Source of the DNA: Carcharhinus longimanus | Taxonomy: Eukaryota | Length of the DNA: 64,000 nt | NCBI GenBank assembly: GCA_030264375.1 | Contig: JASCQW010000177.1 | Coordinates: forward strand, 15,285,243-15,349,242 | Reading direction: 5' to 3' | In this document: positions 1 to 64,000 of the stretch, in pieces | Numbering within the stretch: the first letter of the stretch is position 1 | Layout of the letters: every line of letters begins with the position of its first letter | Notes under the pieces: model-generated | What the model was told of the DNA's origin: nothing | Seen by the model: only the letters and a program-made list of their open reading frames with translations | The model's database searches: none | Position numbers and translations under genes: made by a program

Positions 1-652
1 TCACTGTCTGTGTGGAGTTTGCACATTCTCCTCGTGTCTGCATGGGTTTCCTCCAGGTACTCCGGTTTCCTCCCACACTTCAAAGATGTGCGGGTTAGGT
101 TGATTGGCCAGGCTAAGAAATTGCCCCTTAATGTCCAGGGAAGCATAGGTTAGAGGGATTAGTGGGTATAATATGTAGGGATATGGGGGTAGCGCCTGGG
201 TGGGATTGTGTTCGGTGCAGACTCGATGGGCTGAAGGGCCTCTTTCTGCACTGTAGGGTTCAATGATCTTCTATAGTTCCTCCCTGGCACTAAGGGGCAA
301 TTTATCATGACCAATCAACTTAACCTGCACAGTGGCACAGTGGTTAACGCTGCTGCCTCACAGTACCAGGGACTCAGATTCAATTCTGGCCTCAGGTCAC
401 TGTCTGTGAGGAATTTGCATATTCTCCCCATGTCTGCATGGGTTTCCTCCTGGTGCTCTGATTTCCTCCCATAATCCAAAGTCCAAAGATGTGTGGGTTG
501 GGTTGATTAGCCATGCTAAATTGACCCTAGTGTCAGGGGATTAGCAGGGTAAATATGTGGGATTATGAGGATAGGACCTGGGTGGGATTGTGGTCGGTGC
601 AGGCTCGATGGGCTAAATGGCCTCCTACTGTACTGTAGGGATTCCATGATTC
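1..652 (+). mobile_element. HE1-type V-SINE cluster: truncated + copy (1-274), short inverted fragment (~277-330), second + copy (~329-652)
   Basis: tRNA-like head (gtggcacagtggtta...ttcaattc), V-domain (gggtttcctccgggtgctccggtttcctccc-like) and CR1-like tail (gactcgatgggc...ctgcactgtagggattc-like). Confidence 0.85.
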
Positions 653-1129
653 TTTATATTGTCCTTTAAATCATGCAAGGCAATGCTCTCAGGCTGACAC
701 GACATTCTATGGTCAACCTCCATGTTGTATCATGAAACAATTGCAAAGCCAGTCATGAAGGATTACATACTGGAACCTCAGTGCAACACAGTTGGAAACT
801 CTTGAGTGTTAGAGCTTCAACCATTAAATCAACACGTTATTTGATTATTAAACCAACAAATAGACACCTTGACTGACTATAAATTGGGAAGAAACTTTCC
901 AAATACTGATTTAGAAAAATACTTTGAAATTCTAGAGAGCAGGGGTTTTAGAAAGAATAGCCATATCTGTGACTGTCTCAGCAAATACTGGCGAGAAACA
1001 TGAACCTCATTAGGAAAGATCTCCAGGAGTTTCAGTTCATAAAACCATCACAAAGATTCAGAACAATAAACTGCTGAACAATCTATTAAAAACTGTTTCC
1101 AACTATTAATTGTTTCTGAGAACCCAACT

Positions 1130-1470
1130 CTATAGCCATTGCAAACATCACGCAAACCAAGGACCCCACACACCCCGGATGTTCTCTCTTCCACCTTTTT
1201 CTGTCGGGAAACAGATACAAAAATCTGAGATCACGTACCAACTGATGCAAGAACAGCTTCTTCCTTACTGCCATCAGATTTTTGAATGGACCTACCTTAC
1301 ATAAGTTAATCTTTTGCTACACCCTAGTTATGACTGTTACACTGCATTCTGTACCCTCTCCTTTCCTGTACCCCATGTACTCTATGAATGGTATGCTTTG
1401 TATAGCGCGCAAGAAACAATGCTTTTCACTGTATAGTTATACATGTGACAACAATAAATCAAATTAAATC
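1130..1470 (+). mobile_element. Rex1/Babar-type LINE 3' end
   Basis: Degenerate LFxLLPSGxRYxS..RT..xKNSFFP end motif and aataaatcaaat tail; near-copy of 12140-12421. Confidence 0.75.
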
Positions 1471-1552
1471 AGAAATGTATTTAAAGAGCACAGTAGCAAG
1501 AGAGAATAAGGCAACTGCCAATTTGGTCCGATAACCATAAAGAACATGATTT

Positions 1553-1873
1553 GGGCAGCACGGTGGCACAGTGGTTAGCAATGCTGTCTCACAGTGCCAG
1601 GGATCTGGGTTCAATTCCCGATTTGGGTCACTGTCTGTGTGGAGTCTGCAATTCTCCCTGTGTCTGTGTGGTTTTCCTCTCGGTGCCCTGGTTTCCTCCC
1701 ACAGTCCAAAGATGTGCAGGGTCGTGGATTGGCCATGCTAAATTGACCCTTAGTATCAGGGGACTAGCTAGGATAAATGCATGGAGTTATGGGGATAATG
1801 CCTGGCTGGGATTGTGGTCAGTGCAGACTTGATGGGCCAAATGGCCTCTTTCTGCACTGTAAGATTCTGTGAT
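1553..1873 (+). mobile_element. Full-length HE1-type V-SINE
   Basis: gggcagcacggtggcacagtggttag head with A/B boxes, V-domain, CR1-derived tail. Confidence 0.9.
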
Positions 1874-2393
1874 GGCATTTTGTAAAGCCTGGTAAATTAT
1901 GAATTATTTTGTTATAGCAAGTGGTTGGTAAGTATGAAAAAAACACTTGAGCCCTTTTGTAGCATATAGGAGGAGTAGGCCATTTAACCTGTTCCATGTT
2001 TGAGCTTAGCAACGAGAACGTGTTATGTTAGGTTGGTGTTGGAGCTATGGATAACATTGCTGAAATGACAGTGGAATTTTAGCAGTGCAAAAGTTTTCAG
2101 ATTTATGTTTTTTTAAATCTAACTTAACCCCACTGCTATCTACTTAGGGTGAGGCCAAAGGGCTTCATTATCATGCATTACAAGCTGACAATTCAGACTC
2201 AAAAACCAAGAGAACGGTCACATCAAACATGGAAGTGATCTATTTTGTAAACCTGGGTTTAAATAGGGTCAGACTTAAGATTCACTTATTTAACAGCCTT
2301 TAATTGTAAGTTCTATCAAACTGAATTTGATGACTATTGCCTGTTGTAGTTTCATAGTTTCAAGATTTTCCTGCAATATGCCTCAGCCTATTT

Positions 2394-2662
2394 TCATAGA
2401 ATCCTACAGTGCAGCAGGTGGTGATTCGGCTCATCGAGTCTGCACTGACCACAATCCCACTCAGGTCCTGTCTCCATAACCCCATGTACTTACACTAGCT
2501 AGTCCTCCTGACACTAAGAGGCAATTTAACATGGCCAATCCACCCAACCCGCACATCTTTGGACTAGAGAGGAGAACGTGCAAACTCTGCACAGGCAGTG
2601 AGTGCCCTAAGCAGGGAATCGAAACTGGGTCCCTGGTGCTGTGAGGCAGCAGCGTTAACCAT
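2394..2662 (-). mobile_element. HE1-type V-SINE with internal deletion
   Basis: Reverse complement of the same head and tail motifs. Confidence 0.85.
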
Positions 2663-5600
2663 TCTCACCCAGTTCATTTTGTCAGTGTAACTGCTCTAAT
2701 TCAAGAGATTCAGTGAATTATATTTAAGCATTTATTACATCGTTAAAAAAACAAATAAAAAGAAAACAAATAGAACGCACCAACTGTAACGTAACCACTG
2801 GGAGGCATTTATGATTAACTCAGGAAACTGTGTGAAGTTCATAAGTATTCATTCTCAATCACAGATAAAACTGAGCTGAAGCCACTAAATTCAGGCAGGG
2901 ATCCCGCAATGAGTAACAACTCTACCAAGTTAAAGACATGAGATTTGAACCAGGAGTCCTTATCCTAAATTGAGCCTTTGATTTCATTTCAATAATCTGG
3001 GAACTCTGCTGGGACTCATTGTGCATTCACAAGCAATTTGTCCATTTCAAGGAGATCAATTTTGGGCTGCTTCCCTCAGTGCCAGTGATCCTCCAGTAAG
3101 TCCTGGGAATCAGGAGCTGAGGTGGGTAGATGGGGTGTGAAACAATGGGAGCAAATTGGCAGCAGTCCTCAGGAGTACTTCTCCAGGCTCCATGGCAAAT
3201 CTGAAAAATTGACTTACGTTCTCGCTGGTGGCTGCTGCTTATTATAGCAACAAACACCAGGAACAGAGCAAGCCTTACCTGCTTGACATTTCCAGTAATT
3301 TCTCTCTATGTCCATAACATGCACTCCAATCATCACTCTCCAATTTTTAGAGAGCAGTCCTAAATACAGGCATTAGACTCACACATGTAAGCAGCCTAAG
3401 GCATGTAGCTGTGGGTGCTTGAGAAACCAATCTAAACCAAATTGTTGTTGGATGTATTTTGTATTGTTGCTTTTTGTCACTGTTCTGCAAAAGATACAGC
3501 ACAGCAAGGTTCAATTTCTTCCTCACTAGTTTCAGCATGTCAATCAAACTGGCCAATAGAATATGTGCTAGATTTGGGAGCGTCGCTATGCTGCTTTCAT
3601 CTAGGCTTACTGAGTAGCAACCTTCCGCTTAAACTTTCTAAATATGAGAGTGAAAGTGTTCATAAGCAAGCAGAATGAAGAGCAAGAGACAGAGAGAATT
3701 AATCAGAGTGAACAAATGTGAGAGAAATTACAAGAGAACATTGGTGAAAAGATAGCATGAAAAGGAGAGTAAGAGAAAGGGAGATGGTGAGAATAAATGC
3801 AAAATTTGCCATGTGGGGGAAAAGTGGTGAGAGAGAATGTTTCAACGTGACAGAAGGTTTTAATGTTTCCTTTTCAGCGCAGGGATAAATATGTTCAGTT
3901 TTATTAACGTACAGGTTTAATGTAGTTGACAGCTTTCTAACACATATTTCCATTGCCCAACTCTATCTGTTATCCTTCACTTCACAGAGAAAATCAGGAC
4001 TTTCCATTTTTATCATTTCAGAAAGATCTTTTCTTGAAATCAGTCAATTTTCTCTTAGAATGACAAACATGAGAACACATTATGATCATCTTTCCCACAA
4101 GTAACACTCATGCTAGAGTAGCTATTCAATGCACGCTTAAATGTCTAGTTGGATACACTATGCTAGAGATTATAATTGCCCAAAATAGCACAGTTTGTCA
4201 ATATATTTTAAAAATAAATATCAATACTGTCTACGAGTTCCACCACTAGATGTCACTAACTTAAACTATAAAGATGTTTGCCAAAATCTATTTATAGAGG
4301 ACAGAATTTTACCGGCACGTGCACCCAAGCTTTGTACGATCTCGCCCGAGGCCAACAGAGAGTGCCATTCTCCGAGCTCACCTGCCCCTGAAATCAGGAC
4401 AGGCATGCCGGCAAAATTCCGGCCAGAGTGCTGTGCAACTTCAGGCCTGATTTTAAATCACTCAAAACTCATTCACTTGCACACTTAAAATTAGGCCCCA
4501 AGGAGCTGGTGAATAACAAAACAGCAGAATAACCTCCATCATTCACAAATCACATATTTATGAAAAGGTGTAATAATACAAGTCATACATGCTGTTTAGC
4601 TGTGGCCATGAGGCAATATAAGGGACGGCTGTGGCAATATGAAATGAGAAGTGCAAAGTCTTTTAGTTACATTAAATGGAAAAGCCTACTATCTTCCAAA
4701 AAAGTAGTGAAAGAATTTCAAAGCAGTGCCAATAAGATGGTAATGGACTTCAGAGTTGATTGCAGTTTGTAACAACATAGATATCAGCAATGTAAGCACG
4801 ACCTATAAGTCAGGTAATTTCATTTGAATACTGAGTTCTTGGGGAAGAGGAACTCCAGACTTAGAACATCCCAGTTTGATATTTGTTCTTTACTAAGGTT
4901 TCTTTCAAAGTGGTGAAGGGAGGGGGGGGAGGTCACAAAAATTGAATTTAGTGTTTTTGAGCTTGGGAAGGCAAAAATTAAAGAGTTCCTAATCATTGTC
5001 TACTGGGTCAGTGCTGGAAGGTCTGCATTCATGGGTGTCTAAGGAAGGCAGGAGGAGACTCGGTTGGATTAGTGACTCCTGCAGAAATGTGGTCATATTG
5101 GATGATTATTTTGATGTTCTTGTTACCGTGCTAAACACAATTCTAAGCACAACTGTGAATATGTTTATTATCCTAGTACCAGAGGGGAAGAAGAGAAATT
5201 TGATATAAAGTCATCAATTAATCATTTCTTATGTAAATGGGTTGTCCTTTATCTGTTATTTAATGAAGGCAGAAACACCACTTATTTTTAGAAAAGAGCA
5301 CAGAAATGTACAAATCGGTTCACTCATTATTATCATAAACAGGGCTGATTTTTGAGCATATTTTGGAAGTTGGGTAGAAATAAGTAATTATTACATCACT
5401 TCTTCAAAAAAGACAATAATTATCAATAATTCTTCACTGAAATATCTTTGTCTTCACGATGTTTTCAACATTTCAGTTTGAAATATGCCACTGCAGCATC
5501 ATCATTATCAGCACTTAATTTGAAGATCGAAGGCCAACAATCATGATGACAGTCTTCAATGAATCAATTATGTTCAAGATCTTAAAGATTCACTCTCAAC

Positions 5601-6443
5601 CACCCAGAGGAAATCATCTGGCATAGATTACCAAAAGCATTCCTACAGCGTTAGCAAATGAGGTACTATCCCTTTTCAGGAATGTTCGAGTAGTGGTGGA
5701 GAACTTAAAAAAAAGGAGAACATGCAGATAAAAAAGCCAACAATCCTTTGTGTAAAATTAATGATCTCACTTTAACTCTTTCAGTGCTGCATCACCCAAA
5801 TATAGAATTTTCTTTTAAAAGGAGCAATTTTTTCCCTTGTTAGAAATTAACATATGACATCTGACCTTATCTTTCCTTCAATCTAGCTTAATGATTTGGG
5901 CCTTATTGAACTGCAGTAAAATGCTGGGTCCCTGATTAGTTCTATATTCATATTTGCCAAAAATAAATAACATTTTAATCTAGATTCAGGCAGAGAATCT
6001 TCAACCTTACTCCCTGTAAAATGGTTGCACCTAACAGGCAGGAGTCAATGGGCAGGATCTAACTGACAGCATACAAATGACGTGTACAATGTGTGAGCCG
6101 CACAGCACTTTAAGTAACTTTCAAGGGCAGATCTTCACTTGAAACTTGGAAGGAAAATCATGTCTTTGAAAACTATGTATTAAATACCTCTCCAGTGATT
6201 TCTAGTTTGCGACACAGAAGTTTCTAGTGTTAAATCCCCTTTAAACGTTTTATTTGTTATTAGTTTTCTCCAATGTAAATTAACTGAAAGAACAATTCAT
6301 TTGGGCGTGTTTATAATTGAATAATTACTATTGTGATGCTTTAAATGAGAACTCATCGAATACATTGGCACTTGTTGCATTGAAAGAGTTAAAATAATGG
6401 CAAATGATATAGGATGCAGCTGAGTACATCTCACTGAGCTCAC

Positions 6444-6557
6444 TTGGTTTTCTGCAGGTAGCCGTGGCATGGAGGCTGCTCGACTTTGGCCTTCCATCGG
6501 GAGGTAATGGTCGCTGTCCGAGTAGCCGTCCCTCCCCATTTCTTGCATCTCCACAGC
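6444..6557 (-). CDS. CACNA1A: CACNA1A exon 43 equivalent (114 nt): [38 protein letters not shown]
   Basis: Acceptor gtattgcag|GCT, donor CAA|gtgagc; phase 0/0. A known alternatively spliced cassette in mammals. Confidence 0.96.
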
Positions 6558-7482
6558 CTGCAATACAAAGCCAAATTTGGGGGGGTATTAAAGGGGAGGA
6601 AACGTCAGCCTCAGCTGGAACTGAGTGAGCTGGAAGGCTCCTCATACCATCTGCTATTCCTGAGTGTAAATTTGTAAGGTGTAATCCCTGCTACATGTTT
6701 GATGTGTCGACATAAACAAACATCAAAGGAATGTAAGGGATATTATTACAACTTAGAAGGTGTATACACGAGAGAATTAACCTATCAACTATGATTTGTC
6801 TTTTCATTCTGGAGCATAGGCATCACTAGTAGTGCTATTTTTATTGTCCATTCAGAGGCGTCCTGTGAAGATGATGGTTAACCGTTTCCTTGAACTGCAA
6901 CAGTCCGTAAGATAATGGTATTCTCATAATGCTATTACAGGTAGTGAGTTACATGATCAACCCTTCAGTCTCATAACTAAAATCTACGTACTTACATTAA
7001 TTTTAATTATTTATCCTTAAATTTTGTGGTAAACTTCCACATGAGCTTGGGAAACATTTCCCCAGTTCCTGCCCTCAGGAACATCATCAAGACTTTCCAG
7101 GTCAGGCAATACATAGCTTAAATACAGAGTAATGTTCCCTCTACTATACTATAAAATGCTGTTTAACCTTCACATATGCCAGTGGGACATTTCCATTTCC
7201 CCACACCATTATCCTTCACAATTATGAGTTAGACTGGGGCCAAGTTAGCTCAGTTGGCTAGATGGCAAGTACATGGATCATATTAACTTGAACTGGGTTT
7301 AGCCCTATTCCGGCTGAGGCAGACTCGGAGCCTGTCTCCTCACCCTACCCATGGAAAAATATCCTGGCACTTTGACAAGATTCGCTGAGTAATCACCAAG
7401 GATCTGCTTTCTGCAATGAACTCAAGAAGAACAATGAGAACAGCTGTGAGCAATTGAGACCTGAGTTGAGATTGACCTGATA

Positions 7483-7692
7483 CAAGAGCAAAGTACTGGA
7501 AGTCTGGAATTAAATTTGCAAATTTTGGAAATAATGAGGCCTAGTATTATCTATGGAGAGAGAAATGAGTGAGTTAACATTTCGTCAGGGTCAATGACAA
7601 AGGCTCATTGATCTAAAATGTTAACTCTGTTTCTTTCTCCACAGAAACTGCCAGACCTGCTGAGTATTTGTAGCATTTTCCATTGTTATTTG
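7483..7692. mobile_element. Palindromic Penelope-derived short repeat
   Basis: Inverted arms (tggagagagaaatgag..gttaacattt / aaatgttaactctgtttctttctcca). Related half-copies at ~22530-22650, ~41670-41790 and ~54020-54140; an interrupted copy at ~42440-42870. Confidence 0.55.
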
Positions 7693-10485
7693 AGATTGTC
7701 ATGACTTACATTATGTGAAACTTTCATTCAAATGAGTCTGGGCTGGATTAGAGTTAACAGGACAGTGCTCCCTCCTACATTTCTTTGTGGTTCAATGTCT
7801 AGCTTCTCAGTGGAAATGTAAAGTGCTGCAATATTGTCAAAACTGTCAGTTAGTTGATATCATGAGAAGAATTCATAAACAGGTATACAGATGAGGACTA
7901 ATCATTCTGTTCTGGTAAGCAGGCACCAGTTCCTAATCAACTTCAGGATAGAGATCACTCTACCTTATGGCAAAATACATTCTCACTCATAGCACTGTTG
8001 GTTGTAAGTGTGGTCATATTAACATTGAAACATGACAAGCTTATTATAATATATTTACAGAATGCCTCATCACATTGTTGAAATGTCTGAAAGTGCTCCA
8101 TGTAATTAATTGCTTTTGGAGTGTTATTATGCAGGCTATCTCAACATGGGCTTCATAGAAAATAATGGTCACTTGGTAATAATTACAAGTTAGTAGTCTA
8201 ACTGGTGGAGTGGGAGGTACATATATCACTGAAAATTATAAGAACAAGTCTTGACTGGTGAGATTAAATGTCTTGAAATCACTCCAGGATAACACTTTTT
8301 CTGTAACACAGACTAATTTTGTTATTTTGGGATGCATTTGATCAAGCTCTGGGTCTATTTTTGCACTGAGCAGGTTCACGGATGTCTATTGAAAAACAAT
8401 TTGTAGTTATCAGGGGATTCCTTGGCCAAGATATGTCAAATTGCTGTGTCATACAATGTGGTTTATTCTACAGGACATGGTAAAATATCACAGATGGGAA
8501 GGTGTACAAGTTTACACATAACAAGTCCCATCATAAATTCTGAATTTAAAATGGAAAAGTTGATTCAAAGTGTGGACAAACATAATTATACACTCAAGCT
8601 TCCTTGAAGTTTTATACAGAAAGTGCAAAGTGTAGTCCTCAGTTAAAGTTGGAATAGGAGGCAAGGGATAGCCGAACTAAAGGTACAGATGAAATACAGT
8701 TCCCATATTCAAAGTCATTATGTCAATATTTTGATATTTCCATTATAATTTTTGTGTGCACACTTATGTTTTCCAGGGCATTTACTATTATGTCAGGTTA
8801 GAATTACATTGTAGCATGAGAGAAAGGACTTCATTATTTCCACTGGGGCAAATAGATGGGATGGGGAATGTAATATAGTCCAACATGTTTCATAATAATG
8901 TGACATAGGAATTTATTTTTACGCAGCATTCAGTTACTATAAGAATCACATTAGCTTCTTGCAATATTGTGCTTTCACACCAGCTACACTATGCTTTGGT
9001 TATTATACCCTGCATAAAAAAGAGTATCCTCTGGCTCATCCTGAGCAAGGCCACGCTGATCTGTGACTGGTATATTAATATAGAGTATGTCGCGTTTAAT
9101 AACATGCTGCTGAAAAGGTCTCAAAGGCTGTGGCATTGAATCTTAAACCATATGGAATGTGATATTACTGTGTTCTTTTTGTCCATTCAACCGAATTCCT
9201 TTCCCATTCCTCATCTATTCTTGCTCCTCTGCTCAGCATGCCCAGCTGATGATGGCAAATGAACAATATAAACTTAAAAATTGTCAACTACATAAATGTT
9301 GTTCTCACCATCAGGCCACCTGCAGAAAACAGTCATCCAGCTGCTGCTTGTTTGAAGCTGCATTCACATTTGTCTATATAACAACAGTCACTGCATTTCA
9401 AAGTAATTCATTTTAAGTGAATGCATTTTAAATGGTACATTCCAAATATTTTAAACTTCTGCAGAGTTTTAGGTGTCATTCATATTGGTGAAAAGTTTAT
9501 TTTCTAACACTAAATGTTGATTGATAATAATTTGACTCTCAAATCAATGAACTCCTCCTAATGAGTATGAGGGTTATTTAAAGGACACAGGGTGATATAA
9601 ACACAAACAAAGTACAACAGAATGAGTCCAATTACTGGGTGGCACTGAGAGGGAATTCAGCAGCAGGTCAAACACTGGGCCACTCAGCTGGGAAATAATT
9701 TTATTTGTTGAAGCTAAAGGAAAAGTGAAAAATAATAAAGAAAGGAATAAAATGTTGGGAAAGATATAGATACTTCTTGGGCACTCAAAAGGTTTTGAGC
9801 AGAGTTCCAGTACATTGGCATTCATGATTACCCATGTTTTTCAATTCAATCATCTGTCAGGGTACCGTAGGATGGCTTGGAAGGACAGATGTCTCCCAGT
9901 AGGAATGATGAGAGGTTAGAGGATGAAGTTCAACCTCTAGCTCAGATACAACTCCACACAGCCACCTGTAGTGCAGCTTTGGCAAAGGCCTAGGTAGGTT
10001 TCTGGAGAAGCCTATTCGAACTTAAAGGAAAATATTCTCAAAATAAGATGAAAATTCTTACAAGTATTTTTAAGGAGTCAGGAATATTAACATCAGTTCA
10101 AATATCTACATCTGCTATTGTTCAATAGAACAAAATATCTCAAATTATTTTCAGGTGTGTACTTTAAAGCCTATTGTATTGAGAATGCTAAGTCGTTTTG
10201 ATGAAAGATTACTGCCTGTAGATTCAGACTGTCCAACCTAACACAGGGTTACAAATAGTCTGCGGGAACAAGGGTAAAAGACAACAGAAGCCAGTGTTTT
10301 CTGACTCTGCCAGGAAAAGGCATTTAAATTATTGTTAATAAACCAGTGTAGAACTGGCAAAATTCACTACTGGTGTGGCAGGCAATTTTTTGCCAGGATT
10401 GTAACAAACCCAATTTTGTAAAGTAAGCAATTTAATTGTTATGGTGCCAAGCAATAAAACTGAGATACATTTTATCAATTCATAC

Positions 10486-10621
10486 CTGAGAGTTTGGCCG
10501 TGTGTCTTCTACTTCCTCCGAGTGACCTCTTTCAGGACTCCAAGCTCCTGTCTTCTGAAACATTTTTTGAGCTCGATCAGTGACCCAAGATTGACTCTCC
10601 TTCATAATCCCATCTTGTGCA
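10486..10621 (-). CDS. CACNA1A: CACNA1A exon 42 equivalent (136 nt): AQDGIMKESQSWVTDRAQKMFQKTGAWSPERGHSEEVEDTRPNSQ
   Basis: Acceptor ttttcccaaag|T, donor CAG|gtatga. Matches the Cav2.1 KES.SWVT.RAQ.MFQKTG.WSPE motif. Not in the ORF track. Confidence 0.93.
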
Positions 10622-10949
10622 CTTTGGGAAAAGGAATTGCATATTTATTAAGAGCAGTAGTAAGGAAGCCAGAATTCAATATTAGACAAAACATGAGAGA
10701 CATCATCTACACAATGATATATTAAAGGAGAACATAGCTCAGACCGTCCAGTAATCATAGTTTGTTCTTCCAGTAACGTAGAAACGTGGATGGGGGTAAG
10801 GTTCTCATGCATTAGAAAATAGTGTGACATATCTGATTGAAATTCAGCAGGGTGACTACCAGTGACAAACAGTGAGCAGAAAAAGAGGAGAGAAAAATCA
10901 TGTTTCATGGAAATTACCAATTATTTTGCATCTGCTATCCACTTCCTTC

Positions 10950-11297
10950 TAAAGCTAAAAAGTTCCCAGGTCCTTATGGACTTTATCCTTTGATCTTAAA
11001 AGAAGTAGCTACCTAGCTTTGCTTTTAATTTTCCAAAATTCCCCAGACTTTGAAAAGGTCTCTTCCGGTTGGAAATAAGTGAAAGTAACTCCTCTATTCA
11101 AGAGAGATAGGAATCAGGAAACTTCAGGCAGGTTAGCTTAATATCTGTCACAGGAAAATTGCTGGAATCTATTATTAAGAATGTTATAGTGGGGCATTTC
11201 AAAAATCTCAATGCAAACAGTCAGCGTCAACATGGTATTGTGACAGGAAAATTGTGTTTGAGTAACTTTTTGGGAGTTCTTTGAGGAAGTAACAAGC
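10950..11297 (+). mobile_element. CR1 LINE reverse-transcriptase fragment, decayed
   Basis: Degenerate KSPGPDG..., GNFRxVSL..., SQHG...CLSNFxEFFEEVT motifs. Confidence 0.75.
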
Positions 11298-12421
11298 ATG
11301 GCTCTGACATCCATCATTATGAAGTGCTTTGAAAGGTTAACCACAGCACAAATGAATTCTGGCCTCCCAGATTGCCTGGATCCACTAAAGTTTGTCTACC
11401 TCTGCAAAAGGTCCACAGTAGTTGCCACCTCACTGGCCCAAAACTCAACCCTGGAACACATTGATAAAAAAGACACCCACGTCAGACTCGTATTTATTGA
11501 CTACAGCTCAACCTTCAACACCATNNNNNNNNNNNNNNNNNNNNNNNNNNNNNNNNNNNNNNNNNNNNNNNNNNNNNNNNNNNNNNNNNNNNNNNNNNNN
11601 NNNNNNNNNNNNNNNNNNNNNNNNNNNNNNNNNNNNNNNNNNNNNNNNNNNNNNNNNNNNNNNNNNNNNNNNNNNNNNNNNNNNNNNNNNNNNNNNNNNN
11701 NNNNNNNNNNNNNNNNNNNNNNNNNNNNNNNNNNNNNNNNNNNNNNNNNNNNNNNNNNNNNNNNNNNNNNCTGATGTCGCCACCGTAGTGGGTCAAACAA
11801 TGATGAGACGGAGTACAGGAAAGAGATAGAGAATCTGTGGAACTGGTACGATGCAATAATCTCTCCGTCAACAAAATGAAGAAGATACTAGTCATAGACT
11901 TCAGGAAGCATAGTGGAGAACACGGCTGTGTATACATCAATGGGGGCGAAGTAGAAAGGGTCGAGAGCTTCAAGTTTTAAGGTATCCAGGTCACCAACAA
12001 CCTGTCCTGGTCCCTCCATGCTGATGCTATATTTAAGAAAGCCCATCAATGCCTCTGCTTTCTCAGGAGACAAAGGAAATTTGGCATGCCTGCCACAATT
12101 CTCACCAACGTTTAAAGATATACCATAGAAAGCATTCTGGACATGCTCTCTTCCACCTTCTTCCACTGGGGATAAAGATACAAAAGTCTGAAGTCATGCA
12201 CCAACCGACTCAAGAACAGCTTCTTTCTGGCTGCCATGAGACTTTTGAATGAACTTACCTCGCATTAAGTTGATCTTCCTCTACACCCTAGCTATGACTG
12301 TAACACTACATTCTGCATTCTCTCCTTTCCTTCTCCCCTATGAACGGTATGCTTTGTCAGTATAGCACGCAAGAAACAATACTTTTCACTGTATAATAAT
12401 AAATGTGATAATAATAAATCA
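11298..12421 (+). mobile_element. Rex1/Babar-type LINE, 5'-truncated, spans an N-gap
   Basis: ORF 11298 gives ALTSIIMKCFERL...LDPL...RST...DTHVRLVFIDYSSTFNT, typical of Rex1 RT. Ends in an ataataaatca tail. Confidence 0.85.
11525..11770. other. Assembly gap (others: 12422-12521, 15292-15527, 17694-17799, 23905-24004, 26563-26583, 45066-45165, 56166-56265, 58501-58600, 63749-63758)
   Basis: N runs, mostly inside repeats. The 100-N runs are probably of unknown true size. Confidence 0.99.
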
Positions 12422-12521
12422 NNNNNNNNNNNNNNNNNNNNNNNNNNNNNNNNNNNNNNNNNNNNNNNNNNNNNNNNNNNNNNNNNNNNNNNNNNNNNNN
12501 NNNNNNNNNNNNNNNNNNNNN

Positions 12522-13040
12522 TAATCCTTCTGCCAGGCAAAGCAAGTTACCCAGATTGACTCTATCAAAACCATTCATGACTTTGCACGCCTGTACCAAG
12601 TCTCACCCTTAGTCTTCTATACTGTAAGGCGAATAACCCAGCCTGTCCACAGAACTAAGTCCCCCGCGCTTGATACCAGTTCAATACATTTCTTCTGCAC
12701 TCTCTCTAAAGTCTTCCTAAATTCCTCTATTGATTTAGCCAAACCTTTTAACAGCATTCTCAAATTCTCCATGCACCTTCAAAGATTTGTGTGCTTACAC
12801 TTATAGGTCTTTCTGTCCCTGCTTACCATTACACCATTTAGCTCATACTGTTTTTCTCATTCTTCCTTTCAAAATTTCTTTGCTAAATTTAAGCTGCCAT
12901 GTGTCATCCCACTTACCAGACTGTATTCTCCTGAGGCCTGTAGCACTCTTCCTCATGGTTTATTACATTTCCAAGATTTAAGTCCTCTGCAAACTTTGAG
13001 CTTATTCCCCTCTTGCCCAGCATAGATTATTTATATATAT
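12522..13040 (-). mobile_element. CR1 LINE 3' fragment, decayed
   Basis: Minus strand shows an RLRxDLVQxxKVMNGFDRV-like motif. Confidence 0.65.
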
Positions 13041-13049
13041 CACTTTAGT

Positions 13050-13354
13050 TTAAGCTTATTTATTAGTGTCACAAATAGGCTTATGTTAACACTGCAATGA
13101 AGTTATTGTGAAAATCCCTAGTTGTCACACTCTGGTGCTTGTTCGGCTGTACTGAGGGAGAATTTTAGCATGGCCACTTCACCTAACCAGCACATCTTTC
13201 AAACTGTGGGAGGAAATCGGAACATCCAGAGAAAACCCACACAGACACAAGAAGAATGTGCAAACTCTGCACAGAAAGTGACCCAAGCAGGAATCAAACC
13301 ACGATCCCTGGTGCTATGAGGCAGCAGTGCTAACCACTATGCTGCCATGCCACC
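13050..13354 (-). mobile_element. V-SINE subfamily with an alternative (non-HE1) 3' tail
   Basis: HE1-like head and V-domain with a different tail, shared with ~59220-59448. Confidence 0.75.
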
Positions 13355-14089
13355 CTCATTCTTAAGATGTTTGAAGCATGACACCAGTAGGTATGTACAT
13401 TTTAAAACAATGTGGAACAGTTGAATGTCTTCTGTAATGCCATAACCACAGCGCAAACATATAACTGGGTATGTGTAGAAATGAAAATTAAATGACTGTT
13501 CATCAATTACATCATCAGCATTTTAATATTCGTTCTGTAAACAGCTTTTATGTAACAGTAGTTTATTTAAATCAATCCTGTAAGAAAAATATAGCTTTAG
13601 CCTTACACAGAGAAAAGTGCTGTGAATTACAATCTTCTTCATCCAAAGTCATTCGCTGTATTATGCATAATAAACTGTCCAATTGTTGGACTGAATATGC
13701 AAAATAACATGGGAAATAATAGAGTGGTGAAAATATGGAACTCACGACCACACGTAGTGGGTGGGGAGAATAGCACTGATGAGTACAAGTCGAAACTAGA
13801 CATACATGTGAGGGAGAAAGGAGTAGAAGCCTGTGGGCCTACGTGGAGCATAAAAACCAGCACAGACTGAATAATTGATTGATAGGTCTGAGTAACCTGT
13901 TTCTATGCTGTAAATATGAACTAACTGTTTAGGAGTATCCACTCTGGTTAATTCAATTAGAAAATGTAGAAATTATTTTGGATGGTGTCCAGCATCAATA
14001 GATAAAACCGGGTTCTCAAATTCGACTAGAAAATGGTAATTGCAGTAACAACTCGGACATTTGGGTATAAATACCAATTCTAACCCGAT

Positions 14090-14370
14090 TTACAATAATT
14101 GATAGGAGAATTAGAGGGGAATAGCAGAGAAATTGGTTTCATCTGGTGGTTGTGGAAGTCTGGAATGTAGTGCCAAGGGTAGTAGAGGCAGAAACCCTCA
14201 CCAAATGTTTTAAAAAACCTGGATACACGCTTGAAGTGCTGCAGCCAACAAGGCTTTGACCCAAGCACTTGTAAGTGGGATTTAGCTGGATCGCTCTTCC
14301 TTGGCCAGCATAGACATGATGGGTTGAATGGCCTTTTCCTGTACCCCAAGTTTCAATAATTCTGTGATTC
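14090..14370 (+). mobile_element. CR1 LINE 3' end
   Basis: Degenerate VWN..P..VVEAETL..FK..LD motif, then an atgggttgaatggcct tail. Confidence 0.7.
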
Positions 14371-14621
14371 TAACTAGAATATAAATTACAATACTAATTA
14401 GAACTGAGCTCAACTAGGATACTCAATTCCTATTGGAATACTCAATTCCTATTAGCAATTGAGTATTCCAATACTAACAAGGAAACATGGATTGAATTCC
14501 CAACCTTAATTATCAAACCTAGGTACAATTCACTAATTGACTAATTCTTAAATACATAAACTTCTCCTAAGAAGTACCATTTCATTAGTCTCAATGGAGA
14601 AACCTATTGGGTAGGCTGGGA

Positions 14622-14677
14622 GTGAAGGGTGAAGGGTGAAGGGTGAAGGGTGAAGGGTGAAGGGTGAAGGGTGAAGG
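14622..14677. repeat. Perfect heptamer tandem repeat (GTGAAGG)8
   Basis: Eight exact copies counted directly. Confidence 0.95.
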
Positions 14678-15049
14678 TCCTTGGACATTCTGGTCAATGT
14701 TTTCCAGTGCTTCAGGTAAATAGTAATATCAATCATGTCAATGAAAATGGAGTGGAGTTAGACCATTCCATCCTCCTAACTCAAGAATAGTTTAGATCCA
14801 GTGGGGGTGAGATGGAGGAAACAAAATCATAAAGGAGTAAATGACAGATTACAAACTTGAAAAATAAAACAGGTACTTCTGTACATTATACTAATCAATA
14901 TGATATTTTGCATAATTGCTGTGAAGGGTTTTTGACAAGGGTTTGTGTTTTACTCACTGATCTATTGACTGTTTTATTCCACATCATGTAATATGTTAAT
15001 CATTGAACTTAGTTGCTTTAAATGGTAATTCATTGACATTGCAACTTAC

Positions 15050-15159
15050 AGGCCATTTCCAGAGATCTGCTGGGGGTCAGGTAAGGCATTCTGCCCTGGA
15101 TCCATCTCCTGTGTGGGTGACGGTGGCTCCATACGCTGAAACAGTAATGGCGTTCGATT
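15050..15159 (-). CDS. CACNA1A: CACNA1A exon 41 equivalent (110 nt): [36 protein letters not shown](L)
   Basis: Acceptor ctcacacag|AAT, donor CT|gtaagt. Matches the Cav2.1 motif [17 protein letters not shown]. Not in the ORF track. Confidence 0.95.
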
Positions 15160-16899
15160 CTGTGTGAGATATAACATGGCCTAGGGCTGGCATCAGACAG
15201 ACTTATGGGAATGAAGTAACAAGATTCAGAATGTTATGACGCTAAGCAAAGATTCATTTACCTCCCAGGTCACTCCTGATTCTGGAAAAAGNNNNNNNNN
15301 NNNNNNNNNNNNNNNNNNNNNNNNNNNNNNNNNNNNNNNNNNNNNNNNNNNNNNNNNNNNNNNNNNNNNNNNNNNNNNNNNNNNNNNNNNNNNNNNNNNN
15401 NNNNNNNNNNNNNNNNNNNNNNNNNNNNNNNNNNNNNNNNNNNNNNNNNNNNNNNNNNNNNNNNNNNNNNNNNNNNNNNNNNNNNNNNNNNNNNNNNNNN
15501 NNNNNNNNNNNNNNNNNNNNNNNNNNNCAGAACACCCTGGGCTAGGGAAGGAAAAAAAATCAGATAGGATTCTCCCTAATCATTATCCAGTGACCTTTTT
15601 TTAGCAAAATCTGTCCACATGGATTTCGGTGGTGACCAGTTCAGACTCAACAGTGATACAGTTGAATAGCCTCGAGGCACTCAAGGATCAAGTGGGCGAG
15701 GTCACCAGAGGATGCTCATGGAATCATGCTCAAAGTGCAACTTGCTGCCTTCAGGAAATTCAGAGAAAGAAAAAAAATCTCATCACAATGAGCAATTTCT
15801 AAACTTTATCAAAACATATTTCCAGTCCATGGAAATGAAACCGTCACTAGGTGAGATCACATGAGTATCAACAAACTTTTTAGAAAGACGTTCTATGTTG
15901 AAGCATCAACCAAGAGCACGTCAACGGTTTGGGCCTGTTTTGCTTCGAGTCTGTAGGGGAGAGCTGAAGAGTCCAAACACTTCTTTAGATTGGGGTGGGT
16001 TGAGGGCTGGGAGAAAATTCTGGGTCACTCCTGCAAATCTCCAATAAGCAACTTTCAGAAGCTTGGTAGCATACATCAAACAACACTGGATGCCACATGA
16101 CAGAGGGAAAGCCAAGAAGTTGAAGGGGGAATATAGCCAAATATGAATTTCTATATCACCTTAAAAATATCAGGAACTATAATAAAAAAAATCCCAAGAA
16201 ATATAGTTATCATTTTCAATAGATTGAGAATAAAAGTAGCTGTACATTTGACTATCCCTCTGACTAGACAACTCCTCAAGAGCATTATAAAAACATAATA
16301 GGCCTGATTGTCTGACTTTGTCAGATAGCCAGTAGGAATCCCAATGCCCTGGTGAATGGGGCATTGGCCAAAGATTCGGATTCCCAATGGGTGTGAGGGC
16401 TCTCAGGATTCACCAGGCTCATTCTATTAGCCCCGAAAGGGTTCTCACCCACAGCAAACAGCAACCTGATTATTATGCAAACCCACTAATTTGAATATTA
16501 TCAGCGGATTTGACAGGCCATTCATCAGCCTCATGCCATTCAACTGGCCCACCAGTGGGAATGGCACCAGATGGGCATTACATGTGTTACCCACAAGCGA
16601 GGACATGGTGTGCTGGACTTCCTCTTTTATAAACCACAATCATTTTGAAGAAATCACAGGTTGTCAATCAGGCTTAGACTCGGTCAACATTGAGGTCAGG
16701 GTCAACAGGGTTCTTGAGATTCATTCAAGCGTGAAGGAACATAATCATAAACACAACCAATGGCCACTGGATAGACCTCCTCGGGGTCCAAGGCACCAGG
16801 CCTCTGATTGTTGTAGGAAGGCAGTGTGTCACATGGGTGGATATTAGCGTTGGGACATGGCACGTGATTATATTCCCAGGAATACATTGAATCACAGCA

Positions 16900-18620
16900 G
16901 GCAAACCTGATCTCAGGGAGTTGGAGATTACAGAGATAGGAAGGGTGAAGTTATGGAGGGATTTGGAAACATGGATGAAAATTTTAAAACCAAAAGCTTG
17001 CTTGACTGGGAGCCAGTGTAGGTCAGCAAGATAGATAAACAAGTCTTGGTGTGAATTCAGAGGATACTTGGTGACCTCAAGTTTAGGATGAGTAGAATAT
17101 GGGAGATCAGCTAGCTGTACATTGGAATAGTCAAATTTAGTGAATAAATGCATGAACAAGGATTTCAGCAGCCACTGAGCTGAAGTGGGGTGAAGTTGCG
17201 TGATGTTATGGATGTGGAAATAGGCAATCTTAGTGATGACACGAATATACATTGGATATTATTTCAGGGTCAAATATTGTGAATTGACTGGTTTAGTCAC
17301 AGACTATTGTCAGGGAGGGGAATGGAGTTGGTAACTATTAAATAAGAGTTTGGAGTTGAGAGACTGAAAACAATGACTTAATTGGAGGAAATTTCTACTC
17401 ATCCAGTATTGGGTGTTGGAGAAGCAGTCCGCTAATTTAGCAATAAAAGAAGTATCTGGAGAGATAACATTGAACTCTACCTCAAAGCTATCAACATACA
17501 TTGAAATTTTGAGCCCACTTTTGCCGTCCGTGTGACAGACGGTCGACGCTCAATATCCAGCGGAAGCTGGAAGTCATGAATCTCGCCGGCTAGATTGCAA
17601 CTTCCAATTTTCACTGCTGGCGATGTAATCATGATCACATCCACCTGATTTAAATACATCTTAATGTTCTGCACAGGTTGGCACTTTCATGTTNNNNNNN
17701 NNNNNNNNNNNNNNNNNNNNNNNNNNNNNNNNNNNNNNNNNNNNNNNNNNNNNNNNNNNNNNNNNNNNNNNNNNNNNNNNNNNNNNNNNNNNNNNNNNNA
17801 TGCCGGTGATGGCTATTGGTTGGGTAGGTACTGGCTCAAACTTGAGTTGGGGGGAAATGGGGGGTGGGCTGGGAAAAAAGGGGTTGAAGATTTGGGGGGA
17901 GGGGAGAGAAAGTGCCAACTCCAATCAGTGGGTGGACTGGGAGTCCGTGATATCTCCATGCTGGGCTGGAGGGGAGATTTATACATCTTCTGATCAGGCA
18001 CTCTTTCAAAATGATGCCCCAATCTCTGTGCAGCTGGGTTTTCTGGCATGCTGAGGCACCGCACCCCTGTACGATGGCGTGAAACACACCCCTTTGATTT
18101 TTTTTTTGACAGAGTATTGTAGAATCTAGAGAAAAAAACGGTGTGTTTCTCTGGAGAGAAACACACCTGTTTTGTCACCGGAAACTCTGCCATTTTTTGG
18201 TAAGATTCCCCCCTCTGCTGTGCTTTTGGACAATATCACCATGGGACAGCATGTAAAAGAGAAATATGAAAGAGTAAAGTTTAGATCCTTGGACGAAATC
18301 AGTGGAAATGGTGTGGGAGCAGGAAGAGAAGCTATTGCAAGTGATATTTTGGTGATGAGAAAATAGCTAAGAATGGAACAAGGTGAGAGCAGTTCCACCC
18401 AGCTGGACAACAGGATTGTGTGGTCAACTGTATCAAGCACTGTAGAAAGTCGAGCAAGAGGAGGACGGAGTTACCTATAATAATACAAAATGTAATTTGC
18501 AACTTTGATAAGAGCTATTTTGATTCTGTAGCAGTGGCAGAAACCTCATTGGAAGGATTTGAATGTGGAATTCCAGAAAAGATAGGCATGACCTTAGGAG
18601 GCAACAAAATTTTCAAATAC
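16900..18620 (-). mobile_element. L2-type LINE fragments (~16900-17480 and ~18215-18620) split by a GC-richer insert containing an N-gap
   Basis: Minus-strand peptides ITKIAYFHIHNI...FDYSN...LHWLPVKQ..FKI and LDTVDHTILL are L2 RT/3' motifs. Confidence 0.75.
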
Positions 18621-21600
18621 ATTCAGGATTTAAAAAAAAATGTTCAACAAAGATTAACAGAAGTTCCGGTCTGTTGCCATGGTTTTGACGCCATAGTCTT
18701 AACACAACAGTCTTTCAATTCTCATATGGAGGAAGGGGGATAACTATTTGGTCACAGTGTTTCCCAGTGATCAAAGGTTATGGGGAGAAAGGAAGATCAG
18801 GTATTCAGTTGGATGATCAACCATGATTGTGATGAATGGCAGAGCAGGCTCGAAGGGCCAAATGGCCTCCTCTTGCTCCTATCTTCTATGTTCACGGGTT
18901 GGAAAGAGTCATTCCAAACATCCCAATCTCACACTCTTCCTGGTAGATTTGGCAGTGGTCCATTAGCAGGTCACCCATTCACTGGTTCAGGATTTTTGAT
19001 AGTCAAAGTTAAAATGTGACAAAATCTGACACCCGCAAAGCCTTCATGTGGTCTTGGATTTTACTATTCATCTTTAGATTGAGAGGCTCCACACTTTAAC
19101 TAAAACTAGATTTTCACAAGAGATTTTCTTCTAAAGCATCTTAGCACAATTTCACATCCTGCTTTACGATTCAATGTTGAATGACCCTCCTGAGTAAATG
19201 AATGTTATCTGAACCAAAAGCATTTATTAAAGAAAACAAAAAGAAATCATGCAGATAATTAGCATCCTTTCGATGATTTGAAGGGAAGATGCAGAAATGA
19301 AATCCGGGGTAAACTTTTCTCCAGCATTTTGGAACACGTTTAGATACAGGATCCCATTTTATTGACCTGTGTAGGTTGGGAAAAGCAGAGAAAATCTACA
19401 AACTTTTCCATTCTTGTCAATGTGGCAGAACACGACTTGCCGTCAAAGGGGCCCTCTCCTCCAAAGTCCCCTCAGAAATCTGCAAATGGAACCTGGTGAT
19501 GGCATCGACAGCCTGTACAAACACATCTCCAACAGAGGGACAACTTAGATCAATAATTCACATTGGCTTATTCTTTTCTTGAACAGTCCACTCCAAGAAC
19601 AATACAGCTTCAGTTGAAGAAAATTGTTTGGCAAACTCAAGCAATTTCACCCCTTTACAAACCATTTTCTCTTTTCGTTTTCAGGCTAGAATTTGCAAGA
19701 TTGGCTCAGAATGAACTAACCATAGTACAAGACCATTCCAGCCTTTCACCACTTTGGAACAGGAGATCTCTTTCAATAGGATTTGTTAATACGAGTAATA
19801 CTGACTTGAAGCAATATTTGTTAAACTGGTCCACCCTTGTGCCACCTACTAATTTCTCTCAAAGGCACTGACTCATGCTTGGGGTCCCAGCAGGCCAATA
19901 GTATATTATTATACCTTTCTTCACTGAGAGCGCTCAGGAAGTGGACCAGCAGGTTAAATGTCCATGTAAGCATTTCAGCAATCCTTGATCCTAGTCTTGC
20001 TGGAATTCTACCACTCCAGCTGCAATAGAATCAGGCGGGCGAGGGGCGGACAGTGGAAATGCCCGTTTACCTCTGGTGGGATTTTCCGTTCTCGGGTTGA
20101 GCAAGGCCGTAAAATCCCACCCAGTGTGCTCTAGGAATGGAATTGGGAGGATGGAGTATGGCAGTGGGGTAATTGTAACCTAGGAATGCTGGAGTTAATG
20201 GCAATCCATCAAATTTGCCATTTATGCTTACTTAGCTAAGACCATATATGGGTGCCTCTTGCTATGCATGGCTCAATAGCATATCAGCTAGTGCATTTAA
20301 TTTCTGAGCCATTACAAAGTCACATTTTATGAAAACTATTTTATTTTCAAAACTCAAATATACTATACAACACAATGGAGAATAGTTAACCAACGGGTAT
20401 ACCCCATCCTCATGGGACATAAGTTACAATCCTCTTCCTTCCTGTAGGAATTCTGATGGCTGCAAATATTTTAAGCATTATTCTATTCACTCACCCAATT
20501 ATTAGAAAAACCATTGCAACACGTGTTTTGTATTTTGTTCCTGCCTAGTGAGAATGTTTAGTGCCAATTTTAATCTATTTACACTGCATGGTTCTCAGTT
20601 TCTATAAAAATAAGAAACAGTGAGTTCTAAACCCTGACTTGGTTTGCCTTCAACTTTGAAAAACTCAGGCAGAACCCACCTGCTACCTAAATAATATCAA
20701 ATGGTTCAAAACAGGTTCAGGAAGGAATGGCAAAGATCAATGTTTTGAAATTAAATTTATTAAAGCAATTGATTAGTAGGCTTTTTTTTTTACGTTGTTA
20801 TGACTGAATTCTTTCTGGCATAGAATTTAACTAGTAATGTACAATAATTGCACATCTTGCCATGGAAACCATGCCTTATAGCACAGGACAATCCCATTTT
20901 GTGATCCTGTTCCGTATTGTTAGTTGATATAAGCTGCCTGGGAGACTAATAGGATCACCACAATTGGCCTCAGAGAGCAATGCTGTCCATAAATTAGAGG
21001 AAACACAGTTTTATAAAGATGGTATCATATTATTCTGCTATTAAGATGGAGTTGTGTGTCCCCTGTGTGTTTTTCAAACTTGAAGGCAAACCAAGTCAGG
21101 GTTTAGAACCCACTGTTTCTTATTTTTATAGAAACTAAGAGCTATGCAGTGTAAATAGATTAAAATTGGTACTAATTGCTATATGTAGACATCTTGAGAA
21201 TTCATCTGGAGGTTGATTGCTCTTAGACAAGATCATCAGGTCAATTAGAGGTCAACTGGCTTTCTTCTCATTCTGATACATGCAAAAATTATTTTCTGTT
21301 GGTTAGTTGCCAAGTTTCTCTGCACAGAAATAAAATGTGAACTCTTGCACAAAGTTGATTTAATGGGAAACTTACCTTCATCAACAAACTTACATAAAGA
21401 CAGAAAATACTAGAAAGGTAGAGGAGACCTGCCAGCCACTTATGGGAAAAGACAAATTAGGTCTTTAGCCAGAACTGGGACCTAGTTTTTAAATATTTTC
21501 TGCTTCTTTTCAACAGAACTACATAAACTTACATCATTAAGCTTTTACACGTGACAACAGGGTGGCAAAAATGATGCTCACAGCTCAAAATTGTTCCTCC

Positions 21601-21742
21601 AATAGATAAATCAGCTATTTGTAAAGTACTTCTACAGCTTGCCTTGAGATAAAGTGAAACTCTATTGGTCACACTGGCGACTTTCCTTCTGTTTAAAGCA
21701 ACAATAACATCCCAAGCCCACTAATATACGGTCAAATATATA

Positions 21743-21869
21743 GGGTGGGATTCTTTGGCCGCGCTTGTCCCAAAACCGGAGAATCCTGTCCGAGGTCAAT
21801 GGACCTTTACATGATCCACCCCCCGCCCGCTATGATTCCTGTGGCAGGTGGGACAGGAGAATTCCTCCC
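21743..21869. mobile_element. ~125-bp MITE-like element with GGG(T/C)GGGATT...AATT/CCC termini
   Basis: Related copies at ~20000-20122, ~58320-58445 and ~61195-61312; looser relatives at ~4300-4425, ~42565-42760 and ~55000-55110. Superfamily not determined. Confidence 0.65.
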
Positions 21870-21996
21870 ACAATTTTCTGTTGGGGTCACCAGACATGTC
21901 TGCACCTGCTGTGGTATAGAACAACATTGTTAAATACCTTAAACTCAATTTAATGCTTAATCTAAGTGGAAATAAGTCCTGGCTCTTCCTCCATTG

Positions 21997-22522
21997 ATGT
22001 GGAGATGCTGGTGTTGGACTGGGGCAAAACAGAAAGAAATCCCACAACACCAGCTTAAAGTCCAAACAGGTTTATTTGTAGCAAAAGCTGCAAGCTTTCA
22101 GGACAGGCTGTCCCTTCATCAGGTGGTTGGGAGTTCTGATCATAAACAGGACACAAACTTAATTTACATGCATAATGATTGTAATTGAGTCTTTACAGCT
22201 AATCAATTCTTAAAGGTACAGACAATGTGAGTGGAGAGAGCTTTAAGCACAGGTTAAAGAGATGTGTACTGTTTCCAGGCAGGAAAGTTAGTGAGATTTT
22301 GCAAGTCCAGGTTAATTGTGGGGGTTACACATAGTGTGACATGCACCCAAGATCCTGGTTGAGGCCGTTCTCACGTGTGTGGAACTCGGCCACCACTCCC
22401 TGTCCAGCGACTCCACGCCACCGCGCGTCGCGAAGGCCACCCTGGAGAACGCCTACCCGAAGACCAGAGGCCAAATGTTCATGACTGCCGAAGCGCCCCC
22501 CCCCAACAGGAAGAGAACAGGA
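21997..22522 (-). mobile_element. Penelope-like retroelement 3' end (GIY-YIG C-terminus plus pLTR)
   Basis: ORF 22325-22540 (SLPVG..F..H.H....LRVGVLQGG...F.T...GLNQDLG.MSHY*) resembles the PLE endonuclease C-terminus. The pLTR has aataaacctgtttggactttaa and a hammerhead-like core. Confidence 0.8.
22086..22128 (-). ncRNA. Minimal type I hammerhead ribozyme motif, partly decayed
   Basis: cac-CTGATGA-a-gggacagcctgtcct-GAAA-gcTT-gcag. Core intact, stem II GGACA/TGTCC, palindromic AAGCTT stem III, stem I mismatched. Confidence 0.6.
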
Positions 22523-23125
22523 AGAGGATAGAGCCAACATTTTGAGTCAGAGTTGACAAAGGGTCGCCTAGACTCAAAACCTTGGCTCTATTCTCCCTCC
22601 ACAGATGGTATCAGCCCTCTTGAGATTTTTCAGCATTTTCTGTTATTGAACCTGCCACCTTTACCCGGTATGGCCTCCTTGTGACTCCAAACCCACATTA
22701 ACACGATTAACCCTTAAATGGTCGACTCAGTTCAACAGCGATTAGGATGAGTAACAAACGCTGGGCTTGCCAGCAGCACCCATATCCCATGAGAGAATAG
22801 TACACAGTGATGGCTAAATGATTGCTTTTGAGTATGACTGATGTGAAATGAAGGCAAACGAACGGTGTTGAGCAAAAATGATGTCAAAATTCTCTGGTAG
22901 GGACACGTCAACCATCATCAATGAACTGATTATCTAGTTACTATCTCATTGCTTGTGGGATCTTGCTGTGTACAAATGGCTGCTGCATTTCTTGCATCAT
23001 ATCAGTGACTTAGACTGGCTGTTTACGGCAGCAAGATCAGTTGGTTAGATGACCGGTTTGGATGCAGAGCAACACAAACAGCGTGGGTTCAATTCCTGTA
23101 TCGGGTGAACAGAGTTAAGCATTTT

Positions 23126-23471
23126 AACCCACTAATCCCCCTAACTTCTATATATCTTGGAACACTAAGCGGTAATTGAGCAAAATCCAAGAGCAACACC
23201 AACTTGGAACATTCCAGCCTAAGTCACTGATATAATGCAAGAAATGCAGCAGCTATTTGTACACAGCAAGAGTCCACAAGCAATGTGATAATAACTAGAT
23301 AATCAGTCAACTCAACATCTTTGGAGTATGGGAGGAAACTGGAGCAGCTGGAGGAAACCCACGCAGACATGGGGAGAACATGCAAACTCCACGCAGTCAC
23401 CCAAGGCCAGAATTGAACCTGGGTCCCAGCCGCTGTGAGGCAGCAGTGTTAACCACTGTGCCGCCGTGCTG
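23126..23471 (-). mobile_element. HE1-type V-SINE interrupted by a locally templated inverted insert
   Basis: SINE body on both sides of ~23190-23310. Confidence 0.8.
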
Positions 23472-23764
23472 GGGAAAATAAAACTCCTCCCCTAAAAGAG
23501 ATTCCCCACGCCAAGTGTTGATTGATTTTTTTTTAGACCACGTGGCCCTTACTCAGTAAGGCTGGTCTTAAAGTGACAATCACCACACTGTTTTTGAGAA
23601 ATCCCTGGATCTCCCTTTCAAACAGCACTGTGGGTGTACCTACACCACATGGTCTGCAGGGGTTGAAGAAGGCAGCTCACCGCCACCTTCCCAGAGACAA
23701 TCAGGAATGGGCAATAAATGCTGGACTAGCCACTGATGCCCATATCCCATGAACATTTTTGATA

Positions 23765-23904
23765 AGGTTATATAAGGCTGAATTTAGAGTATTGTGTACG
23801 GTTTTGGTCTCCTAGTTACAGGAAGGATATAAATAAGGTTGAAAGAGTGCAGAGAAGGTTCACAAGGATGTTGCCAGGACTTGAGAAGCTGAGTTACAGA
23901 GAGA
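23765..23904 (+). mobile_element. CR1 LINE fragment (young), runs into an N-gap
   Basis: LEYCVRFWSPSYRKDINKVERVQRRFTRMLPGLEKLSYRE. Confidence 0.85.
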
Positions 23905-24004
23905 NNNNNNNNNNNNNNNNNNNNNNNNNNNNNNNNNNNNNNNNNNNNNNNNNNNNNNNNNNNNNNNNNNNNNNNNNNNNNNNNNNNNNNNNNNNNNNNN
24001 NNNN

Positions 24005-24215
24005 TACCTTTAAGAATTGATTAGCTGTAAAGACTCACATTCCAATCATTATGCATGTAAATTGAGTTTGTGTCTTTGTGCCCTGTTTATGATCAGAACT
24101 CCCAGCTGCCTGATAAAGGGACAGCCTGTCCCAAAAGCTTGCAGCTTTTGCTACAAATAAACCTGTTTGGACTTTAAGCTGGTGTTGTGGGATTTTTTTT
24201 CTGTTTTTCCCCCAT
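24005..24215 (+). mobile_element. Penelope pLTR copy, inverted relative to 22020-22218
   Basis: Reverse-complement match over ~200 bp with scattered differences. Confidence 0.8.
24104..24146 (+). ncRNA. Hammerhead ribozyme relic (core mutated)
   Basis: agctgc-CTGATAA-a-gggacagcctgtccc-AAAA-gcTT-gcagct. Perfect 6-bp stem I and stem II, but two G-to-A core changes. Confidence 0.5.
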
Positions 24216-25076
24216 TCACAACTGTATAAAGACCTTCAAATTAATTAATTGAAGATTGGTATGTACACTTATGCCACCCATTTGGTTTGGGGCTGGATAA
24301 TTCAGAGGTTTGAAAAAATGGAAGAGTTTTCTTTTTAATTAAAAGTCCAAGTCCACTCCACATACCAGGATGGAAGGTTTTAATTACAAGGATTGGCTTT
24401 AAAATTATCCCACTTGACAAAAGAGGAGTACTTTTACAAGTCTGCTGCCACCATTTTGGTTTAATGGTCAAAAAATTGTGGGCAACAAGTATTTGATTTT
24501 GTGATAAATGGTGGTCTGAATAAGCAGATTAGACTTGTAAAATTTCCTCTTTACCTGGATCAAGTGGCAGGGTAAAAGTAAACTACTGCAGATTTGGTTG
24601 AATTTTTACCACCTCAACGTTAATACTTCAGGCTCCAGATTGTTAGATTTGTGGCTTCCAATCAAAGTCAGGTGCTTTTTCCAGTAAAATTACAAATGGA
24701 ATTACTTCACCCTTGGAGGAAGGTGATATTCCCTTTATTTTGATATTCCCATTTGGCAAAGTGCCTCTTCATCAGCATATTTCCTTTTGTCTTGCTGCAT
24801 TATCATCTTTCCCACGTAACGCTGTCACTATCACCTGGCAAACGAGATCTATCCAAGCTTACAAGAAAAGGAACTTACATATCTGCCAGAAATTAAAAAA
24901 AAACTAAGCTGTGAAATTGCTTACAAAGTCAACACAATTATCAACAACCTAGTATTTCCTTCATGAAAATAAAACAATGGCCAGATTGGTAAATGTACTG
25001 CTTGATGTACATTCACAGGCCCAAGAGATCCTAATCCCAGGTCTGCATTGAGTTTGAGGAGTTAGCTGGAGTAGTG

Positions 25077-25410
25077 GGCAGCACAGTGATTAGCACTGCT
25101 GCCTCACAGCACCAGGGACTCAGATTTGATTCCAGCCTTGGGTCACTGTCTATGTGGAGTTTGCACGTTTCCCCTTTGTGCGAATTTCCTCCGGGTGCTC
25201 CAGTTTCCTCCCACACTCCAAAGATGTGCAGGTTAGGTGTGTTGTCCATGCTAAATCGTGTCCAAAATGTGTAGGTTAGGTGAATGAGTCATGGTAAATG
25301 CATGGAGTTATGGGGTTAGGGCAGGAGCTGGATTTTGGTAAGATGCTCTTCTGGAGAGTTGGTGCAGATTTGATGGGCTGAATGGCCTTTTTCTGCACTG
25401 TAGGAACTCT
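25077..25410 (+). mobile_element. Full-length HE1-type V-SINE
   Basis: Head gggcagcacagtgattagcactgct, V-domain, tail. Confidence 0.88.
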
Positions 25411-25641
25411 AGTGATAGGCACTGTAATGCACTAAGGAGAGAGAAAATAGAGAAAAAAATGCAGCCAGAGCTTACTCTCTGGCTTACTAGAAATTGACTG
25501 CTGTTTGAAACCGTAGCCAGGATCAACAGCAGTAAACATGGATCTTTAAGAAATTAAGATGAGCACCCTCCTTCTGGGTCTAATGGTTTTATAGGAACAC
25601 GTCAGCAACTACCACTGTAGACTTTTGGATTTGAGATTAAA

Positions 25642-27357
25642 AGCTGGATTTTCGCTCAGCCAAGATGACTTGGGAACCATTTAAAAATGGTGGGTGGTAC
25701 CGATTCCAGAATCCCTGACTCCAGTCCCATGGTTTTTGAAAATACCTTTTCAGGTTCCAGGCTGGTTCAGGTTGCGAGACTAGCTTGCCGACCTGTCTGG
25801 CTCCATTGCTGGGAAAGGCATGTCCTAGTCCTCTGTAATGCTCATGGAGTCAGTCCAGCTTTTCAAAGAGTCTGGTTCATGGCACCGCAAGAGGTGTCAT
25901 AAACCAAAGTCTGCATAAAGGGGTCTTTTGAAAGGCAAATTCAAAAGATTTGTCTTTATGTCAGGGTATGCTCCCAAATAAGCTGTATGGCCTCTCATGC
26001 CCTGCAAAATATCCCCATGACCCCTCGTGCCTCCTAAACAACCCCTATGGTTTCTCATGACCCCATACCAAGCAATGGCACCTCCGTGCCCATTCAGTAT
26101 ATACACTGTATAGAACCAAGAAACCTGATAGTGACAGTAGGATGTGTTTAAAAAAAACCTCCAAAAAAATCTTTTCCTTCGTACCGGCATGATTTTCTTG
26201 TTGTGCCGAAGTTGACCCCTGATGCACGGGGGAATGGATGAACCATGCAAATTGCAATTTCTCACATTTAAAAAAATTCAACAGGGTAAGACAGGGTAGA
26301 TTCAGAAAGAATGTTCCCAATGGTGGGGGAGCCAGAACTTGGGGTCATAATTTGGGAATAAAGGGTAACCTTAAAGCCTTTTAGAACTGAGTTAAGGAGA
26401 AATGTCTTCACCCAGAGGATGGTGAATGTGTGGAATTCACTACCACAGAAAGTAGTTGAGGCCAAAATGTTGTGTGATTTTAAAAAAGAAATTGGAAAAT
26501 CTCTAGAGGCTAAAGGATCAAGGGAAAGGGGGCAGTGGGGACGGGGGGGGGGGGGGGGCGAGNNNNNNNNNNNNNNNNNNNNNATCAGCCATAATGAAAA
26601 TAAATGGCAGAGCAGGCTTGAAGGACCAAATAGTCTACTTCTCCTACTTTCTATGTTTCTATGGCTTTGGCAGGGCCAAAAGATCCCACTGATGGCCAAT
26701 GCAGAGCCGTCTCCACAATGGGAAAACTCGCCGCAGACTGCTGGAACATTTTGATCATTAATTAATAACTTTCCACTTCCTTCAAGACTAATGGATTTCT
26801 GTGCTCTAAGCCAAGCCTCATTATGTATTCTTGGCTGACAGCCCAGACATCCAACAGAATATTAAAACACCTGAGTCCCACAGAAAACAACAAAAGCTTT
26901 TTTTTTCATACATACCTTACTGTCACCACAGGATTCATTGGTTCTATGCAGTATATAGCATGTGAATGAGCATAGCTAGGCATGAGGGGCTAGAAGGGTT
27001 GCTTGGGAAGGCATACCGTGGCATGTTGGGTCATGAGGGGCCTTAGAGGGCATTGGGAGTGTATGGGTGATGAGGGAGTATGAGGGGTGAGGGTGTATGA
27101 AGGGTGAGGGTTGGAGAACATTTCTGTTTTTATTACAACTGGGACAAAGTCCTACAGCACATTTTAAATAGCTCGCCTTTGCACTGTCAGTCCATGACAG
27201 CCTCCGAACTTTTTCTTAGGTCAGTTGGCCTGAATACAAACCACACCCTCCCCCACCATGAAAATGACATCCTTGTGGCCACCTTCTGCCAAGATGGGCA
27301 GGTTGAGCCAAGAATTTTCTTGACTTCCACTACCATCTCAAGGATGAAAATCCAGCT
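25642..27357. mobile_element. Fold-back non-autonomous DNA element with 12-bp TIRs (AGCTGGATTTTC) and nested inserts
   Basis: Exact TIRs at 25642-25653 and 27346-27357; diverged internal inverted arms. Confidence 0.55.
26265..26662 (+). mobile_element. CR1 LINE 3' end
   Basis: FRTELRRNVFTQRMVNVWNSLPQKVVEA...FKKEI, then the gagcaggcttgaagg tail. Confidence 0.88.
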
Positions 27358-30300
27358 CCAAAAGGCTTGGACGAAGGCCCAGTTTACACTAACATAGTTT
27401 TATAGCAATCCTCCAAGTTGTTATTGCTAAAATATGTAGGAACTGCACCACAGGGACATTTAAATTCTTCTTGATTCTAGTCTGGCACTGCCACATATTG
27501 TCCTGGAAGTAATCACACAAAAGAAGAGATGACTTCTTTTAAAGGCAGGAACTGCATCCTCCAGACCAATTTCTAAGCCTTCTCAAATACTGCTTCCTGG
27601 AATTACCATTAGTGGGTGGGTTGCTCCATGACACTGACCATAGTGTCAGTGAGATAGTTGAAGTGTGAGAGCAGGACAGGAAAGGATTAATAATGCAAAC
27701 TAAACTTAAAATAAACTACTGTGTGGAGAACAGAGAAACAGCTCAGGCGAGTTTGGAAGAAATGCTTTATTTTCATGCTTTAAAAAATTGATTTTACATA
27801 CAAATCTAATTATCAGAATAAACCATGACTATCACAAGGAGTGTTCAGCCTTTATTGACAGGATTGCTCACTATCTTACTCAACATTTGAAAGTCATATG
27901 TTAAAGTAAAACAGACAAATCTAAAAAGGCTGCCTCCTTACTCTGAGGTGAAAGACTCCTCTCCTGACAGCTGATTTGCCAATTTTCTAAGATCATCAGC
28001 ATTTTTTTAGTTCTTTTGTTTCCCTTACCGGTTTTCTACACTTATTGAACAATGAATGCTAGCAGGCTTTCTGTCCATGGAAGGTCAGCATCATAGTTGA
28101 GACCAGTCCAATCCTTGTATGCACACTGTTCAGCACGAATATAATTCGGGGTTAATGTTCCCTGTTCCAAGAGTGGGGCAACTGAAGCTAATGATAGTTC
28201 CCCATTGCTACCTTGGCTGAAAGCAGTAAAATGTTTGGACCTGTTCCTCCGGGAATGTGTGGTTTAGTATTACTGAACTGCAAATTTACATAGTTATTTG
28301 CAGCCTCTCTCAACAAGGTCCCAGATTATGGAAAGGACCCATAGATTATCTGGCTCTTTGGCCGTAAATGGCACTTCATGTAACTCAATCAGAACAAGAC
28401 ATGCTTGAAGCAAGGGGGCAATCTACAAGTAACAAGATGGCTGAGGTTTCACAGTAATATGGATTACTCAGCTATGTTTAATCATGAGGCATAATCACAA
28501 ACCTAAGCTACACCGTCTGTAACTGAATGATATGTATGAGATGGCCCAGGATTTGAGTCCTAATCAGCTGAGCAGACTGATCTCAGCTGGATAATGGTGC
28601 AAGCTCTGCAAGTGACCTGATCAATGGATTAGAAAGGGGAAAATCAGCTACGTCTCCTAATCTTTAGCCAATGTCCCTAAAAGTGTGACTGTGCGTCAAA
28701 TAGATAGGTCCACGATCAAATAGCCTTTCAATACTGCTGTCCAGATGTACATATGAAAAGTTATCATTTAGGTGTGATACAAGAGGATGACTTAGCTTCC
28801 ACAGAACTGTACACTAGCCTAAATTAACACTTTCAAGATATCAGGAAAGGATGAATGGGGAACAGGCAAAAATGATTATAAAAAATGAAACAGTTGGATC
28901 CTCTGCATGAGTTACTGTTTTGCATTTAGGACACTTATAATAATTGAAAGAAACAGTCCATTTCTATTCTGAAAACGTGTTTAAAAGTTGGTCTGGAAAT
29001 TCAATGCTTTGTTCTTCCAATTTCCTCTTCTCTGATTCTTTCCCCCTAACTCTGCTGCCTCCTTCCTTTTCTGCATTTACTCAAATCTGCTGCCATTCTG
29101 TACAATGGACATTGGCCACCCTCTTATACCACACCCAAATGCCAGTCATCAAATGCAAAACCATAGATTAAGTGCCAGCAAGTGCAGTCACAACTGAACA
29201 TAAACTGGTCCTCCTCATGGTCTCATATTTTCCAGCAGGAAATTGTGGACAGTACACAGAACTGAAAATTTGGCTAACGTTTCTCCCTTCCTAATTCATG
29301 CTAATTGTGCCAACTCTCATCTTGACTGAGAATAACAGACTTAGAACATAGAACATATCAAACCTAGACCTTCCTGGTTGATGTGATTGAGTGAGCTATT
29401 GGGAGCTTTCTTTTATGCTTTCAACAACCAAGCATGAATAATTTGAGATACTGTGATAACTTGGAACTTCTACAATACAATTTGCCACTGTTTATCAAAG
29501 TCCAGGACAGCTGAACCAAGAGATCTGGTACATTACAGTCAAGAACTATTGAAATTGTAAGTTATATGGTTCACACTTTCAGCGGGTAAGGTGACAGTGT
29601 TGGAGAGTAGAACATTTTAAAAAAATTTTATATGCAATTTGGATCCAAAAAGCCTGGGCTGGATACCAGTTAGTAATAAACTGAATGTCTTCTTGATGTC
29701 CCCATGATCATGATCAGCCATGATTTTATTGAATGGTGGAGCAGGCTCGAAGGGCTAGATGGCCTACTCCTGCTCCTATTTCATATGTTCTTATGATGTG
29801 TGCCCTGACAGTACAGTTCTTCAACTATTCAGCAGTGAAAGGCTGAGAAGTTTTCTTGCCATTGACTTTTAAAGCCATTATCCCCCCAGCTGTATTACAA
29901 TACATTTCCAGGTCTATGATGTAAGCTGGGGAGGAGGCTTCAGAAAACCATGATTTTGCTCCCTCTCTGTGCTTGGATTCAAAGGAGGTTGGGAGAAGGG
30001 GAGAGTTATTTCTTATTCTCAGCTCTTAAGCATTTTTTCTGATTAGTATCAGGTTGCTTAACTAGTGTTCCTAAAAGAGACAGCTCAAAAAGTGACTCCA
30101 AAATGGTCCTAGGAGCATTTATAGGCTCATCAATGCTGCCACCCACCTTGCCTTCTTTGTTTGGATCCCCCTCAATTTCTGACTTAGTTTCACAGAAGAG
30201 TCACTTGACTCTTCCCTTCCAGAACCATTAGGCCTGGATGACCCATATTAATATTGAGTTAAGTAGGAAATCTTCTAAAACCTGCACTGATGGGAGCAGG

Positions 30301-30374
30301 GTGGTAGGGAATTAGCCATTTTATCGATAAATTTAAAGGTGAATCATTAAATGAGGTAGAACAAAAGATTCTTT

Positions 30375-30557
30375 ACGGAAGGAAATCTGTCATCCTTACC
30401 TGGTCTGGCCTACATGTGACTCCAGAGCCATAGCAATGTGATTGGCCCTCAAGTGCCCTCTGAAATGGCCTAGCAAGCCATTCAGTTCAAGAGCAACTAG
30501 GGTGGGCAATAAATGCTGGCCAAGCCAGTAACACCCATAATCCACAAATGAATAAAA
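30375..30557 (+). mobile_element. 3' half of a second shark SINE family (tail gggcaataaatgctggcc)
   Basis: Matches ~59790-60005; the same tail occurs at ~22670-22800 and ~23690-23755. Confidence 0.7.
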
Positions 30558-30616
30558 ACACAGCCAGCCCACCCACTGGTTCAGAAAGCCTAAAGATGCA
30601 GCATCACTTGATCTAT

Positions 30617-30780
30617 GGTGGCACGGTGGTTAGCACTGCTGTCTCACTGTGGGACATGCAGGGACCTATGTTCAATTCTGACCTTGGTGATTCTGGGCTT
30701 GGGTAAAATGCTCTTTTGCAGAGTTGGTGCAGACTCAATGGACTGAATGGCTTCCTTTGCACTGTAGGGATTCTGTGATC
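30617..30780 (+). mobile_element. HE1 SINE with the V-domain deleted (head joined to tail)
   Basis: tRNA-like head followed directly by the CR1-derived tail. Confidence 0.75.
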
Positions 30781-33339
30781 TGAACTTTGTAAGCATCAGT
30801 TGAGGAACAAGCATCATGTACACTTTAGACGGTAGGTGTAATCTTCGCATGTTGAATCATAATGCACAAGTGCACAGGACCCAGAATAGAGGGATAAAAT
30901 GTCACAAGTGTGAAGATATATTTTAGCTCTTTCTCCACTGGACTCAAGATTCCAACTGTGAAGCCCCAGAATATTAATGAAGGCTTTGAGAATTCATTAG
31001 GGAAAGCTATGCGCGTTGGGCTGCTTGCCAACAAGTTTGTATGCAAATTGTTGAGAGTATGGAGTTTTTCAGCTCCAACTTATATTGATGCTTACACAGA
31101 GCATGGAGTCCATTCTGTCACACGTGGAGTGAATAATCTCCATGACAACACCTCAGCCAATCAGAGCTGACTTGTCAAACAATCAGCATCCTTTTCTCCT
31201 GGAGTATAAATTGCTGTGATTTGAAATTTGGCATTCTTGTGTTTGTCCCGATGAGTGCAAGATGAAAAGCTTTGGCAACATGAATCTCTTCTCAGCAATT
31301 TTCAAACTGGGAGGTGTTGCTTCTGTCATCTGCTGAGGCCTGGAATTAACTCAGCATACAAATTAAGGGCTCCTGTGTCTTGGCACACACTGGCAGTGTT
31401 ATCCATGTTGTGATGCAAGGTTCCAGTCATGGTTGCAGTTGGTGGCTTGATAAGAAGCTTCCTTGATGAAGCACAGGAGCTACCTGCATTACTTTTCAGT
31501 AAAAGTTGACAGATCAGAGATTCTCCTTCAAGAGCTGCTGTGGGTATGTGCAGCACCCTTTTCCTTCTACTGCTTTCTCCTTTCTGCTCCCTCCTTACAT
31601 TTCAGCTTCAAAGACAGACCTATGAGATCACCCATAACTAGAAATAAGCCTTCCAAAGCAGACAAGAGCAAGTTAGTACCAGCACAAAGTTATTCCCAGG
31701 ACTCAGAAGTCACTTGTGAAATGTAGAAAAGACACAGAAATTAACTCGCAGCCTACAGAACAGGCAGAAATTAAAGTATAGGTGCCTAGGCTATTAGATT
31801 ACGTGGAGTCTGTGCTGACATTAACATGAGTTTATTATCTGGTGAGTTTTGTGCTTTATGTGAAGACAATTTTTCAGGACACACTTTCCACCTTATTCTA
31901 ATTCTGTGGTCTTGAAACATGACCAAACAGAACCAGTACTTAATAACTTATAAGCCTTCAATAAGTGGAGAACAGAAAGTATATTTCTGGTCAGAAGCAT
32001 GCTGCCTATAAATATTGGAAAAGCTGGAGAGGCATATATCAGGAGCACAGGAACATTTAAACTGCAGAATTATTTATAAAAATAGGACCTATTCTTGATT
32101 TTCATTTTCCCAAATGCTAAAAATGCACAGCACAATCAGCTACTTGCACTCACCCCTCAGAGGCCCATTCCGTGCTGAGATCTTCAATCTCTCCTCATTC
32201 CTTTCTTAGCCTTAGAACCAATCTTTCCGAGACCCAATTCCTTATCCTCAGAACTGGTCTTTTTCTGTGACCCAATCTTTTGTCTTTAGAACTGATCCTT
32301 CCCTGAGGCAGACACTCTCTCTCTCCACTGTACATACACCCCAGCCTGAAGAACCAATCTCTTCATGCTGGCCCTATATCCCTGCTTTCCTGGGAGCAAT
32401 CCTTCACTGCCCTTTTGCCCCCTACCCTCCCCATCCCAGGCTGCCCTTACATGAAGAATGCTGTGGAAATAATAGCTATCTGATCTAACTTCAATTTTCA
32501 CTGTACTGGCATAATGTTATTCAATCCAATGTACATCCTTGAACATCTTTGTGCAGAGGATTAAACCTGAGCCCTCCCCATGTACCCTAAAATGGGAGGC
32601 CTGAAATTTCCGGGCCTGTGCTCTCACGTCTGGGTTTTGGATTCCCCTAATTTGTTGTTCCCCATCTACCCTGTCAATTCCTGTCACTATTTTAAACATC
32701 TTGATCACATCAGCTCAGTGCTTCTTGAGGTCGCCACTGATCAGAGTACAAGTCATTTTTACAATAATAGTAATAGTTGTATATCTCACTACTACAGGAT
32801 AATGTAAACAATGTTCTGTGTAGTAATAAAGATGCTTTATTAGAGTCTTAAACATTTGGGAAGTTGTCTTGACAGCTTCATAATTAATATGAAGCAACGT
32901 GATGATCCAAATATTGCAATTTTCTTTAACCTCTCTCGAATTTCTCTCTTGTTCTCCTGAACGTTCTAACTTCATGGTTTTATAGCTGCTTGTTGTCAAG
33001 TACTGCTTCCAAGTGACTATATTTCAACATGAACATAGGCAATCAGTACAAGCAGGGTATCTGATCTTGCAGTGTATGGTAACCAAGTCCCATTGTCTTC
33101 ATTCAGGCGTCCAGAATTCTCTGAACAGTGAGCAGAGGGAACCTCAACTAATTTGCCACATCACATCCAGCTTGAAGACAAGAGGTCAACAATAAAACCC
33201 AAGGCAATTAATGTAGTGCAAGATGGGACTTCACTGTTTTTTGCTGCCTAGTCCAAAACCGCACAGTGTATTTTTTTTTATTCCAATTATTATGATATAT
33301 TGCTACTTCCCTTAAATCTAACCTATGGCAGCAGCCTTC

Positions 33340-33760
33340 TGTCTTGCAAGACCATGGTTCTCACCATTGTGGCCAACTCTGTGTTAAGTATTGCCTGGTG
33401 TGGTTTAGGAACTTCGTCCTGACATGGCAGTCTCTGCGATATTTGCTGTAGAGGAAGACAATGACTGCATCAGAAGGTGCACGATTGGCTGGTCTCTGCT
33501 TTCTCTGAGTCATCTTCTTGGGCAGCTGAGCGTTATGTTTCTGCTTGTCTCTTCAATGTCCTTCCAAACAGTCAGTCTCCAGAAACCACAGCCCTCAACA
33601 ATTATCTCCCAGTTGTTAGTTTCAACACCTACATCTTCATATCTCACTTGCCGCGGTCCTTGACGTGGAGTATGAAGGCTCAACAGGTCATCAGCCAGTA
33701 GCCATTTCACCGTATTGAAGGTCTTTGGGTATAGGGCCATCATCTATCTGATATGCATTA
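33340..33760 (-). mobile_element. RTE-clade LINE 3' fragment, decayed
   Basis: Degenerate DG.IPKDL.YGE...; ..V.TNNWE......WR..V...I resembles the RTE C-terminus. Confidence 0.55.
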
Positions 33761-36431
33761 TAAATTCAGGATGCTTGCAGACAGAATATCACATCAGGGG
33801 AGCTGGCAACAAAATGTTGGTTAAGGCCACTTATTTTATCTTCTATTTTCCTCAGGATCCTCACATGCATCCTATTAATTTATGATATTTTGTCATCCTT
33901 TATCTTGGCTAATTCCCCTAACACTTTAATTTATTATATCAGCCGTCATTTTGCTAATAAGCAGTTCAGAGCTTTTCTTATAGAAATGTAGAATATTTTC
34001 CTTAGTAAACACTCCTTGTCAGTTTTGGCATATCCCCTACAGCCTCACCACCCTCTCCTCTCAAGGATCCCAATTCACATTCAATAAATCTCTAGTTATA
34101 TATTTGTACAATACATCACTGTCTTTTTAACATTTTTGTAATTCTTATTTTTATGCCCTCTTCTTCAATGTAACTTCTTTATTTATCTACAGCATACTGA
34201 AGTGTAGCTGCTTTTTTAATCAGTTATACATTTATTCTGCTGGTGTGGTTCCACAATTAATTCATTTACTTGTTACTCATAAATCACAACAGTTCTATCT
34301 TTGTAGGCGTGCAAGTATACTGCTTAAGGAAAGTGACTGGTTAACATTATACTAATTCCATTCACCCTTCTCCATTTGTACCTATCAATATTTGCTTTTC
34401 TATTTGCTCCTTCCTAAAAATATTATAACCTAAGGTGTTTATTGCAGTAACAATACACTGCCTGAAACAAAACTGAGAAACAAGGGATCTGCCTAGCCCT
34501 CCATATGAAGAGTTGATGTGTGAAAATTTTTCAGCTGACTTAATGAAGAAGGAACCAGTATTTAGAAGCAGATTATTCTATAATCAGTTACTCAGCTGAG
34601 CACTGTCAGTACAGAAATGAGGCATCTCATACTTACCTCTGACAACCAATTTCTTTCTCTTCATAACCTTTCTTAGCTCTATGCTTTTGCTATTATGAGG
34701 AACATTGCTCCTCTGAGCTTTTCTCTGTTACAAAGTTAAAAATAATAAAAACAAATATATGTATTGTAATTAATACTGCAGTTTCTTAATTGACTGCCTG
34801 ACCTGTAAGTGCCACAAGTTCACTTTTCTAGAATTCTTTAACAGTTAAATACCTACCCCACTAAAGCTGCAGAATGTCCCTATAATACAGCATTACCTCT
34901 TACTTACTGGGAACATGGAATCTTACCACTTTTCAAAACCATATGTTAACATGTATCCACCACATTTGAAATACCTCAAAAAAATCAGATTGCAAAAAAG
35001 TGTCAAAATCTTACCAAAAATGCTAATTTTCTGTAGTTTTAAACTGACCTCTCCTCACGAGCAGAAACTGTAAGTTGCTAATGCACAGAAACATCCCTCA
35101 ACAATTAGCCTCTAATTGACCACAGGATCTGTCTGATAAAATCACAGAAAGTGTCTGAGCAGTGACCTTAAGGCCAGGTTAAGTACAATTTATTCATAGC
35201 AGCTTAATGCTGCAACTGTGCTCCACCTCCAGATGTCAAGGGAGACCAACTAGTATTATACAAATGCTGGTATATGTAAGTGTTATTGCCATTGCTTCAA
35301 TGTGTGCTTTGAGTACAATTAATGCTTGCTGGTGTTGAACTTATTTCTAAAACCTGATGTTTCTAGTTATAACATTGATCATGTAAGGCAAAAATTTAAC
35401 ACTACATGGGCAGAGTATAGACTTAAGGCTGAGTCTAGTAATTGACTCATTCTCATTCACGTGAACAATATAAGGTCACAATGCATTCAAAATAAATTCA
35501 AAAAGGGGCCAGATGCGGCAGACAGGCAGGGAAGGAACCAGCAGGGAACAAATGGAAAACCTCCAGGCAATATTTCCTGAAGAAAGCAAGGGATTGCTTA
35601 AACAATAGATATTGATAAACTTCTGATATCCGATAGGCTCAACCAATACTAAACAGCAAACTCCTTCCTTCAAAATGGGCATAAAAAGGAAACTTTTTTT
35701 TCTAATTTTCTTGCTGAAACACACTTTGTATTTTTGAACTCCTTGATTTTCAACTGTCCCAAAAAGTAATTATTTGACAAACACTTTTTCACTGAGGTGA
35801 TGGTGCTTTTATCCACCCATATAAACTTTAAAAATATTTATAATAAAAGCAAAAAAAACATATATCCATTATTTTAATTAACTCCAGCAAGAGTATTGGA
35901 AGGAGTGTGAGTTTTCATGACCTGTAAACATGGATCCTCATAAACCATATAGAAAGTTGAAATTCTTGCTCCTGGTATATCTCAAGTTGCTGATGCTAAC
36001 AGATCCTCATGTTCCCAGAGCAACAATGCAAGGATAGCACTTTCCGAAACTCCAGGCCCAAAAAATTCGAACAGAACAAACCAGCAAGTGAGAAATGTGT
36101 GAAAATTGAAACATGAGGCTGCATGGGCTGTACTGCCAGGACTTGCCAGCCACGTATGACCCATGAGCCACAGTTTGTATACCCCAGATTTGCTGAGATG
36201 CAAAAATAAATAACCAGGTTGGGAAATTAGTGCTATTAAAAATGTTCTATTCTCTATTACTGTGACATCTAAAGCGAAACAGCATGGATGGGAAAGCGTA
36301 AAAAACATATATCAAGCAGAATTGGAAGCACAGCAAATTAAGGAAAGCTGTTTTTCTTTCTCTGTGATTCTCTGTTTTGTTCTTTTTGGACAGTATGACA
36401 TCATTTGCGATTCAATCATTTCCCTCCACTA

Positions 36432-36602
<171 letters not shown>

Positions 36603-36942
36603 TTATTGTTGGTTACACCTTCCCCCTGTATGTAGTATTTTCCTAAACATTTAGTAAATTTTTACTCATGCTTCTTTCAATTTTCTAAAATCTGTTAATT
36701 TTCACATATCGAAGAAGTTGACAAAATTTGATAACTGGCTCCACTCTGTCAACACCAAGGATCAACACCAGATGAAATTAATAAGTGCAAATTACCCTGA
36801 CTCTTTCCCAGTAGTGCCGCTCACCTGCTTCACACATAGCAATGACAGTGACATGGCAGGAACCTGTCCTTCCAGTTGGCACATTATGAAGAGTAAAGTA
36901 GTGATGCAGGAGAAATGGAAACTCTAATAATAATGCACTTAC

Positions 36943-37050
36943 ATTTGTGAGGCGTCACTAGTAGGTCAATTGTCTTCTGGGAGAGGTTCGGCCAGATAGA
37001 CATCATCTCCTTTCTCAACTCTCGGTCCATTTGGTGTTTATCAGCCCCTC
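36943..37050 (-). CDS. CACNA1A: CACNA1A exon 39 equivalent (108 nt), pre-IQ: [35 protein letters not shown](S)
   Basis: Acceptor tccttgttag|GA, donor AAT|gtaagt; phase 1 in, phase 1 out. Confidence 0.97.
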
Positions 37051-37169
37051 CTAACAAGGAAACAGATTGGTAGAACATTTTGGAGTCTTAATGAGGCTGC
37101 AATCGTTGTAAAAATGTTTTTATGGCAACGACAATGGAGCAAGATTTCCTCTATGCGCCATATGATAAT

Positions 37170-37487
37170 CACAGAATCCCTACAGTGCAGGAGGTGGCCA
37201 TTCGGTCCATTGAGTCTGCACCAACCATAATCCCACCCAGGCCCTATTCCCATAACCCCACATATTTACTCTGCTAACCCCCCTCACACTAAGGGACAAT
37301 TTAGCATGGCCAATAAACCTAACCCACACATCTTTAGACTGTGGGAGGAAACTGGAGCACCCGGAGGAAACCCACGCAGACACGGGGAAAATGCGCGAAC
37401 TTCACACAGTGACCCATGGCCGGAATTGAACCTGGGTCCCTGGCATTATGAAGCAGCAGTGCTAACCACTGTGCCATCGTACTACCC
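37170..37487 (-). mobile_element. Full-length HE1-type V-SINE, ~120 nt upstream of the exon 39 acceptor
   Basis: Complete head, V-domain and tail on the minus strand. Confidence 0.9.
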
Positions 37488-39004
37488 CTATCCTCTTCTT
37501 CATATGGATAGAGAACAGAGGGAAAGCTTCCCCATGTTACCTGGCAGTCTGTAATACATAAGTGAAGCAGTTGTGATACATAACCATGATGGTGTCTATA
37601 TTTATATTTAAAATTAAGTAGTTGGTATTGGGGTACAGAGCACCTCCTTTGTGCATCGAACACAAATCTAAGCTATGATTTGCCTCTTCAGGGTGGATTA
37701 GTACGAGGTGTGTTGGAATAGAGAGATGCTGAGCAGAGGTTATAATTTCCCATAATGAAGGAGGCAGAATCATAACAGCTTCCCTAAACTTTCTGGCAGT
37801 TGTTGTTAGAATGAAATTGAAAGAGGTCTGGAAGCTAGATATTTCCCTGCCTGGGAAAGAACTGACTTACTTTTATTTAGTGTCTTAACGCATCTTTCAG
37901 AAGTAATTAATTAATGTGAAGTGCAGTAATGCCTTTTGTGTACATGGCAAGAGCTGAAAAATGGTAGTAGGTGGAATCATCAGTTAAGTCTGAGTTTTTG
38001 TGCTTTGGCCGAGGGAGGGCACCAGAAGAACAATCCAGTCTTCTTCAAATGGCACCAGGGCACCCTCCACCTGAAGCATTTGGCACAACAAGTCTTAGGT
38101 TAATTATGTATCTAAAGGATGGCATCTCCCACAACACAGCATTCCCTCAGTATTTGACTGAATTGTCAGGTTAGATCAGGGGTCTGCAAGCTGTGACTCC
38201 AAACACCTGATTTGTAGCCACAAATCTTTCTGGCTGGATTTTATGAACATGAAAAAAGCCTAAACAAAATCAAGACAAGAAAAGTAGGAGCCGTGTTGTT
38301 ACTGTGGGGATAAAATGCTCATCATGATGCTGCACTTTACAGTTTCAGATGATCATTTTAATGAAAGGTATCACTGTGCTCTAAATCTATTGAAGTGGGA
38401 GACTAACATCATTGTTGTTTAGTTTGAAGAATAGGTTTTACAGCTGTGATCATTATTGTTTCAATATAGCTGAGATGTTAAATAATTACGAATGTGCTAT
38501 TCAAAGCCTTTTTATTGTGAGAATTAATTGTTGACACAATTATCTTAATTCTATACATCTAAGTTAAAGTTCGTTTTAAAGATGAGTTTACTAACAAGAT
38601 CACATTAAAAAATTCAAAATCTGTGATAATTCAGTTAGGCCTGTTTTAACTTTGATCTTTTTCGATTTTTTTCTATTGATATAATAATTTAGTACACATA
38701 TTCTATGATTGATGAAAATTATGCATTCCACTAGGGACACTTGCCAATTTGGCAAGTATTTGGTTCAGAATTTTTTGACTTGTGGCAAGACGTTTCAGGT
38801 TAGAATGATCATTGACCCTTGCACTAGGTTATGGACATGAGACGTGAACCCCCTTTGGGGGCATTGACACAACAAAAAGACCTGTCAGTAGAGCCTCCAA
38901 ACAATAAATGAATGCCCCATCTTTCATCTACGTGGTAACATGAAATAATTGGACGCCTAGTATGTAAAAATCTTCACAAACTTTTCTTTGTTAGCCAATG
39001 ACTA

Positions 39005-39238
<234 letters not shown>

Positions 39239-40429
39239 TTAGTTTAACCATTGTCAACCAGCTCATTCCATTTGTGTACAGATGCAAGTATGCAGGTCAT
39301 CATTGCAATTTGACACGATGCACACAAATAATCCGTGGAACAGTAAACAATGCAATGGTCATTCCCAGTTCCACTTGAGGTACTGACATCCAGTTAACAA
39401 ACACAAGTGATGCGGATGCATGCAGCATGCAGCACAAGTACCCCACAGGACAAGCAGTGCAGTCAAGTTCAGACAGAAGCTTCTAAGGATAAGACATTGT
39501 GTTTCATTCACAGCTATGCTATAAATGCTATTGCTCAAAATCTGCTCTCTCAATGCAATGGAGCATTATTCAAGGATAATTAATAGCAGCATCCAGAGGT
39601 TCTTGAGTGTATTAGGGATGGACAAAGATTGTGCATTTGATACAATTAAAGCTGGAAACTATGAAATGGTTTGCAGGTTATTTTTGTGGAAAGTGTAATG
39701 CAAATAGTGGTGGGAGGGAGACAGTGTGCCAGAGATAATGGGGAAAAGAAGGTTGGCAGAGGGAGGATGAGACAGTGAGAGCTGAAAATGGCAGAGATAT
39801 TTGAAGAAGTATCCAGAAATCAAGAAGTGCTGAATTTAAGGAGTAGTGGCACTCACTTAAGACATACATCTTCCAACTTGGGTTCCTTAGTGGTATCCTA
39901 GGGTTGTGAAGGATTTCTATATATTGCATTACCGACACATTTCTATTTCTGTACAATGATGCAAAGATCTCTGTAGTCATAACCCTGTGTTCCTATAAAC
40001 ACTGAAGTTAGGGCAGGGAATTGTTGGTCTTCAGTTTGTCAATTTCACTTTTCCAGTTGGTCTTCAGTATGTCAGTCTTGATCAACAGAAGTATGTGATC
40101 ATTATTTTCAAAAGCTCTTAACCAATGTGAGAGATCTGGCACACAGAAAATTTGGAGGCTGGCTGAATCAAGCTATTTGTGCTGCAAGATGTAACTCTCT
40201 TAGGTACCCAGGTCCTGTTCATTACAGTGTTGTTAATTTTTGATCCAGGACCACAATCCCAAACAATGTCATGACTCAGAGGTCTGCTCTCAGGAATAAT
40301 TGAACTTACTGCACTACCATGTGACACAGATAGGGCACAGGATCACACCTCTGGACATCTCCTGAGGTGGATCATATCACACTATCTAATGTGCATTCAA
40401 CTTCCCAACTATGAGAACGATCATTAATT

Positions 40430-41010
40430 CTAAATCAGGATGGAATGTGACTTGAAGGGGAAATTACATGTGGTGGTTTTCCCATGGATCTGCTGCCCAT
40501 GTTCTTCTGGGTAACAGTGGATTTGGAAGGTGCCGTTGAAGGATCTTGCTAACTTGCTGCATTTTGTAGATGGTACACTGTCAAATTGCACTGGTGGTGG
40601 TGGTGGTAGGAGTGAATTTTTAAGGTGGTGATAGGGGACCAACCAAGTGGACTGTTCTGTTCTGGATGGTCAAAGTAGTTGGAGCTACACTCATTAAGGC
40701 AAATTGAAAGTGTTCTCTTCCAAGAATGTTGATGAAATTCAGCAATGACATTGATATTGAACATCAAGAGATGACGATTAGATTCTCTCTTGTTGGAGAT
40801 GGTTATTGCCTGGCACTTATGTGGTGCAAATGTTACTTGTCATTTATCAGCCCAAGCCTGGATATTGTCCAGGTCTTGCTGCGTATGGACACTGCTTTAC
40901 GAGGAGTTGCAAATTATACTGAACATTGTGAAATCATCCATGAACATTCCCACTTCTGACCCTATGATGGTACAAAGGTCATTGGTGAAGCAGATAAAGA
41001 TGGCTGGGCA
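40430..41010 (-). mobile_element. Decayed LINE fragment (CR1/L2 group)
   Basis: gtgacttgaaggggaa...ttcccatggatctgctgccc and cttatcagcccaagcctggatattgtcc-like stretches resemble shark LINE RT debris (recall). Confidence 0.55.
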
Positions 41011-44000
41011 CTACTCTAAGGAAATCGCCTCTAAATATGAGTAAATGGGTGGGCTTTATAATTATATAGGTAAAATAGAATAAGATCTATATGTTTGTTC
41101 ACACATATAGTACCTCAAAAATCGCTTTAGAGATTAAGGGACATTGAAAGATGTTACAGAAGCATTCTTCCTATCAGCACAGAATTTCCAGATAAGCAGC
41201 ATTGTTTGGAAGAACAGGAAATGTCAGAAAGGATTAGAGGACAGCAGGAAAAGCCCATGGATATAACAAAAATAATCACAAAGGAAAATGTAAACATGGG
41301 AAGGTAAGGGAGAAAAGTTCAATGGGAATCCACTGGGTGGTGGTGCAGGAAGATGGAAATTTGATCTGTATTGATAAAGTTCTTTGTGCAAACCAAAATG
41401 AAGAGGCTAGCCTGGCTCCATTTCAATACCTTATCTCTTGAGAGTTGATTTTGTGAATATTGTGTTACTTTGCATGACTTTCACTGGGGAATTAGCCACA
41501 AATTGTGGAGTTTTTGCAAGCTAGCTGGGTTATGAATGTTTAATGCACATCTTCGCTGCTATCATTCCTAACTCCCACCAATCACTGACCTTGTCCTCTG
41601 ATCCATTGCTCCACTCTCTCTTATACTGAACATAATCCATTACAGTTCTCCCTCTTTAACTTTCAGGAGCCATAATGTCTCGAAATGTTAACTGTTTTTC
41701 TCTCTCCACAGATGATGCCAGATGTGCTGAGTCTTTCTAGCATTTTTCTGTTTTTCTTTCAGATTCTAGCATCTATAGTAGTCTACCTTTATTTATATGA
41801 ATGTTTAATTTTGGGATTATTTATTTTTGCTATTTTTAGTTTTATTTTTCACTTTTAGATCTACTTCAATTTTGCAATCAGAAGTCTGTTTATATATTTC
41901 TATTGAACCCATAATCTTTCTGGTCTATACTGCAGCTCTACAATGGGGGGAGTAATTAACCAAGGGAGGGTAGCCCTGCTTTTGGCTGAGAACTCATTGG
42001 GAAGGGTTGGTCTTATTAATACAATAAATATAAAACATACCTATGTTCTACTTTATGCTTATTTGAGGCTGGCTGAGGAAAATGTGGGATCACAGACAGA
42101 ATGGTTCATGGAGTAATTAATCATAGTTTGATATTATTCAGTTGTGGAAACAGCTAAAATACTAACTGGACTGCTTATTTCTGAGGTTATGTAAAGGGTC
42201 AACACACAAGGTATGGAACAGAGGGGAGTGGAGAGCTTAATAGTGAATGGGGAGGGAACATTTTTAAACTTGGATCACCCAGGGAAGAACAAGATGGGAG
42301 GAATAATTCTACTGGGGTAAGAAACAAGATCAGCCACTACTGCTCATCAACAGTTTTTTGATTTGAATCATGGGCCCTAAGAGGTGCTTCGAGCGAACAG
42401 GAAGGACAGCTCCTGAAAGGAGGAGAGGTGATCAGGGATAAAAACAGAAAACAGTGTAAACCTCAGCAGGTCTGGCAGTCTCTGTGGACAGAGAAACAAC
42501 ATTAACATTTCGAGTCCGTATACACTGAAGAAGTCATAAGGACTCAAAACATTCGCAGAAATCTTGCGGGTGTTTACACTGGCAGAATCTTACGGTCCCA
42601 CTGGCAGCGCACCCCCACACCAGGTTTCTCAGCAGCCAAGGATGTATTCATTGGAAACCCCTGTTGACAATGGCAGAACCATAAGATCCCACTGCCAGTG
42701 AGTGGTGCACTGCCTCCTGCTGCCATGAAACACACTTTGGGGGGACAGCAAAATCCCACCAAACAATTCTACAGTTTCTCTGTCCACAGCTGCTGCTAGG
42801 CCTGTTGAGTTTTTCCAGAATTTTTTATTTCAGATTTCAGTATTTACTGAAAGCAGTATTTTGCTTTTAGCTTGGAGGTAAGCAGAGATTGCTGTGGGGC
42901 CAGCTAGGTTGCTCTCACTCTTTCCAAACAAGTTGCAGAATCCCAGCTGTGGTGAGCCAAAAAGGGGCATGGGGAAGAGGGAGATCATATCAAGAAGGGG
43001 GAACAATTAAGCAATTATAAGAATATAATTGAATGGAAGATTTGCCTTTTTAAAATTTACAGTATTCAGTTAGAAGTACTGTCATCTCCCTTCAAATTCC
43101 CTTCCGATGTCTTCCTTCAAAAAGCCTTTCTCAAATTGCAAGGTTCAAAGTACAAAAATTTGTAGCCTGTTTCTGAGGTCCAGTCCCATTCCTGATATGC
43201 CAAAGAATGCAATTCCATCTTTCTAAGAGCATTCAACATGATACAGATGATAAGTCAATGACAAGAAAACCTTGATTTGACTTGATTCTGGGACTGCCCA
43301 GTTGCAATGTAGTGTTGACTGACATCCCAACACCAATGGAGGACTTAAGTTGCACTGTCTGGTATATTTGAGGGGAATCAGTAAGCTGGCATTCAGTTGG
43401 AAAATTCCAACAATTCCATATGCTGAGGGATAATGTGACCAAATATCAGCCCTTATCTTCTGCCCAGGTGTCTAATATAAAATAGACTGGCATAATATGA
43501 TTAACTATTGTTTGGAGTAAACTTTAAATGCTCACACTTCGGCTGCGGGCAGTAGATAAATTGAAAAAAACTTAATCGGCTATGATCTAAATATATACAG
43601 TGGAGTAATTTCTAAACCATGACAGCAATGTAATCTAGGCACTTTGGTAACCTAAACTAATGTGCATTCTATTTATATATGTGCATTGTCCTTGCCTATA
43701 AACAAAACAAAATAGACACACACTTTCTGATAGCCCCTGGCTTGGGCACAATGGCAAAATCAGTTTGCCACCTATGTAAAAAACATGATTTTTCGTCTTG
43801 AATGAATTTTCAAACTCAATTAATTAAGTGGGATATGGGAACATGCAAAGGGGAGGCCAAAGCTGGTGCCATCACATGGCACAGAGCTAAATAATCCATT
43901 GTGATATTAGCAATGCATGGTTACACCTTCATATAACCACTCTTTACAGCTTTTTGAGAGTCTGACTCAGTGCACTGAATGCTGTATGTAAATATCTGTA

Positions 44001-44679
44001 CTGACGTTAGCAGACTGCACTGGTTGTTAACCAATCAGGAATCAAATGATAAGCTATCAGTAAATATGTTGGAATATTTTGAAAGAACGAAGGAGCGGAT
44101 TTTTTTAGAAATGCTCTTCATGAGTATGAAATCCCTCTCTTTCCAATGTTGTTGCTGGGAGGACAAACAAAATCTGCCCCTGGACCAAAGCTGGGCACTA
44201 GGACCTGGGTCACCATTGACCTGATAAGATTCTCCCTCCCTTTGAACTGTTCCACACCCTGAGGGGAGTAGGAGGATGCTTGGCATGTTTTCTATTTCTA
44301 CCTCTCAGCATGACCAACATTGGTAGCTGAATTTTGCATTGGTTCCAGCTGGTTAACCTTTACCTATACGATGCCATTGCTATATTCCAATTAATTTCAT
44401 CTATGCCATTAAACAAGCAAGATGGTGCCTGCTGACCTCCCATTGCTAATCCCTACTTTCCTGAAGTTGAAATTATTTTGTTTCTTTTGCTTTCAATTTT
44501 GACATGCCCTGTCTTCCAATTCAGGTTTGATGTGCTTCCAAGTCTAATTTCAACATTCCTAACAAAATGACCGACATTACCTTGAAGTTTCCTGGTGAAT
44601 TTGGAGTGAGACTCACTGAATGAGTAGGCTGGACTGTGTGAACAGTCTATAGAAAGGATCACAGTTGCTATTCGCCATC

Positions 44680-45750
44680 GAGTTTCACAGAATTTACTGG
44701 ACAGAAACAGGCCATTCAGCCTAACAGGCCTATAATGGCTCCTCTCACCTTATCTCATCTCACCCTCTCAATATATCCTACTATTTCTTTCTCCCTCATG
44801 TACATTAAATGCAGCTCTGCAATTCGCCTTAACTCGTTCAAAGCAGCAATAAATTCTAACTACTCCCTAATTAATGAAATTTCTCCTGCTTTACCAATTT
44901 GATTTATTAACGGTTATTTTATATTTATAGTCCCTAGTTTCATATTCTCCTACAAGTGTTGAACACCTGAAAATTTTAAAGAGCTCCATCAGGACACTGT
45001 AGAGACCTAGGGAAAAAGAGCTGTTTCCTCTTCAGCCATCCCTGATAATTATCACTTCTCAGTTCNNNNNNNNNNNNNNNNNNNNNNNNNNNNNNNNNNN
45101 NNNNNNNNNNNNNNNNNNNNNNNNNNNNNNNNNNNNNNNNNNNNNNNNNNNNNNNNNNNNNNNNNCTCAGTTCTGGTACCATCTTTGTGAATCTACTTTT
45201 GCACCTTCTCCAGCGCTTCTACAGCCTTTTGTGCAAGATGGAGGTTATATTTGTGCACTCCTACATGTGGTCTAACCAATATTCTAAATCAATTGACATA
45301 ACTTCCCTGCATTTCAGTCATATTCCTCTAAAAATGTACTCTGCATTGTTAACATTTTAAGGTTTTATTAACCTGCTTTCCTAATTTTAACGATTTGTGA
45401 ATCACCCTAAATCCCTTTATACCAAATGGACTCTTATTTTTCAAGGAATATATTGCAAGCATCCAAATGTCTCCTACCAAAATGCACCATTTCACACTTA
45501 TTGGTATTGAAATCAATTTAGTATTTGCACATCCATTCTGCGTGTTTATTAATGTCTTCTTGTAACAGTTTCTTCTGTATTGACAAACCCCCGCAAATTA
45601 GCATCATCTGGAAATTTGAATAATTGGTGAATAACAGTGGGACTGGCACCAATCCTCGTCATTTCTAATCTGCTAGTCCGAGAAACTATCTTTATCCCCC
45701 TGCTCTGTTTTTCTATTTTGTAGTCAGTTTGCTATCAATTTTGCTACTTG
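44680..45750 (-). mobile_element. CR1 LINE fragment, decayed, spans an N-gap
   Basis: Reverse-complement CR1 tail at ~44685-44730 and a KF.DDA.L-like RT motif at ~45595-45615. Confidence 0.65.
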
Positions 45751-46089
45751 CCTGCTGATTGCTGTAAGAATTACCACTCATACTGCAGGTCTGAGATCAG
45801 CCCGAGTTACTGACTAGCCAATACCTGCACCTTTGACAGATTCCTTCCCAAGCAAAGAATCAAGCTGAAAACCTAGGAATTTGGAATGCTAGAGGAAATA
45901 AAGTATCCCTCAATATCAACTTGGAAGCAGCCAAGACTGACCACCACATAGATTAGGAACTATCAGGCAAACCATGGTCTTTCTTTACTTTCATTCTGAC
46001 TAATATTTAAATAAACAGAGACGCATCACTCTCATATTTCCTACTTGGAAAATTATGTGTCTTGTGCATTGTTTAGAATTACAGTTTTT

Positions 46090-46295
46090 AGGAATGATTA
46101 GAATCAAGAAGGCACTGTCTGAGAGTTGGTGGAAGCAGATTCAATTATGATTTTCAAAAAGGTTGGATAAAAATTGCGAGGCTACAGGGAAAATGTGGGG
46201 GAGTGGGACAAGCTGGGTTGTTCTTGCAGAGAGAGCCAACATGGATACAACTGGCCGAATGACTTCCTGTGCTGTAACTATTCCAGGATTCTATG
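46090..46295 (+). mobile_element. CR1 LINE 3' end
   Basis: gtggaagcagattcaattatgattttcaaaaaggttggat... followed by the ggccgaatgacttcctgtgctgta tail. Confidence 0.65.
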
Positions 46296-49200
46296 TCTAA
46301 CCATGTATTGTGACTGACAACACATCAGGCATGCTCTAAACTCTGTCATTTCAAGGTCTTCTATATTATATCTATGATGCATAAATGTAATTCAAGACTA
46401 CAATCTGTGCCCAGCTGTGAGCATACTGAGTCACAATCCCTAAATCAGCTGCTGTCTCAGTCTATCATTCTTCAGTACTCACTCTATCCCAATCCCCTTT
46501 GCAATCCTTGTTATGTATTATATGTTTTGCTTGCCTTGCTGTACTTTATAAGCCAGTGGATTGTGATCAGAGAGAGGATCCATGTTTTCTCATTAGTTTG
46601 ACTGTGATAGCAACAAGGAACATTTGCTGTGTTAATCACCTCCTGTGTCTACATGTGTACTGATTGATCTTGAAAGGTACCACAATCAAAAACATACTCT
46701 TTTTGCTTTTTCTGGTCTCTATCATTCACACTGCCCACCTTTCACATTACATTATGCTTTACATCTCTTGCTTTGCTACTCTATCTGATGGTGTTCCCCC
46801 CACTGATCTTTCTTCCTACAGCCCCACATACTTGAGCCCATCTATTCCATTACTCCCTGTTTGAATCATTGATCACATCTTATCTAAAGCATCAAGACCA
46901 TCTTGTACAGTTACCAATAATATCCTTGAGACTTCTCAACCCCTCCTTCAATTTTGGTACAACTGATCCTTCCATCTCATGAGTAATGCTGTTTATTGGT
47001 TACACACTTATCAGAAAATACTCTACTGTGTCTGCGTTATCATGTCCAGCACATTCCAAGTTTTGATTTTTAACTAGCGTTCAATTTCTAGTTTACATAC
47101 TGCTTGCTGTTAGCTGCATCCATGGCCCAGCTTCCATCTGTATGTTAACATTACGCAGCCTTTTCCCTTTGCACCTGTTATTGTGTTAATTATTTAGCTG
47201 CATCAGACAGCAAGTCAAAGATATTCCACAACTTTCTCAAAGACAGTAACAGCATGTTTGAAGCTTCCCCATGAGAAATTGCTCGGTGCAGGCTAAAGCC
47301 ACAAGTTCACATCTTCAGTGTCCCATATTACCCTCAACTGAGCAATAAAATCTACAGTTGGTTTCATCACTATATATTATCACCGTTGCAATATCTACTT
47401 CATCTCTCCTGATTATAAAACCCTCCAATCTTGACTTCTCCAAGTCAGGCTCCTGAAATCTTTCTGTCCTGCAGTTCCAAGGAAAGGCCAGCTGTATTTG
47501 CAGCTGCAACTTGTAAAAAATAACCTTGACCTTGTTGAAAGCAACTATTTATAGATGTATAGAGGTATAGGAACTAGAAGCAGGAGTAGGCCACTTAGCC
47601 CTTCGAGGCTGCTCCGCCATTCATTTGAATCATGGATGATCATCAAATTCAATATCCTGATCTCCCCTTCCTCCCATATCCCTTGATCTCTTTAGCCCTA
47701 TGAGCTATATCTAATTTCTTCTTGAAATCAGACAACTTTTATATGAAACAGTTTGTGCTGTAATTAAATCATCCTTGTTAGAAAGTGGGTAAATGCATCC
47801 CCTTTGAGGATTTATTTCTCTAAGTTTCAAGTATTTGCTGGGGTTCAGCTTTTAGAACCTGAACGGTATTAACTCAAATGCCCTGGCACTTACAGGGGTA
47901 TGCCCAGGGTCAAAATCTTGTGAAAGACAGGATTAATTGGTTCAAGGGAAGTGCAGGATTATTCACCATTCTCACCTCATTACCAAATACTTGATCCCAG
48001 ATTTCTGATTATGGACACATTTTGTAGAAATCTACACAACCCATTAAACATTAATTTGTACCAAAATTATTCAGGTCTTTTTAAGGTGCTTTATTCAGGT
48101 GCTAAGGGCTGATGTCATGAGCAACACTGAGTAGCAGGCGAGTGAAGGCCCACAGGAATGGAAGATAAAAATTACAGGAGTAGCAGTATTTAAAATATAT
48201 GGTCTATAAGAAATTGCTTTCTTTTGCCCTACGAAGGCCAATCTAAATGCATTCCTTGGCCTTTACAGCCTCACAATAAAGACAAAGTTATGGATTCCAA
48301 CTCTGGTGATATCCCACAGCAGAGCAGGGCACATGGCCTAGAGAACGTGGTGAGGGCCATGGATGAAAGGCTCCATGGGGCATGCAGGGGTCCCCAAGTC
48401 AAAACAAGAGTATCTTTGCCACAAATGGAGTATGAATATTTTATCTAGTCAGCTTGCAGGAGGACATATGGAATTAAATAGTAATATTTGTTAAACATCC
48501 ATTCTGTTGTCTAAAAATTGAAAACATGTGCCATCCTGAGGCAAGAATGGGGTAGAAAATGTTGAAATTAGGAGAGGAATAAGGAACATAAAAGAAAGAT
48601 TATCCATGGGCTGGAAAAGAGAGGTTATGTATGGCTGGAAAAGAGAAGGGGACATATGGGCTGGATTACATGGATTTCAGTGGGGGACCGTGACTGAGAT
48701 GGATGCACTGATGTGCCAACATTTCAACCTTCAACTGCAGTAAACACCCCACTACAACCAATCATGAGGCAATCTAGTTCCTAATATCAAGGCAAACATA
48801 GTTTACAGTGCTTGTAAGCAAATAAATAAATGGAGTTGATTTCAGCATTAAAATGCTGTGAAATAGATAGTTGGAAGCCACGTATAAAAGCATCAGAAAA
48901 ATTGGTAAAGGGTAAGTTTTAGTATTGGACAATCTCAACAGTACCGTATTTTGCCCACTTTCTAATGACTGCCTATTAATGTTGGCACATCTTTACATTG
49001 CAGCATGCAGGACAGAGAGAGAGAGGAGAAAATACCAGGTGATTAACCAGGTGTATTATGTAGGAAAAAGGGACCAATACAGGTTAGAACTGCATTGACA
49101 GAAAGAAAATAGGTAAAAGCTGGAAAAGTTAGTAACAGTTAAACGGTCAGAGGTGAACTTGAAAATCAAAACTATTTAGTGCTGTAAAAATTCTAATCTT

Positions 49201-50823
49201 CAGCCTGAATACCTGAAGAGAAATTGATTTGCCCTCTCTGAAACACACAACAATCATGCAACCCACAGGAAGGGGAGTGTGCTTGTTGTAAAACAACTTT
49301 TCTATATTGAACTCTTTTTAAAATTTTATTCACGTCAATCAATGAACTTTTCTTTTCTGATTCAGGTTACACCAAGCTAAGGAAGGCTGGATTTAAACTC
49401 GGCTTTGCATTCAAAATATAAAAGCAATAATGGTAGAGTGGTGACACTTTGATGATGCATTTTCTGTGCAACATTCAGATCTCTCAGCTTCTCTGGAATC
49501 TCACTTCTCCTAACTCTTCAGGGGAAGGATTGTCCTGGGCCACAATGTGTGGAAACTTTAACTGCATGTGAGGCTTCTTATCTGTAGTGAAACTGTGAAC
49601 ACATTCTAAATGAAGACTTACTGAAGGGGAAGCTTGCTGTGACAGATAGGAAAATTCTGTCTTTGGTTGTGAAGGTAACAAAACAAGACAATTTGTTTCA
49701 GGGCATTTTGATTTGGGATCCGAATACTAGTTTAAAAGAATCATGTAACATGATCCTTAAAGGTTCAGGTAGCGAGTAAATGTATGGATTACTGCAGATA
49801 CTGTGTCATAAAGTTCAGCAAGGTCTCAGGTTCCATCCCTAATATGTGTTGAATCAGCTGATCTCTGATGGGAAAAAGTGAGTAAATTCACTATCTCCAA
49901 CATAGGGAAAAGCCAAAGTTGTCATACTAGTGCTGGACAATGCATGTGTGTGGATGTCAATTGAAGGCATGGCCACTAGGCTGTGGAGACCCTCACCACT
50001 CCGTGAGTCAAATAGCTTGCCAACACTTACTACCTGGTTTATCCGCAAAGAGTGGGCACCCAGGTGGAGTGTTAAGACTGGAATCTGTATTGTGGTGGTT
50101 AAGTGTGCCTCAAACGTGATGGGAGAAAATTGGAGGGAACAAAGGACTTACATTCACTGTAATTAATTGCTGTTCAATTTAGGATAAGTAGATCTTGGAT
50201 AAAACTAACTTGAGTGGCTGTAGAACAGATTGGTTTGTTGGGGGTAGAGGGGGTATTTTCCCCTCCCTTGTTCTTATATGAAAATACATCTTCCACCAAA
50301 TATTCCAAAAGGAAGATTGACACATTTGCAGATTGCGTGTTAGTTCTTCTGGTGCAGTGAACTTCTGAGACTGATCTAAAGGGACTACTAAAAATATAAA
50401 AACTGGAGAAAGGACCCAAGACAGTTTGGCCCTGTGAGATGTAGTGAGTTTTTTTCTCCAGAACACACTGATAACAAGATCTGCAAATGCTAAAGGCAAA
50501 GGAAAAGCCCAATATCACACCCAAAAGCAAGCTGTTTGCTCAATTTTTAAAAACCAATTGTTAGATCAAATACTGCAGGTAGGAGGAAAATAGTGGTTTC
50601 AAATAAGAGAAAGTAATTGAGTTTGGGCAATAAATTAAATCTTGCTAAAAAAATTGAGGTATGATTTTTGGATAAGTATTCCATCAACTAATAGGTAAAT
50701 CACATTTATTGTCAACCCTCTCAGACTCCTCCCACTTCTTTTGGACTGCACGATCCCTAATCCTAACAGTTCAAAGGTCACAGATTTTCTCCGACACACT
50801 GAACACTAAGGACACATTTCTAC

Positions 50824-50920
50824 CTTATAAGCAACTCGCGCAGGGCATTTCTTCCCCAGGCCTAAGGGCGGAGACATGTGTCTCAACATCTCATACATAT
50901 CAGTGTAACTGATGCGGCCA
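50824..50920 (-). CDS. CACNA1A: CACNA1A mutually exclusive exon 37b (EFb, 97 nt): [32 protein letters not shown]
   Basis: Acceptor tttctgctacaaag|T behind a long pyrimidine tract, donor AAG|gtagaa. Confidence 0.95.
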
Positions 50921-51381
50921 CTTTGTAGCAGAAATGAGGCAAAAAGGAGATGTATCCAAGACGAACGAAAAGAAAAATGGAAGGAAACAAACAAAAACAA
51001 AAAAATTACAAGGTTATTCTTAATGGGTCTGTCAATTGCAGAAATTCACCCAATATCTATGCAATGTCAAAATATTGCATAGGAATACAGAGAGCATTTT
51101 CTTTTAGTCTTGATGGAAAAAGTCCTCTGCCTGTTGTGAGGAGATGCCAGTCTTTGTCAATGCAGTTTCTGTCCCTACAGTAATGAACACTACTATACCC
51201 AAGATGCCGAGTGATTTGGTTACGACAAGCAGCAATGGCTGAGGTTGAGGTTGGTCAGTGCATTTCCATGCTATTTTCTCTAGGTGACTGCATTTTCCTG
51301 CACATTCTACTTCAAGAAATGCAAAAAAAGAGAAAGCACACTCATTCATTGATGCTTAGGTTGGTAGGTTAGTGGAAGTCA

Positions 51382-51498
<117 letters not shown>

Positions 51499-52761
51499 TC
51501 AGTTAGTGAAAACAAGGCCCTGAGATTAAAACAGAGCAGAACTTCACAAGTTAACATATAGGAACTTAATTTAAAACAGTGTAAAACACATCACATCAAA
51601 GCACTGAGAATCTAATTAGCTGGTTTGTGGAGGTCAATCAACACATGCCTAGAATCCATCTTAAACAGAGTTTCATTCTATCAGTCAGTAATTAGAATAT
51701 AAATCAGATATCTAATCTCTTACATTGTCCAGTTTTTTTCTGATATTGAGGTGTTTGTTATTAAAGGTTTTCATTGAATTTTCATCAGCAGTAAAGCAAC
51801 CATCAGATTTAAAGTCAGGACACCATCTCCAGCTGCCCTTTGACAATTTTTGGGAAAAGATGAGGAACTAAGCATGCTTTTCAATGTAGGTAGAAGTGGC
51901 CTTGATGTTATATGACTTGCAATGAGTACAAATCAATTCCATGTGATGTCACTGCTCTGCACAATGATGAATTTTAATTGCAAAGGCCTGATCTTGATTA
52001 AATTTCTTTTAAGGGTTTAAAGTTTAGGGTTAAAATAATGTTATATTATGATTTGCTTCAGAATCTATGTTACGTGGAGTGAAGTTGGAAGACACAAGGA
52101 ATAACAGCTGAAACTGCCTAAACTACATGAGAACAGAGTTTTTATTTTAACAACATGGGAATGTAAGTTTGAGGTTACAATCAGACCAGCCATGAACTTA
52201 TTGAACTGATGGAGCAGATTCGAGGACCTGGGTGGCCTACTCCTGCTCCTAATTTGTATGCAACATGAAATGGCCATGAGGCCCAACAAGTCCCATTCCT
52301 CTTCAAGGTTGACTCTGACCTCTTGCTCACCTATAAATTAGGATAATGTATGAAGTGCACCAGGTATTTGCGGATGTTGTAAGTCTGTTCACACACAATG
52401 CAAACTCATCCTGTTCAAGAGTAACTTTTGAAAGGTTACAATCCAAACTACAAACCAAATAAATCTCTCCTCTTAAGGGCAAAAGAGGACTGCAAATCCA
52501 ATTTTGATTCCAATCAAGCATTTCATATCCACTGCAAAACAAACCTGGATTAATGGTCCTACATCCCTGTACTGTCACCATTAAACATTGAGTGATCTGT
52601 CACATTCTTTCAACCGTGGATAATTGAGGAAATCCTTGCTATCTCTGATTCATGGCCCAGAATTCTTCACTGTGATGCTGCCGGAATCAGGCAGAGGTAG
52701 AAGATCCTTGAAACTGCCTCCTCCCCTCCAGATTAGACTCAGTACTTCACAGAATCATTAT

Positions 52762-53052
52762 CACAGAATCCCAACAGTGCAGAGTCTGCACTGGCTCTCA
52801 TCAGTCACAGTATCTTACTCATGTCTTTTCCCCCACCCTATCCGTGTAACCCCACTAATTGTTAATCCATCAAATCTACAGATCTTGGGACACTAAGGGG
52901 CAATTTAGCATGGCCAATCCGCCTAATCTGCATGTTTTTGAAGCGTGGGAGGAAACCCACACAGACAGGGGGAGAATGTGCAAACTCCACACAGTCACCC
53001 AAGGCCGGAATTGAACCCCTGGAGCTAAAACCATTGTGCCACCGTTTGCCTA
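52762..53052 (-). mobile_element. HE1-type V-SINE, ~1.3 kb upstream of exon 37a
   Basis: V-domain and tail on the minus strand, with deletions. Confidence 0.8.
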
Positions 53053-56034
53053 GCAAAGCCGTTACCAGAGCTTTAATTACATATTTGGGTTTCTTCCTTT
53101 CTAGTCCTTCATCATCTCTTCCAGCGCTGCAGCATCGCTTTCTAGTACCAGGAACCCTCTCTTATTGGGTTGGGCTGGTGGGATGGTAGCTTCACCTCAA
53201 GATCCGATGTGCCTCACAAATTGAATCCTGATTTAGGAAAATGGATTTGGTTTCCTTCACATTGAAACTCCACCCCAAACAGGAAAATCCATCCCTGGAA
53301 TCAGCTTTAGTCAAATGAGGGAATCAGAAGCTGGGGTGATTCTTTATTTGAAACTGTGGTGCTTACGTTTTCTAGAAGAATCAAATATCAGGCTAATAAT
53401 ATATGGTAAGCAAAAATAATGTCATAATGGCTATTATATTTAACAAATAGTTTGTTCAAATAGGAACAGAGCTGTGATTTTGTGATTCTGTGATTCAGAC
53501 AGGAAAAATCCTGATTTCTCGTTAATCTTACCTCAATCACTTTCTGATACCCTACTACGCACCCTGAATAGTTAGCCTGAGAGCAGATACTTTGTGTAGC
53601 ACTGTTCCTGCTGTTAGGGTACAAAGCTTTGCTCCAATGACACCATCAACAGGGAGCACCATCTATTAACTATTGTCTTGGTCACAAATGCGCAGCAATC
53701 TGTCTTTACAATCCTTCTATTTTGGGAGAAAAGCCATGCACTATCCATCCTCTTTGGTTATCTGGAGACTAGCTTTAATCCACTATAAAGTGTGTAGTAA
53801 TATCTCTAATGCATTCCTATGAATGGATATAAAGAAGCAGGCAGGCGCTGTATTATTACTATATGTACTGAAATGCAAGACCGAGCAAGAAGAGAAACAA
53901 TGCTGGTAAACTTTCCTTAGTTTCCTTTCAAAAGTTCAAGATATCAGAATTATCAAGTTACTGTCAAAAGCAATGGTGAGGCCCAACCTGTTAATCTCTA
54001 ATAGGTTTGACATCAAGTCATCTGGACTCAACACGTCAGCTCTTTTCTCTCCTCACAGACACTGCCAGACCTGCTGAGATTTTCCAGCATTTTCTCTTTT
54101 GGTTTCAGATTCCAGCATCCGCTGCAATTTGCTTTTATCCTGTTATTCTATAAATTCACACAATTTGGTCTTGAGGATCAGAGTTCAGTCTCCAGACTCA
54201 AATACTTTCATCTATTGTGCAAATCGGTGGGTATTGTCTACTCCTGGCCAGGTTCCCAGATAGGGAAGGCTTTATCCTGGCAGATGAACAGGGAATGGTA
54301 AATAAGGACCGATAAATTGGAAAGATGAACTATATAAGGGCCCACAGACTTATTCATATCTCTTTCTCCTGCTGCTGCAGGAAGTGTGACAATAAAGTTG
54401 CTCGACATGTCACTTAAGGCAGGAAGTCAAGGATGGCAAACTCAAATTTTTTTTATAACAAGAAATCGATGATTCAAATTTGAGAAACTGCATTAAAAGA
54501 ATTGTCCAGAATCTTAAATGCCACAAAGATATATGTATAATTATAGTTATCCTCCCTGTTAATGTTTATGATTTACAACTGATGTTTAGTAAAATCATGT
54601 GGTGTAAAACACTTCTTCCTATGATATTCCGAATCGGAATAGTGGACCGGGTGCAGTAATTCTCCCTTTATAGTGTGGTGGGCAGAGATGATCCCAGTTC
54701 CTGGATGTTTCTGCTTTCAATTTGCGTTCCAATAAGTGGTGATGCAAAGATATGGGCAAAGAAACCTCTCACAGCGCTGTGTTGCATCTCCCTCTGTACA
54801 ACACAGAGATTGAGATATCACAATCCATATTCTATCCCATTAACTTTCAGAGGCTTTTAACAGGAGCCCTGAGTCCAGCACTTCCCTATTTTCACTCACA
54901 CAAACCCTATAATTTTCACCAAATTAGTAATTAGAAAGGAAAAACAAACAATTCAACAGCCATACGAGCGTTCCTAAAATGTTAACCCAAGCTATAGGCA
55001 GGATTCTCCGCTCTCATCTGTGGCAGGACCTATTGCAAGCGAGAATGGAAAAATTGGCATTCCAGCCAAAACTGCATTCACTTTCAGTAGCACTGGAAAA
55101 TCCCAGCTGTCAACGAGGATGGAAGACTCTGGCTTATGTGTCACAGTACAGTCTTGGTCAGTTAAATTGCAGGCGAGACCTGCATTCCTTAGAGATACAT
55201 CCAAAGCTGCTGCAAATAACGGCCTAGCCTCCCATCTACATTGCAAACTGACAGAATATTGCTAAATAATATTTTTAAAAAATCAGGTTTGCATTTGAGC
55301 AAAGATATAGGCTATAGGCAGAGCATAATTTTCAAGATTTATATTGTACATTTAGAATTGTACTTGATCTATGATTTCATCAGTTGCCACATCTGTGGAG
55401 ATTCAAGAAGGCAACTATAACAGTCAAGGCTTCAGCTTGTGTATCTGTGTCACAGTGCAGCTTGCGTAGCTGTGTCAGTGCAGGTAAAAACTAGGCTTGT
55501 TCACTGCATAATTAGAATTTCATTAAAAATTCAGCAATAGGTAGATTTTGCCTCTAAAGAACTGTAGAGTTACTGTCGAACTGAGGAATAAGCAAACAAA
55601 CCAGCTAATTAGATATTTAAAGTTGTAAAGTATGGTAAAGGCCAGGGCTTAACTTGCCAAACTCACTGAAAAGTATGACTGATCCTGTTATATCTGACTG
55701 ATTTATTTTTCTCGGTGTGGCTTTTGGTGGTAGCACTAAATTTATTACAACACTTAATAACCTAATTCTTCAAGTAAGCTGTGCCAGAGAACTCCACTTA
55801 TAGAGGTGGCAGCAGGACCAAACAACCCATGGATCCAGTAACTAGATTATCTTGGAAAAGTAGGGGCTCACAAGGCAAATGCCATCCCTGTCCACTTGTA
55901 AGGAAAAGAGTGGTATGGCCTGTTAAGCAGCTTTTTGCCGAAGTAACTTTTTACTACTGTAAGAAACTGAACTATGAGTTGTATCTGCTGAAATTGTGTC
56001 CATGTGTTCTTTATAAATACATTTATAAATTTAG

Positions 56035-56340
56035 AAGGGTGTCATAGTCTGCAGGGAGACTTAGATAGGTTGCAGAGCTGGGCCGAGAAGTGGCGGATGG
56101 AATTTAATGCGGAGAAGTGTGAGGTAATTCACTTTGGTAGGAGCAACAGATGTGTGGAGTATAGGNNNNNNNNNNNNNNNNNNNNNNNNNNNNNNNNNNN
56201 NNNNNNNNNNNNNNNNNNNNNNNNNNNNNNNNNNNNNNNNNNNNNNNNNNNNNNNNNNNNNNNNNGTTTTTGTAACTGGTCGGCGCAACATCGTGGGCCG
56301 AAGGGCCTGTTCTGCGCTGTAATGTTCTATGTTCTATGTA
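56035..56340 (+). mobile_element. CR1 LINE (young), spans an N-gap
   Basis: LQGDLDRLQSWAEKWRMEFNAEKCEVIHFGRSN; (tgttcta)n tail. Confidence 0.9.
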
Positions 56341-58600
56341 TACAAAATCTTCTTTTCTAACGTTTTGTAAAGATTTCAGGATTTAATCAATCCATGGATG
56401 GACTACACCATCTTCACTTAGTGATTACACGTACCTGCCATATACCAAATACAAAGGGATCTTGTTACATTCCTGTATTAAGACTCTCAAAGGAGCTTGG
56501 AGGAGGGAGTGGAGTCAATAATTACTGTAAATATGCTAGACTGTAATAATGTGCTTGGTGGACTGAGGCCTCTCTCACTCCAGTCTTTTTTGGTTCCTGT
56601 TGAATGTTCTTTCGATTTAATTTTGTTTCTTCATTCATAGTGACATCCTCTGCACATAAAAGTCTTATAAATGACACTTTCCAGAATCTAAGGGCAAATT
56701 TAACTGCTCCAGTTAGGTAAACTGTTGGGGATTAATGAACCCAAACTGAATCATAAGAACCCTAATGTAGTTGGTCAAATTTATGTTCTAACTAAATTAC
56801 AACTGCAACTGGGCAGTTTAACCCATGCACAAATGCAATCTGGGAAATTGTCACAAGGGGAGGAAAATATGCAGACAGGGATTTTACAGATCACAGTGGA
56901 TCTGTTCGCTGGCTGAAAAGACATAAAGAACCTTACTTCAGTCATTTCTGGAAGCCCTGAGCAGATTTTTCTAGGTTTTTGGGCTCTTATGCCATTAAGA
57001 GATGTGGTCCTGTCCCCAAGAGTTGCCAGCCAATGACAGAGCTGACAGGTCTTAAATTCCAGTAGCACCACCAAGAAAGATAGCCACGGCTGGGACTGTA
57101 CCTGGCCCAGAGAAGTATCATGGCTACTGCCCTGGATTCAAGGTAAGTAAAGTCTGGGTTGCCAGGCAAATCAGGCTACTCCTGCTGAGTGAGAACGGGA
57201 GGTGGTTGGTGAGTGTGAGGTATTGTTCCTGTGGGGTCAGCACATGTTGCTGAGGATTTGGCCACAGGGTTCTCCATCTAGAGGTCATACCACCTCCAAG
57301 CCCCAAGGAGATCACCAATCTATACCTGACAGTCTTCCCTCACGTTAGAGGGCCTACCCGCTGCTTGGTCCAATGAAATTAGGTTTCTCAGTTTTCATTT
57401 AATACAAATAGTCTTTTCCTTTTTTCAATAAATTATGAGGACAATTAGATATTGATTTGGGTGTTTAAACTGGTATGTTCAACCACAATTTTAAGCTACC
57501 TCATTGATTTTCAGCCATAAAAGCCTAGCCTTCTTGTTATCATAATTATTTGTCTCATTTTATCCCCATCTCCCCTGAAAATGTTCCCAATTGTTGGGGT
57601 AAAATCCACATTGATTGTCCATGTTTAAGCGGTCATTTCTAATGTGTGTCTAGCTAGTAGACACTTCACTGTAGGCTCTTCAGCAAAGGTAAGTGAGAGG
57701 TATCACAGCTGAGCCACTTATCTAGGCCTCACTCCGGTTGTTATGTATTTTTTCTAGACAGGACTCTGATTGTTGTCTTGGCAGAGGTTCAGCACAGGAC
57801 TGTAAGTGAAGCTGGGCCTTTTCTGGCCTGTGTTTTTATGATGTTTTAAATTAATGACATGATTTTATAACATCCTGGAGCAAGGTCAGGCCTTGACAAC
57901 ACAATACAACTTTAAATTTTGCAGAATGAAGTTGAGATTAGGCATGTATTTTCAGTACAAAACTGGTTCTAAACATTTTTTTCAAACAACGTAAGTTTAT
58001 ACAACAATGACTTTACTGAACAGTAATTGCTTCACAACTGACAAAACTAACAGGGTTCACATATAATATCAGATGCTGGGGACAGACAAGGCTTGGATAT
58101 TCCTGAGGAGCTTCAATTAGATAAAGAAGCACAAGAAAGATGAGGCTGATTCAAACTATTTATTATTCAGCTGATGGGAGAGGCAGGAGGGGATTATATC
58201 TTGGACAGGATGTCAGTGATCAATCTATTTTCTCCACTGATGAATTTAGCAGCCATTCATTGTATTTCAGTTTATAGAATCCTTACACTGTAGTGAGGAA
58301 GGAGGCCATTTGACTCACTGGCCAGAATTTTACCGTCCCATCCGTGATGGGAATCAGAATGGGCGAGGCGCAGACATTGGAAAGGTCCACTGACCTTGGG
58401 CGGGATTTTAGTGTTTCAGAACGAGTAAGGCCGTAAAATCCCGCTCATTGAGTCTGCACCAACTCTCCAAAAGAGCATTCCACCCAGACTATATAATCTC
58501 NNNNNNNNNNNNNNNNNNNNNNNNNNNNNNNNNNNNNNNNNNNNNNNNNNNNNNNNNNNNNNNNNNNNNNNNNNNNNNNNNNNNNNNNNNNNNNNNNNNN

Positions 58601-58700
58601 AGGGACCTGGAGGCAAAGGCCATGGGCCATTCCGTTCCATCTCCCATCTTGTGTGACAGCATTGCCCCAAGCCATAAGGTGCGCATCACACGTGTCTTGT
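58601..58700 (-). mobile_element. Ty3/Gypsy RNase H fragment
   Basis: Frameshifted TCDA...LGAMLSHKMGDGTEWPMAFASRS matches the CDAS.YGLGAVLS....E.P.AFASR motif. Confidence 0.75.
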
Positions 58701-59219
58701 CGTAGCAATCTTCAGACATCCCAATCCTCAAATGTTACCAATCTCCAGATGCATATATTTCCAGACATCCCAATCTCTCTCAGTTTCTGGGTTGTGACTG
58801 CATCAGGGAATGTAGAGTTGGTCAGAACTTAGCAGCAGTTGTTGATCTGGAAGCGGCCAGAGAGTTTCTTACTGCTGGAAGCCTCTGTAAAAGGCCAGCG
58901 AGATTGTTTGTTTCACTGGGCACAGAGTGAGTTAACGTAAGACATTGGCTTCAGGAAAGCATACAGTCAACAATATGAGCTTTTTCCAACCTTGATCAAA
59001 TACCTTGTGACAGCTAAACACCTTCTCACAGGCTCACCTACCCATCCAGCCCTGAATTGCAAATACCCCTCCCTGAGCTCCGTGACAAGAATCCTTTGGC
59101 AAGGTACTTTTCTATGAGCGAGGTGTAAGGTCATCATGCCTCTTGGTGATGAAAAATGAAGATGCCATATCCCTCTAACTGATGTTGAAGACAGAGAAAC
59201 CTGTTTAAAAAATGTTTAA

Positions 59220-59448
59220 AATTTATATATTAAGGCTTACATTAACACTGAATGAAATTCTCCTAGTCACCACAGTCCAGCATTGCTTGGGTCAATGCAC
59301 CTAACCAGCATGTCTTTCAGAAAGTAGGAGGAAACTGGAGCACCCAGAGGAAACCCACATAGACACAGGGAGAACATGCAAACTCCACAGAGGCAGTGAC
59401 CCAAGACCAGAATCGAACTCGGGTCCCTGACTAATCACTGTGTCGCCC
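59220..59448 (-). mobile_element. V-SINE subfamily with alternative tail
   Basis: Similar to 13050-13354. Confidence 0.7.
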
Positions 59449-59595
59449 TTTATTCAAAATCAATGCCTTCAAATGATTTCAGTTATTACTTCAGTGTTAA
59501 GTTGGCACCTAAAGAGCCACCCACCAGAAAGGAGATGATATTTTCAAAGGCAGTTACTGTGAGCAGCTGAATAGAATCTAATTTGACCCAGGATA

Positions 59596-60005
59596 GGGGG
59601 AGATGTGGCATAGTGATAATATCACTGCACTAGTTCTACAGAGGCCCAAAGTAATGCTTTGGGTTTGTAGGTTCAAATACCATCACAACAGTTGGGATGA
59701 GATGTGTAGGCCTGAGTGAAGATGCTCTAAGAATTGGTGCAGATCGATGGGTCGAACGGCCTTCTTCTGCACTGTAGGGATTCTATGAGAAACCCAACTG
59801 GTTCATTAATGTCCTTTAGGGAAGGAAATCTACCATCCTTACCTGGTGTAGTTTACATTTGGCTTCAAACCCACAGCAATGTGGTTAACATTTAACTGCC
59901 CTCGGAAATGACCAAGCAAGCCATGCAGTTCAAGGGCAATTAGGGATGGGCAATAAATGCTGGCTCAACCAGCGACACCCATGTCCCATGAAAGAATTTT
60001 TAAAA
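59596..60005 (+). mobile_element. Second SINE family copy with an HE1 tail (~59705-59790) nested inside
   Basis: tRNA-like head gtggcatagtgataat...ggttcaaatacc, HE1 tail, then the family 3' half. Confidence 0.7.
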
Positions 60006-61785
60006 ATGCTAGATGCTTAATAGGTGCAACATTTACTTTATGTACTGGGAACTAATGGGATAAATAAGGACAGTGACTTAAACGGACACACAATATGGTA
60101 TTGGAGGGCCACCATCAGGAAACTGAGCTCCTGTTCCAGAAATTGGAGAGTTTCTAATCTACCCATGTCTGAGAACAGGCCCCTGGATATACTTGTAATT
60201 AATAATCTATAATTGTCCCCTTTTCCAGGTGTACGATGACTAGCTTCTATTATCCTACTCCCTCTTTTCAGTCAGGATGACAATGAGTTCACTCCTGCAC
60301 AGTAACCAGGAGTCACTGGCAAAAACGTTCTCCAATAGAATCAGCACTGACGGTACTCAGTCACTCAGGACTTCACTTAGCAAGAAGCTTGCCTAGTGGT
60401 GACAAACTGACTAGATTGATCAATTTTGGTCTGGGATTCTGGTTCTCTCATTTATCCTGTTACAAGAGAATGTTGAAAAGCAAGGTCTTTAGTACTTTTC
60501 TAAAACCTTAGCTAAGTAGTTTGCATCTCATGTTCAATATGTTCAAGAATGAAAATCTCTCCCCACTCACACTTACGATAACTGGGCTCAGAAGTGATCC
60601 AAAAGTCATAGTTAAAGGACTGATAAGTGTTGGTGAGTGACAATATTAACTTTATCTCATAGTCATGAATATATCCTGTGACTTTGGCTTTTAGGTGCAT
60701 TCTTATTCCTGTTACAATGTTGTGACCACATGCAATTGCTATGCCATGTGAGGAGTATATTTTTTTCCAGGAAACTCATCAGAGGCAAGAGAAATTGCAC
60801 TATCTCTGTTAATACCCAGATTTCATACACACTGACAATTTAATCAAATACATATCATCTATATTAAAGTCATGAAGGTAGATGAAGTGAATTGCTATCA
60901 GTGATTAGGAACAGGAGGAAACTCTAGCAACATTACTGTGGTTTGCCCATTATGACAGACAGGCATCCAGACAACCGCCAGAAAAATGGAGCCCACAGGA
61001 TAGTCAGTCTAGAAGTTCAATCAAAGACTTCTTTTTTTCCCAAAACCAATCAGGTGGCCTCTCTGCAGCTGAGTAATTCTGGAACCAGTTTTATCAGATC
61101 TCCAACAGATCACAAACAGCTGGCCTGTCAGCAGGGAGCATACATATTGAACTCAGCAGCATGGTGTATGTAGATAGACGTCTGCATGGGAAGTGGGAAT
61201 TTTCCTGTCCCAAGCACCACAGGAATTGTAGCGAGTGGGGGAAGGTGGGCCTTGCAAAAGCCCATTGACGGTTTTCCGGTCTTGGGGTGAACACGGCCGG
61301 AAAATCCCACCCATGATGTTAGAAACTTAAATGTTTTAAATGTTTACTTAGGCCATGTGGAATTTAGGCTTACAAGTCAGAAACTCTCATTCAGATTGCA
61401 CCGTCATTGGAAGGTTTCCATACAGGTGCTAGAGATGTTTCTAAAATGTTTAAAAAGAATAATCTCTACGTGGGCTGTATGGATAGTATGGCAGTTTTGT
61501 GATATCTTATTAAAACCAATCATCCAGCTCTTCTCCATTGGATCTGAACCTGGATACATGGCTGACTCATACCAGCCTGTCACTAACCTCCAGAACAAAA
61601 AAAATGAATTCAAAACGAACATTTTAACACTAATTTTAATGTGAGCAGTGAACCCTTTGTTGTGTATGCACACTGCTTCTGACCACAATTCAGATGTAGC
61701 TAATAGTTCTCGTTTCCAATTCTCTCAGATGCCACCCTGTGGTATAGAAGTTTAAGGAAGGAGGCTTGCTAAGGATAGATGCTTA

Positions 61786-61917
<132 letters not shown>

Positions 61918-62557
61918 TTATGTAAAAATTGAAGAAGCATGAACTGGGGTGCTGCAGTAATCAACTACATATTATTAATTGTTTAATAGTTAACTGAAAG
62001 AGTGGAGACCCATATTCTGCGACACAAAAGTAAGATGCAGGATTCATAATGTAGCAACTTGTCAATCCTAGCAGTGACACCAGTTCCATGCTGATATCAT
62101 TATAAGTTAAAGCAGCAGTGAATGCGAATGAAGAACCACTCAGTCCTGCTTCTTACTTAGATCATCTACAATCTACTCTAACATCGATGCTACACACATT
62201 AAACCTATTGAGGGAACGGGAATATTCTCTAATCCTCAGTGATATCAAACAACTCCAGAATATACATCCAACCCCATTTTACAGAATCACAGAATGGTTA
62301 CAACACAAAGGCAATGATTTTTGAACTGATAGAGACGTTAATTATAAAAAGCTAATTTGACTGACAACAGTGGAGCAATAATAAACTAAAAAAGCTGAAA
62401 ATACATAACCAGTAATCAGGATGTTTCATCTCATGCTTTTGATGTGAAGGGTGCATATTCAGAACAGATAGAGACATACTTTGTGTATGTCCAACATTTT
62501 GTTTTCAGGTTATTAAATCATGAGATTGACAAGAAACAGGATGCATTCGATACTTAC

Positions 62558-62708
62558 CAGGAAGGAACAGAGGAAAATGAAGGAGACAAAATAGAAATAG
62601 GCAAACTCATTGCCACATTCGTTTCCTGCGATGCCAGATTTTGGATCACATGGTTTGCCACCCAAGCATGATAACATGATACTATGCCATGCCTCTCCTG
62701 TTGCACTC
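62558..62708 (-). CDS. CACNA1A: CACNA1A exon 35 equivalent (151 nt), domain IV pore and S6: [50 protein letters not shown]
   Basis: Acceptor tatttcag|G, donor CTG|gtaagt. The selectivity-filter Glu in TGEAW is intact. Confidence 0.97.
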
Positions 62709-63341
62709 CTGAAATACACATACAATCTTGTTACAGTAACGGCAGTCAAGGAAGACAGATGAAAACTAATAGGAAATTCACACACTTCCTTTAATAATTC
62801 ACCTGAAAGACATCAATTTGATAAAAGCCCCAGTATAGGTGATTCCCAATTCTGGGTAAAATATGAGGCTGCGTCCAGACTCATTGGGTCAGAGATACCT
62901 CCTCAAATTGTGCACTGGTTTTGGATAACGTACTTAGTAACAGAAAAAAATCATCCTGTCTGAGTCCTTCTCTGTGATGGCTCAGTGGGCTTGCTGTCAT
63001 ACTGAGCTCTACAAATCAGAAAATATCAGTTTCAATCTCTGGCCTAGCCAGGGAAGAATCAAGGGGCATGGGAAAGAGTGGTGCCTTCATTCGCTAGGGA
63101 AACAAGGAACTGGATTTGCCAATATTCATGCTATTAATCATTACACAGTGATCGTTGCTGAAAAGTGCATGCGTCTCCATGGCAGGTGAGAATTGGAGTC
63201 AGCTGTGGTACCTTCTATACTTCGATAGCTTGCTGACAAACATTACTTAGGCTGCAGGGGAAGAAGTGCCTGGTATCTATGAAACCTTATTAAGAGATAT
63301 TAAAAGAAATTAAGAGGCAAATAAAGTTGATGGTTTTTTAC

Positions 63342-63439
63342 CGGAAAAGAAGTATCAGGGCTTGGAAGAATGTTCTGAAGTTGTTGTGGTGATTAATTTC
63401 ACTATCTTCATCATCATCAATTGCAATATTTCCAAATAC
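63342..63439 (-). CDS. CACNA1A: CACNA1A exon 34 equivalent (98 nt), domain IV S5-P loop: [32 protein letters not shown](R)
   Basis: Acceptor ttattttgcag|GTA, donor CG|gtaaaa; phase 0 in, phase 2 out. Not in the ORF track. Confidence 0.96.
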
Positions 63440-63686
63440 CTGCAAAATAAAATGAGGCTATTTCAATTCCAAGTTCACTTTACTGTCCATACAGAAATTT
63501 ATTTCAGTGCATTACTCATTTATTAAAAATTGCATACAAGTGAATAACAATAAAAGAAAGAAAATCACGCAAAGACGTCTAACTTTAAATCAAATATCTA
63601 TTCAAAACTACATTAAAATGATCAGCCAACATTCCCATCCACACATCAAACTCCTAAGTTCTTACAGAGAAGAGCACATTGAATTC

Positions 63687-63884
63687 AGGTGGTAGGGTGG
63701 CACAGTGATTAGTAATGCTGCCTTACAGTGCCAGGGACCTGGGTTCGANNNNNNNNNNTTAATGTCAGGGGGACTAGCTAGGATAAATGTATAGGCTTAT
63801 GGGGGATAGGGCCTGGGTGGGAGTGTGGTCGGTGCAGACTCAATGGGCCAAATGGCCTCCTTCTGCACTGTAGGGATTCTATGA
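63687..63884 (+). mobile_element. HE1-type V-SINE spanning a small N-gap
   Basis: Head and tail present. Confidence 0.85.
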
Positions 63885-64000
63885 ATTGATTTGTCCTGTA
63901 TCTGAGGGATTGTAGCCTTTCAACTGAACACAGCCATCAGTAATACTGAAAGAAGGGATGATTCTCATTGTTCATGACACCACTTTTATCAAGAAAAATC

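Follow-up and report, generated by a model that had tools for sequence, protein, structure and literature searches.

Clustered A-to-G changes in a Penelope-like element copy point to ADAR editing of its RNA before reverse transcription

The window, a stretch of 64,000 nucleotides, contains a truncated copy of a Penelope-like element (PLE) in which a tract of A-to-G changes lies beside an unaffected pLTR. The tract is real and old, and editing is recurrent across the family: a scan of PLE copies for similar clusters, made by targeted searches, found 19 edited loci. The original prediction, that the RNA was hyper-edited by ADAR before reverse transcription, is supported by a one-strand spectrum and, at sister loci, by editing confined to stems and by hairpins edited in both arms. 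Judging from these sequence patterns, we consider it highly probable (about 0.88) that the window copy derives from a Penelope RNA duplex hyper-edited by ADAR, in which reverse transcriptase (RT) copied inosine as G into the germline. A-to-I editing is usually taken to be transient and non-heritable; here it has most likely been fixed in the germline repeatedly, via a retrotransposon.

Table 1. Features in and around the Penelope copy (window positions; X18 is a sequencing run from another organism)
Feature	Position	Strand	Basis or detail
5′-truncated Penelope-like element copy (endonuclease tail and pLTR)	21978..22520	-	homology to family copies
C-terminal frame remnant of GIY-YIG endonuclease, non-functional fragment	22325..22520	-	translation, alignment
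pLTR, unedited	21978..22324	-	A>G and T>C counts
A>G tract, apparently hyper-edited (18/28 A's; T>C nil)	22387..22497	-	comparison with paralog majority
G9 run: G4, two edited A's and 3 slippage G	22496..22504	-	run 3 shorter in X18 contig
Two CA>TG doublets, 22420/19 and 22415/14	22414..22420	-	X18 keeps CG at 22415/14
Palindromic piece of second abundant repeat at 5′ junction	22524..22649	.	hairpin arms 22524-22548, 22571-22595
Divergent pLTR arm, same subfamily, beyond N gap	24005..24222	+	~94% complementary to 22033-22218
Calcium-channel alpha subunit exons (Ion_trans, GPHH, IQ, C-terminal tail)	62516-62812, 50809-51045, 39005-39238, ~36488, ~6470	-	

Family homology has a sharp 5′ limit at 22520 and a 3′ limit at about 21978-21993, and no target-site duplication was identified for the copy. 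In the family majority, RT followed by a C-terminal GIY-YIG domain forms a single reading frame. Of five sister frames scanned, four gave matches: RVT_1 at E 6e-6 and 6e-5 (fragments, below the cut-off) and GIY-YIG at E 1e-5 (above the cut-off). The window fragment by itself matched no family in a Pfam search; its peptide is identical at 41 of 62 positions to the sister-copy frame in which GIY-YIG is found (E 1e-23). From the RT and GIY-YIG domains of the sister copies and this alignment, we concluded that the copy represents the 3′ end of a Penelope-like element of the type that encodes an endonuclease. Near 22091-22123 the pLTR carries a motif, spotted by eye, that we take to be a hammerhead-like core; Rfam gave no hammerhead match in the pLTR.

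Pfam also matched Ion_trans, GPHH and Ca_chan_IQ in three of 127 frames, at 62.5, 50.8 and 39.0 kb (three more weak matches, below the cut-off, were disregarded). Together with a frame at 6.5 kb that we take, by its motif, to be a C-terminal exon-like frame of the calcium channel, these matches place the Penelope copy inside an intron of a voltage-gated calcium-channel gene; gene and element both run on the minus strand.

As predicted, minus-strand positions 22381-22500 hold 13 A and 12 CpGs in 120 nt, and this is the only part of the window with at least 10 CpG per 120 nt. Translation likewise reproduced the quoted residues of the G/R/A/V-rich peptide. As the reference for counting substitutions we took the majority base of each column across 29 paralogs of the same genome; because these are the nearest matches, the test is conservative. 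Read from 22497 to 22387, the tract shows 18 A>G and no T>C, alongside 3 G>A, 4 C>T, 1 C>G and 3 G added to a G run, a one-directional A>G spectrum in place of a balanced one. With a background of 3% (measured 2.7-3.6%), the binomial p for A>G in the tract is 4e-21. In the remaining 390 nt, downstream of the tract, 3 of 98 A's are changed to G, as against 18 of 28 within it (Fisher p 5e-12). The adjacent pLTR is unaffected, as claimed. A>G products also make up the majority of substitutions in the endonuclease frame remnant. Among the residue changes that had been attributed to A-to-G, one needs correction: against the genome majority, K>G is R>G.

The four C>T changes in the tract fall on old CpGs (two) and on CpGs created by the edits (two). 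The CA>TG doublets are edit-made CpGs that afterwards decayed, and the three surplus G in the G9 run come from later slippage. Such a tract might also be an artefact of assembly or sequencing beside a hairpin and a G run, or belong to a G-rich subfamily, which we regard as the least likely of the explanations considered. The assembly is gappy and the tract does lie behind the hairpin and the G9 run. Four public runs were compared, as contigs rather than as raw reads of the source individual, and no contig in any of them has 99% likeness over the tract; X17, whose flanks are identical to the window, has no near-identical contig there, and contig holes carry no weight. Against an artefact, a 202-nt contig of X18, which comes from another organism, spans 22381-22549 and has 9 edited bases in common with the window, these being all the cleanly readable sites (7 of the 18 edited sites are masked by paralogs in this comparison). 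Over 22381-22424, where it is the sole X18 contig, it differs once, at 22415, with CG for the window's TG, as CpG decay predicts; 10 further differences are not itemised. Its right flank is ~5% divergent and it ends 29 nt beyond the junction (bridging threshold 31 nt). A junction-spanning X1 contig has TG at 22495/94, another decay of an edit-created CpG. The nine shared edits and the decay of the new CpGs therefore mark the tract as old germline sequence and not an assembly error.

A subfamily with these G residues was ruled out by paralog scoring and by low site agreement. The G's are shared by none of the matches scored. The best match reaches 84% (40 of 3266 candidates scored); in a second set (40 of 260 scored) the ceiling is 83% across the greater part of the core, and no full-length match among those scored exceeds 84%. 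At its edited sites the window copy agrees with other edited copies at just 0.48-0.79 (7 comparisons), so it looks like a separate editing event. For the window copy, descent from one edited ancestor likewise found no support: agreement is 0.5-0.7 in most pairs of edited copies, with higher values in two pairs (antisense arms of L122 and L144, 0.84 over 50 sites; L105 and L144, 0.87 over 15 sites).

At its 5′ junction the copy meets a piece of a second abundant repeat, whose scorable part (22553-22649) has no A>G or T>C cluster. The hairpin there was tried as an RNA family and rejected, with microRNA matches at chance level only. A tandem micro-duplication occupies 22507-22530, where the X18 contig and the junction-bridging X1 contig are both 10 bases longer through an insertion they have in common. 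The Penelope copy and the second repeat meet there in similar sequence, which suggests microhomology. Two X17 contigs (22377-22411, 22400-22453) and an X5 contig (22404-22477) resemble other edited family copies.

Sister copies were collected in searches with edited copies and short patterns, which yielded 267 distinct arms. These contain 12 A>G clusters, 7 T>C clusters and 0 G>A clusters, at 13 loci including the window; a C>T cluster occurs in one of the 267 arms, inside an edited arm. Cluster scores across these arms split cleanly, with edited arms at 20.2 or above and the remainder at 9.9 or below. Two further patterns gave 16 and 5 matches; 7 and 3 of these, respectively, carried edits outside the search motif, and six of the edited ones were new loci. 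Unedited matches (8 of 16 and 1 of 5), one borderline and one non-family match were all kept in the counts. Every edited locus came from searches designed to find edited copies. In an evenly spaced 665-kb sample, none of 47 family arms scored above threshold and one was borderline (L191, score 13.6). A rough hand estimate, from the arm density in this sample and the recapture of two of five known edited arms per pattern, puts the edited fraction at ~0.1% of copies. Scorable other repeats (~160 kb) had no A>G or T>C cluster; since about one would be expected there at ~0.1% per copy, this zero is uninformative on Penelope specificity. Short borderline A>G clusters outside the 19 loci were seen at L191:3461-3897, L264:1288-1849 and L274:923-980.

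The family shows the predicted inverted arrangement, with 76 head-to-head against 2 tail-to-tail pairs of neighbouring arms among 370 arms. In the palindromes L169, L170, L103 and L172 the sense arm shows A>G and the antisense arm T>C, all A>G being on one chromosome strand. The A>G arm is the one with a complete 3′ end; in L170, L103 and L172 the T>C arm ends before the 3′ end is reached, and in L169 it meets a gap. Loops are nearly free of changes, as seen in three sister palindromes (loop versus stem 2/126 vs 88/144, 2/42 vs 59/123 and 1/9 vs 28/49). A reference-free check compared arm against arm by G-U and A-C counts in 37 pairs: five are strongly skewed towards G-U (201:19, 95:8, 71:4, 99:24 and 45:6) and the other 32 are balanced. 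L172 is predicted to fold into a single long hairpin (z -30.6). The two L108 arms occupy opposite strands of the chromosome, and each reads as A>G in the sense of the element, which shows that polarity tracks the RNA and not the chromosome. Four edits are common to both within their 49-nt overlap, and the locus could represent two cDNAs made off one edited sense RNA, in the geometry known as twin priming. Nicking and extension by a Poseidon protein have been shown for both target strands (PMC11167929).

Clusters of this kind could in principle arise by polymerase error, with Penelope RT or a translesion polymerase misinserting opposite A (or placing G opposite second-strand T) during strand displacement along a hairpin or when dNTP pools are skewed. 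Errors linked to template structure could follow stems too, and the arms with the heaviest changes show weak 5′G avoidance. However, changes at A are nearly all to G (116 A>G against 9 other changes at A in L112), at a level of 50-65% in edited arms over up to 830 nt. Displacement would leave the second arm single-stranded, as the loop is; even so, that arm carries changes and the loop is spared. The preference for 5′ U and A lies on the RNA strand in both arms, and the two cDNAs of L108 are changed at the same overlap sites, which indicates a modified template and not independent errors. We consider polymerase error improbable, slightly more so than deamination or rewriting on DNA or in place, which is itself very unlikely and would mean either that ADAR deaminated the DNA strand of an RNA:cDNA hybrid or that host pre-mRNA, once edited, was copied back into the locus.

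ADARs are active on RNA:DNA hybrids, and T>C-only arms with near-complete 3′ ends (L171, L274) have the polarity of first-strand cDNA editing; an in-place origin fits a host gene and an element on the same strand. Yet editing of first-strand cDNA predicts T>C, whereas A>G is what the window copy and the majority of edited arms show, and stem-only editing of two arms together with the opposite-strand polarity of L108 requires an RNA duplex that predates insertion. The best duplex in the host pre-mRNA, formed by the window's paired pLTR arms, is unedited (1/43 and 1/49 in the copy; 3/44 A>G and 1/52 T>C in the arm at 24.0 kb), which argues against write-back. For the window copy, deamination of DNA or in place is largely refuted. 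The 24.0-kb inverted arm was also rejected as the editing partner, both paired arms being unedited, and no edited partner arm is preserved at the window locus.

ADAR's 5′-neighbour order is U>A>C>G. Across 19 edited arms, by 5′ base on the RNA strand, editing was found at 155/184 sites after U (.84), 224/303 after A (.74), 230/504 after C (.46) and 182/381 after G (.48; G vs rest p 6e-6). The six new loci, with the search motif excluded, gave U 52/67 (.78), A 67/96 (.70), C 40/95 (.42) and G 26/69 (.38), and the unedited background is flat across 5′ neighbours at 2-4%. The pooled 5′G signature is modest, at 38-48% edited, with 5′C as low as 5′G. The window copy by itself departs from the predicted 5′G depletion, with 5/8 such sites edited (small numbers). 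The 5′C rate tops the 5′G rate only on the assumption that CpGs decayed back to CA; at 5′C sites in edited tracts, 156 CG and 63 TG were seen, and CA>TG amounts to 63 per 241 CA there vs 82 per 10585 elsewhere. Upstream G is depleted at ADAR sites (PMC5625713, PMC10636886). Hyper-editing in RNA-seq shows strong 5′G depletion (PMC5625713), and the pooled depletion here is weaker, which may stem from saturation of editing.

ADAR editing of duplex RNA would have proceeded from the head-to-head inverted pairs that the family is seen to make. Read-through of an inverted pair would give a long hairpin, in which, as spectrum, stem confinement and neighbour order suggest, ADAR would have deaminated ~50-65% of the paired A's in both arms; ADAR-family deaminase domains are present in the genome. 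Priming at the 3′ end of the sense arm may then have inserted the edited RNA whole or in part. For the window copy, reverse transcription would have ended ~25 nt past the edited tract, so that the partner arm was not carried along. The new CpGs have since decayed like ordinary methylated DNA, and the insertion is common to another organism.

Some pairs go beyond a single hairpin. The antisense arm is edited and its paired sense arm unedited at L274:1287-1771, at L171:3912-4657 (gap-interrupted) and in the 3′ half of L170 (L170:3019-3670), and the reverse holds at L256:1293-1947. Switching of RNA molecules must therefore be added, and switching between edited and unedited RNAs may be the simplest addition. 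In several sense arms, that of the window copy among them, edits lie on the 5′ side and are absent near the pLTR, a layout that either a short partner arm or an RNA switch would produce. Taking these loci together, we lean slightly towards a wider reading in which Penelopes routinely convert ADAR edits to inherited DNA, the edits serving as a fossil strand label and a duplex map. As parts of this same tentatively favoured reading, read-through of head-to-head copies would yield hairpin RNA that is transposed again in its entirety, new head-to-head inversions would arise from sense RNA primed off both target strands (L108), and single insertions would be stitched from edited and unedited RNA (L274, L256, L170). 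At L104:4314-5006 a heavily edited arm (100/152) directly adjoins a tandem piece from this family that is unedited.

The family resembles Penelope/Poseidon-type PLEs, which carry head-to-head inverted pLTRs (PMC3846280, PMC11167929), in having RT with a C-terminal GIY-YIG, a pLTR past the stop codon, head-to-head pairs and 5′ truncation; the sections of these papers covered here describe no editing record. ADAR has a major target in Penelope RNA, which undergoes heavy editing in both lizard and Xenopus tropicalis (PMC5625713, PMC10636886). The substrate class is the same here, 5′G is again disfavoured, and a 3′ A is slightly favoured (.66-.71 vs.49-.57), as in the amphibian/invertebrate group of those papers. 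Whereas those edits are RNA-versus-genome differences, ours are in the genome itself. In exogenous retroviruses, ADAR-linked A>G hypermutation has been described for RAV-1, avian leukosis virus and HTLV-2/STLV-3 (Felder 1994, Hajjar and Linial 1995, Ko 2012, as cited in PMC8586724), where RNA-strand A>G clusters are similarly kept in DNA by reverse transcription. Unlike those infectious viruses, the Penelope copies are endogenous, germline-fixed, shared between organisms and found at no fewer than 19 loci, with stems and loops that can be mapped.

APOBEC G>A scars are inherited in endogenous retroelements (PMC4866542, PMC2873906). They share with our copies a strand-biased deaminase cluster in an inherited copy and a ruined coding frame; APOBEC, however, leaves G>A on the cDNA of LTR elements, and the A>G here is tied to RNA duplexes. 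A sense-strand G>A cluster, the APOBEC hallmark, reached threshold in 0 of 267 arms, and the window tract has 3 G>A. As described in the part of PMC4866542 on which we rely, that screen retained only alignments dominated by G-to-A, so A>G-edited copies would have been dropped. We found no report of germline-fixed ADAR-edited retrotransposon copies in the literature searched, which mostly excludes subscription journals.

Edited copies provide a datable record of germline ADAR activity and a way for CpG-rich patches to arise abruptly within AT-rich introns, and editing is a possible route by which ADAR disables Penelope copies. They are also a pitfall for repeat dating and subfamily calling, since an ordinary copy appears 20-30% diverged. 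Because inosine marks both the RNA strand and its paired part, the copies report directly on how Penelopes build inverted arms. PMC3846280, in the part consulted, leaves undecided which strand templates the inverted arm; if our reading is true, the choice between sense and antisense template in Penelope replication could be counted from genome sequence alone.

Several minor observations accompany these results. Weak G>A clusters occur in other repeats at L241:6270-6302 (6/8) and L254:2729-2788 (5/6), possibly APOBEC-type or due to chance. In the intron that holds the copy, two more near-perfect inverted repeats (20558-21175, 110 nt at 94%; 22925-23307, 94 nt at 93%) are candidate ADAR substrates in the host pre-mRNA. 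Positions 21700-21818 show 0 differences in the X1, X17 and X18 contigs, although the right flank of X18 is divergent; this is possibly a conserved element or a small exon of the channel gene.
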